A DNA stretch of 64,000 nt from an uncultured Methanomassiliicoccus sp. (GTDB taxonomy: Archaea; Thermoplasmatota; Thermoplasmata; Methanomassiliicoccales; Methanomassiliicoccaceae). The position numbers and the translations under genes were made by a program. Each line of letters begins with the position of its first letter. Within the stretch, counting starts at the first letter, position 1. The stretch is taken from positions 28,340 to 92,339 of the forward strand of contig CAJKXZ010000004.1 of the NCBI GenBank assembly GCA_905203995.1. Direction: 5' to 3'. Below are positions 1 through 64,000 of the stretch, piece after piece. Below the pieces are notes generated by a model that did not search any database, was not told where the DNA came from, and was given only the letters and a program-made list of their open reading frames with translations.

Positions 1-2
1 GG

Positions 3-884
3 CTAGTCTGCAGCCGCTGCGGTCATGTCTGGAAGAATCAGTCGGAAAATCCTCAAAGATGTCCTAACTGCCAGTCGACACTGTGGAATGTTCCGCGGCC
101 AACGCTGCAATGCCGGCGCTGCGGGCATAAGTGGACGCTAAAGGGCCGCCGCCGGATGGAAGATGTTAAAATCTGTCCCAAATGTAAATCGGCAAAATGG
201 AATGAAGCGCCGAAAGTCTTTGTCTGCAGCATCTGCGGGAAAACACAGCTCCTCAAAGCCAATCAAAAACTGATGGCCTGTCCGCACTGCAATTCACACC
301 AGCATGTCTATGAGTTGAATTGTCCTTTCTGCGGCTACGTCTGGAATGTTGAACTAATGAATAGCTCGCAGTGTCCTCTCTGCAAAACAGTAGTCACTGA
401 TGAAGTGAGTGCCGGTTCACAGACTTTGGATATCTGGACGGAAGGCAACAGAGTTCTGCGTTACACTTCTAGCAATGGTTTTGGTTTTATTTATCTCTGG
501 GAAGGATTGGATCCGGTCACAACCATTTATTTCCATGAAGCCTGTCGGCAGCTGGCAATCAATGCCGAAAAGTTCATTGAAGCGATTAACACCAATACCT
601 TGAATGAAACGTTTAAGAAGCTTGCTAACTCGCTTTATGAACATCGTGATGATTACAAGCAATACATTCCTTATTTCCAAAAACGGCTTAACTTAAGCGA
701 GTTGGATGCAAGAATCCTCGCCATCCATTTTATCGGGATGGGGCCGGAAGCCATCGCCCTCAAATTCAAAATTCCTTACGAACAGATTCGTGATTCTTTT
801 GAACGCATCATGGCGGCTTTTACTGATTCAGGCATCGCCGTCGACGATACGGTTTTTACTGAAAATCCATTTGATTATTATTAA
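3..884 (+). CDS. 5'-partial multi-Zn-ribbon repeat protein with C-terminal HTH (putative transcription regulator); reading frame is open from the window start, so the gene begins upstream
   Basis: Frame 3 is open from nt 3. Translation shows tandem ~30-aa repeats of pattern C-x2-C-G-H-x-W-x(8-13)-C-P-x-C-x-S-x2-W-N (CSRCGHVW...CPNCQSTLWN; CRRCGHKW...CPKCKSAKWN; CSICG...CPHCNSH; CPFCGYVWN...CPLC). The C-terminal ~70 aa (LSELDARILAIHFIGMGPEAIALKFKIPYEQIRDSFERI) resembles a sigma-70 region-4/LuxR-type HTH. Confidence 0.55.
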   Translation, partial: LVCSRCGHVWKNQSENPQRCPNCQSTLWNVPRPTLQCRRCGHKWTLKGRRRMEDVKICPKCKSAKWNEAPKVFVCSICGKTQLLKANQKLMACPHCNSHQHVYELNCPFCGYVWNVELMNSSQCPLCKTVVTDEVSAGSQTLDIWTEGNRVLRYTSSNGFGFIYLWEGLDPVTTIYFHEACRQLAINAEKFIEAINTNTLNETFKKLANSLYEHRDDYKQYIPYFQKRLNLSELDARILAIHFIGMGPEAIALKFKIPYEQIRDSFERIMAAFTDSGIAVDDTVFTENPFDYY

Positions 885-1174
885 TTGTAAGCTAGTGTTT
901 TTACTTATTTTACAGTGTAACTTAATACGCCATATTTTTTAATTGATTGTCCATTGGCTTTTGTGAGTATTTTTGATACTCATTCCTCTTTTACTATGAA
1001 ATTCCCTAAATGTGTTGTTCTTACTTACTCACATCACCATCTTTTTCCAAATAAGATACATATATACCTACTGTATTACTAACTTGGACTATTCGTCCAA
1101 TAAACCCTTGGAAAGCTGAGATAACTCACTTTCTGGCTGAGGAAGTATAAGTAAAATAAATCTGGTGGGAAGAG

Positions 1175-1894
1175 ATGAGCACAACTATCTATCCAAGTCT
1201 TCGTCATGAAACTGATGAGGCTTCAAGCAAACCATGTAGTGTGGAGCCGGATAATCACATCGTTTTAAGCTGTAAAATCTGCGCTCATCACTGGCAGCCG
1301 CGGAATGGTGAGAAGCAATTACCGCAGCGCTGTCCCCAGTGTCGCAGTACCCGCTGGAACCTCGACAACCCCATAAAAAACAAATGTTTACGCTGCGGCC
1401 ATGATTGGGTAAGCAACGACAAATCACCCACCAAATGTCCTAATTGTCACTCTTCTAAATGGAACAGCAAAGCAGTACGTTGTAAATGCCGCAAGTGTGG
1501 ACACAGCTGGGAAAAGAAAAAGCGCGGTACACCGAAGAAATGTCCTGCTTGCAAATCATACTACTGGAATGTTTCTGGTGGTAGTTACGGCAGCAAAACC
1601 ACTTCTCTGGTTTGCAGCAGTGATGCTAAAAAATGGATGATGACTCCTTACCGTCAGGATCTTTTCAACATTATCAATTCTGAAGAAGGAAAAGATGCAA
1701 AGGTGGCGATGATCGCCCGGCTTCTGCAAATCGAAGCTAAAGATGCGGAAGTCTATCTGCTATATCTGCAGGGTACTGATTTAGTCGCGGTCTCCATTGC
1801 CTGTGGTCTTCCCTTTGAGATTACGATGAATGTAATTCAGGAAGTAGAATGCACTTTGTTCAATCCTATGTCGCGGATGGCAGCACGGGCATGA
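1175..1894 (+). CDS. Paralogous multi-Zn-ribbon repeat protein with C-terminal HTH
   Basis: Three tandem copies of the same C-x2-C-(G)H-x-W...C-P-x-C-x-S-x2-W-N module (CKICAHHW..CPQCRSTRWN; CLRCGHDW..CPNCHSSKWN; CRKCGHSW..CPACKSYYWN). C-terminus EVYLLYLQGTDLVAVSIACGLPFEITMNVIQEV is HTH-like. Stop TGA at 1892-1894 overlaps the ATG of the next gene (ATGA). Confidence 0.55.
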   Translation: MSTTIYPSLRHETDEASSKPCSVEPDNHIVLSCKICAHHWQPRNGEKQLPQRCPQCRSTRWNLDNPIKNKCLRCGHDWVSNDKSPTKCPNCHSSKWNSKAVRCKCRKCGHSWEKKKRGTPKKCPACKSYYWNVSGGSYGSKTTSLVCSSDAKKWMMTPYRQDLFNIINSEEGKDAKVAMIARLLQIEAKDAEVYLLYLQGTDLVAVSIACGLPFEITMNVIQEVECTLFNPMSRMAARA

Positions 1895-2481
1895 AAATTC
1901 TTGACATTAAGAAATATGGTCCCGTGTATCGTTTTACCGATGCCAATCTCTATTGGACACTCTATTATCTTTCTAAAAACAAAACAATCGGCCGGCGCAG
2001 TCTAGCATTGCATGTAGGCATCGGCGAAGGCAGCATGCGCAATATTCTCAACATCCTCAAGGAATGGCATTTTGTTGAGACTTTCAACCGCGGCATTCGC
2101 ATTTCTCAAGATGGTGCATTATTCCTCAGCACGATCCCCTTGGAAGTGGTTGATCTCAAGCTTTCCGGTTATCCTGAACTGCAGAATCAAGCACAATGCA
2201 GTGTAGTAGTTTTACAAGCATCATCCAAGATTCAAGATGGTCTCCGGCAGCGGGATGTATGTATCCGTTCGGGTGCCAATGGGGGCATCACCATTGTCAT
2301 GAAAAACGATTGTCTGTTAATTCCTCCAGATCATCTCCTTGCACAAGACAATCCTGAATTCGTGGAAACAATCTCTTCTTCCTCGAAGATGAATGATGGT
2401 GATGTTTTAATCATCAGTTTTGCTGAGGAACTACACTCAGCCGCCAATGGGGCAATTATGGCCGCTTTAGATTTGATCTGA
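1891..2481 (+). CDS. Uncharacterised protein with N-terminal winged-HTH-like region (conserved GxGEGSMR motif); paralogue of 50997..51581
   Basis: The ORF track gives 1849..2481. The internal Met at 1891 (MKILDIKKYGPVYRF) aligns with the start of the paralogue (MKLIERPKYGPLHRF) and gives an ATGA overlap with the upstream stop. Both copies share YGP..RFTD, VG.GEGSMR, TIPL, and a C-terminal ..AA.GA..AALDL. motif. Confidence 0.55.
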   Translation: MKILDIKKYGPVYRFTDANLYWTLYYLSKNKTIGRRSLALHVGIGEGSMRNILNILKEWHFVETFNRGIRISQDGALFLSTIPLEVVDLKLSGYPELQNQAQCSVVVLQASSKIQDGLRQRDVCIRSGANGGITIVMKNDCLLIPPDHLLAQDNPEFVETISSSSKMNDGDVLIISFAEELHSAANGAIMAALDLI

Positions 2482-2533
2482 TTTTCCAGTTATTAATCTT
2501 CTTAAATAGGTTGACGTATATATCCAAGCTGAC

Positions 2534-4687
2534 ATGAAGCGTATCGCCATTTATGGGAAAGGCGGAATCGGTAAATCCACAATCTCGTCCAATCTAACGG
2601 CCGCTTTATCAGATCTGGGGGTCAAAGTGCTGCAGATCGGTTGCGATCCTAAACATGACTCTACCCGTCTGCTGACTAACGGTGCTCAGGAAGTTACGGT
2701 CTTAGATTATCTGCGGGATACCTATCCGGATGAACGAAAATTGGAGGATGTCGTTTGTCACGGTTACAAAGGTTGTTTGTGTGTAGAAGCAGGCGGACCC
2801 GAACCGGGCATTGGCTGTGCCGGACGGGGAATCATTTCCGCCTTTGAATTGTTGCAGGATCTGGAAATCAACACAATTCCTCTGGACCTTACTATCTATG
2901 ATGTCTTAGGCGACGTGGTCTGCGGCGGTTTTGCCGTTCCTTTGCGTGATGGCTATGCCGATACAGTTTACATCGTCACCTCTGGCGAATTCATGTCAAT
3001 TTATGCAGCCAACAACATTCTCAAAGGTACTGCTAACTACAACCCCGACCGGATCGGCGGCATTATTTTCAACAGCCGCGGGGAAGAGGAAGAATATGAA
3101 CGGGTGAAGCGATTCGCCGAGGCGGTTGCGATACCGATCGTGGCTTCTTTCAGCCGTTCACGAGAATTCCTAGATGCTGAAAAATGCGGCAAAACAGTTG
3201 TGGAAGCTTATCCAGATTCTCCGTTGGTGGCTTCGTTTAAATCGTTAGCTGAAATAGTTCTGATGGGTAAGAAATACACGGCTAAGTCCCTGACTGAAGC
3301 TGAATTAGAACAGATCGTTTTAGGCCGGACTACCACTCATAGAGCAATCACCACCGAAAAGCCGCTCCCGCAGCTAAACGTTGACAGCTCACCACGCTAC
3401 TATACTTCCCGGAATGTGCAGAAGAATGAAGTGCTGCATGGCTGCGCTTTTGCCGGAGCCGCTTCAACCACCCTGGCCGTCAGCGGTCTGACGACGCTTA
3501 TGCACGCTCCGCGGAACTGCACCCAATTTGCTTATCAGCTGGCTACCAATGCCGTTAAACGATCATACATTTGTGAAGGTACAGCTATTCATGGCTTTGC
3601 CCGGCCGGAAGCTATCTGCACTAATATGACAGAAGCTTCGATGATCTTCGGCGGCAATGAGGATCTGCGTAATTCTTTGAACACCGCGCTGCGGCATGGT
3701 CAAAAGAATATCGCCGTCATCACTTCCTGCCCTTCGGGGATAATCGGTGATGATGTGGAAAATATTATTAAAGACCTGTCTGTCCAGCATCCAGAGGCAA
3801 CAATTGTACCGCTAATCGAAGACGGCAATGTAAATGGTGATTTTATGCAGGGGGTCATCGATGCCTGCATTGGACTTACCAAGGCTTTTGTAAATCGTTC
3901 TGCTGAAAAAACAGCTACCGTCAATCTCATCGGCATGAAAACCATTGCTACCAATTGCCTTAAGAATTCAGCAACTGTCGAAAATATCCTTGCCCAACTG
4001 GATATTAAAGTTAACTGCCGCTATCTGGGCAATACGGATATCGCTGATCTAAAAAATCTGACGGCGGCTAATTTCAATCTTTTACTGAATCCCGATCGTT
4101 TTTCCATGATGCTTAAACAATTTCTGGAAGACAATTACGACCTGGTCTTTTCTAAGAATATTGCCCGACCTGGTTTGAAAGCAACCATTCGTTGGATCAG
4201 AGAAATCGGCGAAACATTCTCTAAAACGGCAGAAGCAGAAAGGATCATCAAGGCTTTACAGGATGAATATCTTCTTCATTCTGAATTTTTAAGAAAAGAA
4301 TTGGAAAATAAAACAGTCTATGTTGCCAGTATGAATCGCGATATCGACTGGATCTTAGAAATGCTGGCTGCGGCAAAGATGAAAGTTCAGAAAGCGATTG
4401 TTATTGACCGGCCTGATTACACTATGGATTATGATGTACAGGCTGAATATCCCTTTGTGCAGGTGATTGAGAAATATGATCTGCAGGATCTTATTGATGA
4501 TATCAATCAGCAGGAACCAGATATGCTCATCGCTGCTTATCCGATGGCCGTGAAAGAATCAATCTTCCAACGGTACATTCCCTTAGTGCCGGATGTCGGC
4601 CCCTTTGGGGCGTTAGAATTGGCCGACTCCTGGCTTAGTTTTCTGAAAGCACCCACAGTAGAAGGATGGCGAAAAGATGGTAACTAA
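2534..4687 (+). CDS. Fused nitrogenase-like protein: N-terminal NifH/BchL/CfbC-family Fe-protein ATPase (~aa 1-270) plus C-terminal NifD/NifE/BchN-like component-1 domain (~aa 300-717)
   Basis: N-terminal P-loop [10 protein letters not shown]. Both [4Fe-4S]-ligand cysteines of NifH are conserved ([18 protein letters not shown] and [13 protein letters not shown]). After a ~30-aa linker the D-like module keeps three cluster-ligand-type Cys in NifD-like context ([24 protein letters not shown]; compare NifD CPVGLIGDD). It is a single uninterrupted 717-codon frame. Confidence 0.8.
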
Positions 4688-5918
4688 TTATGACAAACCA
4701 GAGGGTTTGATGGGCGTTCTCCTGGCCTTTGAAGGCATGAATGATGCAGAAACTATTCTGAACGGTCCGACCGGCTGCAAATTCCATCCCGCTTCCGTTG
4801 CGGAAGCTGCTAGTCAGCGGAAAGGCTCCTTCAATCCCTTAGTTTTCTCAGGCGAATTTCATTTCTGTCAGCCGCGCATTCCTTGTACATATCTGGGCGG
4901 CTATGATTACATTGTCGGCTCCGGTGACCGTTTACAACGGCTTTTTGCTGAATTAGAAAAAATAAAACCCAGTCTTATCGGCATTGTTAACTCACCGGGG
5001 GCTTCACTGATCGGTGAATCTTTAAACGTTACTGAAAACACGATCCCGGTGATTAAAGTTGAAACGCCCGGCTATTCGCAATCAATGGGTGAAGGCTTTC
5101 AGGAAGGGATCATTTCTATCTTGGAAAAAATTCCCCCGCAAACTGGTAAAAAACAAGCAGCGGTAAATTTAATCGGCCTTTCCATCTGGCATCTAAACTG
5201 GGAAGACAGTCTTGACGATCTTAAATATCTGCTGCGGCTGTGTGATATTGAAGTAATCGCCACGGTCGGTGCCGGTTGGTCGCTGGCTGACCTCAAAGCA
5301 TCAGGCGAAGCCGAGTTAAATGTCGTGCTGCATCGTGAATTCGGCAGCAGAATTGCGGAATGGTATGCAGAGCACTGCGCTACGCCCTTCATCGCACCGG
5401 AGATTCCCTTAGGCTTTGATAGTCTGGAAAGGTGGATCAAAGCGATCTGCAGCAGATTAGCTAAAGATCCTACGCCGGCTTTAGAACTTATCAAATCAAA
5501 AAGAAAGAGGGTCTTCCGTGAACTGCAGTCGATGGAAGAAAGAAAAATTCTGCCTAAAGGCCGCACTTTCTCTCTGGCTGCTGACGAATCATTAGCTCTG
5601 CCGATTATAAAGTTTCTTTATGAATATCTGGGCATGGTTCCGGTCGCCGTTACTATTGAAAATCCGACTGGTGAAACCGAAAAATATCTGCAGACCCAGC
5701 AGCTTACTGTTTCCAACAATGTCTGGCAGACAACTGCTGATCTCTTCCTTGGTGATGGCAACACGATCTCCACCTTGCTCTTTCAGGAACTGGTAAGAAG
5801 CGGCATTGCCGTTGTGTCTCCCGGTCTCCGGCAGGTAGCAATTCAAGCTGAACCAGTCTTAGGCTTAGGCGGTACCCTGCGCTTGCTGGATGGAGTATTA
5901 AACGCTCTGGTGAGATAA
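4677..5918 (+). CDS. Nitrogenase component-1 family (NifK/NifN/BchB-like) partner subunit
   Basis: Oxidored_nitro-type sequence features ([27 protein letters not shown]). Only one Cys sits in the canonical cluster-ligand positions. The start ATG overlaps the stop of the upstream fused gene (ATGGTAACTAA), implying translational coupling. Confidence 0.75.
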
Positions 5919-5980
5919 GCACGATCCTCTTAAAAAATGCCTTAACAAGGTATTTACTGTTTATTCTTCAAAAAAATAGA

Positions 5981-6000
5981 TGCAGGGTTTAAGCCCTGCA
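5981..6000. terminator. Hairpin (TGCAGGGT-TTAA-GCCCTGCA) preceded by a T/A-rich run, between convergent genes
   Basis: Perfect inverted repeat seen directly, lying between the + strand nif-like operon end (5918) and the - strand gene end (6008). Confidence 0.4.
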
Positions 6001-6007
6001 CGGTAGT

Positions 6008-6454
6008 TTAGAGTCTTGCTTGGATAGCACCAAAGATGAGTGTTATGATACCTGAGATGATCGCCAGGTAGAAACCGACGCCATAGCTGAGGTCAGCAAA
6101 CTCATCTCCTGCCCAGACATAGCTGACAATTGCCAGAATGATCGCGATGATACCAAAGACCGCTGCGGCATAGCCGATCTGCTTTCTTGAACCATTATCT
6201 GTCATACCGACAATGAAAACTATAAGTGATAGTACACCCAGAACAGCAACAATCACTGGAATGTAGATTTGGAAGCTGCCGTCGTAATCAAGCAGATCAA
6301 TTCCGGTATAGTCCACGCCACCTCCTGTGAACCAGTTGACGGCGATCGCTACGATGCCGATTAAAGCTCCAATAATGCCTATAATACCCCAAATGTAGGG
6401 AGCATTCTTTTTCATAGATGTCGATTCCATAATCTCAATCTCCTGTCCTCTCAC
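6008..6454 (-). CDS. Small integral membrane protein (4 predicted TM helices), unknown function
   Basis: Strongly hydrophobic G/I/A-rich segments; no recognisable catalytic motifs. Confidence 0.4.
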   Translation of the reverse strand: MRGQEIEIMESTSMKKNAPYIWGIIGIIGALIGIVAIAVNWFTGGGVDYTGIDLLDYDGSFQIYIPVIVAVLGVLSLIVFIVGMTDNGSRKQIGYAAAVFGIIAIILAIVSYVWAGDEFADLSYGVGFYLAIISGIITLIFGAIQARL

Positions 6455-6790
6455 ATTTTGGCGTGGGCGTATAAGTGTTTCTGATATATTTTAGAAATAT
6501 ATTATTCAAATCATACATAAAAATGGCTTCATCAGTCTTTGGAAAAAGCAAATCATTCAGAGCCAGCAGAGTAAAATTAGCTTAGTTTTTATGATTCCTA
6601 TCAGAATCAAGAAATGACCGTATTCTAGAATCTAAACGCTAGTAAAGGCCGGTGCTATATAATAATTTTGAAAGTTTTAGTAATCAACGATTAAATTGTT
6701 AATTCTCTCTTGTAAAATCATTTTTTAGGGGTAATATGGCATATTTTACGCTTTCCGCACGGCAACGCTTAATCTACTTAATTTTAGCAT

Positions 6791-7102
6791 ATGAAAATTA
6801 TGCAAACTATTGAAGTTAGTAAAACGCTGGAGATTGGTTTTGGCAACAAACGTGAAGTGATGACAGCTGATGCCAAGATTGTTGGTAAAGTCTACGGGGC
6901 TGAAGTTGATACGCAACGCTGGGTAGTAAGCAGCATTCTTACTGATTTCGATTCTTCAATTCTTTCAGAAGCCGATGTTAAACATCCTAAAATGAGGAAA
7001 ACAAGAGTTTCTATTCCTGTTGATAAAATTGAAAAAGTTTCTGACATCATCCAGTTGTCAGTCGATCTCAACACTCTCTTGAGTGCCATTGAAGAAAATT
7101 AA
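6791..7102 (+). CDS. Small hypothetical protein, possibly PRC-barrel-like
   Basis: 103-aa ORF after an AT-rich promoter-like region; weak resemblance to archaeal PRC-barrel proteins. Confidence 0.3.
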   Translation: MKIMQTIEVSKTLEIGFGNKREVMTADAKIVGKVYGAEVDTQRWVVSSILTDFDSSILSEADVKHPKMRKTRVSIPVDKIEKVSDIIQLSVDLNTLLSAIEEN

Positions 7103-8478
7103 GGCTTCGGCCGTCTTTTTTCTATTTTTTCCGTAATCGCTTCCAACGAGAGACCTTTTGTTTCTGGTACAAATTTCCAGACGAAAATTAAAGACAGCAG
7201 GCCGATGAGAGCGTAAATGAAGAAGACACCGTTGGTGCCAAAGAGACTTACCAGGCTGAGGAACGTAAGGGAAATGATGAAATTGGAGCTCCAGTTAGCA
7301 ACGGTTGCCGCACTCATTGCTTTACCCCTTACTTTGAGGGGATAGATCTCAGCAATCAGCAGCCAGAAGATGGGTCCAAGGCCGATGGCGAAGGAAGCAA
7401 TGTAAGTCATCAGGAAAACTGCCGTATAGAGACCTAAAGAGCTAGCACCAATGCTAAAGACGAGACCGAGGCCGAGAAGCGAGAGTACCATGCCGCTCAT
7501 GCTGAATAACAGCAGCGGACGGCGGCCTACTTTGTCTACTAAAAAGATGGAGATGATGGTAAGAATAACATTGACGATGCCTACGCCGACGCTGGCCGCA
7601 ATCGAAGCAGTAGCGTCAGCATAACCAGCGAATTCAAAGATGGTCGGAGCGAAGTAAATGACGGTATTGATGCCCGTTGCCTGCTGCAGGACCGCCAGCA
7701 TAATCCCAATAAGCGTTAAACGTCTGATCGCGGGAGACCACAGTTCACGTAGTTTAGTATCCTGCTGTTCTTCGTTCTCTGCTTCCATCTGCCGGATAGC
7801 ATGCTCTGCCCGATCACAGTCATAAGTAAAACCGGATGCGACACGGATCGCTTGATCAACCCGGCCTTTGAAAACCAGCCAGCGGGGGCTAGCTGGTAGA
7901 ACTGCCATACCAATCAGGAGGGCAGCAGCTGGAACTACTGCTGCGAGAAACATCAGGCGCCAGTCGCCACTTGGTGAAAAATAAAGAGAAACGACGTAAG
8001 CTAAGAGAATGCCCACGGTAACCATCAGCTGATTAAGTGAAACCATGGCTCCGCGAATGTTGGCTGGTGCCACCTCTGAGATGTACATGGGGCTGATGAA
8101 GGAGGCTACGCCGATACCAGTACCAACGATGAAACGACCGATAAAGAAGGTATAGATCTCCGGGGCGGTGGCAAGAACAATTGTACCAGCGATCACCAGC
8201 AGTGCTGCCCCGATAATCGATTTTCTGCGGCCCAGTTTGTCGGATAAATAACCACCGGAGGCCGCACCGATAATCGCTCCTACCAGCACCATGGCCACAG
8301 CCCAGGAACGTTCGGAAACGGTCAGTGAAAAATCCCGCTGGACAAAAAGAATCGCACCGGAGATGATACCTGTATCAAAGCCGAAGAGAATGCCGCCGAT
8401 TGCTGCCACCGCTGCGGCAATATAAACTAAGGGAGGAATCTTGAGTAGTTTCTTAGTCTTCTGGCTTGGGGATTTCAT
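7099..8478 (-). CDS. MFS sugar porter family transporter
   Basis: 12-TM layout; sugar-porter signatures GRRKSII, PESPRWL, and a G-R-x motif after TM8. Confidence 0.8.
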   Translation of the reverse strand: MKSPSQKTKKLLKIPPLVYIAAAVAAIGGILFGFDTGIISGAILFVQRDFSLTVSERSWAVAMVLVGAIIGAASGGYLSDKLGRRKSIIGAALLVIAGTIVLATAPEIYTFFIGRFIVGTGIGVASFISPMYISEVAPANIRGAMVSLNQLMVTVGILLAYVVSLYFSPSGDWRLMFLAAVVPAAALLIGMAVLPASPRWLVFKGRVDQAIRVASGFTYDCDRAEHAIRQMEAENEEQQDTKLRELWSPAIRRLTLIGIMLAVLQQATGINTVIYFAPTIFEFAGYADATASIAASVGVGIVNVILTIISIFLVDKVGRRPLLLFSMSGMVLSLLGLGLVFSIGASSLGLYTAVFLMTYIASFAIGLGPIFWLLIAEIYPLKVRGKAMSAATVANWSSNFIISLTFLSLVSLFGTNGVFFIYALIGLLSLIFVWKFVPETKGLSLEAITEKIEKRRPKP

Positions 8479-8488
8479 GAGTTATTGT

Positions 8489-9283
8489 TTATTCTTCAAC
8501 TTGTCCATTATTAATGTAACGCTGATCTAGTAGTTTTTTTAGAATAAATCTTAAACTTTCAATATTCGGCAGCCGATAGTTAGCGGCAGTCGTTCCGTCG
8601 CCGATCTTAATTGTCATACTTTTGTTCTGTAAGGCTTGGAATGCATCTTCATCGGTAACATCATCACCAACATATATAGAAGCAGTACAGCCAGTATGTT
8701 GAAGAAGGGCCAGACAGACATCGCCTTTATTTCTTCCCGGCTGCCGCAGTTCCCAGACTTTCTTACCGGCGGTGATTACAAAATTTCCAGAAAGGCGTTC
8801 AACAATTTCTTTAATCTTTTCTTCGTCTTGAGCAGCAACGTGGCGGTAATGAACACTAATCGAATATTTTTTCTCTTCCAGTTGCACACCTTTAAAATCT
8901 TTTAAAAACTTCTCTAATTTATTTTTCAATTGTAAAATATCATCATTATCTATTTCCTTTTCATTAAGGAACGGACATTCGAGACCGTGGCTACCGATTA
9001 AGTTGGTAAACGGTACCTTTTCTTTTAAGTCAGCTAAACTGCGGCCGCTGACAATCCAGACTTCTGTATTAGGCAATGCTGACAATTTCTCCAGGATCTT
9101 TCCCAAGTCCTGATCCAGCTGGGCATCCTGCGGACGGGCGACGATGGGGGAGATCGTCCCGTCAAAGTCCAGCATCAGCAGCAGCTTAGCTGAGGAGGCT
9201 AACTGTGCAAGCTCAGCAGCCAGCTTCCCATTGTCGGAAAAATTCATCCAGCCACCAGAAAATATCATGCTCTTGGACTTCAC
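8489..9283 (-). CDS. otsB: Trehalose-6-phosphate phosphatase (HAD superfamily, OtsB)
   Basis: HAD motif I LLMLDFDGTISP, and a C-terminal GDDVTDEDAF motif typical of trehalose phosphatases. The annotated start overlaps otsA by 70 nt; the true start may be an internal Met (about 9247). Confidence 0.75.
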   Translation of the reverse strand: MKSKSMIFSGGWMNFSDNGKLAAELAQLASSAKLLLMLDFDGTISPIVARPQDAQLDQDLGKILEKLSALPNTEVWIVSGRSLADLKEKVPFTNLIGSHGLECPFLNEKEIDNDDILQLKNKLEKFLKDFKGVQLEEKKYSISVHYRHVAAQDEEKIKEIVERLSGNFVITAGKKVWELRQPGRNKGDVCLALLQHTGCTASIYVGDDVTDEDAFQALQNKSMTIKIGDGTTAANYRLPNIESLRFILKKLLDQRYINNGQVEE

Positions 9284-10613
9284 GACGCAGTTTTTGACAG
9301 TGATTTATTTTTTCTCTCTGCTTCATGCGCAATGCTTTTTGAATGGCTTTGCCCATCGCTTCAATATCGTAAGGATTGACAACAATCGCATCTTTCATAC
9401 CTTCGCTGGCTCCGGCGAACTCACTGAGGATCAAAACACCTTTTTCATTGACCGCAACATACTCTTTGGCTACCAGATTCATGCCGTCAATAACTGGTGT
9501 CACCATCGCCACATCCGCGATTTTGTAAAGCATCAGCAGCTTATCTTCTTCGATCTTGCGGTTAATGTAAATGATTGGTGTCCAGGAGGGCGTCTGAAAA
9601 CGGCCGTTTATGCGTCCGACTGTTTCTTCCACATGGCGCTTCATTTCTTTGTATTCGTTAATGTTGACCCGCGTCGGTGAAGCGATCTGAATGAAGGACA
9701 CCTTCCCCCGTGCCCGCGGGTTAGCTTCTAAATAACGTTCAAAGGCCAGAAAACGGTTGAGAATGCCTTTGGTGTAATCTAAGCGGTCTACTCCGAGAAT
9801 AATCCGTTCGGCATTGATTGATTTTCGGGTCGCTTCTGCTCCTTTAAGGATATGCGGTGCACTGCCGCTTTTAGCATACGTTTCATAATCAATGCCAATC
9901 GGAATCGCAGCAATTTTTGTTTTTCTTTCATTATAATTGATTACATTATCTTTTACTTCAGCCTGCGGGAACTCCCGGCAGACGGTAGAAATGAAATTGT
10001 CAGCATGTGCTTTCGTATGAAAACCCAGCATGTCGGCGCTGAGCAGTCCGGTCAGCAGTTCTTTCCGCCAGGGAATGCAGGAAAAAGTCTCCGCAGCGGG
10101 AAATGGAATGTGCCAGAAAAGGGCGATCGCCGCTTCCGGCACTTTTTTTCTCAAGAGATCCGGAACTAATGAAAAATGCACATCTTGAATAAAGACACGG
10201 CCGCCAGCCTCTAACTCTTCCGCTGCCGCCTCAGCAAATTTCTGATTAACACTTTTGTAAACTTCCCAGTAGTTCTTTTTAAACTGGGCATTTTCCTGAA
10301 ATAAGTGGCAAACCGGCCAGATAACCCGGTTGCTGAAACCGAGATAGTAATCGTTAACTTCTTTCTGAGTCAGCCAGATTCTCCGCAGTGTGTACTGGGG
10401 AGCCGTCGGCGGCACGCGCACACAGCCTTTAGCGTCGCTGCAGTCTTGATCAGCGTCACCGCTGCCCCAGGCGATCCAGGTGCCTTTCGCAGCCTGCATT
10501 ACGGGGTCAATGGCCGCTACCACACCTCCCGTCGGAACCGAGCAGTCAATATGCTCTCCATTGTACTCATGGACATAGGGTTCCCGATTGGAGATAACGA
10601 TTAATCTATCCAC
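9213..10613 (-). CDS. otsA: Trehalose-6-phosphate synthase (GT20, OtsA)
   Basis: Full-length GT20 similarity (IWVHDYHL-like region, [10 protein letters not shown], and the [15 protein letters not shown] motif seen here as [13 protein letters not shown]). Confidence 0.8.
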
Positions 10614-10674
10614 CTTGGAAATTAAGAGAACACAGCCTATTTAAGCGAATTCCGTGGAAAAAGTAGAAAGGGGT

Positions 10675-11700
10675 TTATTGAGAGTCTAACCTCTCAAGAA
10701 CGGCGGACAGAATGATCGGCAGGGTAATGGTGGCATCACCTTCGACCGTCATGTAGTCAGCAGCCGCTTTGACTTTTCCCCAGGATACAGCTTCCCGCAC
10801 GCGGGCGCCGGAAAGGGAACCATCGTATTCTTCGGCTGTAGTCAGATAAACAGCGTGATCTAAACCGCCGCGGAACTGATTCCACCAGATGGTGTGGTGC
10901 TTAGAGATACCGCCGCCGACCATGATCGCTCCCGACTCTTCCGCATCAAAGACCATATCCATCAGGTCCTGCTCGTCTTGGAAGAGATCAATGTGGAGAT
11001 CGCGGTGCTCCTGCCAGTACATCCAGACCTGACTGCCGAAGGAACCGTCAGTAATGCCCGGGACAAAGATCGGTACATTTTGCTTATGGCACCAGTAGAG
11101 CAGTGAACTCTCATCGTCAACCATCGCTCCGACCTGATCAATCAGTTCGCGGGTAGAAATCGAATTGCGGCCTTTCAGAATCTTTTTCAGCATCGGCTGC
11201 ATCTTTTTCTCGAGGACAATGCCGTAGCTGGAATTAGGCACTAAGACATTTCCCAGCCTGTTGATGCCCTGGTCATAGAGCTTAGCGTCATCCATAATGA
11301 ATTCGCCGTGATAGTATTTTTTCCAGGTTCTGGCTAGATCGTGGTCTAAAGTGCCGCAGGTGGTAATGATAACATCAACCAGACCGCGCTTTACTAATTC
11401 AATAATTACTCCACGGGTTCCCGTGGCCATAATGCAGGCGGGGAAGGAGAGGAAAACAGTGCAATCTTTCTTTTTCAGCATTTTTTCAGTAATGTCCACA
11501 GCATCAGCCAACTTTTTAGCTGTGAAACCTCCGCAATTGCTCATTTGACTGATGAGCTCGTTAACCGTCATGGCCCCGCCGATTTTAAGATCAACTACAG
11601 GCTTTTTAGTATTCATCAGAGCAGCAAGCACAAAGCTCGCTAAAAAAGTTATCTCTCTTTGCGCAGCCTTCTTGCTTAGGAACGGCAGGGAATCAGCCAT
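10675..11700 (-). CDS. dys: Deoxyhypusine synthase
   Basis: ~340 aa with a DHS-family pattern (GGAMT.., ITTCGTLDHD, GITDGSFGSQ, VGGGISKHH). Confidence 0.7.
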   Translation of the reverse strand: MADSLPFLSKKAAQREITFLASFVLAALMNTKKPVVDLKIGGAMTVNELISQMSNCGGFTAKKLADAVDITEKMLKKKDCTVFLSFPACIMATGTRGVIIELVKRGLVDVIITTCGTLDHDLARTWKKYYHGEFIMDDAKLYDQGINRLGNVLVPNSSYGIVLEKKMQPMLKKILKGRNSISTRELIDQVGAMVDDESSLLYWCHKQNVPIFVPGITDGSFGSQVWMYWQEHRDLHIDLFQDEQDLMDMVFDAEESGAIMVGGGISKHHTIWWNQFRGGLDHAVYLTTAEEYDGSLSGARVREAVSWGKVKAAADYMTVEGDATITLPIILSAVLERLDSQ

Positions 11701-12266
11701 TTCTCCATAATTTCCTGCAGTTGGGTAAAAGTTGCTGACAATTCACCGCTGTTGTCCACTTTATCCCAGCCCGCTGCCACGGCAAGCATCTTTTTCCGGA
11801 TGTCGGCAATGCTCTCTTCGGTCTCAAACATTTCCCACTCTTCATTGCGCAGGTGGATTCTTTCCATAGCTGTGGCCGGATCAACATCCACGAAAAGCTG
11901 ATGATCAGGCTGTGGAAACAGTTTAGTAAGGAAAGTATAGCCGGGTTTCACCAGCTTAGGCGGCAGATAGGCGGCACTCATCGAATACCTGACGAAAATA
12001 ACTACCTCAGCAGCAGATTTTTTCATGTTGGCAATTGAAAGTAAAAGATCGATGATGAAAAAGATCACTGACAGAAAATATTTGATCCCTTCACCCTGCA
12101 GGCAGGTTTTCATCAACTTTCCGCTGAGACGTTCAGAAGGATGGACGTAAATTCTTACTGTTTGGCCGCAGGCTTCATAGCGGTCTCTAATCCATTCCGC
12201 CACCGTATTCTTTCCTGAGCCGTCTGTTCCTTCAATTACGATCCACATCTGCACAACACTTTTCAA
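11676..12266 (-). CDS. Thymidylate kinase-like P-loop kinase
   Basis: N-terminal IVIEGTDGSGKNT matches the dTMP-kinase P-loop (EGxDGxGKxT); size ~196 aa. Confidence 0.55.
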   Translation of the reverse strand: MKSVVQMWIVIEGTDGSGKNTVAEWIRDRYEACGQTVRIYVHPSERLSGKLMKTCLQGEGIKYFLSVIFFIIDLLLSIANMKKSAAEVVIFVRYSMSAAYLPPKLVKPGYTFLTKLFPQPDHQLFVDVDPATAMERIHLRNEEWEMFETEESIADIRKKMLAVAAGWDKVDNSGELSATFTQLQEIMEKWLIPCRS

Positions 12267-12495
12267 ATTTTGCAGGGCAATGTTATTTGCCCTATTAAAT
12301 GACTGTTTTACGCAAGCAATTTTCTTTGACTAAACTCATTGTCAGCTAGGGAATATTCAAATTAACTTCTAATAAATTCATATTTTTATCTCTGAAGCGC
12401 ACCATCAAACCATTCATGATCTTCACCGCTGCGGTATGAATCGGACTATCTTCTTCAGACAATGATATTAATGAAGAACGCAATCTTCTTAAGCG

Positions 12496-13938
12496 ATGCT
12501 TCAGAATCTTGACCCTCATAAAAAACTCAAAAAAGGTGAGTTTAAGAAACAGATCCCTAACCTTCGCAACCAGTTAGGCGAGCTGCAGCGTAAACTACGC
12601 CGGGCTGAGATTCCGGTAATCATTCTTTTTGAAGGCTGGGAACCGGCTTTGATGGCCAAAGTCATCAACCAGCTTTTGGTACCTCTGGATCCGCGGGGCT
12701 TTGATTATTACAATATCGGCCCTTCTAGCAATGAAGAAGCGAAACACCAGTTCTTGTGGCGTTTTTGGATCAAGACGCCGGCCAAAGGGCGAATTGCTAT
12801 TTTTGACCGTTCCTGGTATTCTTCTTCAGCAGCGCGTTCGATGGACGCCGGCAGTGATGAGCTGATTGTGGGCGATCTCAAGCAGATTCATACTTTTGAA
12901 AGACAGCTGGCTGACAGCGGAGTCACTATCATCAAACTCTTTCTGCACGTGGAAGCGGATAACCGTGAGCCGACTGATGAAGAGACCTGCGGTTTAGTCA
13001 AAGACGATCTTGATCTAATCAAAAGACAGGAGCAGTATCTGCCCCTTATTGACAAGATGATCACTGCTACCGAGTCGCCTTTTGCTCCGTGGACGATTGT
13101 GGAGTCGGCCAATGAGGAATTTGCAACGCTGAAAGTCCTGAAAACTGTCGTCAACCGCATGGAATCCGCTTTAGAAACAAATAACAATATTTCTGACGGC
13201 GGCTACTGCCGGATGGAGTATGCGCCCATTCAATGCCAGCCGCCGCATCAAAAGTTAGATGATGAGACTTATTATACTAAACTGGAAAAGTACCAGCAGC
13301 GGCTGAAGGTAGTACAGATGGAGCTGTATAAGCAAAAACGACCGCTGCTTTTGGTCTTTGAAGGCCGTGATGCTGCCGGTAAAGGAGGAACGATTCTGCG
13401 CATGACGCAGTCGCTTAATCCCCGCACTTATCAGGTAGTGCCGACCGGCGCACCCAATGATGTCGAGATTGCCCACCACTACCTCTGGCGCTTTTATCTG
13501 GGACTGCCGGCCAAAGGCCATATTTCGATCTTCGACCGTTCCTGGTACGGCCGTGTTTTAGTTGAAAGAGTTGATAATTTAACCAGCGAAACAGACTGGC
13601 GCCGCGCTTACCGTGAAATCAATGAATTTGAAAAATCTCTGGTTGACGACGGCACCATTCTCATCAAGATGTGGCTGGAAATCAGCAAAGCTGAGCAGCT
13701 GCAGCGTTTTATTGAGCGGGTCGACAACCCTCTCAAAAATTGGAAAATCTCAGATGATGACTGGAAAGCCCGGGAAAAATGGGACCGCTATACAGAAGCG
13801 ATCAATGAGATGATTGCCCGTACTTCACCGCCTTATGCTCCGTGGATTATTATTGATTCCAATGACAAACACAGCGCCCGGCTGCAGGCCCATAAGTCTG
13901 TCTTGGAAATTACTGAGAAAGAATTAGGGATTAAGTAA
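12496..13938 (+). CDS. ppk2: Polyphosphate kinase 2 with two tandem PPK2 domains
   Basis: Two repeats of the PPK2 pattern (ILFEGWEPALMAKVI..YLWRFWIK.P..G.IAIFDRSWY and LVFEGRDAAGKGGTI..YLWRFYLGLP..GHISIFDRSWY). Confidence 0.8.
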   Translation: MLQNLDPHKKLKKGEFKKQIPNLRNQLGELQRKLRRAEIPVIILFEGWEPALMAKVINQLLVPLDPRGFDYYNIGPSSNEEAKHQFLWRFWIKTPAKGRIAIFDRSWYSSSAARSMDAGSDELIVGDLKQIHTFERQLADSGVTIIKLFLHVEADNREPTDEETCGLVKDDLDLIKRQEQYLPLIDKMITATESPFAPWTIVESANEEFATLKVLKTVVNRMESALETNNNISDGGYCRMEYAPIQCQPPHQKLDDETYYTKLEKYQQRLKVVQMELYKQKRPLLLVFEGRDAAGKGGTILRMTQSLNPRTYQVVPTGAPNDVEIAHHYLWRFYLGLPAKGHISIFDRSWYGRVLVERVDNLTSETDWRRAYREINEFEKSLVDDGTILIKMWLEISKAEQLQRFIERVDNPLKNWKISDDDWKAREKWDRYTEAINEMIARTSPPYAPWIIIDSNDKHSARLQAHKSVLEITEKELGIK

Positions 13939-15738
13939 TCACTTTTTCTTGATCTTCTGCGTAATCTTCTCGTTGGCTGCGGCGTACTTAGCACGCGGCA
14001 GTCCGCGGATAATGAGCGCTACGAAAACTACCAGACAAATGAGGATTACCGCCACTTCTTCCCAGAGCACCAAGGGATTGGGGACAATCAGCAGCACAAT
14101 AAAGTCAATGGTTAGAATGAGCAGTACACTGCTGACCTTCATAAACTTCTCATAACCGCTGCTCTCTGCACAATCATTGTTGCGCTGTCTGCTTCTTTTA
14201 CCGCCTTCGAGCATCACTTCATCAATCAGCTTCAGGTTGTGTACCAGATTGATAATCGGCGGCAGGAGAACCAGGAAGTTAATGATCATCGACAGGGAGT
14301 TGGCAATATGGATATTGCTGGGCAGTAGTGGATCCAGATTCTCGTAGATATACGGCGAAAGGAAATAGAAGATAATCTCGATCGCGGCGATAACCAGCAG
14401 GTCAATGTAGATCATAATGAATTTTGATCTAACGAGGGAAGCGGACTTTTTGGACGAACGCATTCGTTCATAAGCGTCGCTGCGGACACAGGAGAGATGG
14501 TCAACCTTTTTATGAACTGCCTGCGGCACGCTGCTCGCTACTTTATCGTAAATTTTGTCTGAGTTTTTGGAGAGGAAGGGCAGTATGACCATCGAGACTA
14601 AGGCGGCACCGATAACCGCCGAGTAGAAGCTTTGGCTGACCACGCCGGCATCCAAGGCCGTTTTAGCAATGATAAATGCAAATTCACCCATAGCTACCAG
14701 GCTGACCGCGGACATGAAACTGATTTTCAGTTTTCTATTGCCTAGCAGGTAAGCTAGCAATACTGTTGAGACCTTTGCTAAAGCAAAGACGCCGAAGATG
14801 ATCAGAATCAACGGGATATTGTGCAGTAGTTCATCGGGGACAATTTCTAAGCCGATGGAGATGAAGAAAATGGCCATGAACAGTTCTTTCATGGGTTCGG
14901 TTTTAGTCATAATCTCCTGCGAAAACTGGCACTGCGAAACAATGACGCCCATGATGAAGGCGCCGATAGCCATCGAAAGTCCGATCTTAGTCGCGAGGAG
15001 TGCCATCGCAAAACAGAGGCCGATGGCGACAATCAGTAGCACTTCTGATGAAATCTTTTTACCGATCCAGTCAAGAAGACGGGGGATAAAAATCAGACCA
15101 ATGCCGATGCTGGCACCGATGAAGACGATAATGGCGCCGATCATGCCGATGATGGAACCTAACGCAGGAGTATCGCCGACTAAGAGCGGCGCGGCCATCG
15201 TGAGAATCAGAACCTGGCCGATGTCTTCCATGACCGTAATGAGAATGATCGTTTCTGCGGTATCTTTGTCAATTTTCTCCTGTTCTTTGAGTACCGCAGC
15301 AATCACTGCTGTACTCGATCCCGAGATCACCGCGCCAAGGAAAATCGATTCGACCATGCCCCAGCCCATGACGATCCCGGCCAGGTAACCGGCCAGTAGC
15401 ATCAGCGGTAGCTGGATAACCGCTACCATCACGACAAACATGCCGCTTTTCTTCAGCTTTGCCAGATTAAGCTCTAAACCGATGAAGAACATCAGCAGCA
15501 CTAAGCCCATATCAGAGAGAATTGAAACGATCGTTTCCGTCGAAGTAGAGGCGCCGTCCCAGAAATTTGCTAAGATGATACCGGCTGCTAGATAACCGAT
15601 AATTGCCGGCATCTTCAATTTGGTAAAGATGATTGAACAAAAGCCGGCAATTAGTAACAAGTAAGTGATATTGACAAGTAGTACGGCTTCTTCCACAGTT
15701 ATCCTATTCCTCTTCTCTGGCTCAAGTCTGGTTTTCAC
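13939..15738 (-). CDS. CPA2-family monovalent cation:H+ antiporter (Kef/NapA-like) with C-terminal membrane extension
   Basis: ~13 TM Na+/H+-exchanger-fold sequence (GYLLAGIILANF.., MFFIGLE) plus extra C-terminal helices. Confidence 0.75.
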   Translation of the reverse strand: MKTRLEPEKRNRITVEEAVLLVNITYLLLIAGFCSIIFTKLKMPAIIGYLAAGIILANFWDGASTSTETIVSILSDMGLVLLMFFIGLELNLAKLKKSGMFVVMVAVIQLPLMLLAGYLAGIVMGWGMVESIFLGAVISGSSTAVIAAVLKEQEKIDKDTAETIILITVMEDIGQVLILTMAAPLLVGDTPALGSIIGMIGAIIVFIGASIGIGLIFIPRLLDWIGKKISSEVLLIVAIGLCFAMALLATKIGLSMAIGAFIMGVIVSQCQFSQEIMTKTEPMKELFMAIFFISIGLEIVPDELLHNIPLILIIFGVFALAKVSTVLLAYLLGNRKLKISFMSAVSLVAMGEFAFIIAKTALDAGVVSQSFYSAVIGAALVSMVILPFLSKNSDKIYDKVASSVPQAVHKKVDHLSCVRSDAYERMRSSKKSASLVRSKFIMIYIDLLVIAAIEIIFYFLSPYIYENLDPLLPSNIHIANSLSMIINFLVLLPPIINLVHNLKLIDEVMLEGGKRSRQRNNDCAESSGYEKFMKVSSVLLILTIDFIVLLIVPNPLVLWEEVAVILICLVVFVALIIRGLPRAKYAAANEKITQKIKKK

Positions 15739-15981
15739 TTACACTTTTATAGTATTTATGCTTGTTCTTCAATAATTATTATCTTCATTTTATATATTGT
15801 TATTATTATATGGGTTCACGCTTGAACGCATTCATACGTCTCCAACTACGATTTTCGCGGTTCCATTAATGATCAGCAACTCTGAGAAAGAAATACTGCT
15901 GAATGCCCTAAAAATCATGTCAGCAACCAATATATATAAAAACTATAATACGACCTCAAAACCTCGAAGAAGGTTCTGATT

Positions 15982-18168
15982 ATGAATGTTGATATTGACA
16001 TGTTGGTATATCTTGTACCAATTGCGGGCATAATCGGCCTCATCGTCGCGGGTGTCCTTACCAAATGGGTTATGGGTAAGGATACAGGCACTCCTGAAAT
16101 GAAAGTAATCGGAGATGCTATCCGTGAAGGAGCGATGGCCTACCTAGCTCGTCAGTACAAGACAATCGCCATAATCAGCGTTATCGTAGCGGTGCTGTTA
16201 CTCGCCTTAGATTGGAGAATCAGCGTCGCCTTCCTGATTGGAGCATTTTTCTCATCCTTGTCTGGTTACATCGGTATGAGAGTATCTGTCAGCTCCAACA
16301 TCAGGACTGCTAGCGCTGCTAGAAGATCATTGAATGAGTCCCTTTTGACCTCATTCCGCGGTGGAGCCGTATCTGGTCTCGCGGTAGTTGTTCTGAGCTT
16401 ACTGGGTGTTACAGGTATTTTCTTCCTGTATCTCTTTGTCCTCAACAACGACACTGACTTTGAATCCAACTCCCTGTGGTTCTCTAACACGCTCAACTTA
16501 GTCGCTGGTTATGCCTTCGGTGCTTCCTTTGCTGCTTTATTCGCTCAGCTTGGTGGTGGAATTTACACCAAAGCTGCCGATGTCGGTGCAGACTTAGTAG
16601 GAAAAGTCGAAGCTGGTATTCCTGAAGACGACCCCCGTAACCCAGCGGTAATCGCTGATCTGGTGGGAGACAACGTCGGTGACTGTGCCGGCCGTGGTGC
16701 TGACTTATTCGAAAGCACTGCTGCGGAAAACATCGGTGCTATGATCATGGGTTCTGCAATCTACTTGTACACCAATGATCCCCTGTGGGTATTCTTCCCC
16801 TTAGTCGTCTGCGCCTTCGGTATGCTCGCTTCCTTGATTGGTATCGGTACCGTCAGATTGAGAAATGAGAACGAAGAACCAATGAAAGCTTTGAACCGCG
16901 GTTACTTCATTACTGCTATCATCTCGGCAGTCGGTTTGTATTTCATTACCGACTATATGTTAGGTGCCTGGCAGTATTTCGTGTGCGCCATTATCGGTAT
17001 CATCCTTTCCATTGCCATCGTGTACATTACTCAGTACTACACCGCAGGAAATTACCGTCCAGTCCGTGAGATCGCTGATGCTTCCGAAACCGGACCGGCT
17101 ACCAACATCATCACTGGTTTCTCCATTGGTCTGGAGACCACTGTACTGCCGATCATTGCGATTGCCATTTCACTTCTTGCTTCCTATGCGCTAGGTCAAG
17201 ATGCGGCAACTACGCTCGGTCACCCCGAAGAGTCCTTCATCTTTGGTCTCTACGGAACCGCTGCGGCAACCATCGGTATGCTGGTAACTGCCACTTTCGT
17301 GTTGGCGATGGATACCTTTGGACCAATCACCGACAACGCCGGTGGTATTGTCGAAATGTCCAACCAGCCCAAAGAAATTCGTAACAGAACTGACAAGCTG
17401 GATTCAGTAGGAAACACCACCAAGGCCCTTACCAAAGGATACGCCATGGGTTCTGCGGCACTTGCTGCGTTCTTATTGTTCTCAGCCTTCTTCGAGCAGG
17501 TAGTTATTGCCAGACAAAACATGGGCATCAACACTTCACTCTCTGAAGTATTCCATGTTGATATCGCTCAGCCACAGATCTTTGTCGCCGCTCTTCTCGG
17601 TGCCATGTTAGTCTTCATCTTTGCCTCACTGGCTATTCGTGCAGTAGGTAAAGCTGCTTCCGGCATGATCACTGAAGTACGCAGGCAGTTCAAAGAAGAT
17701 CCCGGCATTATGGAAGGAACTTCCAAACCTGACTACGCAAGCTGCGTGGATATCTCCACCAAAGCTGCCCTCAAGACCATGGTCTTACCCGGTATCCTGC
17801 CGGTCTTAACACCAATCATCCTCGGATTATTGATGTTCTACGCCTATGACTATGGTACCGACAACGGTGGGGTCATTGCGGTTCAGGCTGTTGGTGCTTT
17901 CCTGATGGTAGCAACCATTGCCGGTATCCTGATGGCTATCCTCTTAAACAACGGTGGAGGAGCCTGGGATAACGCCAAGAAATACATCGAAGACGGCCAC
18001 CACGGTGGTAAAGGCTCACCAGCCCACGCCGCCGCTGTCGTCGGAGATACTGTGGGAGATCCATTCAAAGACACCGCTGGACCATCACTGCACGTGTTAG
18101 TCAAGCTGCTGTCCACTATCTCCCTGGTCTTTGCTGTAGTGTTTGTCACTGGTACATTCCCACTATAA
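15982..18168 (+). CDS. hppA: Membrane-bound proton/sodium-translocating inorganic pyrophosphatase
   Basis: Diagnostic M-PPase motifs (GGG(I/L)YTKAADVGADLVGKVE, DNVGDxAG, GDTVGDPFKDT) across 728 aa. Confidence 0.9.
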   Translation: MNVDIDMLVYLVPIAGIIGLIVAGVLTKWVMGKDTGTPEMKVIGDAIREGAMAYLARQYKTIAIISVIVAVLLLALDWRISVAFLIGAFFSSLSGYIGMRVSVSSNIRTASAARRSLNESLLTSFRGGAVSGLAVVVLSLLGVTGIFFLYLFVLNNDTDFESNSLWFSNTLNLVAGYAFGASFAALFAQLGGGIYTKAADVGADLVGKVEAGIPEDDPRNPAVIADLVGDNVGDCAGRGADLFESTAAENIGAMIMGSAIYLYTNDPLWVFFPLVVCAFGMLASLIGIGTVRLRNENEEPMKALNRGYFITAIISAVGLYFITDYMLGAWQYFVCAIIGIILSIAIVYITQYYTAGNYRPVREIADASETGPATNIITGFSIGLETTVLPIIAIAISLLASYALGQDAATTLGHPEESFIFGLYGTAAATIGMLVTATFVLAMDTFGPITDNAGGIVEMSNQPKEIRNRTDKLDSVGNTTKALTKGYAMGSAALAAFLLFSAFFEQVVIARQNMGINTSLSEVFHVDIAQPQIFVAALLGAMLVFIFASLAIRAVGKAASGMITEVRRQFKEDPGIMEGTSKPDYASCVDISTKAALKTMVLPGILPVLTPIILGLLMFYAYDYGTDNGGVIAVQAVGAFLMVATIAGILMAILLNNGGGAWDNAKKYIEDGHHGGKGSPAHAAAVVGDTVGDPFKDTAGPSLHVLVKLLSTISLVFAVVFVTGTFPL

Positions 18169-18278
18169 GCAAACCCCCAAACCCCTTTTCTTTAATTTTT
18201 TCTTCTTTGTTTTCTGCGCTCTGAGCCAGAGTTTTTAGAGGTTCTGGGTTACGCTTAGATTTAAATAACAGTTGGTTC

Positions 18279-18878
18279 ATGACGACCTTATCGTTCAGAG
18301 GATATGCTATGTATTTGCTGACTACGAAGGAAAAAGTAGTACGTATTCCCCCAGAAATGCTGGGTGAGGACCTCGACGAGGTCGTTAACCAGAGCACACG
18401 CTCTTCATTCGAGGGAAGCATGGAAAGTGGTAATTCGTACACTATACTGATTACCAACGTGGAGCAAGTGGGTCCTGGACGCATAGTCCATGGTGACGGA
18501 GCAGTTTATCAAAACGTAAAATACGACGCGCTGATGTTCCGACCACTCCTTCAAGAGGTTATCGAAGGTACAGTTGTAGAAATTTTGAAATTTGGTGCAT
18601 TTGTCAGATTTGGACCTCTCGACGGCTTATTACATGTCAGTCAGATAATGGACGATCGTATCGACATTGATCAGGATAACGGTAGACTTATTGGTAAGGA
18701 TACCAAACGTGACCTGAAAGTCGGTGATAGAGTACGCGCTAGAATCGTAGCTCTCAGCATTAACGAAAGAAACCCGCGCGAATCTAAAATCGGACTCACT
18801 ATGAGGCAGCCCGGACTCGGCAAGCTGGAATGGCTTGAAGAGGACCACAGCGGCAAAGAAACTGGTGATGAAGAATGA
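18279..18878 (+). CDS. rpoE: DNA-directed RNA polymerase subunit E (Rpo7/RpoE) with S1 domain
   Basis: Rpb7 N-terminal domain plus S1 fold (GTVVEILKFGAFVRFGPLDGLLHVSQI). The likely true start is the internal Met at ~18309 (MYLLTTKEKVV). Confidence 0.8.
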   Translation: MTTLSFRGYAMYLLTTKEKVVRIPPEMLGEDLDEVVNQSTRSSFEGSMESGNSYTILITNVEQVGPGRIVHGDGAVYQNVKYDALMFRPLLQEVIEGTVVEILKFGAFVRFGPLDGLLHVSQIMDDRIDIDQDNGRLIGKDTKRDLKVGDRVRARIVALSINERNPRESKIGLTMRQPGLGKLEWLEEDHSGKETGDEE

Positions 18879-19060
18879 AAGTACAACGCGCATGTAAACA
18901 CTGCAGCTACATGACTGAAGAAGAAACCTGCCCGCTCTGCGGAAATGCTACTTCTAAAGAATGGCAGGGTTATGTAGTAATTTTAGACCATACCAATTCA
19001 CAAATCGCAGAACGGATGGGAATCAATGTCAATGGAAAGTTCGCCCTCAAGGTGCGCTGA
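18875..19060 (+). CDS. spt4: Transcription elongation factor Spt4 (RpoE'')
   Basis: 61 aa with C-x2-C...C-x2-C Zn ribbon (CKHCSYMTEEETCPLCG), in the conserved position directly after rpoE. Confidence 0.7.
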   Translation: MKVQRACKHCSYMTEEETCPLCGNATSKEWQGYVVILDHTNSQIAERMGINVNGKFALKVR

Positions 19061-19583
19061 ACTACAGTGCCCGGCTAAGGGATGGGCTCTTCCAGAAAAG
19101 ATGAGAAATGAACTTGGTACAGGTTTTGGCGAATTAGTCAAATTAGAAGATTTAAAAATTCAACTGGCGGGTTGTGTGAAATTGTTGTCTGTTGGTGATG
19201 TGGTGTCATATACTCTTTTAGACAATGGTTTCCGGCCCGATTTACTCATCTACGACCTCAAGACTGAGCGGAGACCCTTCTCTCCTCTCTCCTCTAAGCT
19301 CGGTCTTTTGTGCGGCGAGGAAGTAGTTGTGGAAAACCCGGCAGGATCGATCACGCCTGAGCTGGTCACTGAAATCAGGGCCGCGCTTGAACGGGATGTT
19401 CCTACCAAAATCAGAGTTGAAGGTGAAGAAGACCTTGCAGCACTGGCTTGTGCAGCAATGGCCCCCTTCGGCTCCTGCCTGCTCTATGGCCTGCCCGGTG
19501 TGGGTATGGCTTTGCTCAAGATCGATGAGGCTGCAGCAGGCCGTGCAAAATCTTTCCTAGACTCCATGGAGGAATTAAATTGA
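19026..19583 (+). CDS. DUF359-family protein (archaeal GTP-dependent dephospho-CoA kinase family)
   Basis: In the conserved archaeal position between spt4 and rps24e; the sequence pattern VGDVVSYTLLDNGFRPDLLIYDLKTER is typical of the family. The start is probably an internal Met. Confidence 0.55.
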   Translation: MSMESSPSRCAELQCPAKGWALPEKMRNELGTGFGELVKLEDLKIQLAGCVKLLSVGDVVSYTLLDNGFRPDLLIYDLKTERRPFSPLSSKLGLLCGEEVVVENPAGSITPELVTEIRAALERDVPTKIRVEGEEDLAALACAAMAPFGSCLLYGLPGVGMALLKIDEAAAGRAKSFLDSMEELN

Positions 19584-19897
19584 AGTTAGAGATAATTGAT
19601 AAAACTGAAAACAAACTCATGCACCGTGTAGAAGTAAAATTCAAAGCGGTCCACATTGGGGATTCTACACCAAGCCGCGACGCCATCAGAGACGCCTTGG
19701 CTAACAACTTTTCTGCCCCTAAAGAGAACATCGTCATCATCCGCATGAACTCTGAATACGGTAAATGTTCTACCGATGGTTACGCTAAAATCTACGATTC
19801 CGCAGAAATTGCAAAAACCCACGAGAGAAACTATCTCCTGGTAAGAAACGGCCTTGCTGAGAAAAAAGTAAGAACCGCTAAGAAGAAGAAAAAGTGA
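19580..19897 (+). CDS. rps24e: 30S ribosomal protein S24e
   Basis: Strong S24e similarity (RKE..VEV.H.G..TPSR..IRDALA). Confidence 0.85.
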   Translation: MKLEIIDKTENKLMHRVEVKFKAVHIGDSTPSRDAIRDALANNFSAPKENIVIIRMNSEYGKCSTDGYAKIYDSAEIAKTHERNYLLVRNGLAEKKVRTAKKKKK

Positions 19898-19907
19898 GGT
19901 GACATAA

Positions 19908-20105
19908 ATGGCTGACAAAAAAGGTAAGGGTGCAGCTCCGAAAGAAGCTTCTGCAAAAAAGAACTACTACTCCGTTAGCGGAGACAAACTGGAACGCGTT
20001 AAACGCAGCTGCCCTAAATGCGGTCCTGGTGTATTCCTCGCTGAACACAAAGATCGTTCATCTTGTGGAAAGTGCGGCTACACTGAATTCAAAAACAAAA
20101 ACTGA
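19908..20105 (+). CDS. rps27ae: 30S ribosomal protein S27ae
   Basis: C4 zinc ribbon [25 protein letters not shown], conserved after S24e. Confidence 0.85.
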
Positions 20106-20149
20106 TATTGTGGATCTTCCACACTATCTTTTCTCTATTTTGTGATTAA

Positions 20150-20884
20150 ATGATTGGTTTCATCGGCTATGGTCACATGGGCGGAGCGCTCGTGCGAGGT
20201 CTGTTATCTCATGGCCTGCCGGCAGCGGAAGTTATGATTGCTACCCGCAGTCCGGCAAAGCTGCAGCCGCTGCTTGTTGAATATCCTGACCTGCAGCTGG
20301 CAGATATGGAACAGATCGCGACCGCTGATTTTCTATTTCTCTGTGTGCGCAGTGAAGATGCGCTGCCCGTTCTTCGCAACTTGTCAACTTTCCATGGCCA
20401 TTTAATCTCCATCAACGGCGGCATCTCCCTGGCGGAATTAGCGGCTGTTTATCCGGGGCCAATCACTAAAGCAATGCCCTCTTTGACGGCAGAAGTCGGC
20501 CGGGGGATGATGCTGTTATGTCATCAGGCCGAAAGCGCAAGCAATCTGGAAGTGGAACAGTTATTGTCTTCCGTAAGTACCGTTAAGCTGCTGCCCGAAG
20601 CACAGTTTGCCGCTGCTGAAAATCTCACTGGCTGTTCACCGGCATTTTTTGCCTGTTTTGCACAGTTGCTGGCTGAAGGTTCAGCTTTGCCGCTTGAAGA
20701 TGCGGAAGAAATGATCACGGAAACTTTGATCGCAACCTCCGAGCTGTTAAAAGAACGAAAAATGTCGCTGGCTGAATTGATTAAAGAAGTCGCGACTGTC
20801 GGCGGCATCACCGAAAAAGGACTGGCCGTGATGGATAGCGAACTTCCGACAATCGTCAAAAAGATGTTTGAAGCGATGCATTAA
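20150..20884 (+). CDS. Pyrroline-5-carboxylate reductase-like NAD(P)-binding oxidoreductase
   Basis: N-terminal Rossmann motif IGFIGYGHMGGAL, as in ProC/F420-dependent NADP reductase families. Confidence 0.5.
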   Translation: MIGFIGYGHMGGALVRGLLSHGLPAAEVMIATRSPAKLQPLLVEYPDLQLADMEQIATADFLFLCVRSEDALPVLRNLSTFHGHLISINGGISLAELAAVYPGPITKAMPSLTAEVGRGMMLLCHQAESASNLEVEQLLSSVSTVKLLPEAQFAAAENLTGCSPAFFACFAQLLAEGSALPLEDAEEMITETLIATSELLKERKMSLAELIKEVATVGGITEKGLAVMDSELPTIVKKMFEAMH

Positions 20885-20938
20885 GCTCCAAAGCTTAAGA
20901 AGGTTTATCTAAGATAATATGTTCATCTGGATAACTAA

Positions 20939-21030
20939 GGGCTCGTGGTGTAGCTTGGATATCACCGAGGCCTCCGGCAGGAACTTCCTGGAGACAGCCT
21001 CAGACCCGGGTTCGAATCCCGGCGAGCCCG
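20939..21030 (+). tRNA. tRNA-Arg (anticodon CCG) with 18-nt intron at canonical position 37/38 (intron 20978..20995); CCA not encoded
   Basis: Hand-folded cloverleaf. Acceptor GGGCTCG/CGAGCCC with discriminator G. D arm with A14, G18G19, A21. Anticodon stem GAGGC/GCCTC. Loop C-T-CCG-G (m1G37 context). T arm CCGGG-TTCGAAT-CCCGG. The intron forms a helix-bulge-helix-bulge-helix with two 3-nt bulges (GG^C and AC^A) separated by a 4-bp helix CUCC/GGAG. Confidence 0.85.
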
Positions 21031-21340
21031 CTCAATGCCTCGGCGATAACTAATCGCAGGCGGTGAGCGCGGGATTGTTTTTGATATTATTTTTGAATTA
21101 ACTATATATTCAACACTTTAGTCGCCAGCATTGAATTTTTTAGCTGGTGAAGATACTCAATAAAGAATGATTGTTAGGGGAGCTACATCATTTCGTCGTT
21201 GGTGTTATTTTTTGAAATGCAGACGGAATGAAGAATGCCAAGTCACCATCGTTCGTAATTTACTTATCTTTTAATCCAGCTATGGTCAGAATGTTCTGCC
21301 GGGAAGACTTACTTCAAATTGCTCCCGTATAGAACAATAA

Positions 21341-23821
21341 TTGTCAAAGGAAGAGATGATGCCAGATAAGATCGAGATCCGTGGCGCGCGTGTGCACAAT
21401 TTGCAGAATATTGATATCGATATTCCCCTCAATCAACTAGTGGCAGTCGCGGGTGTCTCTGGCAGTGGAAAATCATCACTTGCTCTTGGTGTAGTCTATG
21501 CCGAGGGTTCACGGCGTTATCTCGAAGCACTTTCTGCTTATACGCGCCGAAGGCTGACCCAGGCAGCAAATGCTGATCTGGACAGCATTGAAAATGTACC
21601 GGCGGCACTTGCGCTGCATCAAAGGCCAACAGTGCCTAATGTCAGAAGCACTTTCGGTACGATGACTGAGTTGCTCAACAGCATACGGCTGATGTTTTCC
21701 CGTCTTGGCAGTCATCGCTGTCCGCAGGGCCATTATCTGCCGCCTACTGTTAAGGTGGCCTTAGACAAAAATCTTGTTTGCCCGGTGTGTAAAACGGAAT
21801 TTGCGCCGCCCAGCGCTGAAAGCTTTTCATTCAATTCCGACGGTGCTTGTCCGACTTGTTCAGGCACGGGAGCGGTACGGGAAATCGATGACAGCAAGCT
21901 CGTTCCCGACCAAACGAAAACATTGGCAGAGGGAGCGGTCGAAGCATGGAATATGTTTGGCATCTCCTGGATGTACCGGGTGGCCGGAGAACTCGGCGTA
22001 AGGCTTGATGTTCCTTTTCAAGAGCTTTCCGACGAAGAAAAGAAGATCATTTACGAGGGTGAAGAGGTCAGCAAGTACGTTCTTATTCCGTCAAAAAACG
22101 GCAAAATGTTCGATCTGAATTGTAAGTACCGCAATGCTCATCAAGCGGTAGTCGAAGCTTTAAACGGTGCAGAAACCGAAAAAGGTTTGGAACGGATCAA
22201 TAAGTATCTGGTCGTGCACGACTGCCCCGCTTGCGGAGGCACGAGGCTTAGTGAGAAAGCCCGTTCCTCTCTACTTGTTGGCAAAACGCTGCCGGAAGTT
22301 TGTGCGCTGACTTTAACAGAACTCATTGCCTGGGTAAAAGAAATTCCCGCGCAGATGCCGAAGGACTTACGCGCCATGGCAGAAAGCATTGTGAATGAAT
22401 TCTTAGGTGTTTCTGCCCGGCTTATCGATTTAGGGCTTGGCTACCTAACGTTAGATAGAACTGGTGCAAGTCTTTCCACTGGTGAATTGCAGCGTGTTCA
22501 GTTAGCCCGTGCCGTAAGAAACAAAACAACCGGTGTACTTTATGTGCTAGATGAACCGTCGATCGGCTTACATCCGGCTAATGTGGATGGACTGCTAGAA
22601 GTAATGCGTGATTTACTAGCTCGTGGCAATTCAGTGATTGTTGTCGATCATGATGTGCGTGTTATTGAAACAGCCGACTACGTAATCGAAATGGGTAAGG
22701 GCGCGGGGAAAAACGGCGGGCGGGTCGTTTCCTGCGGTTCAGTGGCTGAAGTTGAGAATGACCCAGAAAGTATCATTGGTAAATACTTAGCAAAAACAGC
22801 CAGCATAACTGTCGGTAAAAAGATTGATAAAAGTGAAATTTTCGCCGAGGGCCGCATAAAGCTCTCTACACGCCCTCTTCATACTGTGCACGCTCTTGAT
22901 GTCGAGTTTCCCAAAGGCCGGCTGACAGCCGTTACTGGTGTTTCTGGTTCAGGTAAAACCACTTTGATTTTGGAAAGCCTGATTCCCGCCCTGCAGGCAA
23001 AAATTACAGATACTGAACTTCCGCAACACGTTAAGAGCATCGAAGCGGAAGGCATTGATCGTGTAAGTCTGATCGACGCGACACCTATCGGCACCAATGT
23101 GCGGTCTACGGTTGCGACTTATTCTGGCGTCTTAAACGATCTGCGCAAAGCCTTCGCGGCCACCAAGGAAGCTAAAGCCTTAGGATTAAAGGCTAATGAT
23201 TTTTCATATAACACCGGTAAGCTCCGTTGTCCTAACTGTGACGGTACGGGCCAAATATCCTTAGATGTGCAGTTTTTGCCCGATGTCGATATCATCTGTC
23301 CTGACTGCGGTGGTCTGCGTTACTCGAAAGAGGTAGAAGCTGTGAAAATCGGCGGGGCAACAATCGCTGAGTTCATGGCCATGAGTGTGCACGAAGCAGT
23401 TGACAAATTATCTTCAAAACCGAAAATTAAAGAAAAATTACAGACTCTTGATGAACTTGGGCTTGGTTACTTGACGCTTGGTGAGGGTACACCAGCACTT
23501 TCAGGCGGGGAAGCGCAAAGACTGAAACTCGCTACAGAAATGGGCCGCAAACAAGAAAGCACCGTATTTGTTTTTGATGAACCTACTATCGGTTTACATC
23601 CCGATGATGTACGTCTGCTGCTCACGCTTTTCCACAAGTTGATTGCCAGCGGGGCGACAGTTCTCGTCATTGAACACGATCTTGACTTAATTGCCAATGC
23701 GGATTATATTATCGACATGGGACCAGGCGGTGGATTGGAAGGAGGACGGATTGTTGCCGTAGGTACACCTGACGATCTTGCCCATGCCGAGAAGAGCATT
23801 ACTGGTAAATACCTCTGCTAA
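21341..23821 (+). CDS. uvrA: UvrA-family ABC ATPase, class II type (lacks UvrB-binding domain)
   Basis: Two ABC modules (GVSGSGKSS.. twice; LSGGE signature twice) and UvrA Zn modules. The region between CPQGHY and CPVCKTEF is only ~20 aa, whereas E. coli UvrA has a ~115-aa UvrB-interaction domain inserted there. Total length 826 aa. Confidence 0.85.
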   Translation: MSKEEMMPDKIEIRGARVHNLQNIDIDIPLNQLVAVAGVSGSGKSSLALGVVYAEGSRRYLEALSAYTRRRLTQAANADLDSIENVPAALALHQRPTVPNVRSTFGTMTELLNSIRLMFSRLGSHRCPQGHYLPPTVKVALDKNLVCPVCKTEFAPPSAESFSFNSDGACPTCSGTGAVREIDDSKLVPDQTKTLAEGAVEAWNMFGISWMYRVAGELGVRLDVPFQELSDEEKKIIYEGEEVSKYVLIPSKNGKMFDLNCKYRNAHQAVVEALNGAETEKGLERINKYLVVHDCPACGGTRLSEKARSSLLVGKTLPEVCALTLTELIAWVKEIPAQMPKDLRAMAESIVNEFLGVSARLIDLGLGYLTLDRTGASLSTGELQRVQLARAVRNKTTGVLYVLDEPSIGLHPANVDGLLEVMRDLLARGNSVIVVDHDVRVIETADYVIEMGKGAGKNGGRVVSCGSVAEVENDPESIIGKYLAKTASITVGKKIDKSEIFAEGRIKLSTRPLHTVHALDVEFPKGRLTAVTGVSGSGKTTLILESLIPALQAKITDTELPQHVKSIEAEGIDRVSLIDATPIGTNVRSTVATYSGVLNDLRKAFAATKEAKALGLKANDFSYNTGKLRCPNCDGTGQISLDVQFLPDVDIICPDCGGLRYSKEVEAVKIGGATIAEFMAMSVHEAVDKLSSKPKIKEKLQTLDELGLGYLTLGEGTPALSGGEAQRLKLATEMGRKQESTVFVFDEPTIGLHPDDVRLLLTLFHKLIASGATVLVIEHDLDLIANADYIIDMGPGGGLEGGRIVAVGTPDDLAHAEKSITGKYLC

Positions 23822-23928
23822 AAGGTTGCTGCCAGGTACGCACAATACCTATCTTTCAAAATAAAATACTTAGTTGATTACCTAGTCTTTAAGAACTTAA
23901 GCAATGTCATATAAATATTAATTTACAT

Positions 23929-24378
23929 TTAAAGTATAAGTTCGAGTTGAATGTTTACTCGCTCATACTCCATATTGTCGATGGGAACTTCTTTAAAACC
24001 CCTTTTTTCGTAAAGATGCATTGCCGCGGTTAAAATGCGGTTGGAAACGATCATCATTTTCTTTGCTCCATGGCAAATGGCAAAGTCAATACACGCGTTT
24101 AATACGGCAGAACCTGCGCCTTTTCCTTGATAATGTTCATCAGTGGCCAGTTTGCAGATTTCCCACACATCATTTTCCCGCGGGAGAGTCATGCAGGTGG
24201 CAATTACTATCTCACCTTCTAAGGCAAAGAAAACACCCGCTCCTTCTTCAATTAACTCTTCCACGCCGTTGAGCATGGCGACATCCTGCGCTTCTACGAC
24301 AAAATATTTTTCAAGCCAGGCAAGATTCAAATCAATGAACTCTTGCTTGTATTGACTTTGATAGGGGATGATTTCCAT
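23929..24378 (-). CDS. GNAT-family N-acetyltransferase
   Basis: GNAT motif A (HYQGKGAGSAVLNACIDFA). Confidence 0.7.
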   Translation of the reverse strand: MEIIPYQSQYKQEFIDLNLAWLEKYFVVEAQDVAMLNGVEELIEEGAGVFFALEGEIVIATCMTLPRENDVWEICKLATDEHYQGKGAGSAVLNACIDFAICHGAKKMMIVSNRILTAAMHLYEKRGFKEVPIDNMEYERVNIQLELIL

Positions 24379-24561
24379 AATTGATTACACTGCTTGTGAG
24401 CACTACCAACTTTTTAAACATAATGGATTTTTTTTATGACAGGGATAGATCAGTTACACTCTGTTAATTGATTTTTAGCGATAACGAGTCAGCATTACCA
24501 GGTCGGTGAATGCTTAGACTTGGTCATCGCTTTTTGATTTCTTAATAAATTAAATAACTCC

Positions 24562-26049
24562 TCATTCAAGATTGATGAGCTCTTTTTTAGGATATGTAAC
24601 GGTGTACTTAACGGCTAACTCAACAGCTTCCCGCGGTTCGATCTGGCATTCCCAGCAGAGCTCACCCGTTTCTTGATTATATTCGGCCCCGGAAAGTTCG
24701 ACGGCTTCTACGGTAATCGCCTTGGAAACGGCGACGGGGAGCTGATCTAATATTGTGATCTTGATGCTTGTCTGACGCGTATTTTTAATTTTAATCTGCC
24801 ACGCTCTCTTGACTTTGTGATTAGCGCCCATCAGTGTGGAACTGGTGAAGTCTTTTCCTTTTATCCGGCTGACAATTACGCCGCGGTCTTTGCCTAAAGA
24901 TACGTTCAGTACCTCATCGGCCCGGCGGGGATCAATCATCATCTCGCCTACGTAAGTATTGCCGACATAGATCGTCGCTGGTCCTTCTAATAGATCAAGA
25001 GCTTCCCAGCCGGCTATTTTAGCCAGTAAGAAAACGTCAGTATCTATCTTAGGTATGCAGAAATGCTGATAGGTGGCATTAAGCTCATAGCGGGCTAACT
25101 CCAGCCGTTCACCATCGCCCAGAGCTGGGAGGGAGACGGCCGTGGGCAGTACGAATTCCAAGGAATTACCGTTCTGTCGAGCTTCATAATTCCGGAAAGA
25201 ATATTCTTCATCCAGTATTTCTTCACAACAGTCAAGCTGACATGCACTAATCCTTGCTGTCGGCTGTTCAATATCAAGATACCACGGCTGCAGTTCCGGC
25301 GGTGCTCCTTGCAACGAAGGCCGGCTTGAAGAGAGAATCATTGAGACCTCTTGCCAATCTTCACCCGTGTTTTGATAAACTTCTGCTTTAGAGATCAACA
25401 GTGCCGGATGCTCATTATCCTTTACGCGTAATTCATACAGGGGAGTCCAACCAGCCGCGTGCAGGAAGTACGAAAGCAGAACGTCGATTTCTGTCTCTTT
25501 CTCTGCTGATACCTCAACAGTAACTTCGATTGCTGAGGCTTGTGCAGTCTGTGTATAACGTCCCAGCTGAGACAAAAGGTACTCTCTCTGCGTCTCTAAC
25601 TCCTTTTGTTTTTTCTGCAGGCTGAGTCTTTCTGAAGAAATTTCTTGCAGTCTTTGACGGTAGTACGCTTCCATCTGCTGTAAATCATCTAACTTAAGAC
25701 CCTGATCGCTGCCTACTTGTCGATTCGCCTTTAAAAATTCACACTCGTCTTCTAAAATATCTTTTGTCGCCAGCAGCTGGGCTAGATTTTCTTCGCAGTC
25801 GGCCAGCTCTTCTTGTAATTTTGTGATAGCTGCACTCATTTCTGCTTCTGGGGAGTCAGAATTGCGACTCGTAACCGACATTAGCTGCGCATCACCATTG
25901 ATCTGAGTGGTGAGGCTGCTGAGAACAATTTCTGCGGGGAGGTTAGTAAAGATAATCTTATTTTTTCCTGAATGGACATTGACCTTTAAGGTACGAGTGA
26001 TCTCGGCTCCCTGCTGAAAAACTGTTACTTTGGTAATCTTAGAAATCAT
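24562..26049 (-). CDS. Conserved hypothetical protein, DUF4139/DUF4140-like (N-terminal beta domain, central coiled coil)
   Basis: 495 aa; a long heptad-like segment (AEMSAAITKLQEELADCEENLAQLLATKDILEDECEFL...), with beta-rich domains flanking it. Confidence 0.45.
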   Translation of the reverse strand: MISKITKVTVFQQGAEITRTLKVNVHSGKNKIIFTNLPAEIVLSSLTTQINGDAQLMSVTSRNSDSPEAEMSAAITKLQEELADCEENLAQLLATKDILEDECEFLKANRQVGSDQGLKLDDLQQMEAYYRQRLQEISSERLSLQKKQKELETQREYLLSQLGRYTQTAQASAIEVTVEVSAEKETEIDVLLSYFLHAAGWTPLYELRVKDNEHPALLISKAEVYQNTGEDWQEVSMILSSSRPSLQGAPPELQPWYLDIEQPTARISACQLDCCEEILDEEYSFRNYEARQNGNSLEFVLPTAVSLPALGDGERLELARYELNATYQHFCIPKIDTDVFLLAKIAGWEALDLLEGPATIYVGNTYVGEMMIDPRRADEVLNVSLGKDRGVIVSRIKGKDFTSSTLMGANHKVKRAWQIKIKNTRQTSIKITILDQLPVAVSKAITVEAVELSGAEYNQETGELCWECQIEPREAVELAVKYTVTYPKKELINLE

Positions 26050-26282
26050 CTAATTTTCACGCTCCTTCTTTGTGTAATCACTAACCGCTACCACTTAATT
26101 TTCAGGACCTATTTAACCATCAAGACATAATTCTCGGGGGAGATGTGATTAAGCAGGTTATCTTTCATTAACCTCTTGATTAAATGTAATTCAGTAACAA
26201 ATTGTGCTTAAACTTAAAACAATTAACTTCTAACTATTAGCAATCTCCTGACGTATTTTCTGTGTATTCTGCTGCTAAAGGA

Positions 26283-26299
26283 TTTACGAACATGTTCGT
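26283..26299. promoter_or_regulatory. Palindromic operator candidate TTTACGAACATGTTCGT upstream of mtaA
   Basis: Perfect 14-bp palindrome ACGAACATGTTCGT 73 nt upstream of the mtaA ATG; a near-identical copy is at 28175..28191. Confidence 0.5.
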
Positions 26300-26371
26300 G
26301 CTCAGCTTGATTATTGAAAATACGTTATCAGACTGGGCAAAGATGGATAAAGACTGCAAGGGAGTGATATC

Positions 26372-27400
26372 ATGAGTGATCTGACACCAAGGGAGAGATT
26401 CTTTAAAGCCATGCACCGGGAAGAGGTTGACCGGCCACCGGTTTGTGGCATGACAACTACGGCTACCGTAGAACTAATGGATCATGTCGGTGCGGCATGG
26501 CCTGATGCTCATACCGATGCCCGCAAAATGGCAAAAATTGCCTTAGGCGCATATGATTACCTGGGCTTGGAATCAGTAAGAGTTCCTTATTGTTTGACAT
26601 ATGAAGCGGAAGCCTTGGGCTGCACAATCGATCTGGGTAAAAAGAACAGCACGCCCATGGTTAAGAACAGTCCTTTCAAAGGCGATGTCGATCCTAACTT
26701 TGAATTGATGGGTCCGGAAGAGATGATGAAGCTAGCCAGGAATAAAGCCGTGGCTGATTCTGCGGAAATTATCATCAAAGAAAGAACTGTCGACTTACCG
26801 ACTTTACTGGGGGTGACCGGACCGTTCACAATCGCTGGTCATCTAGCTGGAACAGAAGGACTCATCCTCTGGACTTTAACCGATCCTGATATCGTGCGGA
26901 AGTATACTGACTTCACCAGTGACTATGTGAAAATGTGGTTGGAGTTTGTAGAGACACTGGGTATCGACAGCATCCAGATGAGTGAACCTACTGCTTCCTA
27001 CGATATGATCTCGGAAGACATGTTTGATGAATTCGTCCTGCCTAATCTGCAAAAAGTCTACAAGCCGCTGAAGCAGACGATGAAAGTGCTGCATATCTGC
27101 GGTGATACCGTCCCCATCTTACCGCATATGGCGGCCACCGGTGCCGATGCTCTAAGTATTGAAGAAAAGGCTGATCCTTACAAAGCCGTGCAGGCGGTGG
27201 GTGATAAAGTAGCTTTGGTCGGAAATGTCGGCGTAGTAAGAGATCTTCTCCAGGGTACACCGGAGACGGTTATCAAGTCAGCGCAGACGAGTATCGATGC
27301 TGGTTTCAATATCATTTCCGCCGGCTGCGGAATGTCAGCTTTGATCAAAAAGGAAAACATCTGGGCGATGGTCAACGCCACTAAAAACTACAAAGCCTGA
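26372..27400 (+). CDS. mtaA: Methylcobamide:CoM methyltransferase, MtaA/MtbA/CmuA (URO-D-like) family
   Basis: Full-length match to the MtaA pattern (PPVCGMTTTATVELM..VGAAWPDAH, VRVPYCLTYEAEALGC, HICGDT, ISAGCG). Confidence 0.8.
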   Translation: MSDLTPRERFFKAMHREEVDRPPVCGMTTTATVELMDHVGAAWPDAHTDARKMAKIALGAYDYLGLESVRVPYCLTYEAEALGCTIDLGKKNSTPMVKNSPFKGDVDPNFELMGPEEMMKLARNKAVADSAEIIIKERTVDLPTLLGVTGPFTIAGHLAGTEGLILWTLTDPDIVRKYTDFTSDYVKMWLEFVETLGIDSIQMSEPTASYDMISEDMFDEFVLPNLQKVYKPLKQTMKVLHICGDTVPILPHMAATGADALSIEEKADPYKAVQAVGDKVALVGNVGVVRDLLQGTPETVIKSAQTSIDAGFNIISAGCGMSALIKKENIWAMVNATKNYKA

Positions 27401-27448
27401 AGAGACGGCGCTCCGCGCACATAGTTTATGTGCCCTGGCCGCGCCTTT

Positions 27449-28048
27449 CTATTTTTTCTTAACGGCACTCATGCCGAGATTGAGATAATTAAAGACGATC
27501 TTTCGTTCAGCTTCTCTAATCATCACGCTGAGGGTTGATTTGGCATAACCCAGTTTAGCTGCCAGTTCCTCAATGGTGATGCGGCGGGGAATGTCATAAT
27601 AGCCTAACTTGTGAGCAGCCATTAGGGCGTCTTCCTGTTTTTCGGTTAAGATCGATTCTTTGCTCACTCTATTGGTAGAAATCATCTTCACTTTGTAACC
27701 TTCGTGACGCATCCGCTCCATCAACATATCGACATAAGTGCTATTTAAACTGAAAATACCCCATTCAATGATGTCATCAGTAAAGGGTATTGCCGACGTA
27801 AGAAAACAACCGGATTCGGCGAGAATGCTGGCCAGCATGCAGTTGTTGTTGGAGACCATTGCCAGATATTGCTTGGGTGAGATTTTCATAATCTCGCATT
27901 CGCCGTAGATGCTGGTAATCATGCCTTCCTGCAGTTTATCGCTATGCTTACCGTCAATGTCGGTGATGCGGATCATTGAATAACCGGCACCTTTCGCTAA
28001 AACTGAACACTGGGTAATTTCAATCCGGATATTCTCTTCATTAATCAC
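27449..28048 (-). CDS. Transcription regulator with C-terminal HTH_10 (bacterio-opsin-activator-type) domain
   Basis: C-terminal YYDIPRRITIEELAAKLGYAKSTLSVMIREAERKI is characteristic of the HTH_10 family. Confidence 0.6.
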   Translation of the reverse strand: MINEENIRIEITQCSVLAKGAGYSMIRITDIDGKHSDKLQEGMITSIYGECEIMKISPKQYLAMVSNNNCMLASILAESGCFLTSAIPFTDDIIEWGIFSLNSTYVDMLMERMRHEGYKVKMISTNRVSKESILTEKQEDALMAAHKLGYYDIPRRITIEELAAKLGYAKSTLSVMIREAERKIVFNYLNLGMSAVKKK

Positions 28049-28174
28049 ATTGACTGGCAGGAGTCGATGGCAGGGATGACCATCTGCGACGCATCCGTTG
28101 ATTTTTCTGTCAATCAGTAGCCGTGTATATTGGATGGTTTCACCAATTAAGTATAGAATTAGTACTATTATTGT

Positions 28175-28191
28175 TTTACGAAGATGTTCGT
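28175..28191. promoter_or_regulatory. Palindromic operator candidate TTTACGAAGATGTTCGT in the divergent regulator/MFS promoter region
   Basis: 16/17 identical to the site at 26283..26299; 78 nt upstream of the MFS ATG at 28269. Confidence 0.5.
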
Positions 28192-28268
28192 AATTTTAGT
28201 TATCCATTTGATGACGATATCATTCCTGCAGTTTTGATTCCTAAGTCTTTGCCCGATGGAGGAATTCA

Positions 28269-29555
28269 ATGTCCGTAAATCCCGAGTTAAAAGCAAAGAT
28301 GCTGAAATATCGGTGGGCCATCTTTATCATCCTAGCGATAGCCTACTTTTTTGTCTATTTCCATCGTGTATCGACGACAGCAATGTCTCCTGATATTGAG
28401 GAGGCCTTTGGTATCGGAGCAGCAGCTGTCGGTCTCTTGGCCTCGGCATATTTCTACGCCTATACAGCAATGCAGCTGCCGAGTGGAATCTTCACTGACA
28501 AATGGGGTCCGAAAAGATCAGCGACCGTTTTCATTATTATCACGGCCATCGGTTCGCTCATCTGCGGCTTAGCTACCAGTTATGCCATGCTGATTGCTGG
28601 TAGGGTTATCATTGGTGTTGGTGTAGCCGTTATTTACATCCCCATCATGAGAGTACTAGCCGTCTGGTTCAGGAAAGACGAGTTTGCTTCCTTGAGCGGA
28701 ATTCTGCTGATGGTTGGTAATGTCGGAGCGATTGCCGCAGCGACGCCGTTAGTCTTGATGACGGAAGCGCTCGGCTGGCAGAACGTCTTCATTCTCTTGG
28801 CAGTTATTACCTTCATCATCGGTCTGATGTGCTGGATTATTGTCAAGGACCACCCCAAGGACAAGGGCTACCCCAGCATTGAAGAAATCGAGTCTGAAGA
28901 AACAGGCAAGCCCATTGAGGAGTCCACTTCGGAAAAGATGTCTATGGTGGAATCACTGAAGATTACCTTCGGCAGTGGCAGAAAGTTCTGGACCCTGGCC
29001 ATCTGGTTCTTCTTCATGTACGGTTCAATCATGGTTTACCAGGGTCTGCAGGCCGGTGCCTACTACACCAATGTTTATGACTGGAACAAAGACACCTGGG
29101 GCATTCTGCTGACCTTAGTGGGTGTGGGTATGATTATCGGCTGCCCGCTTGCCGGTGTAATCTCTGATAAAGTCCTCCACTCACGGAAAAAAGTATTGGT
29201 TCTGGGTACGCTCATCTACACCATCATCTGGGCCGTAATCTGGTTAATGTCCGGTAAGCTGGATTCGCTGGTAGCGCAGGGTATCATCAACTTCTGCTTT
29301 GGGTTCTTTGGTGGTTTCTTCGTCGTCTCTTACGCACAGGTCAAAGAACTTTACCCGGTTTCGATCGTCGGCGTTTCCACGGCTGCCTTAAATCTCTTCC
29401 CCTTCCTGGGCGGAGCAATTCTCCAGAGCATCTCTGGTTACATTGTCGCTGATAAAACGCCAGAACAGTTCCAAACCTTGTGGATGATTATGTTCATCTG
29501 TATGGTTATTGCCACTATCTGTGCGTTCTTATCATCGGAAAAACAGAAAAGCTAA
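28269..29555 (+). CDS. MFS transporter (oxalate/formate antiporter-like, 12 TM)
   Basis: 12 hydrophobic segments; MFS motif GRVIIGVGVAVIYIP; central hydrophilic loop. Confidence 0.7.
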   Translation: MSVNPELKAKMLKYRWAIFIILAIAYFFVYFHRVSTTAMSPDIEEAFGIGAAAVGLLASAYFYAYTAMQLPSGIFTDKWGPKRSATVFIIITAIGSLICGLATSYAMLIAGRVIIGVGVAVIYIPIMRVLAVWFRKDEFASLSGILLMVGNVGAIAAATPLVLMTEALGWQNVFILLAVITFIIGLMCWIIVKDHPKDKGYPSIEEIESEETGKPIEESTSEKMSMVESLKITFGSGRKFWTLAIWFFFMYGSIMVYQGLQAGAYYTNVYDWNKDTWGILLTLVGVGMIIGCPLAGVISDKVLHSRKKVLVLGTLIYTIIWAVIWLMSGKLDSLVAQGIINFCFGFFGGFFVVSYAQVKELYPVSIVGVSTAALNLFPFLGGAILQSISGYIVADKTPEQFQTLWMIMFICMVIATICAFLSSEKQKS

Positions 29556-29615
29556 ACTCAATCTCCTCCAAACTCGTTTGAGGGATGCAGGACTTAGTTC
29601 CTGCATCTTTATTTT

Positions 29616-29972
29616 TTAGGCATAACCTTCGAGATGTGTGTTGTTTAGCGATTCTTTGTAGCGGCTACCCCAGAGTTCCATAGAAGTCAAGACGTTTTTT
29701 AAGCTGTAACCTAAGTCGGTCAGCTGATACTCTACCCGCGGCGGTACTTCGGCGTAGACGGTACGAATCAACAAATGATCTTCTTCCATTTCTCTTAAAT
29801 TAGAAGTTAAAACTTTTTGAGTGATGCCGCCTACTGATTTTCGCAACTCGCCAAATCTTTGGGGACCGTTCATCAAATCTCGTAAAATAAGAACTTTCCA
29901 ACGGTTGCTGATTAAGGAAAGAGTTACTTCTACCGGACAGGGCGGCAGTTCTTTGGAAGAATCGCGGTTCAT
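29616..29972 (-). CDS. HxlR-family winged-helix transcription regulator
   Basis: CPVEVTLSLISNRWKVLILRDL...PPRVEYQLTDLG is the HxlR signature. Confidence 0.8.
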   Translation of the reverse strand: MNRDSSKELPPCPVEVTLSLISNRWKVLILRDLMNGPQRFGELRKSVGGITQKVLTSNLREMEEDHLLIRTVYAEVPPRVEYQLTDLGYSLKNVLTSMELWGSRYKESLNNTHLEGYA

Positions 29973-30174
29973 TTTTCCACCTTCAATAGTATCTAAATGA
30001 ATGTTACCGACAGTATATAATGCTTAATCCCTGTTGATACTACTAAAATTCATAATCTTATGCAGAAGCGCAGGAGGTGATCGTCAGCGGATGAGCACCA
30101 GCGCCTTTAGCCAAGCGTATCTTTTTGAGATTACTAGTGGAAAGCGATATATTGCACTTCAGTCATGAACAACT

Positions 30175-30333
30175 ATGAGTTGTGACAACGACCCGTCAAC
30201 TTGCGTTTGTTCTAGTGAATGTCCGCGGCATGGCAAATGCTGCGAATGTGTAACCTTTCACCGTGATGTGAAAAAGAACCTGCCGGCTTGTCTCCGCGGT
30301 CTGCAGGCCAACGCTCCGATCAATATCTGCTGA
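30175..30333 (+). CDS. Unannotated small Cys-rich protein (52 aa, 8 Cys): MSCDNDPSTCVCSSECPRHGKCCECVTFHRDVKKNLPACLRGLQANAPINIC
   Basis: + strand ORF below the 60-aa track cutoff; it lies in the divergent promoter region next to the HxlR regulator. Cys spacing suggests a metal-binding mini-protein. The overlapping - strand ORF 30196..30420 has no recognisable features. Confidence 0.35.
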   Translation: MSCDNDPSTCVCSSECPRHGKCCECVTFHRDVKKNLPACLRGLQANAPINIC

Positions 30334-30400
30334 AGCAGCAGTTTTGTCAGCTACACGTTTAGAAAAAGTCATTAACTCGTAGTCTTTAGCTGGTATTATC

Positions 30401-31072
30401 ATGACCATGGTAGCCTTCATTACTAAAAAATGCGCAGTCTGCGGTAACGAGAATGAAGATGTTCAGGAAGTAATCGACGCTCTGCCTTTAGGTCCCATGG
30501 ATCTTGATACCCGTCCCCCTGAAACTTTGCGCTCTGCTTTGCCTTATCAAATCCAGCAGTGCTCTTTTTGCGGGTATTGCAACAGTGATCTGGAAGAAGC
30601 AGTTATCAGCGACCAGAATCTGCTGCAGTCTAAAGAGTATCTGGACATTATTAATGATGAGACGCTTCCTGAACCTGTCAGACGCTTCCTTGCTTCAGCT
30701 CATCTGCTGCATAAGACCGGCAATCTTCACCGCTCAGCCATGGAATCTTTGCACGCGGCCTGGGTCTTTGACGATCTCAACGATCCCATCAGCGCCATGG
30801 GTGCCCGTTTAGGCGTAGTGATTTCGCTGCGTACTGAGTTAGGCGAACGGTATGATGAGAATTTGGCAACTATTCTTCTCGATGTCCTCCGCCGGGCTGA
30901 GCAGTATGAACTTTGTCTGATGATCGCTCAGTCCATTAAAGACATGGAGATCACCGATGATTTTGTTAAATCGATTGTCGATTATCAGATTTATCTTGCT
31001 GAAAACAAAGACAATTCCTGCAAAACTGTCGCTGACGTGGAAAAATGGGAAACTGAGAAAGATAAACTTTAA
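30401..31072 (+). CDS. Hypothetical protein with N-terminal C4 zinc ribbon (CAVCG...CSFCG) and helical C-terminal domain
   Basis: Two CxxC pairs ~45 aa apart; the rest is alpha-helical with no known catalytic motifs. Confidence 0.45.
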   Translation: MTMVAFITKKCAVCGNENEDVQEVIDALPLGPMDLDTRPPETLRSALPYQIQQCSFCGYCNSDLEEAVISDQNLLQSKEYLDIINDETLPEPVRRFLASAHLLHKTGNLHRSAMESLHAAWVFDDLNDPISAMGARLGVVISLRTELGERYDENLATILLDVLRRAEQYELCLMIAQSIKDMEITDDFVKSIVDYQIYLAENKDNSCKTVADVEKWETEKDKL

Positions 31073-31151
31073 TAATTTGACATTTTAACTCATCAGGTAA
31101 CTGTGTTAAGTTAATTAGATGAAGTAGAGGCGAGTATTAACGAAAAAAATA

Positions 31152-31886
31152 TTGTTTCCTTGTGAATTAGCATTAATCTCTGGATTAGTTTGTGCGGCGA
31201 TTGCCGTCTGTCTTCTTTTGAAAAGCGGGCTGGGCGTGTCAGTGATTTCTTCGGTATCATTGTCACTTTACTATTCAGCACCAGCATTATCATTTGGTAC
31301 GTGGAATATTATCTTTCAGGTAGCAGTGCTGCTGTTGTTAATTGCCATCCTGAAAGAGGTTAAGACATATTATGCCGTTTCTTTAGGAGTAGGCATTGTT
31401 TTCGGAGTGCTTTTAGACCTCTTTAAGCCGCTGATCTTTTCCTTACCTGACGCTACCTGGCTGGTCCCCGTATATTTGGTCTCTTCCTTGCTGATCATTT
31501 CCGTGGGCATTACCTTCTTTATGAAGTGTCAGCTCCCACTGATGCCCTGCGATATCTTCGTCAGGAACATCGTAGTGGAACGCCATCTGCCGCTGGGCAG
31601 GACCAAGACTATTTTTGACATATCCTGTCTGGTCTTTTCGATTGCCATCTCGCTGATCTTTACGGGAGCAATCAGAGATATCGGCATCGGGACGGTCATC
31701 AGTGCCATTCTTACGGGTACACTGGTCACGCTAGTATCCAAACAGATCTCCAAAGTCTTCCGCTTTGAACCGGTACTGGGCATTACCAAGCGCAGTCTTG
31801 ACGGTTCGCTGGATGCCACTAAAACGCCGGAAGTAAATAAGCAGGAAATTGCCAAAGTCTTAAATGTAAAAGATCGCGGAGAATGA
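31152..31886 (+). CDS. Integral membrane protein of unknown function (6-7 TM)
   Basis: Hydrophobicity pattern only. Confidence 0.4.
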   Translation: MFPCELALISGLVCAAIAVCLLLKSGLGVSVISSVSLSLYYSAPALSFGTWNIIFQVAVLLLLIAILKEVKTYYAVSLGVGIVFGVLLDLFKPLIFSLPDATWLVPVYLVSSLLIISVGITFFMKCQLPLMPCDIFVRNIVVERHLPLGRTKTIFDISCLVFSIAISLIFTGAIRDIGIGTVISAILTGTLVTLVSKQISKVFRFEPVLGITKRSLDGSLDATKTPEVNKQEIAKVLNVKDRGE

Positions 31887-32019
31887 ACAACCTTTCTCCG
31901 TCTTCGATTTTTTTTATCACAATCTCTGTTTTTGTAAATATGCGCAGATGTGATTTTGATATTATTTAAAGAAAAATAATAACTGATGCTGCTCCTGATC
32001 AGGAGCGCATAGTTTAAGC

Positions 32020-32463
32020 TTACTGTTTATCGGGATGATTTCTGATAACTAATACTGGGCATTCAGCGAATCGCACCACCTTCTCGGCAACGCTGCCCAA
32101 GAGTAGCTTGGAAATGCCAGTGCGGCCGATAGTACCCATAACAATCAAGTCATAATTCTTAGAAGCTTCGACAATATCATTGGCGGGGGAACCCATTTTG
32201 GAAATGGCTTTTACTTCTAAACCCATTTCTTTACCTTTTTCCATTACGTAATTAATGGCTTCGTCACTGCTTTTTTGCATATAGGCATTGATATCCGGAA
32301 GTCCATAACCCTGGGAACTGCTGGTCACACTGCCCATATCCATCACATTGATAGCGGTGACTTCAGCACCAAAAGTTTTAGCCAGTTCGAGACCGTGATG
32401 AACTGCCTTTTTGGTGTAATCACTGCCGTCGGTGGCAATCAAAATCTTCTTATAAAGAGCCAT
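32020..32463 (-). CDS. Universal stress protein (UspA family)
   Basis: ILIATDGSDYTKKAV ... GSVAEKVVRFAECPVLVI. Confidence 0.8.
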   Translation of the reverse strand: MALYKKILIATDGSDYTKKAVHHGLELAKTFGAEVTAINVMDMGSVTSSSQGYGLPDINAYMQKSSDEAINYVMEKGKEMGLEVKAISKMGSPANDIVEASKNYDLIVMGTIGRTGISKLLLGSVAEKVVRFAECPVLVIRNHPDKQ

Positions 32464-32546
32464 AAAATGATAATTATCAACTGCTATATTTATCTAATGC
32501 GCAAGAATCTTAAGAAGAGGGAAAGCATTAATGTATTGTTTCTGAA

Positions 32547-33956
32547 ATGCGTATACTGATATCTATGTCAGAAAAAACGCCTGGGCAGCTTTTAACCGAA
32601 AAACTGCTGATGAAACCGGAAAACATCGGACAGAGATCAGCAGAAGAGATTGATAAGGCCAATGAGTTCTGCGAAGGCTATAAAAAATTCCTCCGCAATA
32701 AAACTGAAAGAGAGGTTGTTGATTATACCATCGAACTTCTCCAAGAAAATGGTTATACTGAATTCAAACGTGGTGTAAAATATGCTCCTGGTGACAAGGT
32801 CTACAAGAGCAACCGGGGCAAATCCTTGATTATGGTGACTATCGGTAAAGCAGATCTTGCTGAAGGTCTCCGCTTAGGCGTCAGCCACATCGACAGTCCC
32901 CGCTTAGATTTCAAGCCTAATCCCCTTTTTGAAGATACGGAAATGGCTTACTTTAAAACCCACTATTACGGCGGGATTAAGAAGTACCAGTGGTTTGCCA
33001 TTCCCCTTTCGATCCGCGGAACAATTATCTTGAAGGACGGCTCCAGCGTTAAAGTCCGCATCGGTGATGAACCAGATGACCCGATTTTCTGCGTTACTGA
33101 TCTTTTACCGCACCTCGACAAACTGCAGGTTAAAAAACCGGTCGCGGAAGCCTTCTCTGGTGAAGCGCTCAACCTGCTCATCGGCTGCCAGCCCTTCCGT
33201 GATGAAGAAGTGTCGGAAAAAGTTAAACTGAATATCGCTAACATTCTCTTTGAAAAGTACGGCATCACCGAGAGTGATTTCAACTCGGCAGAACTTTGTG
33301 CAGTGCCGGCCTTTGAACCAAAAGATCTGGGCTTTGACCGGGCAATGATCGGTGCTTACGGTCACGATGACCGTGTCTGCTCCTATACTGCATTAATGGC
33401 TGAAATCAACACCAAGAATCCGCAGCACACGACCGTAACCGTCTTTGCTGACAAAGAAGAAACTGGCTCTGATGGAAATACGGGTATGAATTCCTTCTTC
33501 CTCAAAGATTTCTTAGAGGATCTGGTCTCTGCTTACGGCTTGGAAGTACGTCATGTCTTAGAAAAATCAAAATGTCTTTCGTGTGATGTCAGCGCGGCCG
33601 TTGATCCTGCTTTTGCGGAAGTCTTTGAACGCCGCAATGCTTCGTACATCAATCACGGCGCCGTGCTGGAAAAATACGGCGGTGGCGGTGGTAAATATAA
33701 CACCAACGATGCTTCTGCAGAAATGATGGGCTTCATCAGAGCTCTGCTGGATAATGCCAACATCGCCTGGCAGACGGGTGAATTAGGTAAAATTGACATC
33801 GGCGGCGGCGGGACTGTAGCAAAGTATGTCTCAACCCACAATGTCGATACGGTCGATCTGGGAGTGCCCGTTTTATCGATGCACGCGCCCTTTGAGGTCG
33901 TTTCTAAATTAGATGTCTACATGACCTATCTGGCTGTAGCAGAATTTTACAAGTGA
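32547..33956 (+). CDS. M18/M42-type metallo-aminopeptidase (aspartyl aminopeptidase-like)
   Basis: Conserved HxD, DD and EE motifs of the M18 family (SHIDSPRLD, GAYGHDDRVC, DKEETGSDG, LSMHAPFE). Confidence 0.7.
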   Translation: MRILISMSEKTPGQLLTEKLLMKPENIGQRSAEEIDKANEFCEGYKKFLRNKTEREVVDYTIELLQENGYTEFKRGVKYAPGDKVYKSNRGKSLIMVTIGKADLAEGLRLGVSHIDSPRLDFKPNPLFEDTEMAYFKTHYYGGIKKYQWFAIPLSIRGTIILKDGSSVKVRIGDEPDDPIFCVTDLLPHLDKLQVKKPVAEAFSGEALNLLIGCQPFRDEEVSEKVKLNIANILFEKYGITESDFNSAELCAVPAFEPKDLGFDRAMIGAYGHDDRVCSYTALMAEINTKNPQHTTVTVFADKEETGSDGNTGMNSFFLKDFLEDLVSAYGLEVRHVLEKSKCLSCDVSAAVDPAFAEVFERRNASYINHGAVLEKYGGGGGKYNTNDASAEMMGFIRALLDNANIAWQTGELGKIDIGGGGTVAKYVSTHNVDTVDLGVPVLSMHAPFEVVSKLDVYMTYLAVAEFYK

Positions 33957-33971
33957 GTTTTTCTCACTTTT

Positions 33972-34640
33972 TTAATTTTTTTTATTTAAAACATGATCTA
34001 ATTCAGGACAAGACGTCCTCATAAAAATATGATAAACTTCGAAACTGCCGGTTTCCATGCCTAATATTCTTTCTGTCATATACTGCAGCACATCTAAAGA
34101 CTGTTCAATGGTTTCAATATCGGGATGCTCTTTTATTTTCATCATTGCCGCCCGGATCATCATGCTGACGGTGTAGGAACTGTCTTCCGGATAGCGGGTA
34201 TCAAAAACTCCCTCTTCAATGCCCTGCTGGATAATTTTGCCGAAAGCTGGCACCACCATTTCATACGCTAGTCTTTCTACTTCCAGATGAAGGTTTTTGT
34301 TGCGCGACATGGAAAAATATTTAATTACGGTTTCTGAACGCATACTGACGTCTCTTTGTGATTTCAGCAGTTCAATAAAGCGCTCTTCAGCGGTGATATT
34401 TTTCATTTCCAAAACTGCAACGATTGAAGATTCAATCTCCTTGAGCATTCGTTGAATTAAAATCTCAATCAAATCTTCTTTTGAACCAAAATAATAATAA
34501 AATAGTCCCTTGGCAACGCCGACTTTTTTGATGATATCGTCCACCGAAGTGTTTTCGAACCCTTTCTCACGAAAGAGCTCTTCTGCCGCATTAATTAACT
34601 CGGCTTTTCTTTCAGCAGAGATACATTCTTTCTTAGCCAT
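33972..34640 (-). CDS. TetR-family transcription regulator
   Basis: HTH FENTSVDDIIKKVGVAKGLFYYYFGSKEDL. The ORF track extends to 34745, but that overlaps the upstream gene; the Met at 34640 (MAKKECIS..) gives a normal TetR N-terminus. Confidence 0.7.
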   Translation of the reverse strand: MAKKECISAERKAELINAAEELFREKGFENTSVDDIIKKVGVAKGLFYYYFGSKEDLIEILIQRMLKEIESSIVAVLEMKNITAEERFIELLKSQRDVSMRSETVIKYFSMSRNKNLHLEVERLAYEMVVPAFGKIIQQGIEEGVFDTRYPEDSSYTVSMMIRAAMMKIKEHPDIETIEQSLDVLQYMTERILGMETGSFEVYHIFMRTSCPELDHVLNKKN

Positions 34641-34692
34641 GCAATCACCAAGGTCTGTGTAAATTGGGTGGTTATTCTTTGTGATTAATGTG

Positions 34693-35061
34693 TTAGGCTG
34701 ATTGTCGTACCCAGACATTGTCCGGGAGTCCTTCATACACTCCATATTCCGAATCTGCCTTTGCTACTGGAGCTTCGATGATCTTAAGGATTTTTTCTTT
34801 ATCAAGCGTCCAGTAAAACACTCTCCAGGGCCTCCCTGTAAACAGTGTTTCTTCTTCATACCGTGAGGAAATTATCTGAAATTCTTCCAGGAAATAGAAC
34901 ATTCCCCGGTCCTCCGGTGTAAGGGCGTTGTCAATCATTTCACTATTGTATCCAAAGTAGTTTAGGACTCTTTCTGCTAGCTGCCCAGAGGTCTCCGTGT
35001 CGATCTTCGATTTCCTCTCGATCGCCGTACGTAGCTCCTCATAAGTAACTGGCCCATACAT
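34693..35061 (-). CDS. Hypothetical protein
   Basis: 122-aa ORF; no recognisable motifs. Confidence 0.35.
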   Translation of the reverse strand: MYGPVTYEELRTAIERKSKIDTETSGQLAERVLNYFGYNSEMIDNALTPEDRGMFYFLEEFQIISSRYEEETLFTGRPWRVFYWTLDKEKILKIIEAPVAKADSEYGVYEGLPDNVWVRQSA

Positions 35062-35098
35062 TTTTTTTCACCTGTTTTAGACAATCCTTCAACTGCTA

Positions 35099-35120
35099 TA
35101 TTGACTGACTGTCAGTCAGT
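35099..35120. promoter_or_regulatory. Operator candidate TATTGACTGAC-TGT-CAGTCAGT (inverted repeat ACTGAC-N5-GTCAGT) upstream of the AcnX operon
   Basis: Inverted repeat seen directly; 20/22 identical to the site at 37197..37218; a TATA-like ATTTAAAT lies ~25 nt downstream. Confidence 0.5.
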
Positions 35121-35207
35121 AATGAAATAATATCTATTTAAATTTGATGGTTTTCTTCGATCTAACATGCACAAGATATTTCACTCTGGACGTCATAACA
35201 ACCCTAG

Positions 35208-36365
35208 ATGTTTCTAACCAAGGAAGAAGAGCAGATTCTTGCCGGCGAATTCGGTCAAGGAAAAAAGAAAGCAATGGAGTTGCTAGTAGCTCTGGGAGAT
35301 ATTTATGGAGCAAAACGTTTGATTCCTATCACTTCTGCTCATCTTTCCGGTGTCTCATACAAAACTATTGGCGAGGGTGGCATTTCCTTTTTGGAAGAGA
35401 TGTCCGCTGATTCAAAAGTATGTGTGCCCACGACTCTCAACCCGCCGGGCATGGACCGTGAGAAGTGGCAGGCGATGGGTATTTCTGAACATTTTGCTGA
35501 GCGCCAGCATAAGATTATTTCCTGCTATGAAAAACTGGGTGTAACCTCTAACTGTTCCTGCACACCTTATTTAGACATCAACGTCCCTCAAATCGGTGAA
35601 CATGTTTCCTGGGCAGAATCCAGTGCCCTTTCTTATGTTAATTCTGTTATCGGCGCCAAAACCAACCGTGAAGGCGGACCGGGGGCGCTGGCGGCAGCTA
35701 TTCTCGGCAAAACTCCGGAATACGGACTGCACCTGGACGAGAACCGCCAGCCGGCGCTTACGATCGAAGTCAAAGCCGACAAGATTAACTATTCTGTTTT
35801 GGGGCAAGCGGTAGGACAGTTAGGCGGTGGTAAAATCCCTTATTTCAAAGGAATTAAGCCGACGCAGGATCAGCTGAAAACCCTGGCCGCCGCCATGGCC
35901 GCAGCCGGTTCGGTCGCTCTGTTTTACGTGGAGGGCATTACTCCTGCTCCTGCTGACCTGACAAATACGGAAAAGATTACAATTGATGATCAAGAGTTGT
36001 CTTCCGTACGAGATAAAATGAGTACGGGCCAAGATCCGGAACTTATTGCCTTAGGCTGCCCGCATTTATCTTGTGAGGAGATTCATAATCTGGCTGCTAA
36101 ACTGAAAGGTAAAACCAAGAAAGGCGACACGGAAGTATGGTTCTGTACTTCGCGCTGCACGGCGGCTAAATGTAAAAAGGATCTCGATGTGCTTGCTAAA
36201 TTCGGCAATGTGATCTGCGACACCTGCATGATTGTCACGCCGATTGAAGAGCGCTTTAAATGTACGGCGGTGGACTCTGGCAAAGCCTGTAATTATCTGC
36301 CCACACTCTGTTCGCAGAAAGTGGTTTTCCGTGATACTGATGATCTTCTGGAGATGATCTTATGA
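35208..36365 (+). CDS. AcnX-type dehydratase large subunit (DUF521); in archaea this is the phosphomevalonate dehydratase large subunit of the alternative mevalonate pathway
   Basis: Aconitase-X catalytic-domain pattern (~385 aa, conserved Cys/Ser-rich segments TSAHLSGVSYKT, GCPHLS); it is followed by an overlapping DUF126-type small subunit gene. Confidence 0.65.
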   Translation: MFLTKEEEQILAGEFGQGKKKAMELLVALGDIYGAKRLIPITSAHLSGVSYKTIGEGGISFLEEMSADSKVCVPTTLNPPGMDREKWQAMGISEHFAERQHKIISCYEKLGVTSNCSCTPYLDINVPQIGEHVSWAESSALSYVNSVIGAKTNREGGPGALAAAILGKTPEYGLHLDENRQPALTIEVKADKINYSVLGQAVGQLGGGKIPYFKGIKPTQDQLKTLAAAMAAAGSVALFYVEGITPAPADLTNTEKITIDDQELSSVRDKMSTGQDPELIALGCPHLSCEEIHNLAAKLKGKTKKGDTEVWFCTSRCTAAKCKKDLDVLAKFGNVICDTCMIVTPIEERFKCTAVDSGKACNYLPTLCSQKVVFRDTDDLLEMIL

Positions 36366-37135
36366 TTTTAACGGGCAGAAAGATTTCTCAAGGTAAAGCA
36401 CAGGGTAAAATTCTCCTTTGTCCTAATCCCGTAAGCTTCTTAGGCGGTGTCAATCCGCAGGATGGCAAAGTCGCCGATCCGGCTGTTAACGGACAGTCTG
36501 CTAAAGGGCGTGTCTTTGCCTTTCCGCGCGGTAAAGGTAGCACTGTCGGCTCCTACGTCGTTTATGATATGAAAGAGCACGGAACGCTGCCCGCAGCGGT
36601 TATTAACGAAAGTGCTGAGCCGATCGTAGCAACCGGCGCGGTGATGGCCTCCGTGCCGATGGTCGACGCTATCGATCTCTCTTTATTGCGAGAGGGTGAC
36701 GATTGTATCGTTGACGGTTCAACCGGTACGATTGAGCTGCCGGGAGTCAAAGAGATTCATGTTGTCAGCTGTGTTATCAAAGACGGCGATCAAATCCTGT
36801 TTTTGAAGCGGTCGGCAAAAGTCGGTACTTTCCAAGGATATTGGTCGGCAGTAAGCGGCTTCATTGAAGTGGGTGAAACACCTTTGGAAACGGCAATCAA
36901 AGAAGTGCGGGAAGAAACCTGCATTGTTTCTGAACCGGTGCGCTCCGCCGAACCTTTCAGAGTGCGGGAAAAAAACACAATCTGGGTAATTCATCCTTTC
37001 TTATTTGAGGAACCCAACTGCACTGTACAAATTGACTGGGAGCACACTGAATACAAATGGGTCAAAGTGGAAGAAACTACTGGCTATACCTGTGTTCCTG
37101 GTTTAGATATTGTATATAGATTACTAGGACTTTGA
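36362..37135 (+). CDS. Fusion of an AcnX small subunit (DUF126, aa 1-~125) with a C-terminal Nudix hydrolase domain
   Basis: The N-terminal half matches the small subunit (ILTGRKISQGKAQGKILL.., GSTVGSYV). The C-terminal half carries a canonical Nudix box GFIEVGETPLETAIKEVREETCI (Gx5Ex7REUxEExGU). The start overlaps the large-subunit stop (ATGA). Confidence 0.65.
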   Translation: MILTGRKISQGKAQGKILLCPNPVSFLGGVNPQDGKVADPAVNGQSAKGRVFAFPRGKGSTVGSYVVYDMKEHGTLPAAVINESAEPIVATGAVMASVPMVDAIDLSLLREGDDCIVDGSTGTIELPGVKEIHVVSCVIKDGDQILFLKRSAKVGTFQGYWSAVSGFIEVGETPLETAIKEVREETCIVSEPVRSAEPFRVREKNTIWVIHPFLFEEPNCTVQIDWEHTEYKWVKVEETTGYTCVPGLDIVYRLLGL

Positions 37136-37196
37136 ATCGCTCTATTCTTGATTCGTCTAGTCATCTATATATAGCCCTTTTTCTTTGATGGGTGTT

Positions 37197-37218
37197 TATT
37201 GACTGACCGACAGTCAGT
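37197..37218. promoter_or_regulatory. Second copy of the operator candidate TATTGACTGAC-CGA-CAGTCAGT upstream of the MFS efflux pump
   Basis: 73 nt upstream of the ATG at 37291; 20/22 identical to 35099..35120. Confidence 0.5.
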
Positions 37219-37290
37219 TTTGATTGCCGGGTTAATCTTACAAATTAAACCCAATCGGTACGTTCTGCACCGTGGGTATGAGGTGCTGAG

Positions 37291-38949
37291 ATGGAGAATG
37301 CAAATTTCGATAAAAAGCCAGGTAAGGCTGAGGTCGATGTGCGGAAAGTACGTACACCGATCATGATCGGTTTGATTCTCGGTATGTTGTTGGCATGTAT
37401 TGATGGAACGATCATCGGTACCTGCATGCCGAGTATCACTTCTGATTTTGAAAATGGAATGGCCTTATACACCTGGCTAATTACTGGTTATCTTCTTGCT
37501 GAAACTATTGTAACCCCCATCGCTGGAAAGATGTCTGACCTCTATGGAAGAAAACCTATCTTCCTTGGCGGTATGATTCTATTTCTGGGAGGTTCCATTT
37601 TTGCAGGTCTTTCAACCAGCATGGAGCTGTTAATTGTAGGTCGTGTAATACAAGGTTTCGGCGGCGGTATGCTTATTCCAGTTGCAATGGCGACCGTTGC
37701 AGATTTATATGAACCACGAGAAAGAGGAAAAATTCAAGGTATCTTAGGAGCCATCTTTGCTATTGCTAGCGCCATTGGACCATTCATTGGTGGTGTAATT
37801 GTTGATAACACAACATGGCACTGGGCCTTCTTTGTAAATGTACCTATTGGAATTATTGCCATTGCCTTTACGGCTATTAAATTCCCAAAGGTTCAAGCAG
37901 AACCAAACATAAAAATCGATTATCCAGGAATCGCAACATTATCCGCATTTTTAGCATTACTTGTGATAGTTGTGACATTTGGCGGAAGTACATATGCTTG
38001 GAACAGTCCTGAGATAATCGCCATGTCATTAGGTGCAATAGTCTTCCTTGGTCTGTTTATCTATCTAGAGAGCAAAGTAGAGGAACCATTAGTGCCACTC
38101 CGTCTTTTCCGTTCTCGTACGTTCGTTGCCGGGTGTTCTGGTCTATTGGTAATGTCATTAGGTCTGTTTGGTATCTTAACCTATGTCGCCATGTTCCTGC
38201 AAAAATATGTTGGACTAAGCGCTACTAATAGCGGTGCGACTTTAATCCCCTTAACCATAGGTATGACAATTACTTCAGTTGGGAGTGGATTTTTACTTAA
38301 GAAGACTGGATATATGCCCTGGCTGATTGTAGGTCCCCCCGTTGCAGCGGTTGGTTTATACTTAATATCAACTCTTGAAATGGGAAGTCCCCAATCAGAA
38401 GCATCACTATACCTCATTCTTGCAGGATTAGGTATGGGTTGCGTAATGTCTAACTTCATCGTAGCAGCGCAAAATATCACTCCAAGAAGAGACATGGGTG
38501 TAATGACATCCACCATGAGCTTGTTTAGAAGCATTGGTGGAACAGTAGGTGCAGCTCTAATTGGTTCTCTAATCAACAATCGTATTGCCATCGAACTGCA
38601 AGAACGTCTGCCCACAGAGGTGTATGATAGCCCATTTGTGCCACACAATACTGGTGTTATGGACATGATAAATCAGATTACGACCCTGTTCCCTCAGTTT
38701 AATAACTTGGATATTGACATCACAATGGCGTATGGACAGAGCTTATCTTATGCATTCGTGATATGTTCTATAATCGTATTAGCTACGATAGTTGCAAGTC
38801 TGCTGGTAAAACGTATACCGCTTAAAACAGATGAGGAATACGAGCAGATTAATCTCGAAGCTGAACTGGCTCATGAAGCCGAAATGGCTAAAAAGCAAGA
38901 ACAAAAACTTCAAAAAGCTAAAAAACACAAAGGGGACGGCTCTGGTTAA
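37291..38949 (+). CDS. MFS drug:H+ antiporter, DHA2 (EmrB/QacA, 14 TM) family
   Basis: 14 hydrophobic segments; motif A GKMSDLYGRKPI; motif C-like GPFIGGVIV. Confidence 0.8.
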   Translation: MENANFDKKPGKAEVDVRKVRTPIMIGLILGMLLACIDGTIIGTCMPSITSDFENGMALYTWLITGYLLAETIVTPIAGKMSDLYGRKPIFLGGMILFLGGSIFAGLSTSMELLIVGRVIQGFGGGMLIPVAMATVADLYEPRERGKIQGILGAIFAIASAIGPFIGGVIVDNTTWHWAFFVNVPIGIIAIAFTAIKFPKVQAEPNIKIDYPGIATLSAFLALLVIVVTFGGSTYAWNSPEIIAMSLGAIVFLGLFIYLESKVEEPLVPLRLFRSRTFVAGCSGLLVMSLGLFGILTYVAMFLQKYVGLSATNSGATLIPLTIGMTITSVGSGFLLKKTGYMPWLIVGPPVAAVGLYLISTLEMGSPQSEASLYLILAGLGMGCVMSNFIVAAQNITPRRDMGVMTSTMSLFRSIGGTVGAALIGSLINNRIAIELQERLPTEVYDSPFVPHNTGVMDMINQITTLFPQFNNLDIDITMAYGQSLSYAFVICSIIVLATIVASLLVKRIPLKTDEEYEQINLEAELAHEAEMAKKQEQKLQKAKKHKGDGSG

Positions 38950-38966
38950 GAGCCTAACCTTTTTTT

Positions 38967-39305
38967 TTAATTTTTATATACATATCTACTGATTGTAACG
39001 AGAGTTGTGATAATAACAACTACAAAGAACAGTCCAAAGATAGCCATATAATTTTCATTTATTGATCCTGTGTCTACTGCATGTCCCAGATATGCTAGAA
39101 TACAGAGCATAAGGCAGCAGATCACGCATAAAACTCCTACGGCTTTGCATAATTTCTTCTCATCATAGTTTCTTCGTTCATCAGGGGCTAATGAATTATA
39201 GCCAGCTATCAACCATTGTCCCTTTCCGTTAAACAAGAAAATACCGATAATCAAGAACAACAACGCTACAACAAGAATGATTATTTCGGCCAGCATATGA
39301 ATCAT
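38967..39305 (-). CDS. Small membrane protein (3 TM), unknown function
   Basis: Hydrophobicity only. Confidence 0.35.
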   Translation of the reverse strand: MIHMLAEIIILVVALLFLIIGIFLFNGKGQWLIAGYNSLAPDERRNYDEKKLCKAVGVLCVICCLMLCILAYLGHAVDTGSINENYMAIFGLFFVVVIITTLVTISRYVYKN

Positions 39306-39493
39306 TCCAACATTTGTTTCTTACAAAGTCATCTACATTATCTTTTTTGCTACAATCCCTTCTGAAATGAATCTTACTGCTCTGTAATGAATATCAACAT
39401 TATAAAAAAGCGGAATTCCTCAGCTCCAATTCACTTTGACACTTTGATATTTCTTTCTAAACTCATTGGGCTGTTTAGTGCCTGCTACTAATT

Positions 39494-39592
39494 TTACGTA
39501 AAGGTTATGCCCATATGGGCTAAAGTTTTAAATGAAACTTTGGTGATATCTTACGTAAAGGTTATGCCCATATGGGCTAAAGTTTTAAATGA
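39494..39592. repeat. Two exact 42-bp direct repeats (39494..39535 and 39551..39592; TTACGTAAAGGTTATGCCCATATGGGCTAAAGTTTTAAATGA), each containing the 12-bp palindrome GCCCATATGGGC
   Basis: Exact duplication seen directly; the second copy overlaps the first in-frame ATG (39589) of the downstream ATPase gene. Confidence 0.8.
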
Positions 39593-39600
39593 GGAATGAC

Positions 39601-40890
39601 ATGGAAATTAAACGGGATCTATATCTGAATCAATTAATTCAGTACCAGTGGGACGGCTTGGTAAAAGTCATTACAGGTATCCGCAGATGTGGAAAATCCT
39701 ATCTGCTCCATGTCCTTTACTACAATCACTTATTATCAAACGGAGTTAAGAAAGAGAATATCATCTCCATTGAACTGGACCTTACCAAAGACTTACGTTT
39801 CAGAAATCCTCTGGAGCTTGCATCATACGTGAGAAATTTAGTTGAAGGCAAGGATGAAAATTATTATCTTTTTATTGATGAAATCCAGATGTCTGATGCT
39901 GTTCTGAATCCCTACAATCCCCACGGTAAAAAGATTACGTTCTATGATGCTTTAAACGATCTAAACAGCCTCAGTAATCTCGATATTTATGTTACGGGAA
40001 GCAATTCCCGGATGCTTTCATCAGACATACTTACAGAATTCAGAGGCAGAAGCAGTGAAATCAGAATGCATCCTCTGAGTTTTTTAGAGTACTACAAGGC
40101 AGTCGGCGGAGATAAGCAGGAGGCTTTCAACACCTATGCTTTTTTCGGCGGGATGCCGTTTATCACCTCAGGTCTGGACGATACTGCAAAAATGAAGTAT
40201 CTTTCTTCACTGGTATCTGAAGTGTATCTCAAGGATATTGTGGATAGAAAAAAGGTAGAAAGGGAAGACGTATTGTCGATGATTCTTGATTTACTCTGTT
40301 CTTCAATAGGTTCGCTTACAAATCCTAATAAAATTGCTGATACATTGCGCTCAAAAGCACACATCAAAGTATCGCAAAATGTAGTTGCGTCATATGTTGA
40401 ACATTTTAAAGATGCATTTTTGTTCTCAGAAAGTAAACGTTACGATGTCAAAGGCAGACATTATTTTGAGTATCCTCACAAATATTACTGTGAAGACATT
40501 GGTTTGAGAAATGCCAGGATAGGATTTAGGCAGCAGGAAATGACGCATATCATGGAGAATATAATTTACAATGAGCTGATCCTGCGCGGATTTTCGGTTG
40601 ATGTTGGTGTAGTGTATTCCCGCGAAATAAATGCGAACGGCAATTCTGTCAGAGTTCCCAGAGAGATCGACTTTGTAGCAAATAAAGGCGGAAAGAGAGT
40701 GTATATCCAGTCTGCATTTGCCCTTCTTACTGAAGAAAAGAAGGAAGCGGAGCTTAAGCCGTTTTTACTGACTGGGGACTCGTTTCCTAAGATTATTATA
40801 CGAAACGACGTTGGAAAGAGATGGTATGATGACACGGGAGTGCTGAATATCGGGCTGATTGATTTTCTTCTTGATGAGAGTGCTATTTGA
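39601..40890 (+). CDS. AAA+ superfamily ATPase with C-terminal DUF4143 (COG1373-like)
   Basis: Walker A GIRRCGKSYLL; Walker B LFIDEIQ. The ORF track starts at 39589 inside the repeat; the ATG at 39601 (MEIKRDLYLNQ) is the more likely start. Confidence 0.7.
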   Translation: MEIKRDLYLNQLIQYQWDGLVKVITGIRRCGKSYLLHVLYYNHLLSNGVKKENIISIELDLTKDLRFRNPLELASYVRNLVEGKDENYYLFIDEIQMSDAVLNPYNPHGKKITFYDALNDLNSLSNLDIYVTGSNSRMLSSDILTEFRGRSSEIRMHPLSFLEYYKAVGGDKQEAFNTYAFFGGMPFITSGLDDTAKMKYLSSLVSEVYLKDIVDRKKVEREDVLSMILDLLCSSIGSLTNPNKIADTLRSKAHIKVSQNVVASYVEHFKDAFLFSESKRYDVKGRHYFEYPHKYYCEDIGLRNARIGFRQQEMTHIMENIIYNELILRGFSVDVGVVYSREINANGNSVRVPREIDFVANKGGKRVYIQSAFALLTEEKKEAELKPFLLTGDSFPKIIIRNDVGKRWYDDTGVLNIGLIDFLLDESAI

Positions 40891-41049
40891 TAAATAAGAG
40901 CTGAATGTAATTTAACCATCCTTTCTAAATATGTAAGGATAAAAGCAAAAAGTAATCAATGACCTCAAATTAGACTTCAATATTTCCATAGGCAAGTGTT
41001 CAGATAATAAAAACAAGAAAAAGGCTGTTTCATCAACAGCCTGATATAT

Positions 41050-43674
<2,625 letters not shown>

Positions 43675-43778
43675 AGTGACTCATTATCTTGAACGAAATG
43701 AGCTATATCAACGTTTTTAATTTAGTATAAAAATAGGAAGCAGGACTGTGGTTGAGACAGTCTGCTTCGGGTTTTCGT

Positions 43779-44858
43779 TTATTCAGTTCTGGTCTTCGCT
43801 ACGGCTTCCGCCTTATTTTTCTCTTGTTCGATGGAAGCTTCGAGATTTTTGAGATCAATGCGCAGCTCTTCGATAGAGGGGATCGGACCGAGAATATCAT
43901 CGGGTTTACCAACTGCCTTTTCGATACTGTCGACATCGGCAATTTCTCTGGCGGGGGTCTGTTTACCGCTGCCTAGATAATCGGAGATGCCTTCCATAAT
44001 GCTGGTAATCTCAAAGGGTATGATCCACTTGGTTGATTCGCCTTGTCCCAGTGACTGCATGGTCTGTAAGGAAAGTACTGTGAGCGCTTTAGAGTCTAAG
44101 GTACTGGCTCCGACGGACATGATACGCAGCTTTTGGGCCTCACCCTGGCTCTGTAAGATAATTGCCAGTCTTTCTCCTTCTGCTTCTAAGACTTTTGACT
44201 GTCTCAGACCTTCAGCCTGCAGGATACGGGATTTCTTCTCACCTTCTGCTTGCAGAATAGCCCCGGTTTTTTCTCCGTCGGCCCTGAGAATTGTTGCTCT
44301 CCTCATTCTTTCGGCAGAGGTCTGCTCTTCCATGGCCTGCTTGACTTTTGGTGCAGGGTCAACTTCTCTGATTTCCACTGCGTCAACTTTTACTCCCCAC
44401 TTGTCGGTAGATTCATCGAGGATGTCTCTGAGGCGCAGGTTAATCTTCTCCCTGCTGGAGAGAATTTCATCTAATTCCATGTCACCGATTACGGAACGGA
44501 GGGTGGTTTGTGCTAAGTACACAGTTGCGGAGCGGTAGTTAGTGACCTGGAAATAAGCTTTAGCCGGGTCAATGACTTTGATGTAAATAATCGCATCAAC
44601 ATTGGTCGGTGAGTTATCTTTGGTAATAACTTCCTGACTGGGGACATCCAAAACTTGTGTACGGAGATCCATTTTGATTACTTGGCTGACGATAGGTGTG
44701 ACGACATTAATACCGGGATTCAGTACTCTCATGAAGGTACCCAGTCTAATGTATATCCCTTGTTCATAGGGGCTAATAATCTTTACACTCCCGTACACTA
44801 TTGCTAGCACTACGATGATAGCGAAGACCGTAAGACCCAATATTAGGTTTTGATCCAT
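43779..44858 (-). CDS. SPFH/band-7 (stomatin/prohibitin-like) protein with C-terminal repeated coiled-coil segment
   Basis: SPFH core (IDLRTQVLDVPSQEVITKDN..) and a repetitive tail QAEGEKKSRILQAEGLRQSKVLEAEGERLA. Confidence 0.85.
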   Translation of the reverse strand: MDQNLILGLTVFAIIVVLAIVYGSVKIISPYEQGIYIRLGTFMRVLNPGINVVTPIVSQVIKMDLRTQVLDVPSQEVITKDNSPTNVDAIIYIKVIDPAKAYFQVTNYRSATVYLAQTTLRSVIGDMELDEILSSREKINLRLRDILDESTDKWGVKVDAVEIREVDPAPKVKQAMEEQTSAERMRRATILRADGEKTGAILQAEGEKKSRILQAEGLRQSKVLEAEGERLAIILQSQGEAQKLRIMSVGASTLDSKALTVLSLQTMQSLGQGESTKWIIPFEITSIMEGISDYLGSGKQTPAREIADVDSIEKAVGKPDDILGPIPSIEELRIDLKNLEASIEQEKNKAEAVAKTRTE

Positions 44859-44957
44859 TTGAATGACCTCACTTACTTACTCATGTATAGATACTTAAAA
44901 CAATTTTATTTTTAAAATGGTTAAAAATTAAGAAAAATTGAAGGCGAACCTTCAATT

Positions 44958-45665
44958 TTAGAATTCAGCGACGTGTACGCCGTTCTCGTTTTTGGAAACA
45001 ACTTTAACTTCCGTGCCGGCGTAGATATTGCAGTCGGCAGTGGCATTAAAGACTTCATCACCGATTTTGACTTTACCAGTTCCCAGGCCAGGTGAGATTA
45101 AAGTCACTACTAGTGCTTTCTCGCCATCGGCAACGGCGGCGGCTTTAGGCTTGCTTGGCTCGTTGCTGATTGTTTTGGCTGGTGGCTGGTTAGCCTTGCT
45201 TTGTTCATATTCTTCGAGTGAGATTTCTTCGACAGTGACGTGGACTCCTTCGGAAGCTACAACTTTGACGGGGGTGCCGGCTGCGATATTGCCGCTAGCC
45301 TCAGCACTCCAGACTTCACCATCGATTCTGACTTTGCCGAGCATGGTAGTGGGTGTAATCATGGTTGTTACGACACCGGTACGTCCTACGAGTGAAGTTC
45401 CCACCAAAGTCTCCGGTGGAGCTACGGGTGACAGTCTCTTGTATAACTGGATACTTCCGATCGAGGCAACAATCAGTACAACCACGGCTAAAAGGGGTGA
45501 ATAGTACGTGAAGAGTTGATCTGGGAAAATTACGAACACAGCACCCAATACGGTGAGGATGGTTGCAGGAATAATTATGAAATTACCGGGCGCTGCTGCT
45601 TCAGCGACCAGCAGAATAATGCCGATAATCAGCATGATAATTGCAACCGTAAACTCGTCTATCAT
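44958..45665 (-). CDS. NfeD-like membrane protein with two OB-fold domains (stomatin operon partner)
   Basis: N-terminal TM helices, then two repeats of G.VKI.GEVW.A.A...I..GT.VKVV; located directly upstream of the SPFH gene, in the canonical nfeD-stomatin arrangement. Confidence 0.7.
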   Translation of the reverse strand: MIDEFTVAIIMLIIGIILLVAEAAAPGNFIIIPATILTVLGAVFVIFPDQLFTYYSPLLAVVVLIVASIGSIQLYKRLSPVAPPETLVGTSLVGRTGVVTTMITPTTMLGKVRIDGEVWSAEASGNIAAGTPVKVVASEGVHVTVEEISLEEYEQSKANQPPAKTISNEPSKPKAAAVADGEKALVVTLISPGLGTGKVKIGDEVFNATADCNIYAGTEVKVVSKNENGVHVAEF

Positions 45666-45787
45666 ACCATGGTAATTGCGGTTTACAATTATAAAGGGTC
45701 CTATGCATAACGGGTAATATTCAGTGTTTTTTCGAGATTCGTATTATTTTTCAGGAAATATTTCAGAATTCGTGTGAATATTGCAAA

Positions 45788-46903
45788 GTGTGGCGGCGGA
45801 CGCTTCAAATAGGCAAAGATGACATAGAATTAGAGGTGAAAACCGAGTCAACAACTCCGTTGCTGTCCTTTGCCGGCCGCGTTGATGCTAGCGAGATGGT
45901 GCAGCTTTTGCAGAGTGTTCCAGCTTGGCCTGGTTTTAAACACCGTGGTTCTCAGGAAGACTTCTGGCATTGGCGTTATGATCAAAGCCAAGCTGAAAAA
46001 CTCATCAGTGTGATCTATGCTGATGGCAAACCGATCTCGCATGCGGCCGCTTTGCCGATGGCTATCTGCATCAACGGTAAGGTGCTCAAAGGGGTGCAGT
46101 GGTCTGATTTTTGCACGGCACCGGAATTTCGCAATCAGGGGTTGATTGAAAAAGCCGTAAAAAATCTGGAAGAGGCCGAGATCGCTACGGGCATTGAGGT
46201 GGATTTTGCCTTTCCTTCCCCGCGGGGCTATAACATCGCCCTCAACGCCGGTTTATTGGAAATTCCTGCTAAGTTCAAACAATACGAGTTAATCATCGAT
46301 CCCGAAGATTTTTTTGGCAACAGCAAAACGGGAAAAATGAAAAAAATCGCTTATAATACCAGCCTGTATCTCAAAGCCAACGATACCAGCCGTATCAAGG
46401 GCATCCGGCTGGAGGAAGTTAGCGAATTCCCCGCCGACATTGAAGAACTAACCATCGACTTTGAAAAGTATTATGACATCACGCTCAGACACAGCCGGGC
46501 TTACCTCAATCATCGTTATTTAACACCGGAAGGCGGTGAATTTACGGTAGTCGTGGCTAAGCGCAATGGCCAATCCTGCGGCTATCTGGTGATGAAGTGT
46601 TACACCGTTAATGACGTCAACTACGTAGACATCGTTGACCTCTGTGCTGATGCCCATGCTGTGGTCAAAATGCTGCTGAATTATGCTGAAGATTTCTGTC
46701 AAAAAAATGAATCAGATACGCTGCACATCTGGCTTTCCAGTACTGACTGGCTCAGCTATGATGTCCTTCGTTATGGTTTCAAAGCGATCAAACCGTTAGC
46801 CGGTGAGCGGATTATGCGCTTTTTAATGAGAAGGTTTGATCGGGGGCCGATTCCCGAAAATCCTGTTTGTCATCTGGTTTTAGGCGATTCGGATTGGGTA
46901 TAG
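45788..46903 (+). CDS. Two-domain GNAT-fold acyltransferase-like protein
   Basis: GNAT motif A (FRNQGLIEKAV) in the first half; the second half has a similar fold pattern. Confidence 0.45.
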   Translation: MWRRTLQIGKDDIELEVKTESTTPLLSFAGRVDASEMVQLLQSVPAWPGFKHRGSQEDFWHWRYDQSQAEKLISVIYADGKPISHAAALPMAICINGKVLKGVQWSDFCTAPEFRNQGLIEKAVKNLEEAEIATGIEVDFAFPSPRGYNIALNAGLLEIPAKFKQYELIIDPEDFFGNSKTGKMKKIAYNTSLYLKANDTSRIKGIRLEEVSEFPADIEELTIDFEKYYDITLRHSRAYLNHRYLTPEGGEFTVVVAKRNGQSCGYLVMKCYTVNDVNYVDIVDLCADAHAVVKMLLNYAEDFCQKNESDTLHIWLSSTDWLSYDVLRYGFKAIKPLAGERIMRFLMRRFDRGPIPENPVCHLVLGDSDWV

Positions 46904-46940
46904 AGAAATCACCATATAGTCTGCCGCTGTTGAAGGCCCC

Positions 46941-47876
46941 ATGGTTTCCACCTTCCGTCAGTACTGTTACTATGCCGGCTGGTTTTTCAAATCTAAGTTG
47001 GGTAAGAAGAAGCCCTTGGTCAACACGATGATCATCGGTTACAGCTGTAATCTGCATTGTAAGCACTGTTCGGTAATCGCACACAATGATGAAATTTCCG
47101 GCAGCCACACGTTACCTTATGAAACGGCGGTAGCGGAAATGGAGCGGGAATTTGCCAATGGCGCCCGTATCATTTTCTTTGAAGGAGGAGAACCGACCAT
47201 CTGGAAAAGCGGTGAGAAATCTTTTCCTGATCTGGTGGCCGAGGCCAGACGTATTGGCTATTATGTAATCGGCTATACGACCAACGGTACCGGCCAGATT
47301 TATGAAAACTGCGACGTGATTTCCGTCAGTCTTGACGGTCCGCCGGCGATCCACGATGCCATCCGCGGGGAAGGTGTATATGACAAGCTGATGGCCAACA
47401 TCGCGCAGCTGCAGCATACTAACATTTTCGCTAATCTGGTGGTGATGGAACACAACAAACATGCAATCCGGGAGACCTTGGAAATCGTGCAGAATCATCC
47501 GCAGATCAGCGGCCTGATGGTTAATTTCCTCACCCCACCGCCTTATGAAATCGCCGTCTCCCATGAAGACAAAGTGCAGATCGTGGAAGAACTCCTGCAG
47601 TTTAAAAAAGAAGGCTTGCCAGTACTGAATACTGAAAATGCGCTGAAAGAACTGCTGATCGCAGATTACTCTGAAAAATGTCCCCGCTGGGTTTCAGTCT
47701 TTACTACTCCTGACGGGGCAAAATTCAACGGCTGTCCGGCAGCTGGTACCGACTCCTGCAAAAACTGCGGTTTCGATGCCGTGCGTGAGTACCGTTTGAT
47801 CCTGGATTTCAATCTCGAAACCGTTTTGAAAATGTCTAAGCAGTTCGCCTTGACTAATAAAAATGCCCAGCGTTAA
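46941..47876 (+). CDS. Radical SAM protein with C-terminal SPASM/twitch-like Cys cluster
   Basis: CNLHCKHC (Cx3Cx2C), then a GGEP motif, and C-terminal CPRW...CPAAGTDSCKNCG. Confidence 0.7.
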   Translation: MVSTFRQYCYYAGWFFKSKLGKKKPLVNTMIIGYSCNLHCKHCSVIAHNDEISGSHTLPYETAVAEMEREFANGARIIFFEGGEPTIWKSGEKSFPDLVAEARRIGYYVIGYTTNGTGQIYENCDVISVSLDGPPAIHDAIRGEGVYDKLMANIAQLQHTNIFANLVVMEHNKHAIRETLEIVQNHPQISGLMVNFLTPPPYEIAVSHEDKVQIVEELLQFKKEGLPVLNTENALKELLIADYSEKCPRWVSVFTTPDGAKFNGCPAAGTDSCKNCGFDAVREYRLILDFNLETVLKMSKQFALTNKNAQR

Positions 47877-48032
47877 ACAGTGAGGCAACTGGACAATCTG
47901 GAAGCTGCTCCTGACCGGCAGATCTTGGCGAGTTTTTAGCTCGCTAAGACTTATTGCTGTGGGATTTAGCAGCAGTCGATGCCGCCTCACGCTACCTAAG
48001 GATTATTAGGTAAAAGCGGATAAGCATCATTC

Positions 48033-48689
48033 ATGGTAAAAGTAGCCCCATCCATTCTTTCCGCTGATTTTAGTAAATTAGGTGAGGAGATCAAGCGCCT
48101 CGAGCACGCCGGTGCCGATTGGATCCACATCGATGTTATGGATGGAGTTTTCGTGCCGAATATTACCATCGGCCAGGCCGTGGTTAAAAATCTGCGGCCT
48201 TGTACTGCTCTGCCGTTTGACGTTCATTTGATGATTACCAAACCCGAACGCTATGTTAAGGAATTTGCCGCAGCTGGTGCTGATTATATCACCATCCATC
48301 AGGAAGCATCAGATGAGATAACTGCTACCTTGGAAGAAATTCATGCCTGCGGTAAAAAAGCCGGTCTTTCTCTTAATCCGGAAACCTCTTTTAATGCCGT
48401 AATTCCTTATCTGGATAAAATCGATCTGCTGTTGGTGATGACTGTCCACCCTGGCTTTGGCGGCCAGGCTTTCATGGCTGAGTGTTTGCCGAAAGTACAA
48501 GCCGCAAAGAATCTTGTGGAAGAAAACGGCTACCAGCTGGAGATTTCCGTGGACGGCGGCATTAACTACGAGACGGGTCAGCAAGCGGTGACGGCCGGGG
48601 CTTCCGTCTTAGCTGCCGGCAGTGCCATCTTCAAAGCTCCAAATATGCAGCGTGAAATTCAGCAATGGCATGAGCTGTCTCGTCAGTGA
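48033..48689 (+). CDS. rpe: Ribulose-phosphate 3-epimerase
   Basis: PSILSADF, HIDVMDG.FVPN, MTV.PGFGGQ.F motifs. Confidence 0.85.
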   Translation: MVKVAPSILSADFSKLGEEIKRLEHAGADWIHIDVMDGVFVPNITIGQAVVKNLRPCTALPFDVHLMITKPERYVKEFAAAGADYITIHQEASDEITATLEEIHACGKKAGLSLNPETSFNAVIPYLDKIDLLLVMTVHPGFGGQAFMAECLPKVQAAKNLVEENGYQLEISVDGGINYETGQQAVTAGASVLAAGSAIFKAPNMQREIQQWHELSRQ

Positions 48690-48707
48690 AGGTTTACTCA
48701 GCCGTTA

Positions 48708-49700
48708 TTGTTATATGCGGCATTTCAGTTACCGGGAACTATGGAAACGGTGAACAGCTGCAGCCAGGGTCTGGCTTGGAAAGCTAAAGAAGTGCTGAGA
48801 ATCGCTTATACTCTGCCTTTTGTCATGGCCGCAGTTGCCGGAGTAGCTTTTGCGATGACCGTTTCTGCTGAATGGCTGTTGGCGTTACTCATTCCTTTGG
48901 ATGTTTTCTTCCTGGCCATGCTGGTTAATTTTTCCAATGATTATTTTGACCATAAAAGCGGAGTTGATAAACTTCGTTTTGAATGCCTAGATGATGAAAA
49001 TTTCCTGCAGCAGTTGAAAGGCTTGACGGACGGCAAAGTCTATTGGGAAGGCAATTCTTTAGATCGGGGAATAATTACCAGCCAGCAGGGAAAACTGCTG
49101 TTGATGGTGATTCTTGCCTGTACAATTATTGTTTCGTTACCGATTATTTATTTAACCGGCGTGATTTCGCTGGTGCTAGGCGGCCTGGCTCTGCTTTTAG
49201 TGCTCTTTTATACCATGCCCCCGGTTAATCTCGGTGCCCGCGGATTTGGCGAACTTGATGTTTTCTGCTCTTTCTTTTGCATTCCCTTTTTCTCCTTCTT
49301 CGTGATCACGATGGAGTTTAATTACACCGTCTTCTTCGTTTCTCTGGCAATCGGCTGCGGGGCAATGCTGATGCGTATTGCCGATGAAGTTCCCGGTTAT
49401 GACGCACACATCGCCATGGGTGAGAAAAATCTCGTAGTGAGATTGGGTAAAGACAAACTGCCGCTGCTCGAATGGACGCTGATCGGCCTTGTTTACCTGA
49501 TGGTGGCTTTCGCTGCCGTTACTAATCCTTGGTTCCTTCTGCTCTTCCTCACTCTGCCTCTGCCGTTAAAGGCCATGAATGATCTCAAAATTGAGGATGA
49601 TGTGAAGTACTGGCGGCCGCTCACCAAGTTCATGTTTATGACGACCTGCATCGCCCTTTTGACGGTAGTCGCCTTAGCTCTGCAGACTTTGTTGTCATAA
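48708..49700 (+). CDS. UbiA-family aromatic/isoprenoid prenyltransferase (membrane)
   Basis: 8-9 TM helices, first Asp-rich motif NDYFDHKSGVD, and a second D-rich region near ADEVPGYDAH. Confidence 0.65.
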   Translation: MLYAAFQLPGTMETVNSCSQGLAWKAKEVLRIAYTLPFVMAAVAGVAFAMTVSAEWLLALLIPLDVFFLAMLVNFSNDYFDHKSGVDKLRFECLDDENFLQQLKGLTDGKVYWEGNSLDRGIITSQQGKLLLMVILACTIIVSLPIIYLTGVISLVLGGLALLLVLFYTMPPVNLGARGFGELDVFCSFFCIPFFSFFVITMEFNYTVFFVSLAIGCGAMLMRIADEVPGYDAHIAMGEKNLVVRLGKDKLPLLEWTLIGLVYLMVAFAAVTNPWFLLLFLTLPLPLKAMNDLKIEDDVKYWRPLTKFMFMTTCIALLTVVALALQTLLS

Positions 49701-49801
49701 TCTAGACAACATTTTCTTAAACTCTAAAACTAAAAGCCACCAATCTCTGAAGGCTGATTTCCCAAGAAAATTATATACCTTGTAAGGAGAATGCGTTAGT
49801 T

Positions 49802-49996
49802 ATGTCCGAAGACGTATGTGGAATTGAAGGCTGTTCTGCACCTGCTGTAAAGTCCTATGCTGCCAAAGCCTGTACGGAAGCAGGTCTCAAACCGGCTAAT
49901 GATAAAGCCAAGCGCGTACACCTTTGCAAAGAACACAACAAGCAAATGAAGAAAGCGACTAAGACCGATCGTAAACTGGACGCCCTGAGCAGATGA
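49802..49996 (+). CDS. Small basic hypothetical protein (64 aa) upstream of rnz
   Basis: Listed only because it is co-oriented with and abuts the rnz gene; an overlapping - strand ORF also exists. Confidence 0.2.
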   Translation: MSEDVCGIEGCSAPAVKSYAAKACTEAGLKPANDKAKRVHLCKEHNKQMKKATKTDRKLDALSR

Positions 49997-50006
49997 TGAT
50001 TCGTTC

Positions 50007-50915
50007 ATGAATCTGACTTTTTTAGGCACTGGTGGCGGTCTCCCCTCTCCTCAGCGGGGGGTGAGCGCAGTCGCTCTTCAGTACGGGCGGGAGATCCTGC
50101 TCTTTGATTGTGGTGAGGGTACACAGCGGCAGTTCATGAATGCTTCACTATCCTTCATGAAAATCAGCTCAATTTTCATCACTCATCTGCACGGCGACCA
50201 TATCCTGGGCATTCCTGGCTTAATGCAGTCAATGAATCTTTCGGGACGCACTGAACCGCTGGCGGTTTTTGGTCCAGCCGGTACGCGGGACTTTATGCAG
50301 GCCGCTTTAGCGCTGGGCTACTTTAATCCTGATTATGAGATTAAGACCTGTGAATTAGCACCTGGTGAAGCGGTGGAAGTTGCAGGATTGATGGTAAAAG
50401 CCGTAGCTGCTGACCACACTGTTCCGGCAATTTCTTTCATCATCCAGGAACCGCCGCGCAAAGGAAAATTCTCTAAGAAGGCAGCTAAAGAACTGGGCAT
50501 TCCCGAAGGTCCTCTTTACGGGAAGCTGCAGAACGGACTGAGCGTCAATGTAAATGGAAAAGTCATCGAGCCTTCGATGGTCATGGGTCCGCCGCGGAAA
50601 GGGCGGAAAATTGCCTATTCCGGCGATACCCGCCCTACGGCCGCCTTTGCCGCTGCCGCCGCTGACTGTGAGGTAATGATTCATGAATCAACAGTCATGG
50701 CTGATTTAGAAGAACAGGGTCTAGAATTCGGACATTCTTCAGCCGCTGCCGCCGCCAAGATTGCTAAAGCGGCAGGAGCCAAGAAATTAATTTTAACTCA
50801 TTTTTCTAACCGTTATGAGGATCTCGCAGAAATTGAAGCAGAAGCACAGGAAATTTTCCCGGAAACAATGGCGGCTGCTGATTTTTACAGCTTGGAGATA
50901 AACTACTCAGAATGA
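50007..50915 (+). CDS. rnz: Ribonuclease Z (tRNA 3' endonuclease, short form)
   Basis: MBL motif HLHGDHILG; N-terminal FLGTGGGLPS; ~300 aa. Confidence 0.8.
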   Translation: MNLTFLGTGGGLPSPQRGVSAVALQYGREILLFDCGEGTQRQFMNASLSFMKISSIFITHLHGDHILGIPGLMQSMNLSGRTEPLAVFGPAGTRDFMQAALALGYFNPDYEIKTCELAPGEAVEVAGLMVKAVAADHTVPAISFIIQEPPRKGKFSKKAAKELGIPEGPLYGKLQNGLSVNVNGKVIEPSMVMGPPRKGRKIAYSGDTRPTAAFAAAAADCEVMIHESTVMADLEEQGLEFGHSSAAAAAKIAKAAGAKKLILTHFSNRYEDLAEIEAEAQEIFPETMAAADFYSLEINYSE

Positions 50916-50996
50916 GATAAATCTGCTCTAAAAAGATTATATTTCCTATATTTTTCACCGGTAGTTCTATATGGCTTATGGCCCTATTACTATTCG

Positions 50997-51581
50997 ATGA
51001 AACTAATAGAACGTCCTAAATATGGACCGTTGCACCGTTTCACAGACTATCACGTGTACAAGACACTTTCCGTGCTTTCTGACGGTACTCGCAAAGGTAG
51101 GAAGCAATTAGCTGATAAGGTAGGCGTAGGCGAAGGCAGCATGCGTACTATCGTCGAATGTATTCGCGATAAGGGTTATATCGACGTCAAACAGACGGGG
51201 ATTAAAATTACCAAAAAAGGCAGTGAATTTTTCAATACCATTCCTCTGCAGATTTATACACTTGGTGAATCTGATCTGGTCCACGGCAAAAGCGGCGTCG
51301 CCGTACAGGTCAAAGGAGTCGCCAGTAAAATCGGTTCAGGGATGGAACAGCGTGACCGGGCGATGATCGCCGGTGCTGATGGTGCCACTACCGTTCTGGT
51401 TAAAAAAGGAAAATTACAGATCCCCGGTGATATTGATCTGGAAAGCATCTATCCTGACACCGCTTCGACACTCAATAAGCTGTTTGATCTGGAAGATGAA
51501 GATATTGTTATTATCGGAACTTCTGCCCAACTGGAATGTGCAGAAGAAGGCGCCGTTGCGGCAGCTTTAGATCTCTTATAA
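50997..51581 (+). CDS. Second copy of the wHTH-like uncharacterised protein (paralogue of 1891..2481)
   Basis: Shares KYGP.HRFTD, VGVGEGSMRTI, NTIPLQI and C-terminal EEGAVAAALDLL with the first copy. Confidence 0.55.
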   Translation: MKLIERPKYGPLHRFTDYHVYKTLSVLSDGTRKGRKQLADKVGVGEGSMRTIVECIRDKGYIDVKQTGIKITKKGSEFFNTIPLQIYTLGESDLVHGKSGVAVQVKGVASKIGSGMEQRDRAMIAGADGATTVLVKKGKLQIPGDIDLESIYPDTASTLNKLFDLEDEDIVIIGTSAQLECAEEGAVAAALDLL

Positions 51582-51687
51582 GTTTTTTCCATTTTCCGCT
51601 CGTCAACAGTTGTTGATTGAGACGGATAATTTTAATAATTATTGATTAGGATTTTAAAAAGATAAAAAAAGGGGTTTGGAGTCTGGC

Positions 51688-53301
51688 TTACCAGCACTCT
51701 AACATTCCCGGAATGACTCTTTTGGCCATTTGGTCAAATGTTTCGATTCCGGTGATTCTGGCAGCAACCTCGCTTAAGGAAGCGATATCGTCACGGGCCA
51801 GGCATTCCAGTTTGAATTTCCTTGAGCCGGCCATCAGCTGCTTTAAGCCTTCACCGATACGATCGCTGAAGTAAGTGTGCAGACCAACTGCGCCCCAGGG
51901 GATGTCCACGCCGACTTTCTTGTCAGGGTATCTGCTCTGTACTTGTGACGCCAGCATGAAGAATTTGTGGGGATCGTCACCGTAGCCGTTAGCGAAGGGA
52001 GCCGGCAGTTTGCCATTCTCGGCTAAGCGAGCAAAGTACTGTGATTTCATAACGGCAGTCAGTGGAGATCTGGCCATAGCAATGGCTTTAACGATCGGAC
52101 CGTCACCCAGGTTACTCATCGCCATTGATTTGAACATCTGCGTCTCATTGGTAAAGCCGCCGGCGAAACAGATGTCGGGCACGAATTTGCCTTTCTTGCG
52201 CATGATCTCGGCACACATCAGCACCTGAGCTTCCAGATGAACAGTCGGGGTTGACATTTCATTCATCATCGGTACGGGACTCATACCAGTACCGCCGCCA
52301 GCTCCGTCAAAGGTAAGCATATCGATCTTAGCTTCGGAAGCGGCTTTCATGGTGAAAGCAACTACTTCGGGACGGTAGGCACCAGTCTTCAGGAAGACAT
52401 ATTTGGCACCTTTCTCACGGAGTTTTTCCACATCTTCGACAAAGGATTCGTGGACGGGGAAACCGACTCTGCTGTGTCTCTCAAAAGTCTTAATGGCGCC
52501 GGCTTTGAAAGCTTCCTGGACCATGGGATCTTCTGGATCAGGCATAACAATGTAACCGCGTTTTTTGAGTTCTAAAGCACGTTCCAAAGTAGTAAGACGA
52601 ACTTCGCCGCCGATTGCTTTGGCGCCCTGACCCCATTTGCGCTCGACAATATTAACATCTAAACTGGAAATTACGTAATCGTCAACACCGCCGCGCTGGT
52701 CTTCAACATTGGTCTGTACGACAATGTCACCATATTCGCCGTCCCACAGCTCGCGGAAGTCAGCGATTCTTTTCATCATATCAGGAGATTTAGAAACTTT
52801 GCCGTTGGTGTAGATGGATTCCTTATCCATGCCGCAGACATTCTCGCCGATGGTTTCGATGATACCGGACATCGCAGAACCCATGGCCATGCCTCTCCAG
52901 TTTCTTTTGGCTACGTCGGTGGATCCCAGACCCGCAATAACGAGAGGAACTTTGAGTTTAATGGGCTTTTTGGAATGAGTAGCCACCTGGGTGGTGACAT
53001 CAGCGTTCTCAAAAAAGGCCACATCTGAATTAGGTTCAATACCTTGTGCGCCCAACAATTCCGCGAGAATCTGGAAATGGGACCAGTCAATCATATAGTT
53101 CTTGTTCGAAGCAGCAGTGCTCTGTCCAAAGTATTCATTGCTGGGGTAGAGAACTTCTCGGCCCCGGAAAGCTGATTTGCTAACTTCACAGACCACATTG
53201 CATTCTTCGATGCAGAGCGGACACATACCGGATAGGGGACTGATGTCCTTTTCTCTGCATTTTGTACCTGTTGTTGATCTTGCATTCTCAATCGAAATCA
53301 C
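51688..53301 (-). CDS. Glutamate synthase large-subunit domain-2-like FMN protein (archaeal GltB-type) with N-terminal Cys cluster
   Basis: TIM-barrel FMN-binding pattern (GAGGGTGMSP, AGGF, LGDGP); N-terminal CPLCIEECNVVCE. Confidence 0.7.
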   Translation of the reverse strand: MISIENARSTTGTKCREKDISPLSGMCPLCIEECNVVCEVSKSAFRGREVLYPSNEYFGQSTAASNKNYMIDWSHFQILAELLGAQGIEPNSDVAFFENADVTTQVATHSKKPIKLKVPLVIAGLGSTDVAKRNWRGMAMGSAMSGIIETIGENVCGMDKESIYTNGKVSKSPDMMKRIADFRELWDGEYGDIVVQTNVEDQRGGVDDYVISSLDVNIVERKWGQGAKAIGGEVRLTTLERALELKKRGYIVMPDPEDPMVQEAFKAGAIKTFERHSRVGFPVHESFVEDVEKLREKGAKYVFLKTGAYRPEVVAFTMKAASEAKIDMLTFDGAGGGTGMSPVPMMNEMSTPTVHLEAQVLMCAEIMRKKGKFVPDICFAGGFTNETQMFKSMAMSNLGDGPIVKAIAMARSPLTAVMKSQYFARLAENGKLPAPFANGYGDDPHKFFMLASQVQSRYPDKKVGVDIPWGAVGLHTYFSDRIGEGLKQLMAGSRKFKLECLARDDIASLSEVAARITGIETFDQMAKRVIPGMLECW

Positions 53302-53682
53302 TACGACACCTCTATAATTCCGTAAATCGGATGCACAGGTATTGTGCTAGAGTAATTAAGAATTTGCCATATTTTGATGGTAACCAATTTTAGATACATA
53401 ACTCATATTTCTAAGATTAACAAGTCATATGTCTAATATATTTCTCAATTAAGACTTATGTATACACATATCTTATGACATAATAGCTATTTGTTTATGA
53501 ATTGCCACTAGATGAAAATACCATTCATCGGTAAAAATGTGAATGAATATACTACGAAATCAAAAATCAATGAACGAATGTCGTATAAACCGGCAATTAA
53601 CAAACAGTTTAACAGGTAGATTATAGTAATTTATATTATAGAGATATTGCCGATATTATAACACCCTTAAGGATGTGTCAAG

Positions 53683-53979
53683 ATGGCAATTGAAGTTGAC
53701 GAATCTAAGAGTACTGGAACAATCATGGTGGAAACGATTGCTAGTTTGATTACTGCCGCTTTTGCCTTGGTTGCTGCCTTAGCTTGGAATGAAGCGATTA
53801 AAGCACTTATTGCAGAACTGTTCGAAACCTCCAACGATCTCGTAGGAATGATGGTTTATGCGATTCTCGTTACTGTTCTGGCAGTTATTGCTACTGTCTG
53901 GATCGGTAAAATTCTTATAAAATACCATAAACTCGATGAGGAACGGAGAAAACGCTCTAAATCTGAAGAAGCAGATTAA
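53683..53979 (+). CDS. Small membrane protein (2 TM), unknown function
   Basis: Hydrophobicity; basic/acidic C-terminal tail. Confidence 0.35.
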   Translation: MAIEVDESKSTGTIMVETIASLITAAFALVAALAWNEAIKALIAELFETSNDLVGMMVYAILVTVLAVIATVWIGKILIKYHKLDEERRKRSKSEEAD

Positions 53980-54042
53980 AACAAATAATTCTTCTCGGGA
54001 CAGAAGCTCCCGAGGAGTAAATCTTTTAACCAATATGTCAGT

Positions 54043-55605
54043 ATGGATGCGATGAAGGCGCGGACACCGGCTATCGTGTTACTGTCATTCGTTATCGTTT
54101 TGATTCTTTTACCTGCTGCTACCGCAGCTGGTCCGGGTATCGGCGACTGGGCACAGGAGACAGAACTCGAAGCAGATCACAGCACTACCTACACCTGGAC
54201 GATTTATAATTCGGACAGCAACACCTATGCTTTGAAAATCGACCCGGTCTTCACCGGCAGCCACACGCATGTTTCGGCTACCGTTAACTCGTATCCGAAA
54301 ATCATTTCTCCGGGTGATTATGCTGACGTCTCGGTAACGTTAGATGCTGAGCGGGCAGCGCCGACGCAGACGATCGTTTTAGATGTGAATTTTATTCTAA
54401 CCAATCTGGATGCTGATCCTTATATCGAAACCGTCCAGACAAAAACAGTCACCCTGAATGTAACTTCTTTGATCGCCTCAACCGGCAATAATATCTTCTT
54501 CTGGGAAAACACCCTGCCAGCACCCTTTAACACGGCAATCTGGACCTTTATCCTGACAATTGGCATATGGGCTTTGATCACGGCGGCAGTGGTGATCGTG
54601 ATCGATCCGATTCTCAAATACTTCTTCGGCAAATCAAAATTGAGCTTTATTTCTAAAATTTATAAACTGGTGAAAAAACCGGTGTTTTTAACAGTCTTGA
54701 TTTACGGGCTGGTCAATTCTCTGACGATTCTCTCCGTTTCTGCCGATACAATCTTAGTCATCAAGGATGGCCTAGTCGTGTTTTTCATTGCTCTCTATGC
54801 CTGGGTAGCTTACAAAGTGTATAATGATGTCATCATTGATTATGCCCGGCGGCTGGCAAGTAAAACTGAAACTGAACTGGATGATGCCCTCGTGCCCTTT
54901 TTGCATACACTGGGCGTTATTGCTATCCCGCTGGTGGCTTTTATCGCCATTCTCAATTATTTCAACATCAGCTTTACGGCGATTTTAGCTGGTCTGGGTG
55001 TAGGATCTTTAGTGATCGGACTTGCGGCCCAAGACACTTTCAGCAGCATCTTTGCCGGGATCCAGATCATGGTGGACCGGCCCTTTAAAGTGGGCGACCG
55101 GATCATTCTCAGCACCGGCCAGGTTTGCGATGTAAAGAAAATCGGCATTCGTTCTACCCGCGCTTACGGCGTGACTAATCATGAGATGATTGTCATTCCC
55201 AACGTTCTGCTTTGTAACAATAAAGTTACCAATATTTCACGGCCGGACGGGCACCGGGCTATTTCTGTGGAAGTTGGGGTAGCCTATGGTACCGATATTG
55301 AAAAGGCGGAAAAGATTCTCTTGCAGATTGCCGCCGACCATCCCGATGTGGTCAAAAACAACCCGGCTCAGGCACCATACACCCGGCTCTCGCTCTTTGA
55401 CGACAGTGCGATTAAATTTGCCTTATGGGTCTATGTTGACAATTACACCAAAGAATGGCGGGTCCGCTCAGAACTGCGGGAACAGATTGATCAAAGGTTT
55501 AGTGAAGCAGGCATCGAGATTCCGCTGCCGCAGACGGTCGTTACTTTCGTCAATTCTCCACGGCCGTCCACGGGCGGCAAGCAAAACGATGCCGGTGAAC
55601 TGTAA
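54043..55605 (+). CDS. MscS-family mechanosensitive channel with N-terminal extracytoplasmic domain
   Basis: Signal/TM segment then ~150-aa domain, 3-4 TM, and the MscS pore/beta domain (GVGSLVIGLAAQDTFSSIFAGIQIMVDRPFKVGDRI). Confidence 0.8.
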   Translation: MDAMKARTPAIVLLSFVIVLILLPAATAAGPGIGDWAQETELEADHSTTYTWTIYNSDSNTYALKIDPVFTGSHTHVSATVNSYPKIISPGDYADVSVTLDAERAAPTQTIVLDVNFILTNLDADPYIETVQTKTVTLNVTSLIASTGNNIFFWENTLPAPFNTAIWTFILTIGIWALITAAVVIVIDPILKYFFGKSKLSFISKIYKLVKKPVFLTVLIYGLVNSLTILSVSADTILVIKDGLVVFFIALYAWVAYKVYNDVIIDYARRLASKTETELDDALVPFLHTLGVIAIPLVAFIAILNYFNISFTAILAGLGVGSLVIGLAAQDTFSSIFAGIQIMVDRPFKVGDRIILSTGQVCDVKKIGIRSTRAYGVTNHEMIVIPNVLLCNNKVTNISRPDGHRAISVEVGVAYGTDIEKAEKILLQIAADHPDVVKNNPAQAPYTRLSLFDDSAIKFALWVYVDNYTKEWRVRSELREQIDQRFSEAGIEIPLPQTVVTFVNSPRPSTGGKQNDAGEL

Positions 55606-55654
55606 CCTGCAAAACAATTAAGACACCTTTAACACTGCCCGCTATGCGAAAACC

Positions 55655-57436
55655 ATGAAAGCGAATGAGCTCAAAAGGAAATATATCGATTATTTCGTCA
55701 AGAAAGGTCATACCGAAATACCGTCTGCTTCACTTATTCCTGAGAACGACCCCAGTGTATTGTTCACTACCGCGGGCATGCATCCTTTAGCTCCCTATCT
55801 CCTGGGAGAAAAGCATCCTGCCGGCCGAAGACTGGTTGACTGTCAGAAGTGTATCCGTACCGGTGATATCGACGAAGTCGGCGATGCCTCTCATTTGACC
55901 ATGTTCCAGATGATGGGCAACTGGTCGCTTGGTGATTATTTTAAAAACGAATCAATCGAAATGAGTTATGATTTTCTTGTTAATGTGCTCGGCATTGATC
56001 CAGCCAATCTCGCTGTCACCGCTTTTGCTGGTGATGAAAACGCACCGCGCGATGAGGAAACCGTGGCTATCTGGAAATCGATGGGCATGAAAGATGAACA
56101 GATCTTTTTCTATGGCAAAAAAGAAAACTGGTGGGGTCCCGCCGGCGTTACCGGTCCCTGCGGACCTGATACGGAAATCTTCTTTGTCGACCAAAGCAAG
56201 CCTAAATGTTCCGCGGACTGCGGACCGGCCTGCCACTGCGGCAGATATCTGGAAATCTGGAACAATGTTTTCATGGAATACAACAAAAATGCCGAGGGCA
56301 AGTACGAAAAGCTCCAGCAGCAGAATGTCGATACCGGTCTGGGTTTGGAACGTACTCTCTGCGTTTTAGAGCACATTCCCAGCGTCTACGAGACCGAATT
56401 CTTCCTGCCGATCATTGAGGTCATTGAAAAGGCTTCAGGTCTGCAATATGGGCAGGCAGTAAAGGAGTTCCGGATTATTGCTGATCATATGCGGGCTGCC
56501 GTTTTCATCCTTGGGGATGATAAAGGGGTAGCGCCTTCCAATCTTGATCAGGGCTATGTTCTTAGAAAACTCATCCGCCGGACTATCCGTTACCTGCAGA
56601 AACTGGGCATGGACTGGCAGCCAATGATGGATATTGCTGAAACGGTAGTGCGTGAATATGCCGGCGAGTATCCCGAGCTGGAAAGAAACAAGGCTTTCAT
56701 TATCGAACAGCTGCAGAATGAAGCCGTCAAGTTTGCCAAGACGCTTGACCAGGGTCTGCGCTTAACTGAGCGTATTTTAGATGGCATCGAAGAAAACGGC
56801 ACCATGGACGGCGAAGAGGCTTTCAAGCTCTACACCTCCTTCGGCTTCCCCTTAGATCTCACGATTGAGCTGGCCGCTGAAAAAGGCATTAAAGTTGACA
56901 GTGTTAAATTCGAGGCTTTATTCAAAGAGCATCAGGAAATCTCCCGTGCCGGCTCTCTGCAGAAATTCAAGGGCGGTCTGGCGGATGCCAGCGAAGAGAC
57001 AACCAAGCTCCACACCGCTACCCATTTGTTAGGTGCGGCTCTCCGTAAAGTACTGGGACCCGATGTCCACCAGAAGGGCAGCAACATTACCGCTGAACGG
57101 TTAAGATTCGACTTCTCTTTCGAAAGAAAACTGACCAAGGAAGAGCTCACGGAAGTCGAACGGTTAGTTAACGAAGCCATCAAAGCCGGCATCGAAGTAA
57201 ACTGTGAAGAGATGACCCTTGGTGAAGCACGGGATCGTCAGGCGGAAGGGGTCTTTGGTGACAAATATGGTGACATGGTCAAAGTCTACACCATAGGTGA
57301 TGTTTCCTGTGAAATCTGCGGGGGACCACATGTGACCAATACCGCACAGATCGGCGGCTTTAAAATCAAGAAAGAGGAAGCAAGCAGTGCTGGAGTGCGA
57401 AGAATTAAAGCCGTTGTCGGTGAACAATACGCCTAA
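55655..57436 (+). CDS. alaS: Alanyl-tRNA synthetase, compact bacterial-type (catalytic plus tRNA-recognition plus minimal editing domain; no C-Ala domain)
   Basis: Class-II AlaRS motifs (LFTTAGM, CQKCIR, FQMMGNWSLGDYFK, DTGLGLER) and editing-site HTATH...CGGPHV; only 593 aa. Confidence 0.75.
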   Translation: MKANELKRKYIDYFVKKGHTEIPSASLIPENDPSVLFTTAGMHPLAPYLLGEKHPAGRRLVDCQKCIRTGDIDEVGDASHLTMFQMMGNWSLGDYFKNESIEMSYDFLVNVLGIDPANLAVTAFAGDENAPRDEETVAIWKSMGMKDEQIFFYGKKENWWGPAGVTGPCGPDTEIFFVDQSKPKCSADCGPACHCGRYLEIWNNVFMEYNKNAEGKYEKLQQQNVDTGLGLERTLCVLEHIPSVYETEFFLPIIEVIEKASGLQYGQAVKEFRIIADHMRAAVFILGDDKGVAPSNLDQGYVLRKLIRRTIRYLQKLGMDWQPMMDIAETVVREYAGEYPELERNKAFIIEQLQNEAVKFAKTLDQGLRLTERILDGIEENGTMDGEEAFKLYTSFGFPLDLTIELAAEKGIKVDSVKFEALFKEHQEISRAGSLQKFKGGLADASEETTKLHTATHLLGAALRKVLGPDVHQKGSNITAERLRFDFSFERKLTKEELTEVERLVNEAIKAGIEVNCEEMTLGEARDRQAEGVFGDKYGDMVKVYTIGDVSCEICGGPHVTNTAQIGGFKIKKEEASSAGVRRIKAVVGEQYA

Positions 57437-57574
57437 ATTTGCGGTTTGCCAGCATTGCTTGAAAGCCTCTTTGGCAGATAGTAATGCTTATATAGCAAAC
57501 CGATTCTAACGGCAACCCTTCATAATCTACATGTTCTACATGTCACAGATTTGAAAAATAAATGAGGCAGTAAA

Positions 57575-58093
57575 ATGGCAGAAGAAACTAAAGCAAAAAA
57601 AGCGGACAAGAAGTCCAAGGCCGAAGAGGCCAAAGACGAGAACTTCCGCTATATCGTCCGTATCCTCAATACTGATGTGGACGGTAACAAGAATATTATC
57701 TTGGGTTTGCAGTCCGTCAAAGGGGTAGGACCCAGAGTTGCAAGAATTGTAGCTAAAAGAACTGGCATCCCTACCGATGAAGTCTTTGGAAATCTGTCCG
57801 AAGAGCAAACAACTGAGATTGAGAATATTCTGAATTCTTATGTGGAATTCGCACCTGCTTGGGCTATTAACAGGCAGTGTGACATTGAGACTGGCGAGGA
57901 CATGCACCTCTATGGTGTTAACCTCGACATGGTGTATAAAGATGACATTAATAGGCTGAAAATGATTAAATGCTACCGTGGTCGCAGGCACGAGCAGGGA
58001 CAGAAAGTTCGCGGTCAAAGAACCCGGTCCAACGGAAGGACTGGCCTGACGATGGGTGTTAGCAGAACCAAAAACCAGCCTGGTAAAAAGTAA
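57575..58093 (+). CDS. rps13: 30S ribosomal protein S13
   Basis: IVRILNTDVDGNK...GVGPRVARIV pattern. Confidence 0.9.
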   Translation: MAEETKAKKADKKSKAEEAKDENFRYIVRILNTDVDGNKNIILGLQSVKGVGPRVARIVAKRTGIPTDEVFGNLSEEQTTEIENILNSYVEFAPAWAINRQCDIETGEDMHLYGVNLDMVYKDDINRLKMIKCYRGRRHEQGQKVRGQRTRSNGRTGLTMGVSRTKNQPGKK

Positions 58094-58104
58094 AGGTGAA
58101 TTAA

Positions 58105-58749
58105 ATGGGAGACCCAAAATTTCCGCGCAGGGCCTATGACACCCCCTCACATCCCTGGAGGGGCGAAAGGATCAAGGCCGAAACTGAAATATGCAAGCAA
58201 TATGGATTGAAAAGTAAGACCGAACTCTGGAAGGCGCAGGCTTATCTCAGAAATCTGAGAACCCAGTCTAAAAACCTCCAAGCCCGTGTACGTCTTGATG
58301 ACGCCCAGGCTCAATTGGAAGCTGACCTTCTGTTAGCCAAGTGCGCACGCCTTGGCATTCTGCCGGCAGACGGCAGCACCCTCGATGACGTTCTCGGTCT
58401 GAGTCAGGAATCAATTCTTGGACGTCGTCTACAGACGATCGTGTACATGAAAGGCTTAGCTACTACTGCCAAGCAAGCCAGACAGTTTATTGTCCATGGA
58501 CACATATCCATTAACGGACGCAAAGTAACCGTGCCTGGATATATGGTTAGGCGCAATGAAGAGGATGCGATTACATATAATCCTCAATCTCCCATTGCTG
58601 ATGAGATGCACCCCATTAGGAACCCCCCTCAAGAAGAGGCGGCCGCTCCTGAACCAAAGGCGAGTGTAGAAGAAAAGCCAGCAGAAGAAGCTGCTGCTGA
58701 ACCGGAACCCGTTGTGGATGAACCGGTCAATGAACCTGTGGAGGAATGA
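58105..58749 (+). CDS. rps4: 30S ribosomal protein S4 with ~45-aa acidic Pro/Glu/Ala-rich C-terminal extension
   Basis: S4 domain ([35 protein letters not shown]), then the tail [40 protein letters not shown]. Confidence 0.9.
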
Positions 58750-59135
58750 TTATGGGAAAATGGGGAATTGCACACGTATTTGCCAGCTACAACAACATCA
58801 TCATCACCTTGACTGATGTCACTGGTGCTGAAACCATCACTAAAGCATCTGGTGGTATGGTTGTCAAAGCTGCGAAAGATGAATCATCTCCTTACGCTGC
58901 AATGCGTGCAGCTGAAAGAGTAGCCGATATCGCTAAAGAAAAGGGTATCGAAGGTATCCATGTAAAAGTCCGTGCCCCTGGTGGAAACAAAGCTTCCTCA
59001 CCAGGTCCCGGAGCACAGGCTGCCATTCGTGCTTTAGCTCGTGCTGGTCTGAAGATCGGACGCATTGAAGATGTTACACCTATCCCTCACGATGGAACTA
59101 AAAAGAAAGGTGGAAGAAGAGGACGCAGAGTATAA
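58746..59135 (+). CDS. rps11: 30S ribosomal protein S11
   Basis: [20 protein letters not shown] pattern. Confidence 0.9.
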
Positions 59136-59150
59136 TCAAGGGGCAAACTT

Positions 59151-59987
59151 ATGGATATTAAAGTAATCAGTCAGACCGAGACACGCATTCGCTTTGTTGT
59201 TTCCAATGCTTCACCAGATCTCGTAAACTCTCTCCGGAGATGTTTGATGACCGAGGTTCCCAAGATGGCTATCGAACTGGTAGAATTCCACCTGGGTCCG
59301 ATCATGGATGAAGAAGGAAACGAATATGAAAGCGTCAGTCCTCTCTTTGATGAGATTGTTGCCCACCGGCTCGGTCTTGTACCAGTTCCGACTGATCTTA
59401 GCCTTTACGTGCCCAAAGATGAATGTGTTTGTGGTGGGGAAGGCTGCCCCAATTGTACAATCATGTACTCTATAAACAAAAAAGGACCTTGCGAAGTTTA
59501 CTCTGGTGACATGGAACCTCTTGGACCTCCAGAATTGAGGATTAAAGACGAGCTGGTGCCGATTGTCAAACTCGGTCCTGGTCAAGCTTTGTTGGCTTAT
59601 GCCTCGGCAGAGCTTGGCACCGCAAAGCGTCACGCTAAATGGCAAGTGGTGTCTGGAGCGGGATATAGGTACTATCCAACCATCGAGATTGATCCCGATC
59701 GTTGTGATTCTGGCGGTAGTTGTATCGAGGCTTGTCCCCGACACGTCTTAGCCAAAGAAGATGGGATTGTCAAGGTTGTTGACCTTGAAGCCTGTATTCT
59801 CTGCAAAGCCTGTGTGGAAGTTTGTGAATTAGAGGCAATTAAAGTCACTGGTTCTGACTCCAAATTCGTCTTTGAATTTGAGACAGACGGTTCACTTTCC
59901 GCCATTGACACTCTCAAAGAAGCTTTAAAAGTCCTTGCGAGGAAGTTTGAAGAATTCCGTGAGAATGTTTCCGCTCTTGAAGCATAA
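59151..59987 (+). CDS. rpoD: DNA-directed RNA polymerase subunit D (Rpo3) with [4Fe-4S] ferredoxin-like domain
   Basis: Follows S13-S4-S11 as in archaeal operons; two Cys clusters (CVCGGEGCPNC and CIEACP...CILCKACVEVC). Confidence 0.85.
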   Translation: MDIKVISQTETRIRFVVSNASPDLVNSLRRCLMTEVPKMAIELVEFHLGPIMDEEGNEYESVSPLFDEIVAHRLGLVPVPTDLSLYVPKDECVCGGEGCPNCTIMYSINKKGPCEVYSGDMEPLGPPELRIKDELVPIVKLGPGQALLAYASAELGTAKRHAKWQVVSGAGYRYYPTIEIDPDRCDSGGSCIEACPRHVLAKEDGIVKVVDLEACILCKACVEVCELEAIKVTGSDSKFVFEFETDGSLSAIDTLKEALKVLARKFEEFRENVSALEA

Positions 59988-60056
59988 ATCTCTTCTACAA
60001 ACCTCTTTTTTATTATTTTCCTTTTTGAAGTATTTTACTTTTCTGAGATTATCTGA

Positions 60057-60434
60057 TTATTTGTTGCCTTTTAAACGATCAGCGGCCTTTTGATTGATTT
60101 TGCAGGGCGGTTCTCGATAATTCGGTGTTAAACGTTCCCGGTCTTTTTGATAAATAGTCTGCCGCAACTCTTCAGCCGAGATCTCTCTAGCGCAGTACAA
60201 TTTAATCTGTGTTTCATCAATCTTTTTAATGCTGAATTTATCATTTCGACAACTCTCAACCAGCTCTACCAAGTGATCCAACTCGCCAAATCCACCCAGG
60301 TCTAGTAAGTAAAGAATTTCTTTCCTTGTTTTTCTCGGCAGTTCAGAAAGCTGCTGCGCATATTTTTCGGGATCTTCAACCTGAATATGGGGATGTTCCT
60401 TGAGGAATTGGTGATACTCTTCTTGACCTTTCAT
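60057..60434 (-). CDS. Hypothetical protein
   Basis: 125-aa ORF without recognisable motifs. Confidence 0.3.
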   Translation of the reverse strand: MKGQEEYHQFLKEHPHIQVEDPEKYAQQLSELPRKTRKEILYLLDLGGFGELDHLVELVESCRNDKFSIKKIDETQIKLYCAREISAEELRQTIYQKDRERLTPNYREPPCKINQKAADRLKGNK

Positions 60435-60473
60435 GAGCAGAGTATGTGCTGAGCGCTTAATATATAAAATCCC

Positions 60474-61928
60474 TCATTTGCTGAACGCCACTTCGCACTC
60501 CTCTTCCAATTCCGTTTTTCCTCGCAGTGTGGAGGTCAGAGCACCAAGCAGGGCGATGAGACCTGATACTTTCAGAGCTGCACTCATACCGACAATAAAT
60601 TCTGCATTGTCTACTGCTGAACTGCCGCCCATAAAGACTGAGGAGACTAAGGCCGAAGAAGTCACAATAGCCATTACTGCACCCATCAGCACTAGACTCA
60701 GGGATTGACCGACGGTACGCATCGTTGAGAGCATACCGGAAGCCACGCCGGTCTTGTCTTTACTTACACTTCTCATTACGGCACTGGTGTTGGGCGATGA
60801 AAAGATGCCCATGCCAGCGCCGAGAATTAACAGATAAACGACTACCATGGAAACGGAAGTCTCAGTATTGAGTGTACTAATCAGGAATAAACCAGCTGCC
60901 ATGATGAGCATGCCGAGGGAAGAAAGAGTTCTCGAACCTACTTTATCTGAAAGAATTCCGGAAAGTGGTGAAATCACACACATGATCAACGGCATCGCCA
61001 GTAAAATCAATCCGGTCGTTCCAATATCGATTCCCAGCACTCTTTGGAGGTAAAAGGAAATTACAAAGGTTGAGCCGTAGTAAGCAGTATAGTTGAGAAA
61101 CGCTGAGAAATTAGCTGCCGCAAAAAGACGGTTTTTGGTGAACAAGCGCAAATCGAAAAGTCCGTCTTCGCCTTTTTTCCGTTCGATCAAAATAAAGAGG
61201 GCAAAGGATACGGCTGAAATGATTAACAGACCAATGACTTTGAGGGACAGCCAACCATCAATATCGCCGAGGGTTAAAGCCAGTAAGATCGTCACCAGAC
61301 CGACGGCAAAAGTCGCAGCGCCACCAATATCAAATGAGCCACACCTATCGACTAATTCGCACTCATCTAGCTTCCATAAGGCGAGAGCGATGGTAACCAC
61401 GGCAATCGGTACACTTACGAGGAAAATCGAATGCCAGCCGAAACTTTGAGTCAATACGCCTCCCAGAGGTGGGCCGATGGCGAGGCCGAGGTAGATGGCC
61501 ATGACATTCAGACCCAGCGCTCTTCCCTGTTCACGGGGCGGGAAAGCTGCTGAAACCAGTGCGGTACCGGAAGTCATGATAAAGGCGGCACCGATGCCCT
61601 GCAGCACCCGGAAAACAATCAATTGCTCTCCTGTCTGTGCTAAACTGCAGAGCAGAGAACCGACGGCAAAGATGGCAAAACCGCCGATGTATATTTTTTT
61701 CTTTCCAATTATATCTGAAACACGTCCGACAATGAGCAGAATGCTGGCGATCGCCACTAAATAGGCGGTAGGGACCCATAAAGTCTGGGCGTAATCCATC
61801 TGCAAGGCATCAGAGATGGCCGGCATCGAAACGCTGACGATCGTCGAATCTAACGGTCCCATGAGGGAGCCGATGGAGGCGATTAATAATACCATCCATT
61901 TGTATGACAAGCCAGATTCTTTTCTCAC
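60474..61928 (-). CDS. MFS drug:H+ antiporter, DHA2 family (14 TM)
   Basis: 14 hydrophobic segments; motif A GRVSDIIGKKK. Confidence 0.8.
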   Translation of the reverse strand: MRKESGLSYKWMVLLIASIGSLMGPLDSTIVSVSMPAISDALQMDYAQTLWVPTAYLVAIASILLIVGRVSDIIGKKKIYIGGFAIFAVGSLLCSLAQTGEQLIVFRVLQGIGAAFIMTSGTALVSAAFPPREQGRALGLNVMAIYLGLAIGPPLGGVLTQSFGWHSIFLVSVPIAVVTIALALWKLDECELVDRCGSFDIGGAATFAVGLVTILLALTLGDIDGWLSLKVIGLLIISAVSFALFILIERKKGEDGLFDLRLFTKNRLFAAANFSAFLNYTAYYGSTFVISFYLQRVLGIDIGTTGLILLAMPLIMCVISPLSGILSDKVGSRTLSSLGMLIMAAGLFLISTLNTETSVSMVVVYLLILGAGMGIFSSPNTSAVMRSVSKDKTGVASGMLSTMRTVGQSLSLVLMGAVMAIVTSSALVSSVFMGGSSAVDNAEFIVGMSAALKVSGLIALLGALTSTLRGKTELEEECEVAFSK

Positions 61929-61942
61929 TGTCTATTCCCTTC

Positions 61943-63064
61943 TTACCGCTGACTTTTGACAAAGTCTGCAATGATTGCTATTCCTTTTTCAATATTTTCT
62001 TCCGACGCTGCGTAAGAAATTCTCAGATGACCTTCCCCAGCGTCCCCGAAAGCAGTTCCTGGTGAACACAGTACACCCTGATTAGCCAGCTGTACGGCAA
62101 ACTCCGCCGAGGGCAGAGCAAGCTCATACTCAGGGAAAGCATAAAAGGCCCCTTTAGGTCGGGGGCAGGAAAAGCCCGGTATTTCATTCAGGAGGTCAGT
62201 AGTGAGATCTCGACGTTTTTTAAGGATGGGAAAGATTTCTTCAATAAATGCTTCCTGGCTTTCGAAAGCTTCACACAATGCATACTGGAAAGGTCCCGGT
62301 GGACAGGCTAAGATGTGATACTGCATTTTTGAAATTTCATTCATAATGCTTTCCGGGGCTGAAAGATAACCCATTCTCCAACCAGCAACGGCAAAACATT
62401 TGGAAAATGAATTTAGTACAACGGCATGGTCAAGATATTCATTGAATGAATGGTGCTGACCTTCGTAAATGAAATTTTCATAGACTTCATCAGAGATGAT
62501 CCATAAGTCATAATCTTCTGCCAGATCGCCGATTGTTCTAAACGCTTCTTCTGAAAGGACTGATCCGCAGGGATTGGCTGGTGAGTTAACCACAATACCT
62601 TTGGTTTGCGGTGAAATCCGTTCTTTGAGAACTTCTACATCTATATTGAGTGCTTCATCCATGATATAGGGTACCGGTTTGGCACCACTTAGTGTACATT
62701 CTGGTGAATAAATCACAAAACCCGGGTCAGGGATGAGAACTTCATCCCCTTCTTCAAAGAGTGTCTGAAAGGTCGCCAGTGCACCCTGGGTCCCGCTGGC
62801 AGTAATCATGACGTTAGCTGCTGAAATTTCTTGATTATACTTAGAAATCTTTTTGGCTATTTTACTCCGTAATTCCGGAATACCCATAGTCGGGCCGTAG
62901 CGGTAGGAATCAGCATCTAAGGCTTTCTTACAGGCTTCAATAACTTTCTGCGGTGGCCTGAAATCCAACTCTCCTAGTCCCAGATTAATGCTGTCTTCCT
63001 TGGCCATGTCAAAAATGGCACGAACACCGGAAGGTTTGATTGATTGAACCTTTTTAGAAACCAT
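61943..63064 (-). CDS. Class I/II pyridoxal-phosphate-dependent aminotransferase (aspartate aminotransferase family)
   Basis: PLP-lysine region NSFSKCFAVAGWRMGY; Pro-rich region IPDPGFVIY; ~373 aa. Confidence 0.85.
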   Translation of the reverse strand: MVSKKVQSIKPSGVRAIFDMAKEDSINLGLGELDFRPPQKVIEACKKALDADSYRYGPTMGIPELRSKIAKKISKYNQEISAANVMITASGTQGALATFQTLFEEGDEVLIPDPGFVIYSPECTLSGAKPVPYIMDEALNIDVEVLKERISPQTKGIVVNSPANPCGSVLSEEAFRTIGDLAEDYDLWIISDEVYENFIYEGQHHSFNEYLDHAVVLNSFSKCFAVAGWRMGYLSAPESIMNEISKMQYHILACPPGPFQYALCEAFESQEAFIEEIFPILKKRRDLTTDLLNEIPGFSCPRPKGAFYAFPEYELALPSAEFAVQLANQGVLCSPGTAFGDAGEGHLRISYAASEENIEKGIAIIADFVKSQR

Positions 63065-63202
63065 CGATGTGGGATAACTTTCACCTTCTTGAAGTTGATC
63101 ATTTTAACTGCGGTATGACCACGGTCTTTTTTAATCCACAATGAAATTCGAAAATCTATTAAGGTTATTCGTATAAAATAATGAAATAAGAGGCGTTGCC
63201 TC

Positions 63203-63997
63203 TTATTGGGGGAAGAAGAATCCAGCCGTCATCTCCAGATAGTTTTCACCTGTATAGGCGGGATACTGCTTTTCAACTTCAGCTTTGAACTCTGCCGATG
63301 AATGACATCTCGCTGCAATCTTCTTGAGATTTTCGAGATACGCGATCTTTGCCTGAGCGTCTTGCTGATTTTCCGGTGTGTAATGTGAAGTAAGAAACAG
63401 TTCAAAACCTCTGTTAAGATAGCCGCTGAGCTCTTGCATCAGCGCATCGGCATGACCTGCTCCAGCTACAATGGAATGACAATCATGACCCATCATGTGC
63501 AGGTATACTGTTTTTATTGCGGGAATCTCGACATTATAAGCATCGGGGGTGCCCACGATCTGCAGTTCCAGGCCGGCAATAGTTACTGGTCCCTCGGTCA
63601 ACACCTCATAGGTACCAATCATCTCCTGATCAAAGATCTCACCAAAGATATTGGCAAAATTATCCACCAGTGCTTTTCCTCCGCCTTCCGTGTTGTATTT
63701 AATTGAGTTTTCTGTACCATATGCTTTAACTTGCGGCAGGAACGAAGCACCGGCAGCGTGATAGGCAACCAGCTTCCCTTCCACTTCTACATCCAGTGTT
63801 GCAACATATGCACTGAGCTCTTGGATATTGTCTTTAAAACAGGGCAGTTCGATGACAACTGCCTTTTTTGCTTTTTCAAGGATGAAAACTTCATCAGCAA
63901 TAGGATCATTGGTTTGGTAGGCGTGCAGCCTGACATCTCCAAAATCATAAACGTTCATCTCACCGCGCTTCATCTCAACTTTCTTGCAACTTACCAT
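63203..63997 (-). CDS. Hypothetical protein
   Basis: 264-aa ORF; His-rich segment HMMGHDCHSIVAGAGHAD but no confident family assignment. Confidence 0.35.
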   Translation of the reverse strand: MVSCKKVEMKRGEMNVYDFGDVRLHAYQTNDPIADEVFILEKAKKAVVIELPCFKDNIQELSAYVATLDVEVEGKLVAYHAAGASFLPQVKAYGTENSIKYNTEGGGKALVDNFANIFGEIFDQEMIGTYEVLTEGPVTIAGLELQIVGTPDAYNVEIPAIKTVYLHMMGHDCHSIVAGAGHADALMQELSGYLNRGFELFLTSHYTPENQQDAQAKIAYLENLKKIAARCHSSAEFKAEVEKQYPAYTGENYLEMTAGFFFPQ

Positions 63998-64000
63998 CTT

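Follow-up and report, generated by a model that had tools for sequence, protein, structure and literature searches.

The DNA analysed here, a stretch of 64,000 nucleotides (the window) from Ca. Methanomassiliicoccus intestinalis, a human-gut methanogen, carries two overlapping genes, nflHD and nflK. We read them as a two-gene nitrogenase-like (NFL) reductase from a large uncharacterised clade, ATP-driven and with a substrate that is, on balance, probably a corrinoid or a related cobalt tetrapyrrole. As judged from its sequence, the system is not a nitrogenase and not CfbCD; gene context and B12 riboswitches suggest that it acts on a corrinoid and that neither N2 nor coenzyme F430 is its target. 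Recent work on the nitrogenase-like superfamily has brought to light new chemistry (F430 synthesis, and the cleavage of methylthio-alkanes and of isethionate), and a 2026 review names uncharacterised clades as the main challenge of the field. The fused clade is large, with members in human-gut methanogens and many anaerobic bacteria.

The fusion itself has been seen before. Dos Santos et al. 2012 (PMC3464626) noted fused 'NifH-NifE-like + NifN-like' systems, Borrel et al. 2014 (PMC4153887) labelled the very same Ca. M. intestinalis gene 'fused nifH/nifE', and a 2024 archaeal fusion survey (PMC11237513) listed the fusion as cluster 443. Each gives it one sentence ('data not shown'), with the fused proteins dropped from the phylogeny and no function proposed; the clade was set aside for more than 10 years because the fusion complicated phylogenies. 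NflHD-NflK is of this same class and does not differ from it, having a single H+D/E ORF followed by a NifK/N-like gene and lacking FeMo-co ligands. A sequence-only reading of this DNA had taken the architecture to be structurally new, which these earlier mentions contradict. New beyond them are the corrinoid context, the riboswitch link, the invariance of the ligands and the H-H-D forms.

The nflHD and nflK genes and their cluster ligands

The two ORFs reported by the sequence-only reading, 2534..4687 and 4677..5918, were found at exactly those positions. The features of the locus are as follows.

156..1894, + strand: two zinc-ribbon-rich proteins (weak Pfam zinc-ribbon matches), between the upstream Btu-like ABC transporter and the regulator and nflHD
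1849..2481, + strand: putative regulator of the DUF4443/CggR_N type (Pfam), 52 nt upstream of nflHD
2534..4687, + strand: fused nflHD gene (717 aa), NifH-like Fe-protein module, tether and NifD/E-like module (ORF list and Pfam)
2534..3319, + strand: H module, residues 1-262, with P-loop at 8-15, switch I at 37-44, switch II at 123-133 and [4Fe-4S] ligands Cys95 and Cys130
3320..3409, + strand: H-D tether, residues ~263-292 (roughly 30-40 residues), predicted disordered
3410..4684, + strand: D module, residues 293-717, NifD/E-like, with Cys304, Cys329 and Cys399 at NifD P-cluster positions
4677..5918, + strand: nflK gene (413 aa), NifK/NifN/BchB-like, with Cys34 at nt 4776-4778 (ORF list and Pfam)

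NflHD matched Pfam Fer4_NifH over residues 3-262 (E 1e-84) and Oxidored_nitro over residues 304-701 (E 7e-57). The H module contains the P-loop GKGGIGKS (8-15), switch I CDPKHDST, switch II and the cluster ligands Cys95 and Cys130, both of which are invariant (69/69 family members), and its AF2 model aligned with nitrogenase Fe proteins in Foldseek at TM 0.85-0.91 and 41-47% identity. With Walker A, switch I/II, two cluster cysteines and the Fe-protein fold, this is a nitrogenase-like Fe protein of the NifH/BchL/CfbC superfamily, and as complete a NifH module as had been claimed. Residues 265-286 of the tether have pLDDT <50 in the AF2 model, and the spacing from the end of H to the first D cysteine has a median of 43 aa (range 38-128; 69 proteins). 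A 100% identical protein is on record as 'nitrogenase component 1 [Ca. Methanomassiliicoccus intestinalis]'. Source annotations call the fusion 'nitrogenase component 1' or 'nitrogenase iron protein'.

In an alignment to NifD and MarD chains, D-module residues Cys304 (GCAFAG; nt 3443-3445), Cys329 (APRNC; nt 3518-3520) and Cys399 (nt 3728-3730) fell on NifD Cys62, Cys88 and Cys154, and all three are kept in 69/69 proteins. There is no cysteine at the aligned NifD Cys275 position, where the D module reads LLNPDR versus LLCH-RS in NifD, nor at that position in the family consensus of D modules. Cys495 of the D module is nearly invariant (67/69).

The nflK start and the nflHD stop overlap by 11 nt (ATGGTAACTAA), and an overlap of this kind is conserved across loci. 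NflK matched Oxidored_nitro over residues 11-411 (E 3e-43), and its closest solved relatives were BchB/ChlB (2e-17), with MarK at 1.5e-13 and NifK at 1.7e-11. Cys34, the equivalent of betaCys95 and so one of the three P-cluster cysteines of K, is the sole NflK cysteine at a ligand position; it is invariant (70/70), the other NflK cysteines being variable, and aligns with BchB residue 36. Wild-type BchB reportedly has an aspartate (Asp36) there, and the best PDB match of NflK in a single-sequence search carries Cys at this residue. The sequence-only reading had described a hetero D/K pair with three cysteines in D and one in K, after the NB-cluster logic of DPOR/COR; the pattern proved invariant across the family and predicts one DPOR/COR-type inter-subunit [4Fe-4S] cluster.

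We then compared the proteins with NCBIfam profiles, including the DPOR families TIGR01281/01279/01278 and the COR families TIGR02016 and TIGR02014. The best match of the H module was CfbC (NF033200), at 318 bits versus a cutoff of 402; NifH (302 versus 394), BchL (191 versus 345) and BchX (169 versus 331) were also below their cutoffs. The D module matched N2ase-I alpha best (90 bits versus 486), with nifD at 81 versus 654 and a NifE score almost equal to the NifD score. Against CfbD (TIGR03282, cutoff 268) the D module scored 35 bits and NflK 21 bits. The nifK score was 26-29 versus 427, BchZ gave 44 versus 529, and NflK scored 34 against BchN (cutoff 420), with BchB at 51-54 versus 490; the fusion had no TIGR01279 match among the 25 families listed, and scored 30 against PRK02842 BchN (cutoff 324). 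NflHD-NflK is below all NifH/D/K/E/N cutoffs, and among ORFs of >=150 aa in the whole 64-kb window neither cfbA/B/E nor nifB/E/N was present, in agreement with their earlier reported absence from the neighbourhood.

Known classes were rejected on this basis. A nitrogenase has six P-cluster cysteines (3 alpha + 3 beta), of which D has three and K only Cys34; of the FeMo-co ligands alphaCys275 and alphaHis442, the D module lacks the first, the one that the alignment resolved; the equivalog cutoffs were missed and no nifB/E/N lies within the 64-kb window. For CfbCD, the sequence cutoffs were missed, D and K are two distinct genes versus the homomeric CfbD, whose gene is usually clustered with cfbE/cfbB, and the window has no cfb genes. 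The fourth ligand is the invariant Cys34, not the Asp of DPOR, and membership of TIGR01281/01279/01278 was missed, as was that of TIGR02016/TIGR02014 for COR. The Mar/Nfa-type group IV NFLs (P-cluster and L-cluster-like cofactor) have six P-cluster cysteines and a Cys at NifD-275/MarD-270, neither the full set nor that Cys being present here, and MarD and MarK are distant matches (8.5e-13 and 1.6e-5). Cutoffs and ligands alike uphold the earlier claim of neither a nitrogenase nor a canonical CfbCD.

Distribution and gene context of the HD-K family

The DNA and reading frame across the H-D linker are identical in four independent assemblies, and the exact NflHD protein is present in 92 blocks of the assembly collection. 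Fused homologues number >120. Full-length ones (706-771 aa) reach down to 46% identity, the fusion is kept down to about 23% identity across domains of life, and at least 49 of the top 150 representatives at 50% identity are fused. We found 69 complete fused HD ORFs among 83 genome-derived loci (79 from a GTDB scan and 4 fetched earlier), and HD was fused in 51/51 metagenomic loci having enough upstream DNA. Nearly all of about 130 loci, which come from three methanogen orders and many anaerobic bacteria, have fused H-D plus K; the bacteria include the non-methanogens Treponema, Clostridia, Coriobacteriia and Thermoguttaceae. Rare H-H-D triple fusions occur (L047 and P0178), planctomycete relatives having such a chain, and a split form was found once. 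Both the linker check and the search of other genomes therefore favored a genuine fusion, as the sequence-only reading had held: the identical ORF in many independent assemblies and the wide conservation rule out a frameshift or misassembly, to the extent that sequence analysis can. That reading's surprise at DPOR/COR-type logic in an archaeon is dispelled by the spread of the family across methanogens and bacteria.

The locus is not isolated, a point on which the emphasis had to be corrected: just before the first position of the window, a Btu-like ABC transporter is encoded in the same orientation as nflHD (L001). The order there, all on the + strand, is Peripla_BP_2, PQQ-like, FecCD, ABC_tran, two Zn-ribbon genes, DUF4443, HD and K. 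The order of the DUF4443 regulator and HD-K is the same in L001-L004, an association seen only in Methanomassiliicoccus spp., and from its position the regulator may belong to the system. A relative (L007) adds CobD, CbiB and CbiZ.

Neighbour genes across the loci were grouped by unbiased clustering and annotated with Pfam/NCBIfam. With crude ORF calling, and with some GTDB bins probably contaminated, the recurrent HD-K neighbours were ABC_tran (27 loci), FecCD with BtuC as best match (22), CbiZ (15), Peripla_BP_2 (12+9), ChlI/ChlD-like proteins (11), CobN passing the TIGR02257 cutoff (9) and CbiK-like proteins (9). Single-strand operons occur, an example being CbiZ-ChlI-ChlD-BtuF-BtuC-BtuD-HD-K-CbiK-CobN of Methanolobus (L032). 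The context is nevertheless heterogeneous: corrinoid/tetrapyrrole context was present in 14/15 Methanomicrobiales loci, and such genes lie within 10 kb in only 10/33 Methanomassiliicoccales loci and 7/25 bacterial genome loci. HD-K and the CobA adenosyltransferase gene are divergently oriented in L078 and L075; downstream in L078 come MeaB and a B12-dependent mutase. The transporter parts best match BtuC, BtuF and a corrinoid ABC ATPase, with IsdE weaker; they score below the NCBIfam BtuC/F/D cutoffs, and the same family also imports haem and siderophores. In Dehalobacter, the same Btu/CbiZ/CobN/Mg-chelatase module was induced 46-fold by corrinoid starvation (PMC4285132), and the characterised simple-cluster NFLs (DPOR, COR and CfbCD) all act on a tetrapyrrole (PMC13474568).

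Cobalamin riboswitches were detected in 10/68 bacterial loci, with 14 hits in 735 kb, to be read against a background density that is a general-knowledge estimate, not a computed one. They lead operons containing HD-K in L044, L053 and L166; several control the gene beside HD-K, not HD-K, and a riboswitch-controlled TonB receptor is among the neighbours. Cobalamin riboswitches can also mark B12-independent isozymes. Elsewhere, a weak NEAT-domain match adjoins HD-K in L116, L072 encodes RACo ahead of HD-K and in the same direction, and in one Methanomethylophilaceae subclade HD-K is instead followed by TBP, cysteine-synthase-like (PALP), Hexapep acetyltransferase-like and CysRS genes.

A proposed mechanism and competing explanations

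Beside the observed architecture, ligand conservation, distribution, gene context and riboswitch association, we propose a cluster type, stoichiometry, substrate and reaction. The H module would be an ATP-hydrolysing Fe protein with its own [4Fe-4S] ligands, joined to D by a flexible linker. Between them, D and K would bind one [4Fe-4S] cluster through three Cys of D and one of K, in the manner of the DPOR/COR NB-cluster with Cys replacing the DPOR Asp, and there would be no P-cluster, FeMo-co or L-cluster. Since the donor cluster takes a pair of H modules to form, the enzyme probably works as (HD-K)2, in which one H2 dimer is tethered. The existence of H-H-D triple fusions suggests that H modules work in pairs while tied to the D of their own chain, and the H-H-D chain of the planctomycete relatives may be an alternative solution to H pairing. 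Ferredoxin would reduce the H2 cluster, ATP would gate the onward transfer to the D/K cluster, and from there electrons would reach the substrate at the D/K interface.

The substrate, a presumptive corrinoid or related cobalt tetrapyrrole, would be imported by the adjacent Btu-like ABC importer. The reaction could be a metal-centred, low-potential Co(II) to Co(I) reduction, readying salvaged corrinoids for CobA adenosylation and CbiZ processing. Alternatively, the ring or a ligand could be reduced in the course of salvage or remodelling. We know of no precedent for metal-centred reduction among NFL enzymes, and known organisms carry out Co(II) reduction for CobA without such an enzyme. It is a serious, if tentative, possibility that NflHD-NflK is the first nitrogenase-like enzyme to act on corrinoids, supplying a missing step in anaerobic B12 salvage or remodelling with a permanently tethered Fe-protein module.

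Other readings of these data must be weighed. Reduction of a non-corrinoid tetrapyrrole (haem or sirohydrochlorin-type), or a B12-independent isozyme merely repressed by cobalamin riboswitches, appears unlikely. FecCD/Peripla_BP_2 transporters also carry haem (IsdE being a weaker match), one locus (L116) has the weak NEAT-domain match next to HD-K, CbiK acts on sirohydrochlorin, and B12-independent alternatives are often riboswitch-controlled; however, the best transporter matches are BtuC, BtuF and a corrinoid ABC ATPase, the neighbours CbiZ, CobA, CbiB/CobD, MeaB-mutase and the riboswitch-controlled TonB receptor are corrinoid-specific or corrinoid-linked, and HD-K sits inside uptake operons, not beside a B12-dependent counterpart. 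For ABC-linked NifHEN-like systems, Dos Santos et al. 2012 (PMC3464626) suggested that imported metal goes into metallocofactor assembly or insertion, which here would mean a NifH/NifEN-like maturase working with CobN/ChlID and CbiK chelatases. We rate this as improbable. NifH has known maturase roles, the NifE score of the D module nearly equals its NifD score, and ABC importers and two chelatase classes recurrently adjoin HD-K, but the alignment has no L-cluster/FeMo-co ligand, bacterial loci usually keep HD-K without chelatases, and the invariant 3+1 Cys pattern is less suited to a transient scaffold site than to an electron-transfer cluster. There is a slim chance of a C-S (or C-X) bond-cleaving reductase for organosulfur assimilation, like Mar (IV-C) or Isr (IV-F), which might feed corrinoid methyltransferases. 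The characterised group IV NFLs, Mar and Isr, belong to sulfur metabolism, and sulfur-metabolism genes are associated with group IV sequences (PMC13474568), Mar-like genes lie near corrinoid-methyltransferase/RACE clusters (PMC10418091), RACo is upstream of HD-K in L072, and the D module counts MarD among its nearest solved relatives. Yet the D module lacks a Cys at NifD Cys275/MarD Cys270 and NflK has 1/3 P-cluster cysteines, the sulfur context (TBP, PALP, Hexapep and CysRS after HD-K) is limited to the one Methanomethylophilaceae lineage, the riboswitches detected are of the cobalamin type, with no SAM or other sulfur-related ones, and CbiZ, CobN, CbiK and CobA have no role in sulfur assimilation.

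The sequence-only reading had named a tetrapyrrole, an F430 variant or another compound as possible substrates; a tetrapyrrole is indeed the best candidate. Against an F430 variant, which we consider unlikely, stand the frequent occurrence of the family in non-methanogenic bacteria and the fact that a canonical NflD(CfbD)/MurF-like(CfbE)/nifH-like cluster is reported elsewhere in the same genome (PMC4153887, Table 5). We consider it very improbable that the pair is an alternative or additional F430 enzyme, either a fused CfbC-CfbD-type Ni-sirohydrochlorin a,c-diamide reductive cyclase or the maker of an F430 variant. The host is a methanogen, F430_CfbC is the best NCBIfam match of the H module (318 bits) and CfbCD is likewise a simple-cluster NFL on a tetrapyrrole (PMC13474568), but both modules miss the Cfb cutoffs (CfbC 318 versus 402; CfbD 35 versus 268), CfbD is homomeric whereas D and K are distinct, the 64-kb window has no cfb genes, and Treponema, Clostridia, Coriobacteriia and Thermoguttaceae are not methanogens. 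That we are dealing with a functional N2-fixing nitrogenase, as the annotations 'nitrogenase component 1' and 'nitrogenase iron protein' imply, or with an artefact joining nifH and nifD, has next to no probability, given scores below every Nif cutoff, a K with 1/3 P-cluster cysteines, a D without a Cys275 equivalent, no nifB/E/N in the window, and an ORF identical in many assemblies with a fusion kept to about 23% identity across domains.

Taken together, gene context and riboswitches provide a concrete, testable substrate hypothesis in corrinoid salvage, and corrinoid exchange shapes gut and sediment communities. If the corrinoid-reductase reading is true, the enzyme would give methanogens and bacteria of gut and sediment an ATP-driven step in B12 salvage or remodelling, and would be a natural experiment indicating that an NFL donor need not leave its catalytic partner between electron transfers; the H-D tether and the H-H-D forms speak to the question of whether NFL catalysis requires the Fe protein to dissociate. 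Should the corrinoid link prove wrong, what is left is a well-defined and widespread enzyme whose fixed stoichiometry is unusual.

Comparison with known systems

DPOR (BchL/ChlL + BchNB/ChlNB, group V) resembles NflHD-NflK in its ATP-dependent Fe-protein donor, its hetero D/K-like pair and its single [4Fe-4S] cluster between subunits, to which the N/D-like subunit contributes three Cys and the B/K-like subunit a fourth ligand at the same position (BchB 36 = NflK Cys34). BchB/ChlB are the closest solved relatives of NflK, and the DPOR substrate is a tetrapyrrole. It differs in having Asp where NflK supplies Cys as the fourth ligand, and in a donor that is not fused to the catalytic subunit; every NCBIfam DPOR score of HD-K falls far short of its cutoff, BchB (about 525 aa) carries a C-terminal extension of roughly 100 residues that is missing from NflK (413 aa), and HD-K hosts are non-phototrophic anaerobes without chlorophyll genes. 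COR (BchXYZ, group V) shares all-Cys 3+1 ligation, which mutagenesis has no more than implicated for BchYZ (PMC13474568); it differs in its scores (BchZ 44 versus 529, BchX 169 versus 331), and HD-K is fused and found in an unlike genomic context.

CfbCD (group IV-B) is a simple [4Fe-4S] NFL acting on a metallo-tetrapyrrole in methanogens, and the H module scores best against CfbC. CfbC is reported to remain persistently bound to CfbD (PMC13474568), which offers functional precedent for a non-dissociating donor. In contrast, CfbD is a homodimer with symmetric ligation versus a hetero D/K pair, the scores are below cutoffs, and the HD-K family occurs also in non-methanogen bacteria. The group VI NFLs of Elusimicrobia (Meheust et al. 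2020, bioRxiv 10.1101/765248) are likewise uncharacterised, with no FeMo-co ligands, <=4 Cys at P-cluster positions, no NifB requirement and a tetrapyrrole-flavoured context (radical SAM proteins with B12-binding or HemN_C domains). Their NflH, NflD and sometimes NflK are separate, lie amid radical SAM genes and have variable Cys positions, whereas HD-K, compared with them by description only (PMC13474568; bioRxiv 10.1101/765248), is fused, has an invariant 3+1 Cys pattern and lies in Btu/CbiZ/chelatase context. Finally, the RACo/RamA activators use ATP hydrolysis to drive a very low-potential Co(II) to Co(I) corrinoid reduction, as might NflHD-NflK; they have an unrelated fold (ASKHA ATPase + ferredoxin domain) and act on protein-bound corrinoids, so that the likeness would be one of functional analogy only.

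The fused gene, its partner and their spread

Two overlapping genes make up the nitrogenase-like (NFL) locus, and both frames were found exactly where the sequence-only reading had placed them.

Genes and Pfam domains of the locus
2534..4687, plus strand: nflHD, 717 aa, NifH-like H module, tether and NifD/E-like D module
nflHD residues 3-262: Fer4_NifH (E 1e-84)
nflHD residues 304-701: Oxidored_nitro (E 7e-57)
4677..5918, plus strand: nflK, 413 aa, NifK/N/BchB-like partner
nflK residues 11-411: Oxidored_nitro (E 3e-43)

The start of nflK overlaps the stop of nflHD by 11 nt (ATGGTAACTAA). A stretch rich in TTAAATA/TATATA, 10-32 nt ahead of the nflHD start, is a possible archaeal TATA box; nflHD would then have a transcript of its own with almost no leader. 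Of two paralogous putative regulators of the DUF4443/CggR_N type, one is at 1849-2481, 52 nt 5′ of nflHD, and the other at 50997-51581. Elsewhere the window encodes ordinary housekeeping functions (trehalose-6-phosphate synthase/phosphatase, deoxyhypusine synthase, PPK2, H+-pyrophosphatase, AcnX, aconitase, AlaRS and RNA polymerase subunit D), together with a URO-D-family methyltransferase, probably of the MtaA/MtbA type. For the origin-recognition box ORB4, placed 'downstream of fused nifH/nifE' by Borrel et al. 2014 (PMC4153887), a search of the window allowing up to 3 mismatches gave no match; the box may lie outside, or the strain may differ.

A database protein with 100% identity carries the name 'nitrogenase component 1 [Candidatus Methanomassiliicoccus intestinalis]', and NflHD appears in 92 blocks of the assembly collection. 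The nflHD-nflK locus is syntenic across independent human-gut assemblies, and full-length fused homologues, of which there are more than 120 (706-771 aa), extend to identities as low as 46%. The linker between the H and D modules, where a frameshift or misassembly was to be checked for, has the same DNA sequence in four independent assemblies. With identical proteins, four identical linkers and a fusion kept across domains of life, the sequence data, within their limits, exclude an artefactual origin of the fusion.

Queried on its own in an exhaustive HMMER search, the D module matched 700 representatives (50% identity level, E up to 1e-3). At least 49 of the best 150 combine an N-terminal NifH P-loop with a length of at least 600 aa, and within these 150 the fused representatives reach ∼23% identity in the D module; named members include Desulfococcaceae bacteria. 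A GTDB scan of one genome per species, queried with an alignment of the K-like partner, yielded 116 K relatives in 79 loci. The archaeal loci belong to Methanomassiliicoccales, Methanosarcinales and Methanomicrobiales and the bacterial ones to Treponema/Spirochaetaceae, many Clostridia, Coriobacteriia, Tissierellales and Thermoguttaceae; some 'bacterial' bins with archaeal-type loci are probably contaminated. Loci 33-41% identical to the query occur in bins L022, L024, L027, L040 and L042, titled Faecalibacterium sp. CAG:74, Acutalibacteraceae, Eggerthellaceae and Bacteroides salyersiae. Because the neighbours in L022, L024 and L027 (a PQQ-FecCD fusion and others) match those on Methanomethylophilaceae contigs, these three are probably mis-binned archaeal contigs.

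Directly 5′ of K, essentially all GTDB loci with enough sequence carry an H-D fusion ORF, 700-816 aa long and overlapping K. Seeding a metagenome scan with K-like proteins of bacteria added 287 relatives, with a complete fused HD ORF in 51/51 loci having enough upstream DNA. The search for the same fusion in other genomes, as had been proposed, thus found it near-universally in family loci of archaea and bacteria. The only clear split form found, in a Firmicutes MAG (Firmicutes bacterium UBA5227, L075:7750-11263), retains the order H (328 aa), D (410 aa), K (430 aa) and is a possible natural control for the role of the tether; a CobA-type adenosyltransferase gene lies divergently upstream of it. 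At the other extreme are H-H-D triple fusions, with two tandem NifH modules ahead of D, in a Thermoguttaceae MAG (L047:6599-9919, 1106 aa) and in protein P0178 (1081 aa). At a further locus of that MAG, L045, the ORF seems interrupted.

Some genomes have more than one HD-K-type system, as indicated by a paralogue only 25% identical within Methanomassiliicoccaceae (P0161) and by a termite-gut Methanomassiliicoccaceae locus (L017:33-4843) in which an HD 3′ end and K are followed at once by a second complete fused HD. In Methanosarcina sp. Mfa9 (L059:4503-7342; alike in L051, L065 and L067), three paralogous genes of ∼270-297 aa, one confirmed as DUF1638, directly precede HD-K, the H-D linker has ∼125 residues and sensor kinases lie downstream.

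Fused proteins were filtered out of the phylogeny of Dos Santos et al. (PMC3464626), nflHD of Ca. M. intestinalis was labelled 'fused nifH/nifE' by Borrel et al. 2014 (PMC4153887), and a 2026 Chemical Reviews article on NFL systems mentions neither fusions nor Methanomassiliicoccales (PMC13474568). The H-D fusion has been known, and ignored, since 2012 and is common in both prokaryotic domains. The finding of a fused NFL protein is real and interesting, and the original claim of a structurally new architecture must be reduced. Apparently new are the strict 3+1 Cys signature, the H-H-D variants and the coherent evidence tying the clade to corrinoid uptake and salvage; in literature outside subscription-only papers, we found no functional study of the clade and no published NFL-corrinoid connection.

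Affinities of the modules and the predicted metal cluster

All scores of H, D and K fall short of the curated NCBIfam cutoffs. For the H module these were, in bits versus cutoff, CfbC 318 vs 402, NifH 302 vs 394 and BchL 191 vs 345; for the D module, nitrogenase-I alpha 90 vs 486, NifD 81 vs 654, NifE 73 vs 505 and CfbD 35 vs 268; and for K, BchB 54 vs 490, BchZ 44 vs 529 and NifK 26 vs 427. The solved structures closest to the D module are NifD (2e-15) and the 'Nitrogenase' chains 9d9u/9fmg (8.5e-13), which we take to be MarD, and canonical NifD is absent from the best 150 of the D-module representative search. The K profile matched BchB/ChlB best (2e-17), followed by the partner chain 9d9u_C (1.5e-13), NifK (1.7e-11) and NifN (6e-8). 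These affinities are comparisons of HMM and PDB scores and do not amount to assignment to a named NFL subgroup (IV-D/E/F, VI).

In line with the sequence-only reading, none of nifB/E/N or cfbA/B/E occurs among the ORFs of at least 150 aa in the 64-kb window. Since the scores lie below the cutoffs and the window is without these nif and cfb genes, NflHD-NflK is, judged from sequence, a second NFL system of Ca. M. intestinalis outside every characterised family. A separate cluster of NflD (AGN27015), a MurF-like protein (AGN27016) and a nifH-like gene is listed for all three Methanomassiliicoccales genomes (PMC4153887). This reported canonical cluster and the NCBIfam scores rule out NflHD-NflK as the methanogen's sole CfbCD, the coenzyme F430 reductive cyclase (PMC4153887). 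A role in F430 synthesis is unlikely in general, given both the spread of the family in bacteria and the separate CfbCD. The NflD, MurF-like and nifH-like proteins are the later CfbD, CfbE and CfbC.

Read from sequence, the H module carries the Walker A loop GKGGIGKS (residues 8-15), switch I CDPKHDST, a switch II motif and both [4Fe-4S] cysteines, Cys95 and Cys130. HMMER alignment to solved NifD chains pairs D-module Cys304 (GCAFAG), Cys329 (APRNC) and Cys399 with NifD Cys62, Cys88 and Cys154, and at the site of the FeMo-co ligand Cys275 'LLCH-RS' in NifD stands against 'LLNPDR' in the D module. In a single-sequence search, K Cys34 aligned with residue 36, a Cys, of the best solved match, a BchB chain. 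The fourth NB-cluster ligand of wild-type DPOR is reportedly Asp36, as attributed to Muraki et al. 2010.

H Cys95 and Cys130, D Cys304, Cys329 and Cys399, and K Cys34 are strictly invariant in the archaeal and bacterial sequences compared (69 fused proteins, 70 K-like partners), which lends good support to the earlier '3 Cys + 1 Cys' interpretation. The alignments predict one [4Fe-4S] cluster at the D/K interface with four Cys ligands. Cys495 of the D module (window 4016-4018; motif 'NCR(Y/F)') is kept in 67/69 and has no counterpart among nitrogenase or DPOR ligands in the alignments examined; it is a candidate catalytic or proton-relay residue. The remaining cysteines of HD and K vary across the family.

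Corrinoid genes and riboswitches around HD-K

ORF calls from every genome locus were grouped by all-against-all BLAST with no labels assigned beforehand, and recurrent clusters were then annotated.

Neighbours of HD-K common to distant taxa (loci; counts from crude ORF calling)
ABC_tran: 27
FecCD permease: 22; best NCBIfam match BtuC, below cutoff
CbiZ: 15
Peripla_BP_2: 12 + 9
ChlI/ChlD-like AAA+/VWA proteins: 11
CobN: 9; above TIGR02257 cutoff, 918 vs 822 bits
CbiK-like chelatase: 9

At least one such gene was present in 14/15 Methanomicrobiales, 4/8 Methanosarcinales, 10/33 Methanomassiliicoccales and 7/25 bacterial loci; most bacterial loci and two thirds of those from Methanomassiliicoccales are without a corrinoid gene within 10 kb. 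The gene orders are operonic. In Methanolobus (L032), CbiZ-ChlI-ChlD-BtuF-BtuC-BtuD-HD-K-CbiK-CobN lie on one strand, with variants in L043, L050, L056, L069, L074 and L077, and spirochaete loci have BtuF-BtuC-(BtuD)-HD-K. One Methanomethylophilaceae lineage has TBP, cysteine-synthase-like (PALP), Hexapep acetyltransferase-like and CysRS genes downstream of HD-K.

In Ca. M. intestinalis, an ABC transporter lies just past the left edge of the window on the strand of HD-K, in the order Peripla_BP_2, PQQ-like beta-propeller, FecCD, ABC ATPase (best match 'corrinoid ABC transporter ATPase'), two zinc-ribbon proteins, DUF4443 regulator, HD and K, all on one strand. The transporter of a 49%-identical relative (L007) runs on into an Aminotran_1_2 aminotransferase, presumably of the CobD type, CbiB and CbiZ, and L005, a further relative, has ChlI, ChlD and CobN after K. 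The two CxxC zinc-ribbon-repeat proteins between transporter and regulator (window 156-884 and 1175-1894) have weak HypA/rubredoxin-like matches and occur in this upstream position in Methanomassiliicoccus species only. In Methanomassiliicoccales, the beta-propeller gene (L001:3195-5129) sits between the substrate-binding protein and permease of the Btu-like (BtuF/BtuC/BtuD-type) importer, and in L007:4377-7196 it is fused to the FecCD permease (939-971 aa). The propeller may serve to capture the transported ligand at the cell surface; BtuG of Bacteroides is a beta-propeller B12-binding protein. In Dehalobacter restrictus, a Btu-like transporter, CbiZ, CobN and Mg-chelatase are induced ∼46-fold by corrinoid starvation, in an operon without NFL genes (PMC4285132), giving experimental backing to this module as a salvage unit.

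Rfam at the gathering threshold detected the cobalamin riboswitch RF00174 in 4/25 bacterial genome loci (L044, L053, L058 with four copies, L078) and 6/43 dereplicated metagenomic loci (L090, L094, L105 with two copies, L116, L157, L166). Against a usual density of a few cobalamin riboswitches per megabase of bacterial genome, the 14 found in 735 kb would be a several-fold enrichment near HD-K. Two of six Rfam batches of loci contained no riboswitch, and the association therefore holds for a minority of loci. The riboswitch is a same-strand leader of the HD-K operon in L044 (riboswitch-BtuF-FecCD-ABC-HD-K), L053 (riboswitch-Diphthami_syn_2-HD-K-Peptidase_S51) and L166. By position it controls a divergent neighbour in L078, L090, L105 and L116. 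In L078, where K is followed by MeaB and a B12-dependent mutase, this neighbour is a CobA/BtuR ATP:corrinoid adenosyltransferase (above the NF004637 cutoff); in L090 it is a cysteine-rich 'zf-like' protein, and a DUF4430 protein is encoded close by. In L157 it lies downstream of K, ahead of a TonB-dependent receptor and a DUF5074 protein. Control is ambiguous in L058 and L094, where an opposite-strand YitT-family gene separates the riboswitch from HD-K on the same strand.

Proposed function, assembly and precedents

We lean, by a little over even chances, toward NflHD-NflK being a corrinoid/tetrapyrrole-salvage reductase. It would be an ATP-driven low-potential reductase acting on a corrinoid or near cobalt tetrapyrrole brought by the adjacent importer. 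Roughly half of that confidence goes to a metal-centred reduction of Co(II) to Co(I), a thermodynamically very demanding step that RACo/RamA carry out on protein-bound corrinoids at the cost of ATP. Co(I) is required for CobA-type adenosylation, and adenosylated cobinamide is the substrate of CbiZ; Co(II) reduction would thus explain the adjacency of CobA, CbiZ and the importer. The reaction might instead reduce the macrocycle or a ligand, as every characterised simple-cluster NFL enzyme does with its tetrapyrrole, and would then sit naturally by chelatases, as in chlorophyll and F430 biosynthesis. Both versions fit the data.

A sulfur role like that of Mar or Isr has to be weighed because Mar-like NFLs, which serve sulfur salvage, adjoin corrinoid-methyltransferase/RACE clusters (PMC10418091). 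For that reason, the RACo gene upstream of HD-K in L072 was downgraded from support for corrinoid redox chemistry to ambiguous. Against such a role, the D module is without the cofactor Cys, two P-cluster Cys are missing from K, and the riboswitches found are cobalamin-specific. It is also possible that HD-K acts on haem or another tetrapyrrole, that it is a NifEN-like maturase, or that it is a riboswitch-repressed B12-independent isozyme.

The tether bears on stoichiometry. In an AlphaFold2 model of NflHD built on a 46-sequence alignment (mean pLDDT 83, pTM 0.63), both modules are confidently predicted and residues 265-286 between them are disordered; the two cluster loops of H likewise score low, as expected for a monomer modelled without its cluster. 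With Foldseek, the H module fits nitrogenase Fe proteins (TM 0.85-0.91, 41-47% identity). No match among the top 50 for the whole fused model spans both modules; these are Fe-protein chains only and bear on the affinities of H, not of D. In 69 fused proteins, a median of 43 residues (range 38-128) separates the end of H from the first cysteine of D. The Fe-protein cluster forms between two H subunits, so a single H-D chain provides half a donor per D/K unit. We infer an (HD-K)2 assembly, in which one tethered H2 dimer would serve the halves alternately, or a higher oligomer. The H-H-D proteins, which restore the ratio of 2 H : 1 D : 1 K inside a single chain, favour a tethered donor that serves its own D/K partner.

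The arrangement predicted for the D/K cluster is like that of the inter-subunit cluster of DPOR and COR, the D/K version being all-Cys. For a donor that does not leave, as proposed for fused HD, CfbCD offers a precedent, CfbC being reported to form a persistent complex with CfbD (PMC13474568).

Follow-up and report, generated by a model that had tools for sequence, protein, structure and literature searches.

TetR-family repressors that are paired with an adjacent MFS drug-efflux pump are known from QacR/QacA of Staphylococcus aureus and from TetR/TetA. Few regulators of this family have, to our knowledge, been studied in archaea, and none in the Methanomassiliicoccales methanogens of the human gut. 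A characterised archaeal representative is FadR (Saci_1107) of Sulfolobus acidocaldarius, an acyl-CoA sensor with (semi-)palindromic binding sites that represses a 30-kb cluster of lipid and fatty-acid genes, and also its own gene from a site located just downstream of the start site (PMC6449355).

Judged by its sequence, the locus analysed here, part of a 64-kb stretch of Methanomassiliicoccus DNA (the window), is an ordinary repressor/efflux module. It resembles QacR/QacA in having a repressor with a TetR_N helix-turn-helix domain, a palindromic operator over the pump promoter and a DHA2-type pump as predicted target, and autoregulation and derepression by pump substrates would be further likenesses. 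It differs in its archaeal host, in an operator placed downstream of TATA at the start site instead of within a sigma-70 promoter, in the sequences of the operator (GACTGAC-N-GTCAGTC) and of the recognition helix (FYYYF), and in a pump that lies apart from the regulator gene with a second copy of the operator. With FadR it shares an archaeal TetR with a (semi-)palindromic site, the own-gene copy being located just downstream of the (here predicted) start, whereas the putative target is an efflux pump; the two proteins show no close sequence relationship, and FadR was unremarkable among the PDB matches. We consider it likely that the two palindromes described below are operators of the local TetR, which would repress both a DUF6015-tetR operon and the DHA2 pump, with the intervening AcnX genes most likely outside this control.

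Two palindromic sites and their putative promoters

Operator 1 (35102..35118) reads TGACTGAC-T-GTCAGTCA, a perfect 8+1+8 palindrome of 17 bp, and operator 2 (37200..37216) reads TGACTGAC-C-GaCAGTCA, with 7/8 pairs; neither has a strand, and they are assigned putatively to autoregulation of the DUF6015-tetR operon and to the MFS pump, respectively. Written as 22-mers (TATTGACTGACTGTCAGTCAGT, 35099-35120, and TATTGACTGACCGACAGTCAGT, 37197-37218), the sites are identical at 20 of 22 positions, exactly as an earlier note on this DNA had described them, and its distances of 88 nt from site 1 to the AcnX gene and 73 nt from site 2 to the pump gene agree with the ATGs at 35208 and 37291. They are the sole such pair in the 64 kb: a search for ACTGAC-N5-GTCAGT with at most one mismatch returned these two matches (0.06 expected), and so did a search with the 22-mer allowing up to three mismatches (0 expected). 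The N5 register, in which the palindrome had been written, is displaced by 2 bp, an alias that results from the ACTGACTG periodicity. The dyad is GACTGAC-N-GTCAGTC with a single-base centre, and this register alone remains perfect in the sites at loci L128-L134, which were retrieved via the protein and not via the motif. At orthologous loci, where the identity of TetR is 67-73%, both sites form invariant islands.

On the minus strand, the first gene downstream of site 1 encodes a DUF6015 protein of 122 aa (34693..35061; Pfam DUF6015, E = 8.8e-18) and is followed by the gene for the TetR-family repressor (33972..34640, 222 aa), which would be the second gene of an autoregulated operon. The earlier note had placed the TetR gene divergently just upstream of site 1; it is indeed encoded there on the minus strand, but the DUF6015 gene in between had been missed. 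A TATA box TTTAAATA (35135..35142, minus strand), kept as TATATAAA in relatives, precedes the palindrome core by 16 nt and the extended 19-mer by 14 nt and is the candidate promoter of this operon. Between operator 1 and the Shine-Dalgarno sequence of DUF6015 follows a block, ACAATCCTTCAACTGCTA (35081..35098, minus strand), presumably 5′ UTR, that is identical in five species (alignment A1). On the plus strand, a TATA box CTATATATAG (37165..37174), also kept in orthologues, is found ∼25 nt upstream of operator 2 and probably belongs to the MFS promoter, so that the operator would span roughly +3 to +21 of the transcript expected there. These TATA boxes, like the start sites, were read from the sequence alone. 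Read on the minus strand for site 1 and on the plus strand for site 2, the surroundings of both fit a constant archaeal layout of TATA, 10-25 nt, operator, Shine-Dalgarno sequence and ATG, and the order of TATA, spacer and operator in front of DUF6015-tetR recurs at about 15 further archaeal TetR loci.

We propose that TetR binds the GACTGAC-N-GTCAGTC dyad as a dimer and, since both sites lie just downstream of TATA and over the expected start, would block recruitment of the RNA polymerase or promoter opening. Occupancy of site 1 would shut the minus-strand DUF6015-tetR promoter (autoregulation) and occupancy of site 2 that of the DHA2 pump, until a small molecule, probably a substrate of the pump, frees TetR and derepresses both. 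A loop joining the operators on either side of AcnX was also considered and rejected, since their spacing is not conserved (2.1 kb here vs 3.5 kb at loci L001 and L176).

The putative target of operator 2 is a DHA2-family (EmrB/QacA-type) MFS efflux transporter (37291..38949, plus strand; Pfam MFS_1) that scores 290.6 bits against NCBIfam TIGR00711 (cut-off 230.2), is preceded by a Shine-Dalgarno sequence (GAGGTG, 37280-37285) and with 552 aa has a length compatible with 14 transmembrane segments. The suggestion that this pump is a target of TetR gains support from other genomes: other Methanomassiliicoccaceae have the order operator, TetR, MFS, and this order is found at loci L128-L134, L104, L105, L050, L054 and L118, with MFS proteins 44-57% identical to that of the window and a Usp gene next at some of them. 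In the clade of the window the pump is detached from TetR and carries its own copy of the operator, and at L001 and L176, where an extra gene parts MFS from AcnX, operator 2 remains with MFS. This comparison of gene orders shows the DHA2 pump as the conserved putative target, and the operator-TetR-MFS operon as the ancestral layout.

The regulator and its probable operator across genomes

The TetR protein matches Pfam TetR_N (PF00440) with 66.6 bits (cut-off 24) at residues 50-94 of the long ORF, and its start was placed at ATG 34640, behind a GGTGAT Shine-Dalgarno sequence and in agreement with the starts of its homologues. Its C-terminal part, in which members of the family (about 190-230 aa in all) have an all-helical domain for ligand binding and dimerisation, reaches 22.1 bits with TetR_C_39, below the cut-off of 27, and PDB alignments extend to residue 157. 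A sequence search of the PDB gave 148 TetR matches, the best of which (3b81, 3lwj and 1rkt) are uncharacterised structural-genomics entries, so that neither a ligand nor a DNA complex can be taken over from them. The TetR proteins at L015 and L020 are 72-73% identical to that of the window. In one relative (L006-L008) the start codon of TetR is ACG, and both operators are intact.

The earlier note had taken the palindrome for an operator bound by the neighbouring TetR, and the linkage of motif and regulator across many genomes argues for this. The query TTGACTGACNGNCAGTCAG, run against 185,579 genomes, gave at least 119 loci, and in 48 of these a TetR gene, called with an HMM made from homologues of the window TetR, starts between -130 and +250 bp from the motif centre, in most cases at 17-140 bp on the downstream side. 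The 48 loci are distributed over Thermoplasmatota, Hadarchaeota, Methanosarcinales, Chloroflexota, Leptospirales, Actinomycetota, Bacillota and Proteobacteria, while the 66 listed motif loci without a nearby TetR are about as many as expected by chance (∼70). In a separate metagenome scan with a 21-mer, 65 of 117 sites were located directly upstream of a TetR gene, and in the window, too, the palindrome adjoins the operon to which tetR belongs, as a 17-bp element upstream of it. The motif-adjacent TetRs are 25-50% identical overall, yet they have a common recognition helix (GVAKGxFYYYFxSK), and GVAKGLFYYYFGSK, the recognition helix of the window TetR, is common to all 48. A literature search with the palindrome sequences found nothing relevant.

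We know of no characterised bacterial member of this TetR subfamily. Those found in Paenibacillus (L063), Leptospirales (L066/L067) and Solobacterium (L119/L120) have an exactly matching 19-mer operator and the same recognition helix, and like the module of the window they show autoregulatory placement of the operator and often an adjacent MFS gene. The bacterial loci differ in their promoters: there, TTGACT of the operator doubles as a -35 box, and a -10-like hexamer follows after 16-18 nt, whereas in archaea the operator comes after TATA.

Could the palindromes have another function, or another binder? That they are non-regulatory, i.e., a dispersed repeat or the end of a mobile element or, in the case of site 2, a hairpin that terminates the AcnX operon, is hardly credible. 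Site 2 does lie 62 nt past the stop codon of the AcnX-NUDIX gene and is followed in the window by TTTT, but this T-run is missing in the orthologues, which read CAGTCAGTATGACC, and we rejected the terminator on these grounds; moreover the site travels with the MFS gene and not with the 3′ end of AcnX, as seen at L001 and L176. Against a widespread repeat family, which the earlier note had itself raised as an objection, stand the mere two copies in 64 kb; the search for dispersed repeats covered the window and the metagenome contigs of its clade, and these contigs hold the same two types of site and no others. The linkage of the motif to TetR across genomes likewise counts against a non-regulatory reading. 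Only slightly less improbable is that the DUF6015 protein, rather than TetR, is the binder of the palindrome. The DUF6015 gene is the nearest to site 1, and its product is predicted to be a winged-helix protein: an AlphaFold2 model from a 66-sequence input (a 2-sequence model with a pLDDT of 53 was set aside) has a confident pLDDT of 86 and winged-helix topology, with weak structural matches to the extended winged helix of TFIIE-alpha and to AbfR2, and some members of the family are fused to MarR/TrmB-type HTH domains. However, among more than 230 listed motif loci DUF6015 is restricted to the window's own clade (the proteins at L015 and L020 are 95% identical to that of the window), whereas TetR accompanies the motif in both domains, and at L128-L134 the operator is found and DUF6015 is absent. 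Because it is missing from all listed motif loci outside this clade, we rejected DUF6015 as the motif binder.

The AcnX operon and the reach of site 1

Between the two sites lie the tandem genes for the large subunit of an archaeal type II aconitase X of the phosphomevalonate dehydratase type (35208..36365, plus strand; Pfam AcnX, E = 4e-149) and for a small (swivel) subunit fused to a NUDIX hydrolase domain (36362..37135, plus strand; Pfam AcnX_swivel and NUDIX). The two genes, carrying PF04412 (large, DUF521) and PF01989 (small, DUF126), overlap by ATGA. The best PDB match of the large subunit is 7cnr_A of T. kodakarensis (E = 4e-99), with 335 bits vs 178 bits for proline dehydratase, and it scores 254 bits with the NCBIfam C3LHyp equivalog, far under the cut-off of 700; the small subunit matches TK1248 in the PDB (E = 2e-34). 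The earlier note had raised the possibility that the AcnX pair is not housekeeping here. The swivel/NUDIX fusion is, however, the form found throughout the order (120/120 best Methanomassiliicoccales homologues), and AcnX adjoins IleRS and FEN1 in relatives, so that it looks like the housekeeping phosphomevalonate dehydratase, presumably essential, and not like a specialised paralogue. No second copy of AcnX was found within the 64-kb window, and a literature search for a link between AcnX and NUDIX returned nothing relevant.

The operon appears to have a promoter of its own. A BRE/TATA-like block, GCACAAGATATTTCAC (35169..35184, plus strand), ends ∼25 nt before the AcnX ATG and recurs with the same spacing in the window clade and at L128, L129, L130 and L133; the ATG at 35208 lacks a preceding Shine-Dalgarno sequence, which would fit a leaderless mRNA.

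The earlier note had placed the AcnX operon under the same operator and had suggested that isoprenoid precursor supply and efflux might be co-regulated, TetR using site 1 for the AcnX/NUDIX operon and site 2 for the pump. Several observations favour this: site 1 lies in a short divergent intergenic region (146 bp), divergent neighbours of bacterial TetR regulators are commonly under their control, and throughout the Methanomassiliicoccaceae the TetR operon has AcnX as its divergent neighbour, an adjacency that is kept even through local rearrangement and could reflect a functional link. But synteny in relatives extends over the whole FEN1-IleRS-AcnX-TetR-MFS-Usp block, so that little can be read from adjacency alone, and the geometry speaks for the DUF6015-tetR promoter. 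The operator is located ∼68 bp upstream of the BRE/TATA-like block, outside the footprint of the archaeal pre-initiation complex, and its distance to the AcnX ATG varies by lineage (98, 103, 238, 282 and 478 bp) while its geometry relative to TetR is fixed; AcnX keeps its block also in genomes with 238-478 bp between the operator and AcnX. The order-wide and presumably essential AcnX/NUDIX fusion also counts against such control. We therefore regard it as improbable, and the AcnX/AcnX-NUDIX operon as most likely outside the control of this operator. In the window clade the back-to-back promoters are ∼38 bp apart and TetR may affect AcnX indirectly; that TetR bound to site 1 tunes this presumably essential operon as well, through interference between these promoters, is, by a small degree, the less probable of the two forms of AcnX control.

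Meaning for gut methanogens and archaeal TetR regulators

Were such tuning of AcnX real, induction of the pump by a membrane-active or toxic compound would go along with a change in the supply of isoprenoid lipid precursors, and the tuning would account for AcnX staying beside TetR throughout the Methanomassiliicoccaceae. We found no good evidence for efflux-type control of mevalonate-pathway genes, nor for a co-regulation of precursor supply and efflux. Likelier than this tuning is that on both sides of the divide between bacteria and archaea a regulator-operator pair has been kept letter for letter and has been built into promoters of two unrelated architectures: bacterial loci use the operator as -35 box and spacer, whereas at archaeal ones it forms a block at the start of transcription. 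The pair would then be a clean example of a bacterial-type regulator re-wired onto the archaeal basal machinery.

For the organism itself, the reading that we favour, i.e., repression of the DUF6015-tetR operon and of the pump by the local TetR, amounts to a precise predicted regulon of one 17-bp operator, two promoters and one DHA2 pump. It may be of use in understanding the tolerance of gut methanogens to drugs or bile compounds, and the module might offer a ready-made repressor/operator pair for archaeal genetics.

The two sites and their neighborhood

Both of the near-identical 22-mers described in the earlier note are present in the window, TATTGACTGACTGTCAGTCAGT at 35099-35120 (site 1) and TATTGACTGACCGACAGTCAGT at 37197-37218 (site 2), with 20 of 22 positions identical. 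A pattern scan of the 64-kb window for ACTGAC-N5-GTCAGT with at most one mismatch returned only these two (0.06 expected), as did searches with the 22-mer (≤3 mismatches, 0 expected) and with the 17-bp palindrome (≤3 mismatches). The N5 register first assigned to these palindromes is shifted by 2 bp. The core of site 1 (35102-35118) reads TGACTGAC-T-GTCAGTCA, a perfect 8+1+8 palindrome, and that of site 2 (37200-37216) reads TGACTGAC-C-GaCAGTCA, with 7 of 8 positions paired. A dyad centered on a single base describes this symmetry better than the N5 register, an alias that arises from the ACTGACTG periodicity. At loci L128-L134, retrieved through the protein and not the motif, TTGACTGAC-N-GTCAGTC is perfect and the N5 register mismatched.

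The TetR gene said to adjoin site 1 does lie nearby on the minus strand (33972-34640, 222 aa; TetR_N, 66.6 bits), but a DUF6015 gene that had been overlooked (34693-35061, minus strand, 122 aa) is located between the two. The plus strand encodes the AcnX large subunit (35208-36365), a fusion of AcnX swivel subunit and NUDIX domain (36362-37135) and, 3′ of site 2, an MFS transporter of 552 aa (37291-38949) that scores above the curated DHA2/EmrB threshold (TIGR00711, 290.6 bits; cut-off 230.2), referred to here as the pump. Two more MFS paralogues (28269-29555, plus strand; 60474-61928, minus strand) are ∼30-33% identical to it, and the window scan found no operator copy at either. The source of the window is a Methanomassiliicoccales archaeon: all TetR homologues with source annotation belong to Methanomassiliicoccales or other Thermoplasmatota/Euryarchaeota, and the closest DUF6015 homologue is annotated as Candidatus Methanomassiliicoccus intestinalis. 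A tRNA-Ala(GGC) gene (20939-21031, plus strand), whose length of 93 nt implies an intron, fits an archaeal origin.

The probable reader of the motif

Scanning one genome per species (185,579 species) with TTGACTGACNGNCAGTCAG yielded at least 119 loci, against a chance expectation of ∼70 matches (1.2e12 positions, 17 fixed bases). ORFs around each match were searched with an HMM built from 120 homologues of the window TetR. Among the matches listed, 48 loci had a TetR-subfamily gene starting -130 to +250 bp from the motif center, mostly 17-140 bp downstream, a placement that a random site would show in well under 1% of cases. These loci are spread over archaea (Thermoplasmatota, Saliniplasma, Hadarchaeota, Methanosarcinales, Methanobacteriota) and Chloroflexota, Leptospirales, Actinomycetota, Bacillota, Mycoplasmatota and Proteobacteria. 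The number of loci without a nearby TetR (66 among the matches listed) agrees with the chance expectation. Seven Streptomyces matches (L011, L049, L057, L072, L077, L100, L116) represent a single conserved, homologous region that has no TetR in its vicinity and is most likely coding sequence in which the 19-mer occurs by accident. In an independent scan of metagenomes with the stricter 21-mer ATTGACTGACNGNCAGTCAGT, 114 loci with 117 sites were found, 65 of these sites directly upstream of a TetR gene. Despite an overall identity to the window TetR of only 25-50%, the motif-adjacent TetRs hardly vary in their HTH recognition segment (G-V-A-K-G-x-F-Y-Y-Y-F-x-S-K), as one expects when proteins recognize the same DNA sequence. 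From this linkage across genomes and metagenomes and the common recognition segment we conclude that the motif is the probable operator of this TetR subfamily, in agreement with the original proposal. Two or three tandem operator copies or extra half-sites (GTCAGTCA) occur beside the main operator in L041 (Frankia), L048/L068 (Methanosarcinales), L061 and L063 (Paenibacillus), which suggests that binding may be cooperative or involve several dimers in some lineages.

Other readings of the motif were rejected. A widespread, dispersed repeat family, the alternative named in the earlier note, is excluded within the data at hand by copy counts: the 64-kb window has two copies, and clade metagenome contigs (L140, L156, L176, L220) show only the site 1 and site 2 types. 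Site 2 is excluded as a terminator because its T-run is not conserved. DUF6015 is excluded as a general binder, since the clade of the window is the only one in which it lies beside the motif. Its predicted structure has a confident winged-helix topology (pLDDT 86), with weak structural matches (E = 1.6e-3, TM 0.48) to AbfR2, an archaeal regulator, and to the extended winged helix found in TFIIE-alpha/Tfa1 and RPC3; in some of its ∼500 distant relatives the domain is C-terminal to MarR/TrmB/HTH_20 domains.

Predicted control of the pump and the question of AcnX

Some 15 archaeal loci exhibit a constant geometry of TATA box, 10-16 nt, 19-bp operator, Shine-Dalgarno and ATG. Archaeal TATA boxes are centered near -26, and the operator therefore overlies the expected start site, the classical position from which a repressor would block RNA polymerase recruitment. 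On the minus strand, site 1 matches this geometry exactly: TTTAAATAG (35134-35142, reverse complement) lies 14 nt ahead of the operator, and an invariant ∼40-nt leader then precedes the AGGTGA-N7-ATG of DUF6015. On the plus strand, site 2 shows the order CTATATATAG (37165-37174), 25-nt spacer, operator, GAGGTG and pump ATG, which likewise fits. An 18-nt block (ACAATCCTTCAACTGCTA, 35081-35098) that lies between operator 1 and the Shine-Dalgarno of DUF6015 is invariant in five species and as conserved as operator 1; presumably it belongs to the 5′ leader of a DUF6015-tetR mRNA. At many bacterial loci, the TTGACT within the operator itself occupies the -35 position and a -10-like hexamer (including TATTAT, TAGATT, TAAATT, TAATAT and TATACT) lies 16-18 nt downstream; the same operator would be -35 box plus spacer in bacteria and start-site block in archaea.

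In distant Methanomassiliicoccaceae/Thermoplasmatota (TetR 38-49% identical), a single operator is followed by TetR and a DHA2 MFS pump (44-57% identity with that of the window), often then by Usp, a layout that marks the pump as the conserved cargo of the regulator. In the window clade, the pump has been relocated across the AcnX operon, where it has a TATA box and an operator copy of its own, and insertion of DUF6015 has separated tetR from the original operator. Eight relatives' contigs have the gene order of the window (identities: TetR 67-73%, AcnX ∼90%, DUF6015 ∼95%), and both sites stand out in them as invariant islands amid diverging intergenic DNA; syntenic contigs stem largely from human-gut metagenomes. 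In L001 and L176, where AcnX operon and pump are kept apart by an extra gene of ∼418 aa, site 2 has stayed with the pump gene, 145 bp upstream of it, and does not lie at the AcnX operon end; it thus belongs to the pump promoter. The layout in distant relatives and the tie of site 2 to the pump both argue for the pump as a TetR target, as had been proposed.

The region around the pump is an insertion hot spot. An ORF of 418-432 aa without Pfam match lies between AcnX-NUDIX and pump in L001 (4228-5484), L004 (830-2128) and L176, and a DUF3784 gene and an AAA_14/DUF4143 ATPase (38967-40890) separate pump and aconitase gene in the window, while these directly adjoin in L006. One related species (L006, 7825-8010; L007; L008) retains an intact TetR coding sequence with its HTH, and both sites are still perfect. 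The start codon of this TetR is ACG as opposed to ATG in the window (GGTGAT-CTG-ACG-ACT...), and gene callers therefore give a 166-aa product without HTH; the change points either to a non-canonical start or to repressor loss in the very recent past.

The earlier note had also coupled the mevalonate-pathway AcnX operon to the same TetR operator, which we consider improbable. AcnX is indeed the divergent neighbor of this TetR throughout the family, but this adjacency has little weight because the whole FEN1-IleRS-AcnX-TetR-MFS-Usp block is syntenic. The AcnX ATG (35208) lacks a Shine-Dalgarno, unlike DUF6015, tetR and pump, and a conserved BRE/TATA-like block, GCACAAG-n-(A/T)TTT(C/A)(A/T) (35169-35184 in the window), ends exactly 25 nt before it in the window clade and in L128, L129, L130 and L133, together the signature of a putative leaderless AcnX mRNA with its own promoter. 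The operator center of the window is ∼68 bp upstream of this TATA-like element, outside the footprint of the archaeal pre-initiation complex, and the distance from operator to AcnX ATG varies by lineage (98, 103, 238, 282 and 478 bp, with a 64-aa ORF intervening in one of the five) while the operator-to-TetR geometry is unchanged. Moreover, the AcnX pair looks like a housekeeping enzyme: passages in PMC8184944 and PMC10040528 describe type II AcnX as mevalonate 5-phosphate dehydratase, the swivel-NUDIX fusion is found in 120 of 120 best homologues across the order, the operon lies beside IleRS and FEN1 in relatives, and no second AcnX copy exists within the window. Efflux-type control of the mevalonate pathway, the more exciting suggestion, is unsupported. 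The NUDIX domain of the swivel subunit carries a near-canonical Nudix box (GFIEVGETPLETAIKEVREETC), with 3grn, a MutT-related protein of M. mazei, as best PDB match (E = 1e-7). No link between NUDIX and AcnX or phosphomevalonate dehydratase was found in the literature searched, and it is a matter of speculation whether a NUDIX enzyme joined to a mevalonate-pathway enzyme acts on isoprenoid diphosphates.

Relation to known repressors

By its HTH domain and operator arrangement the window regulator is a TetR family member, and its module may be likened to QacR/QacA and TetR/TetA, systems whose TetR repressor governs both an MFS pump and its own expression. In FadR of S. acidocaldarius, a characterized archaeal TetR, the site in its own control region lies just downstream of the start, and repression comes after TBP/TFB binding (PMC6449355); the window operators, too, are placed over the predicted start regions of the regulator's own operon, headed by DUF6015, and of the pump. 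The palindrome was not found in the literature searched and the nearest solved structures in a PDB search are uncharacterized proteins, so that this pair of regulator and operator appears undescribed; the combination of TetR repressor and MFS pump is itself of a very well known kind. The value of the finding lies in a precise, testable predicted regulon for a gut methanogen and in a tidy cross-domain example.
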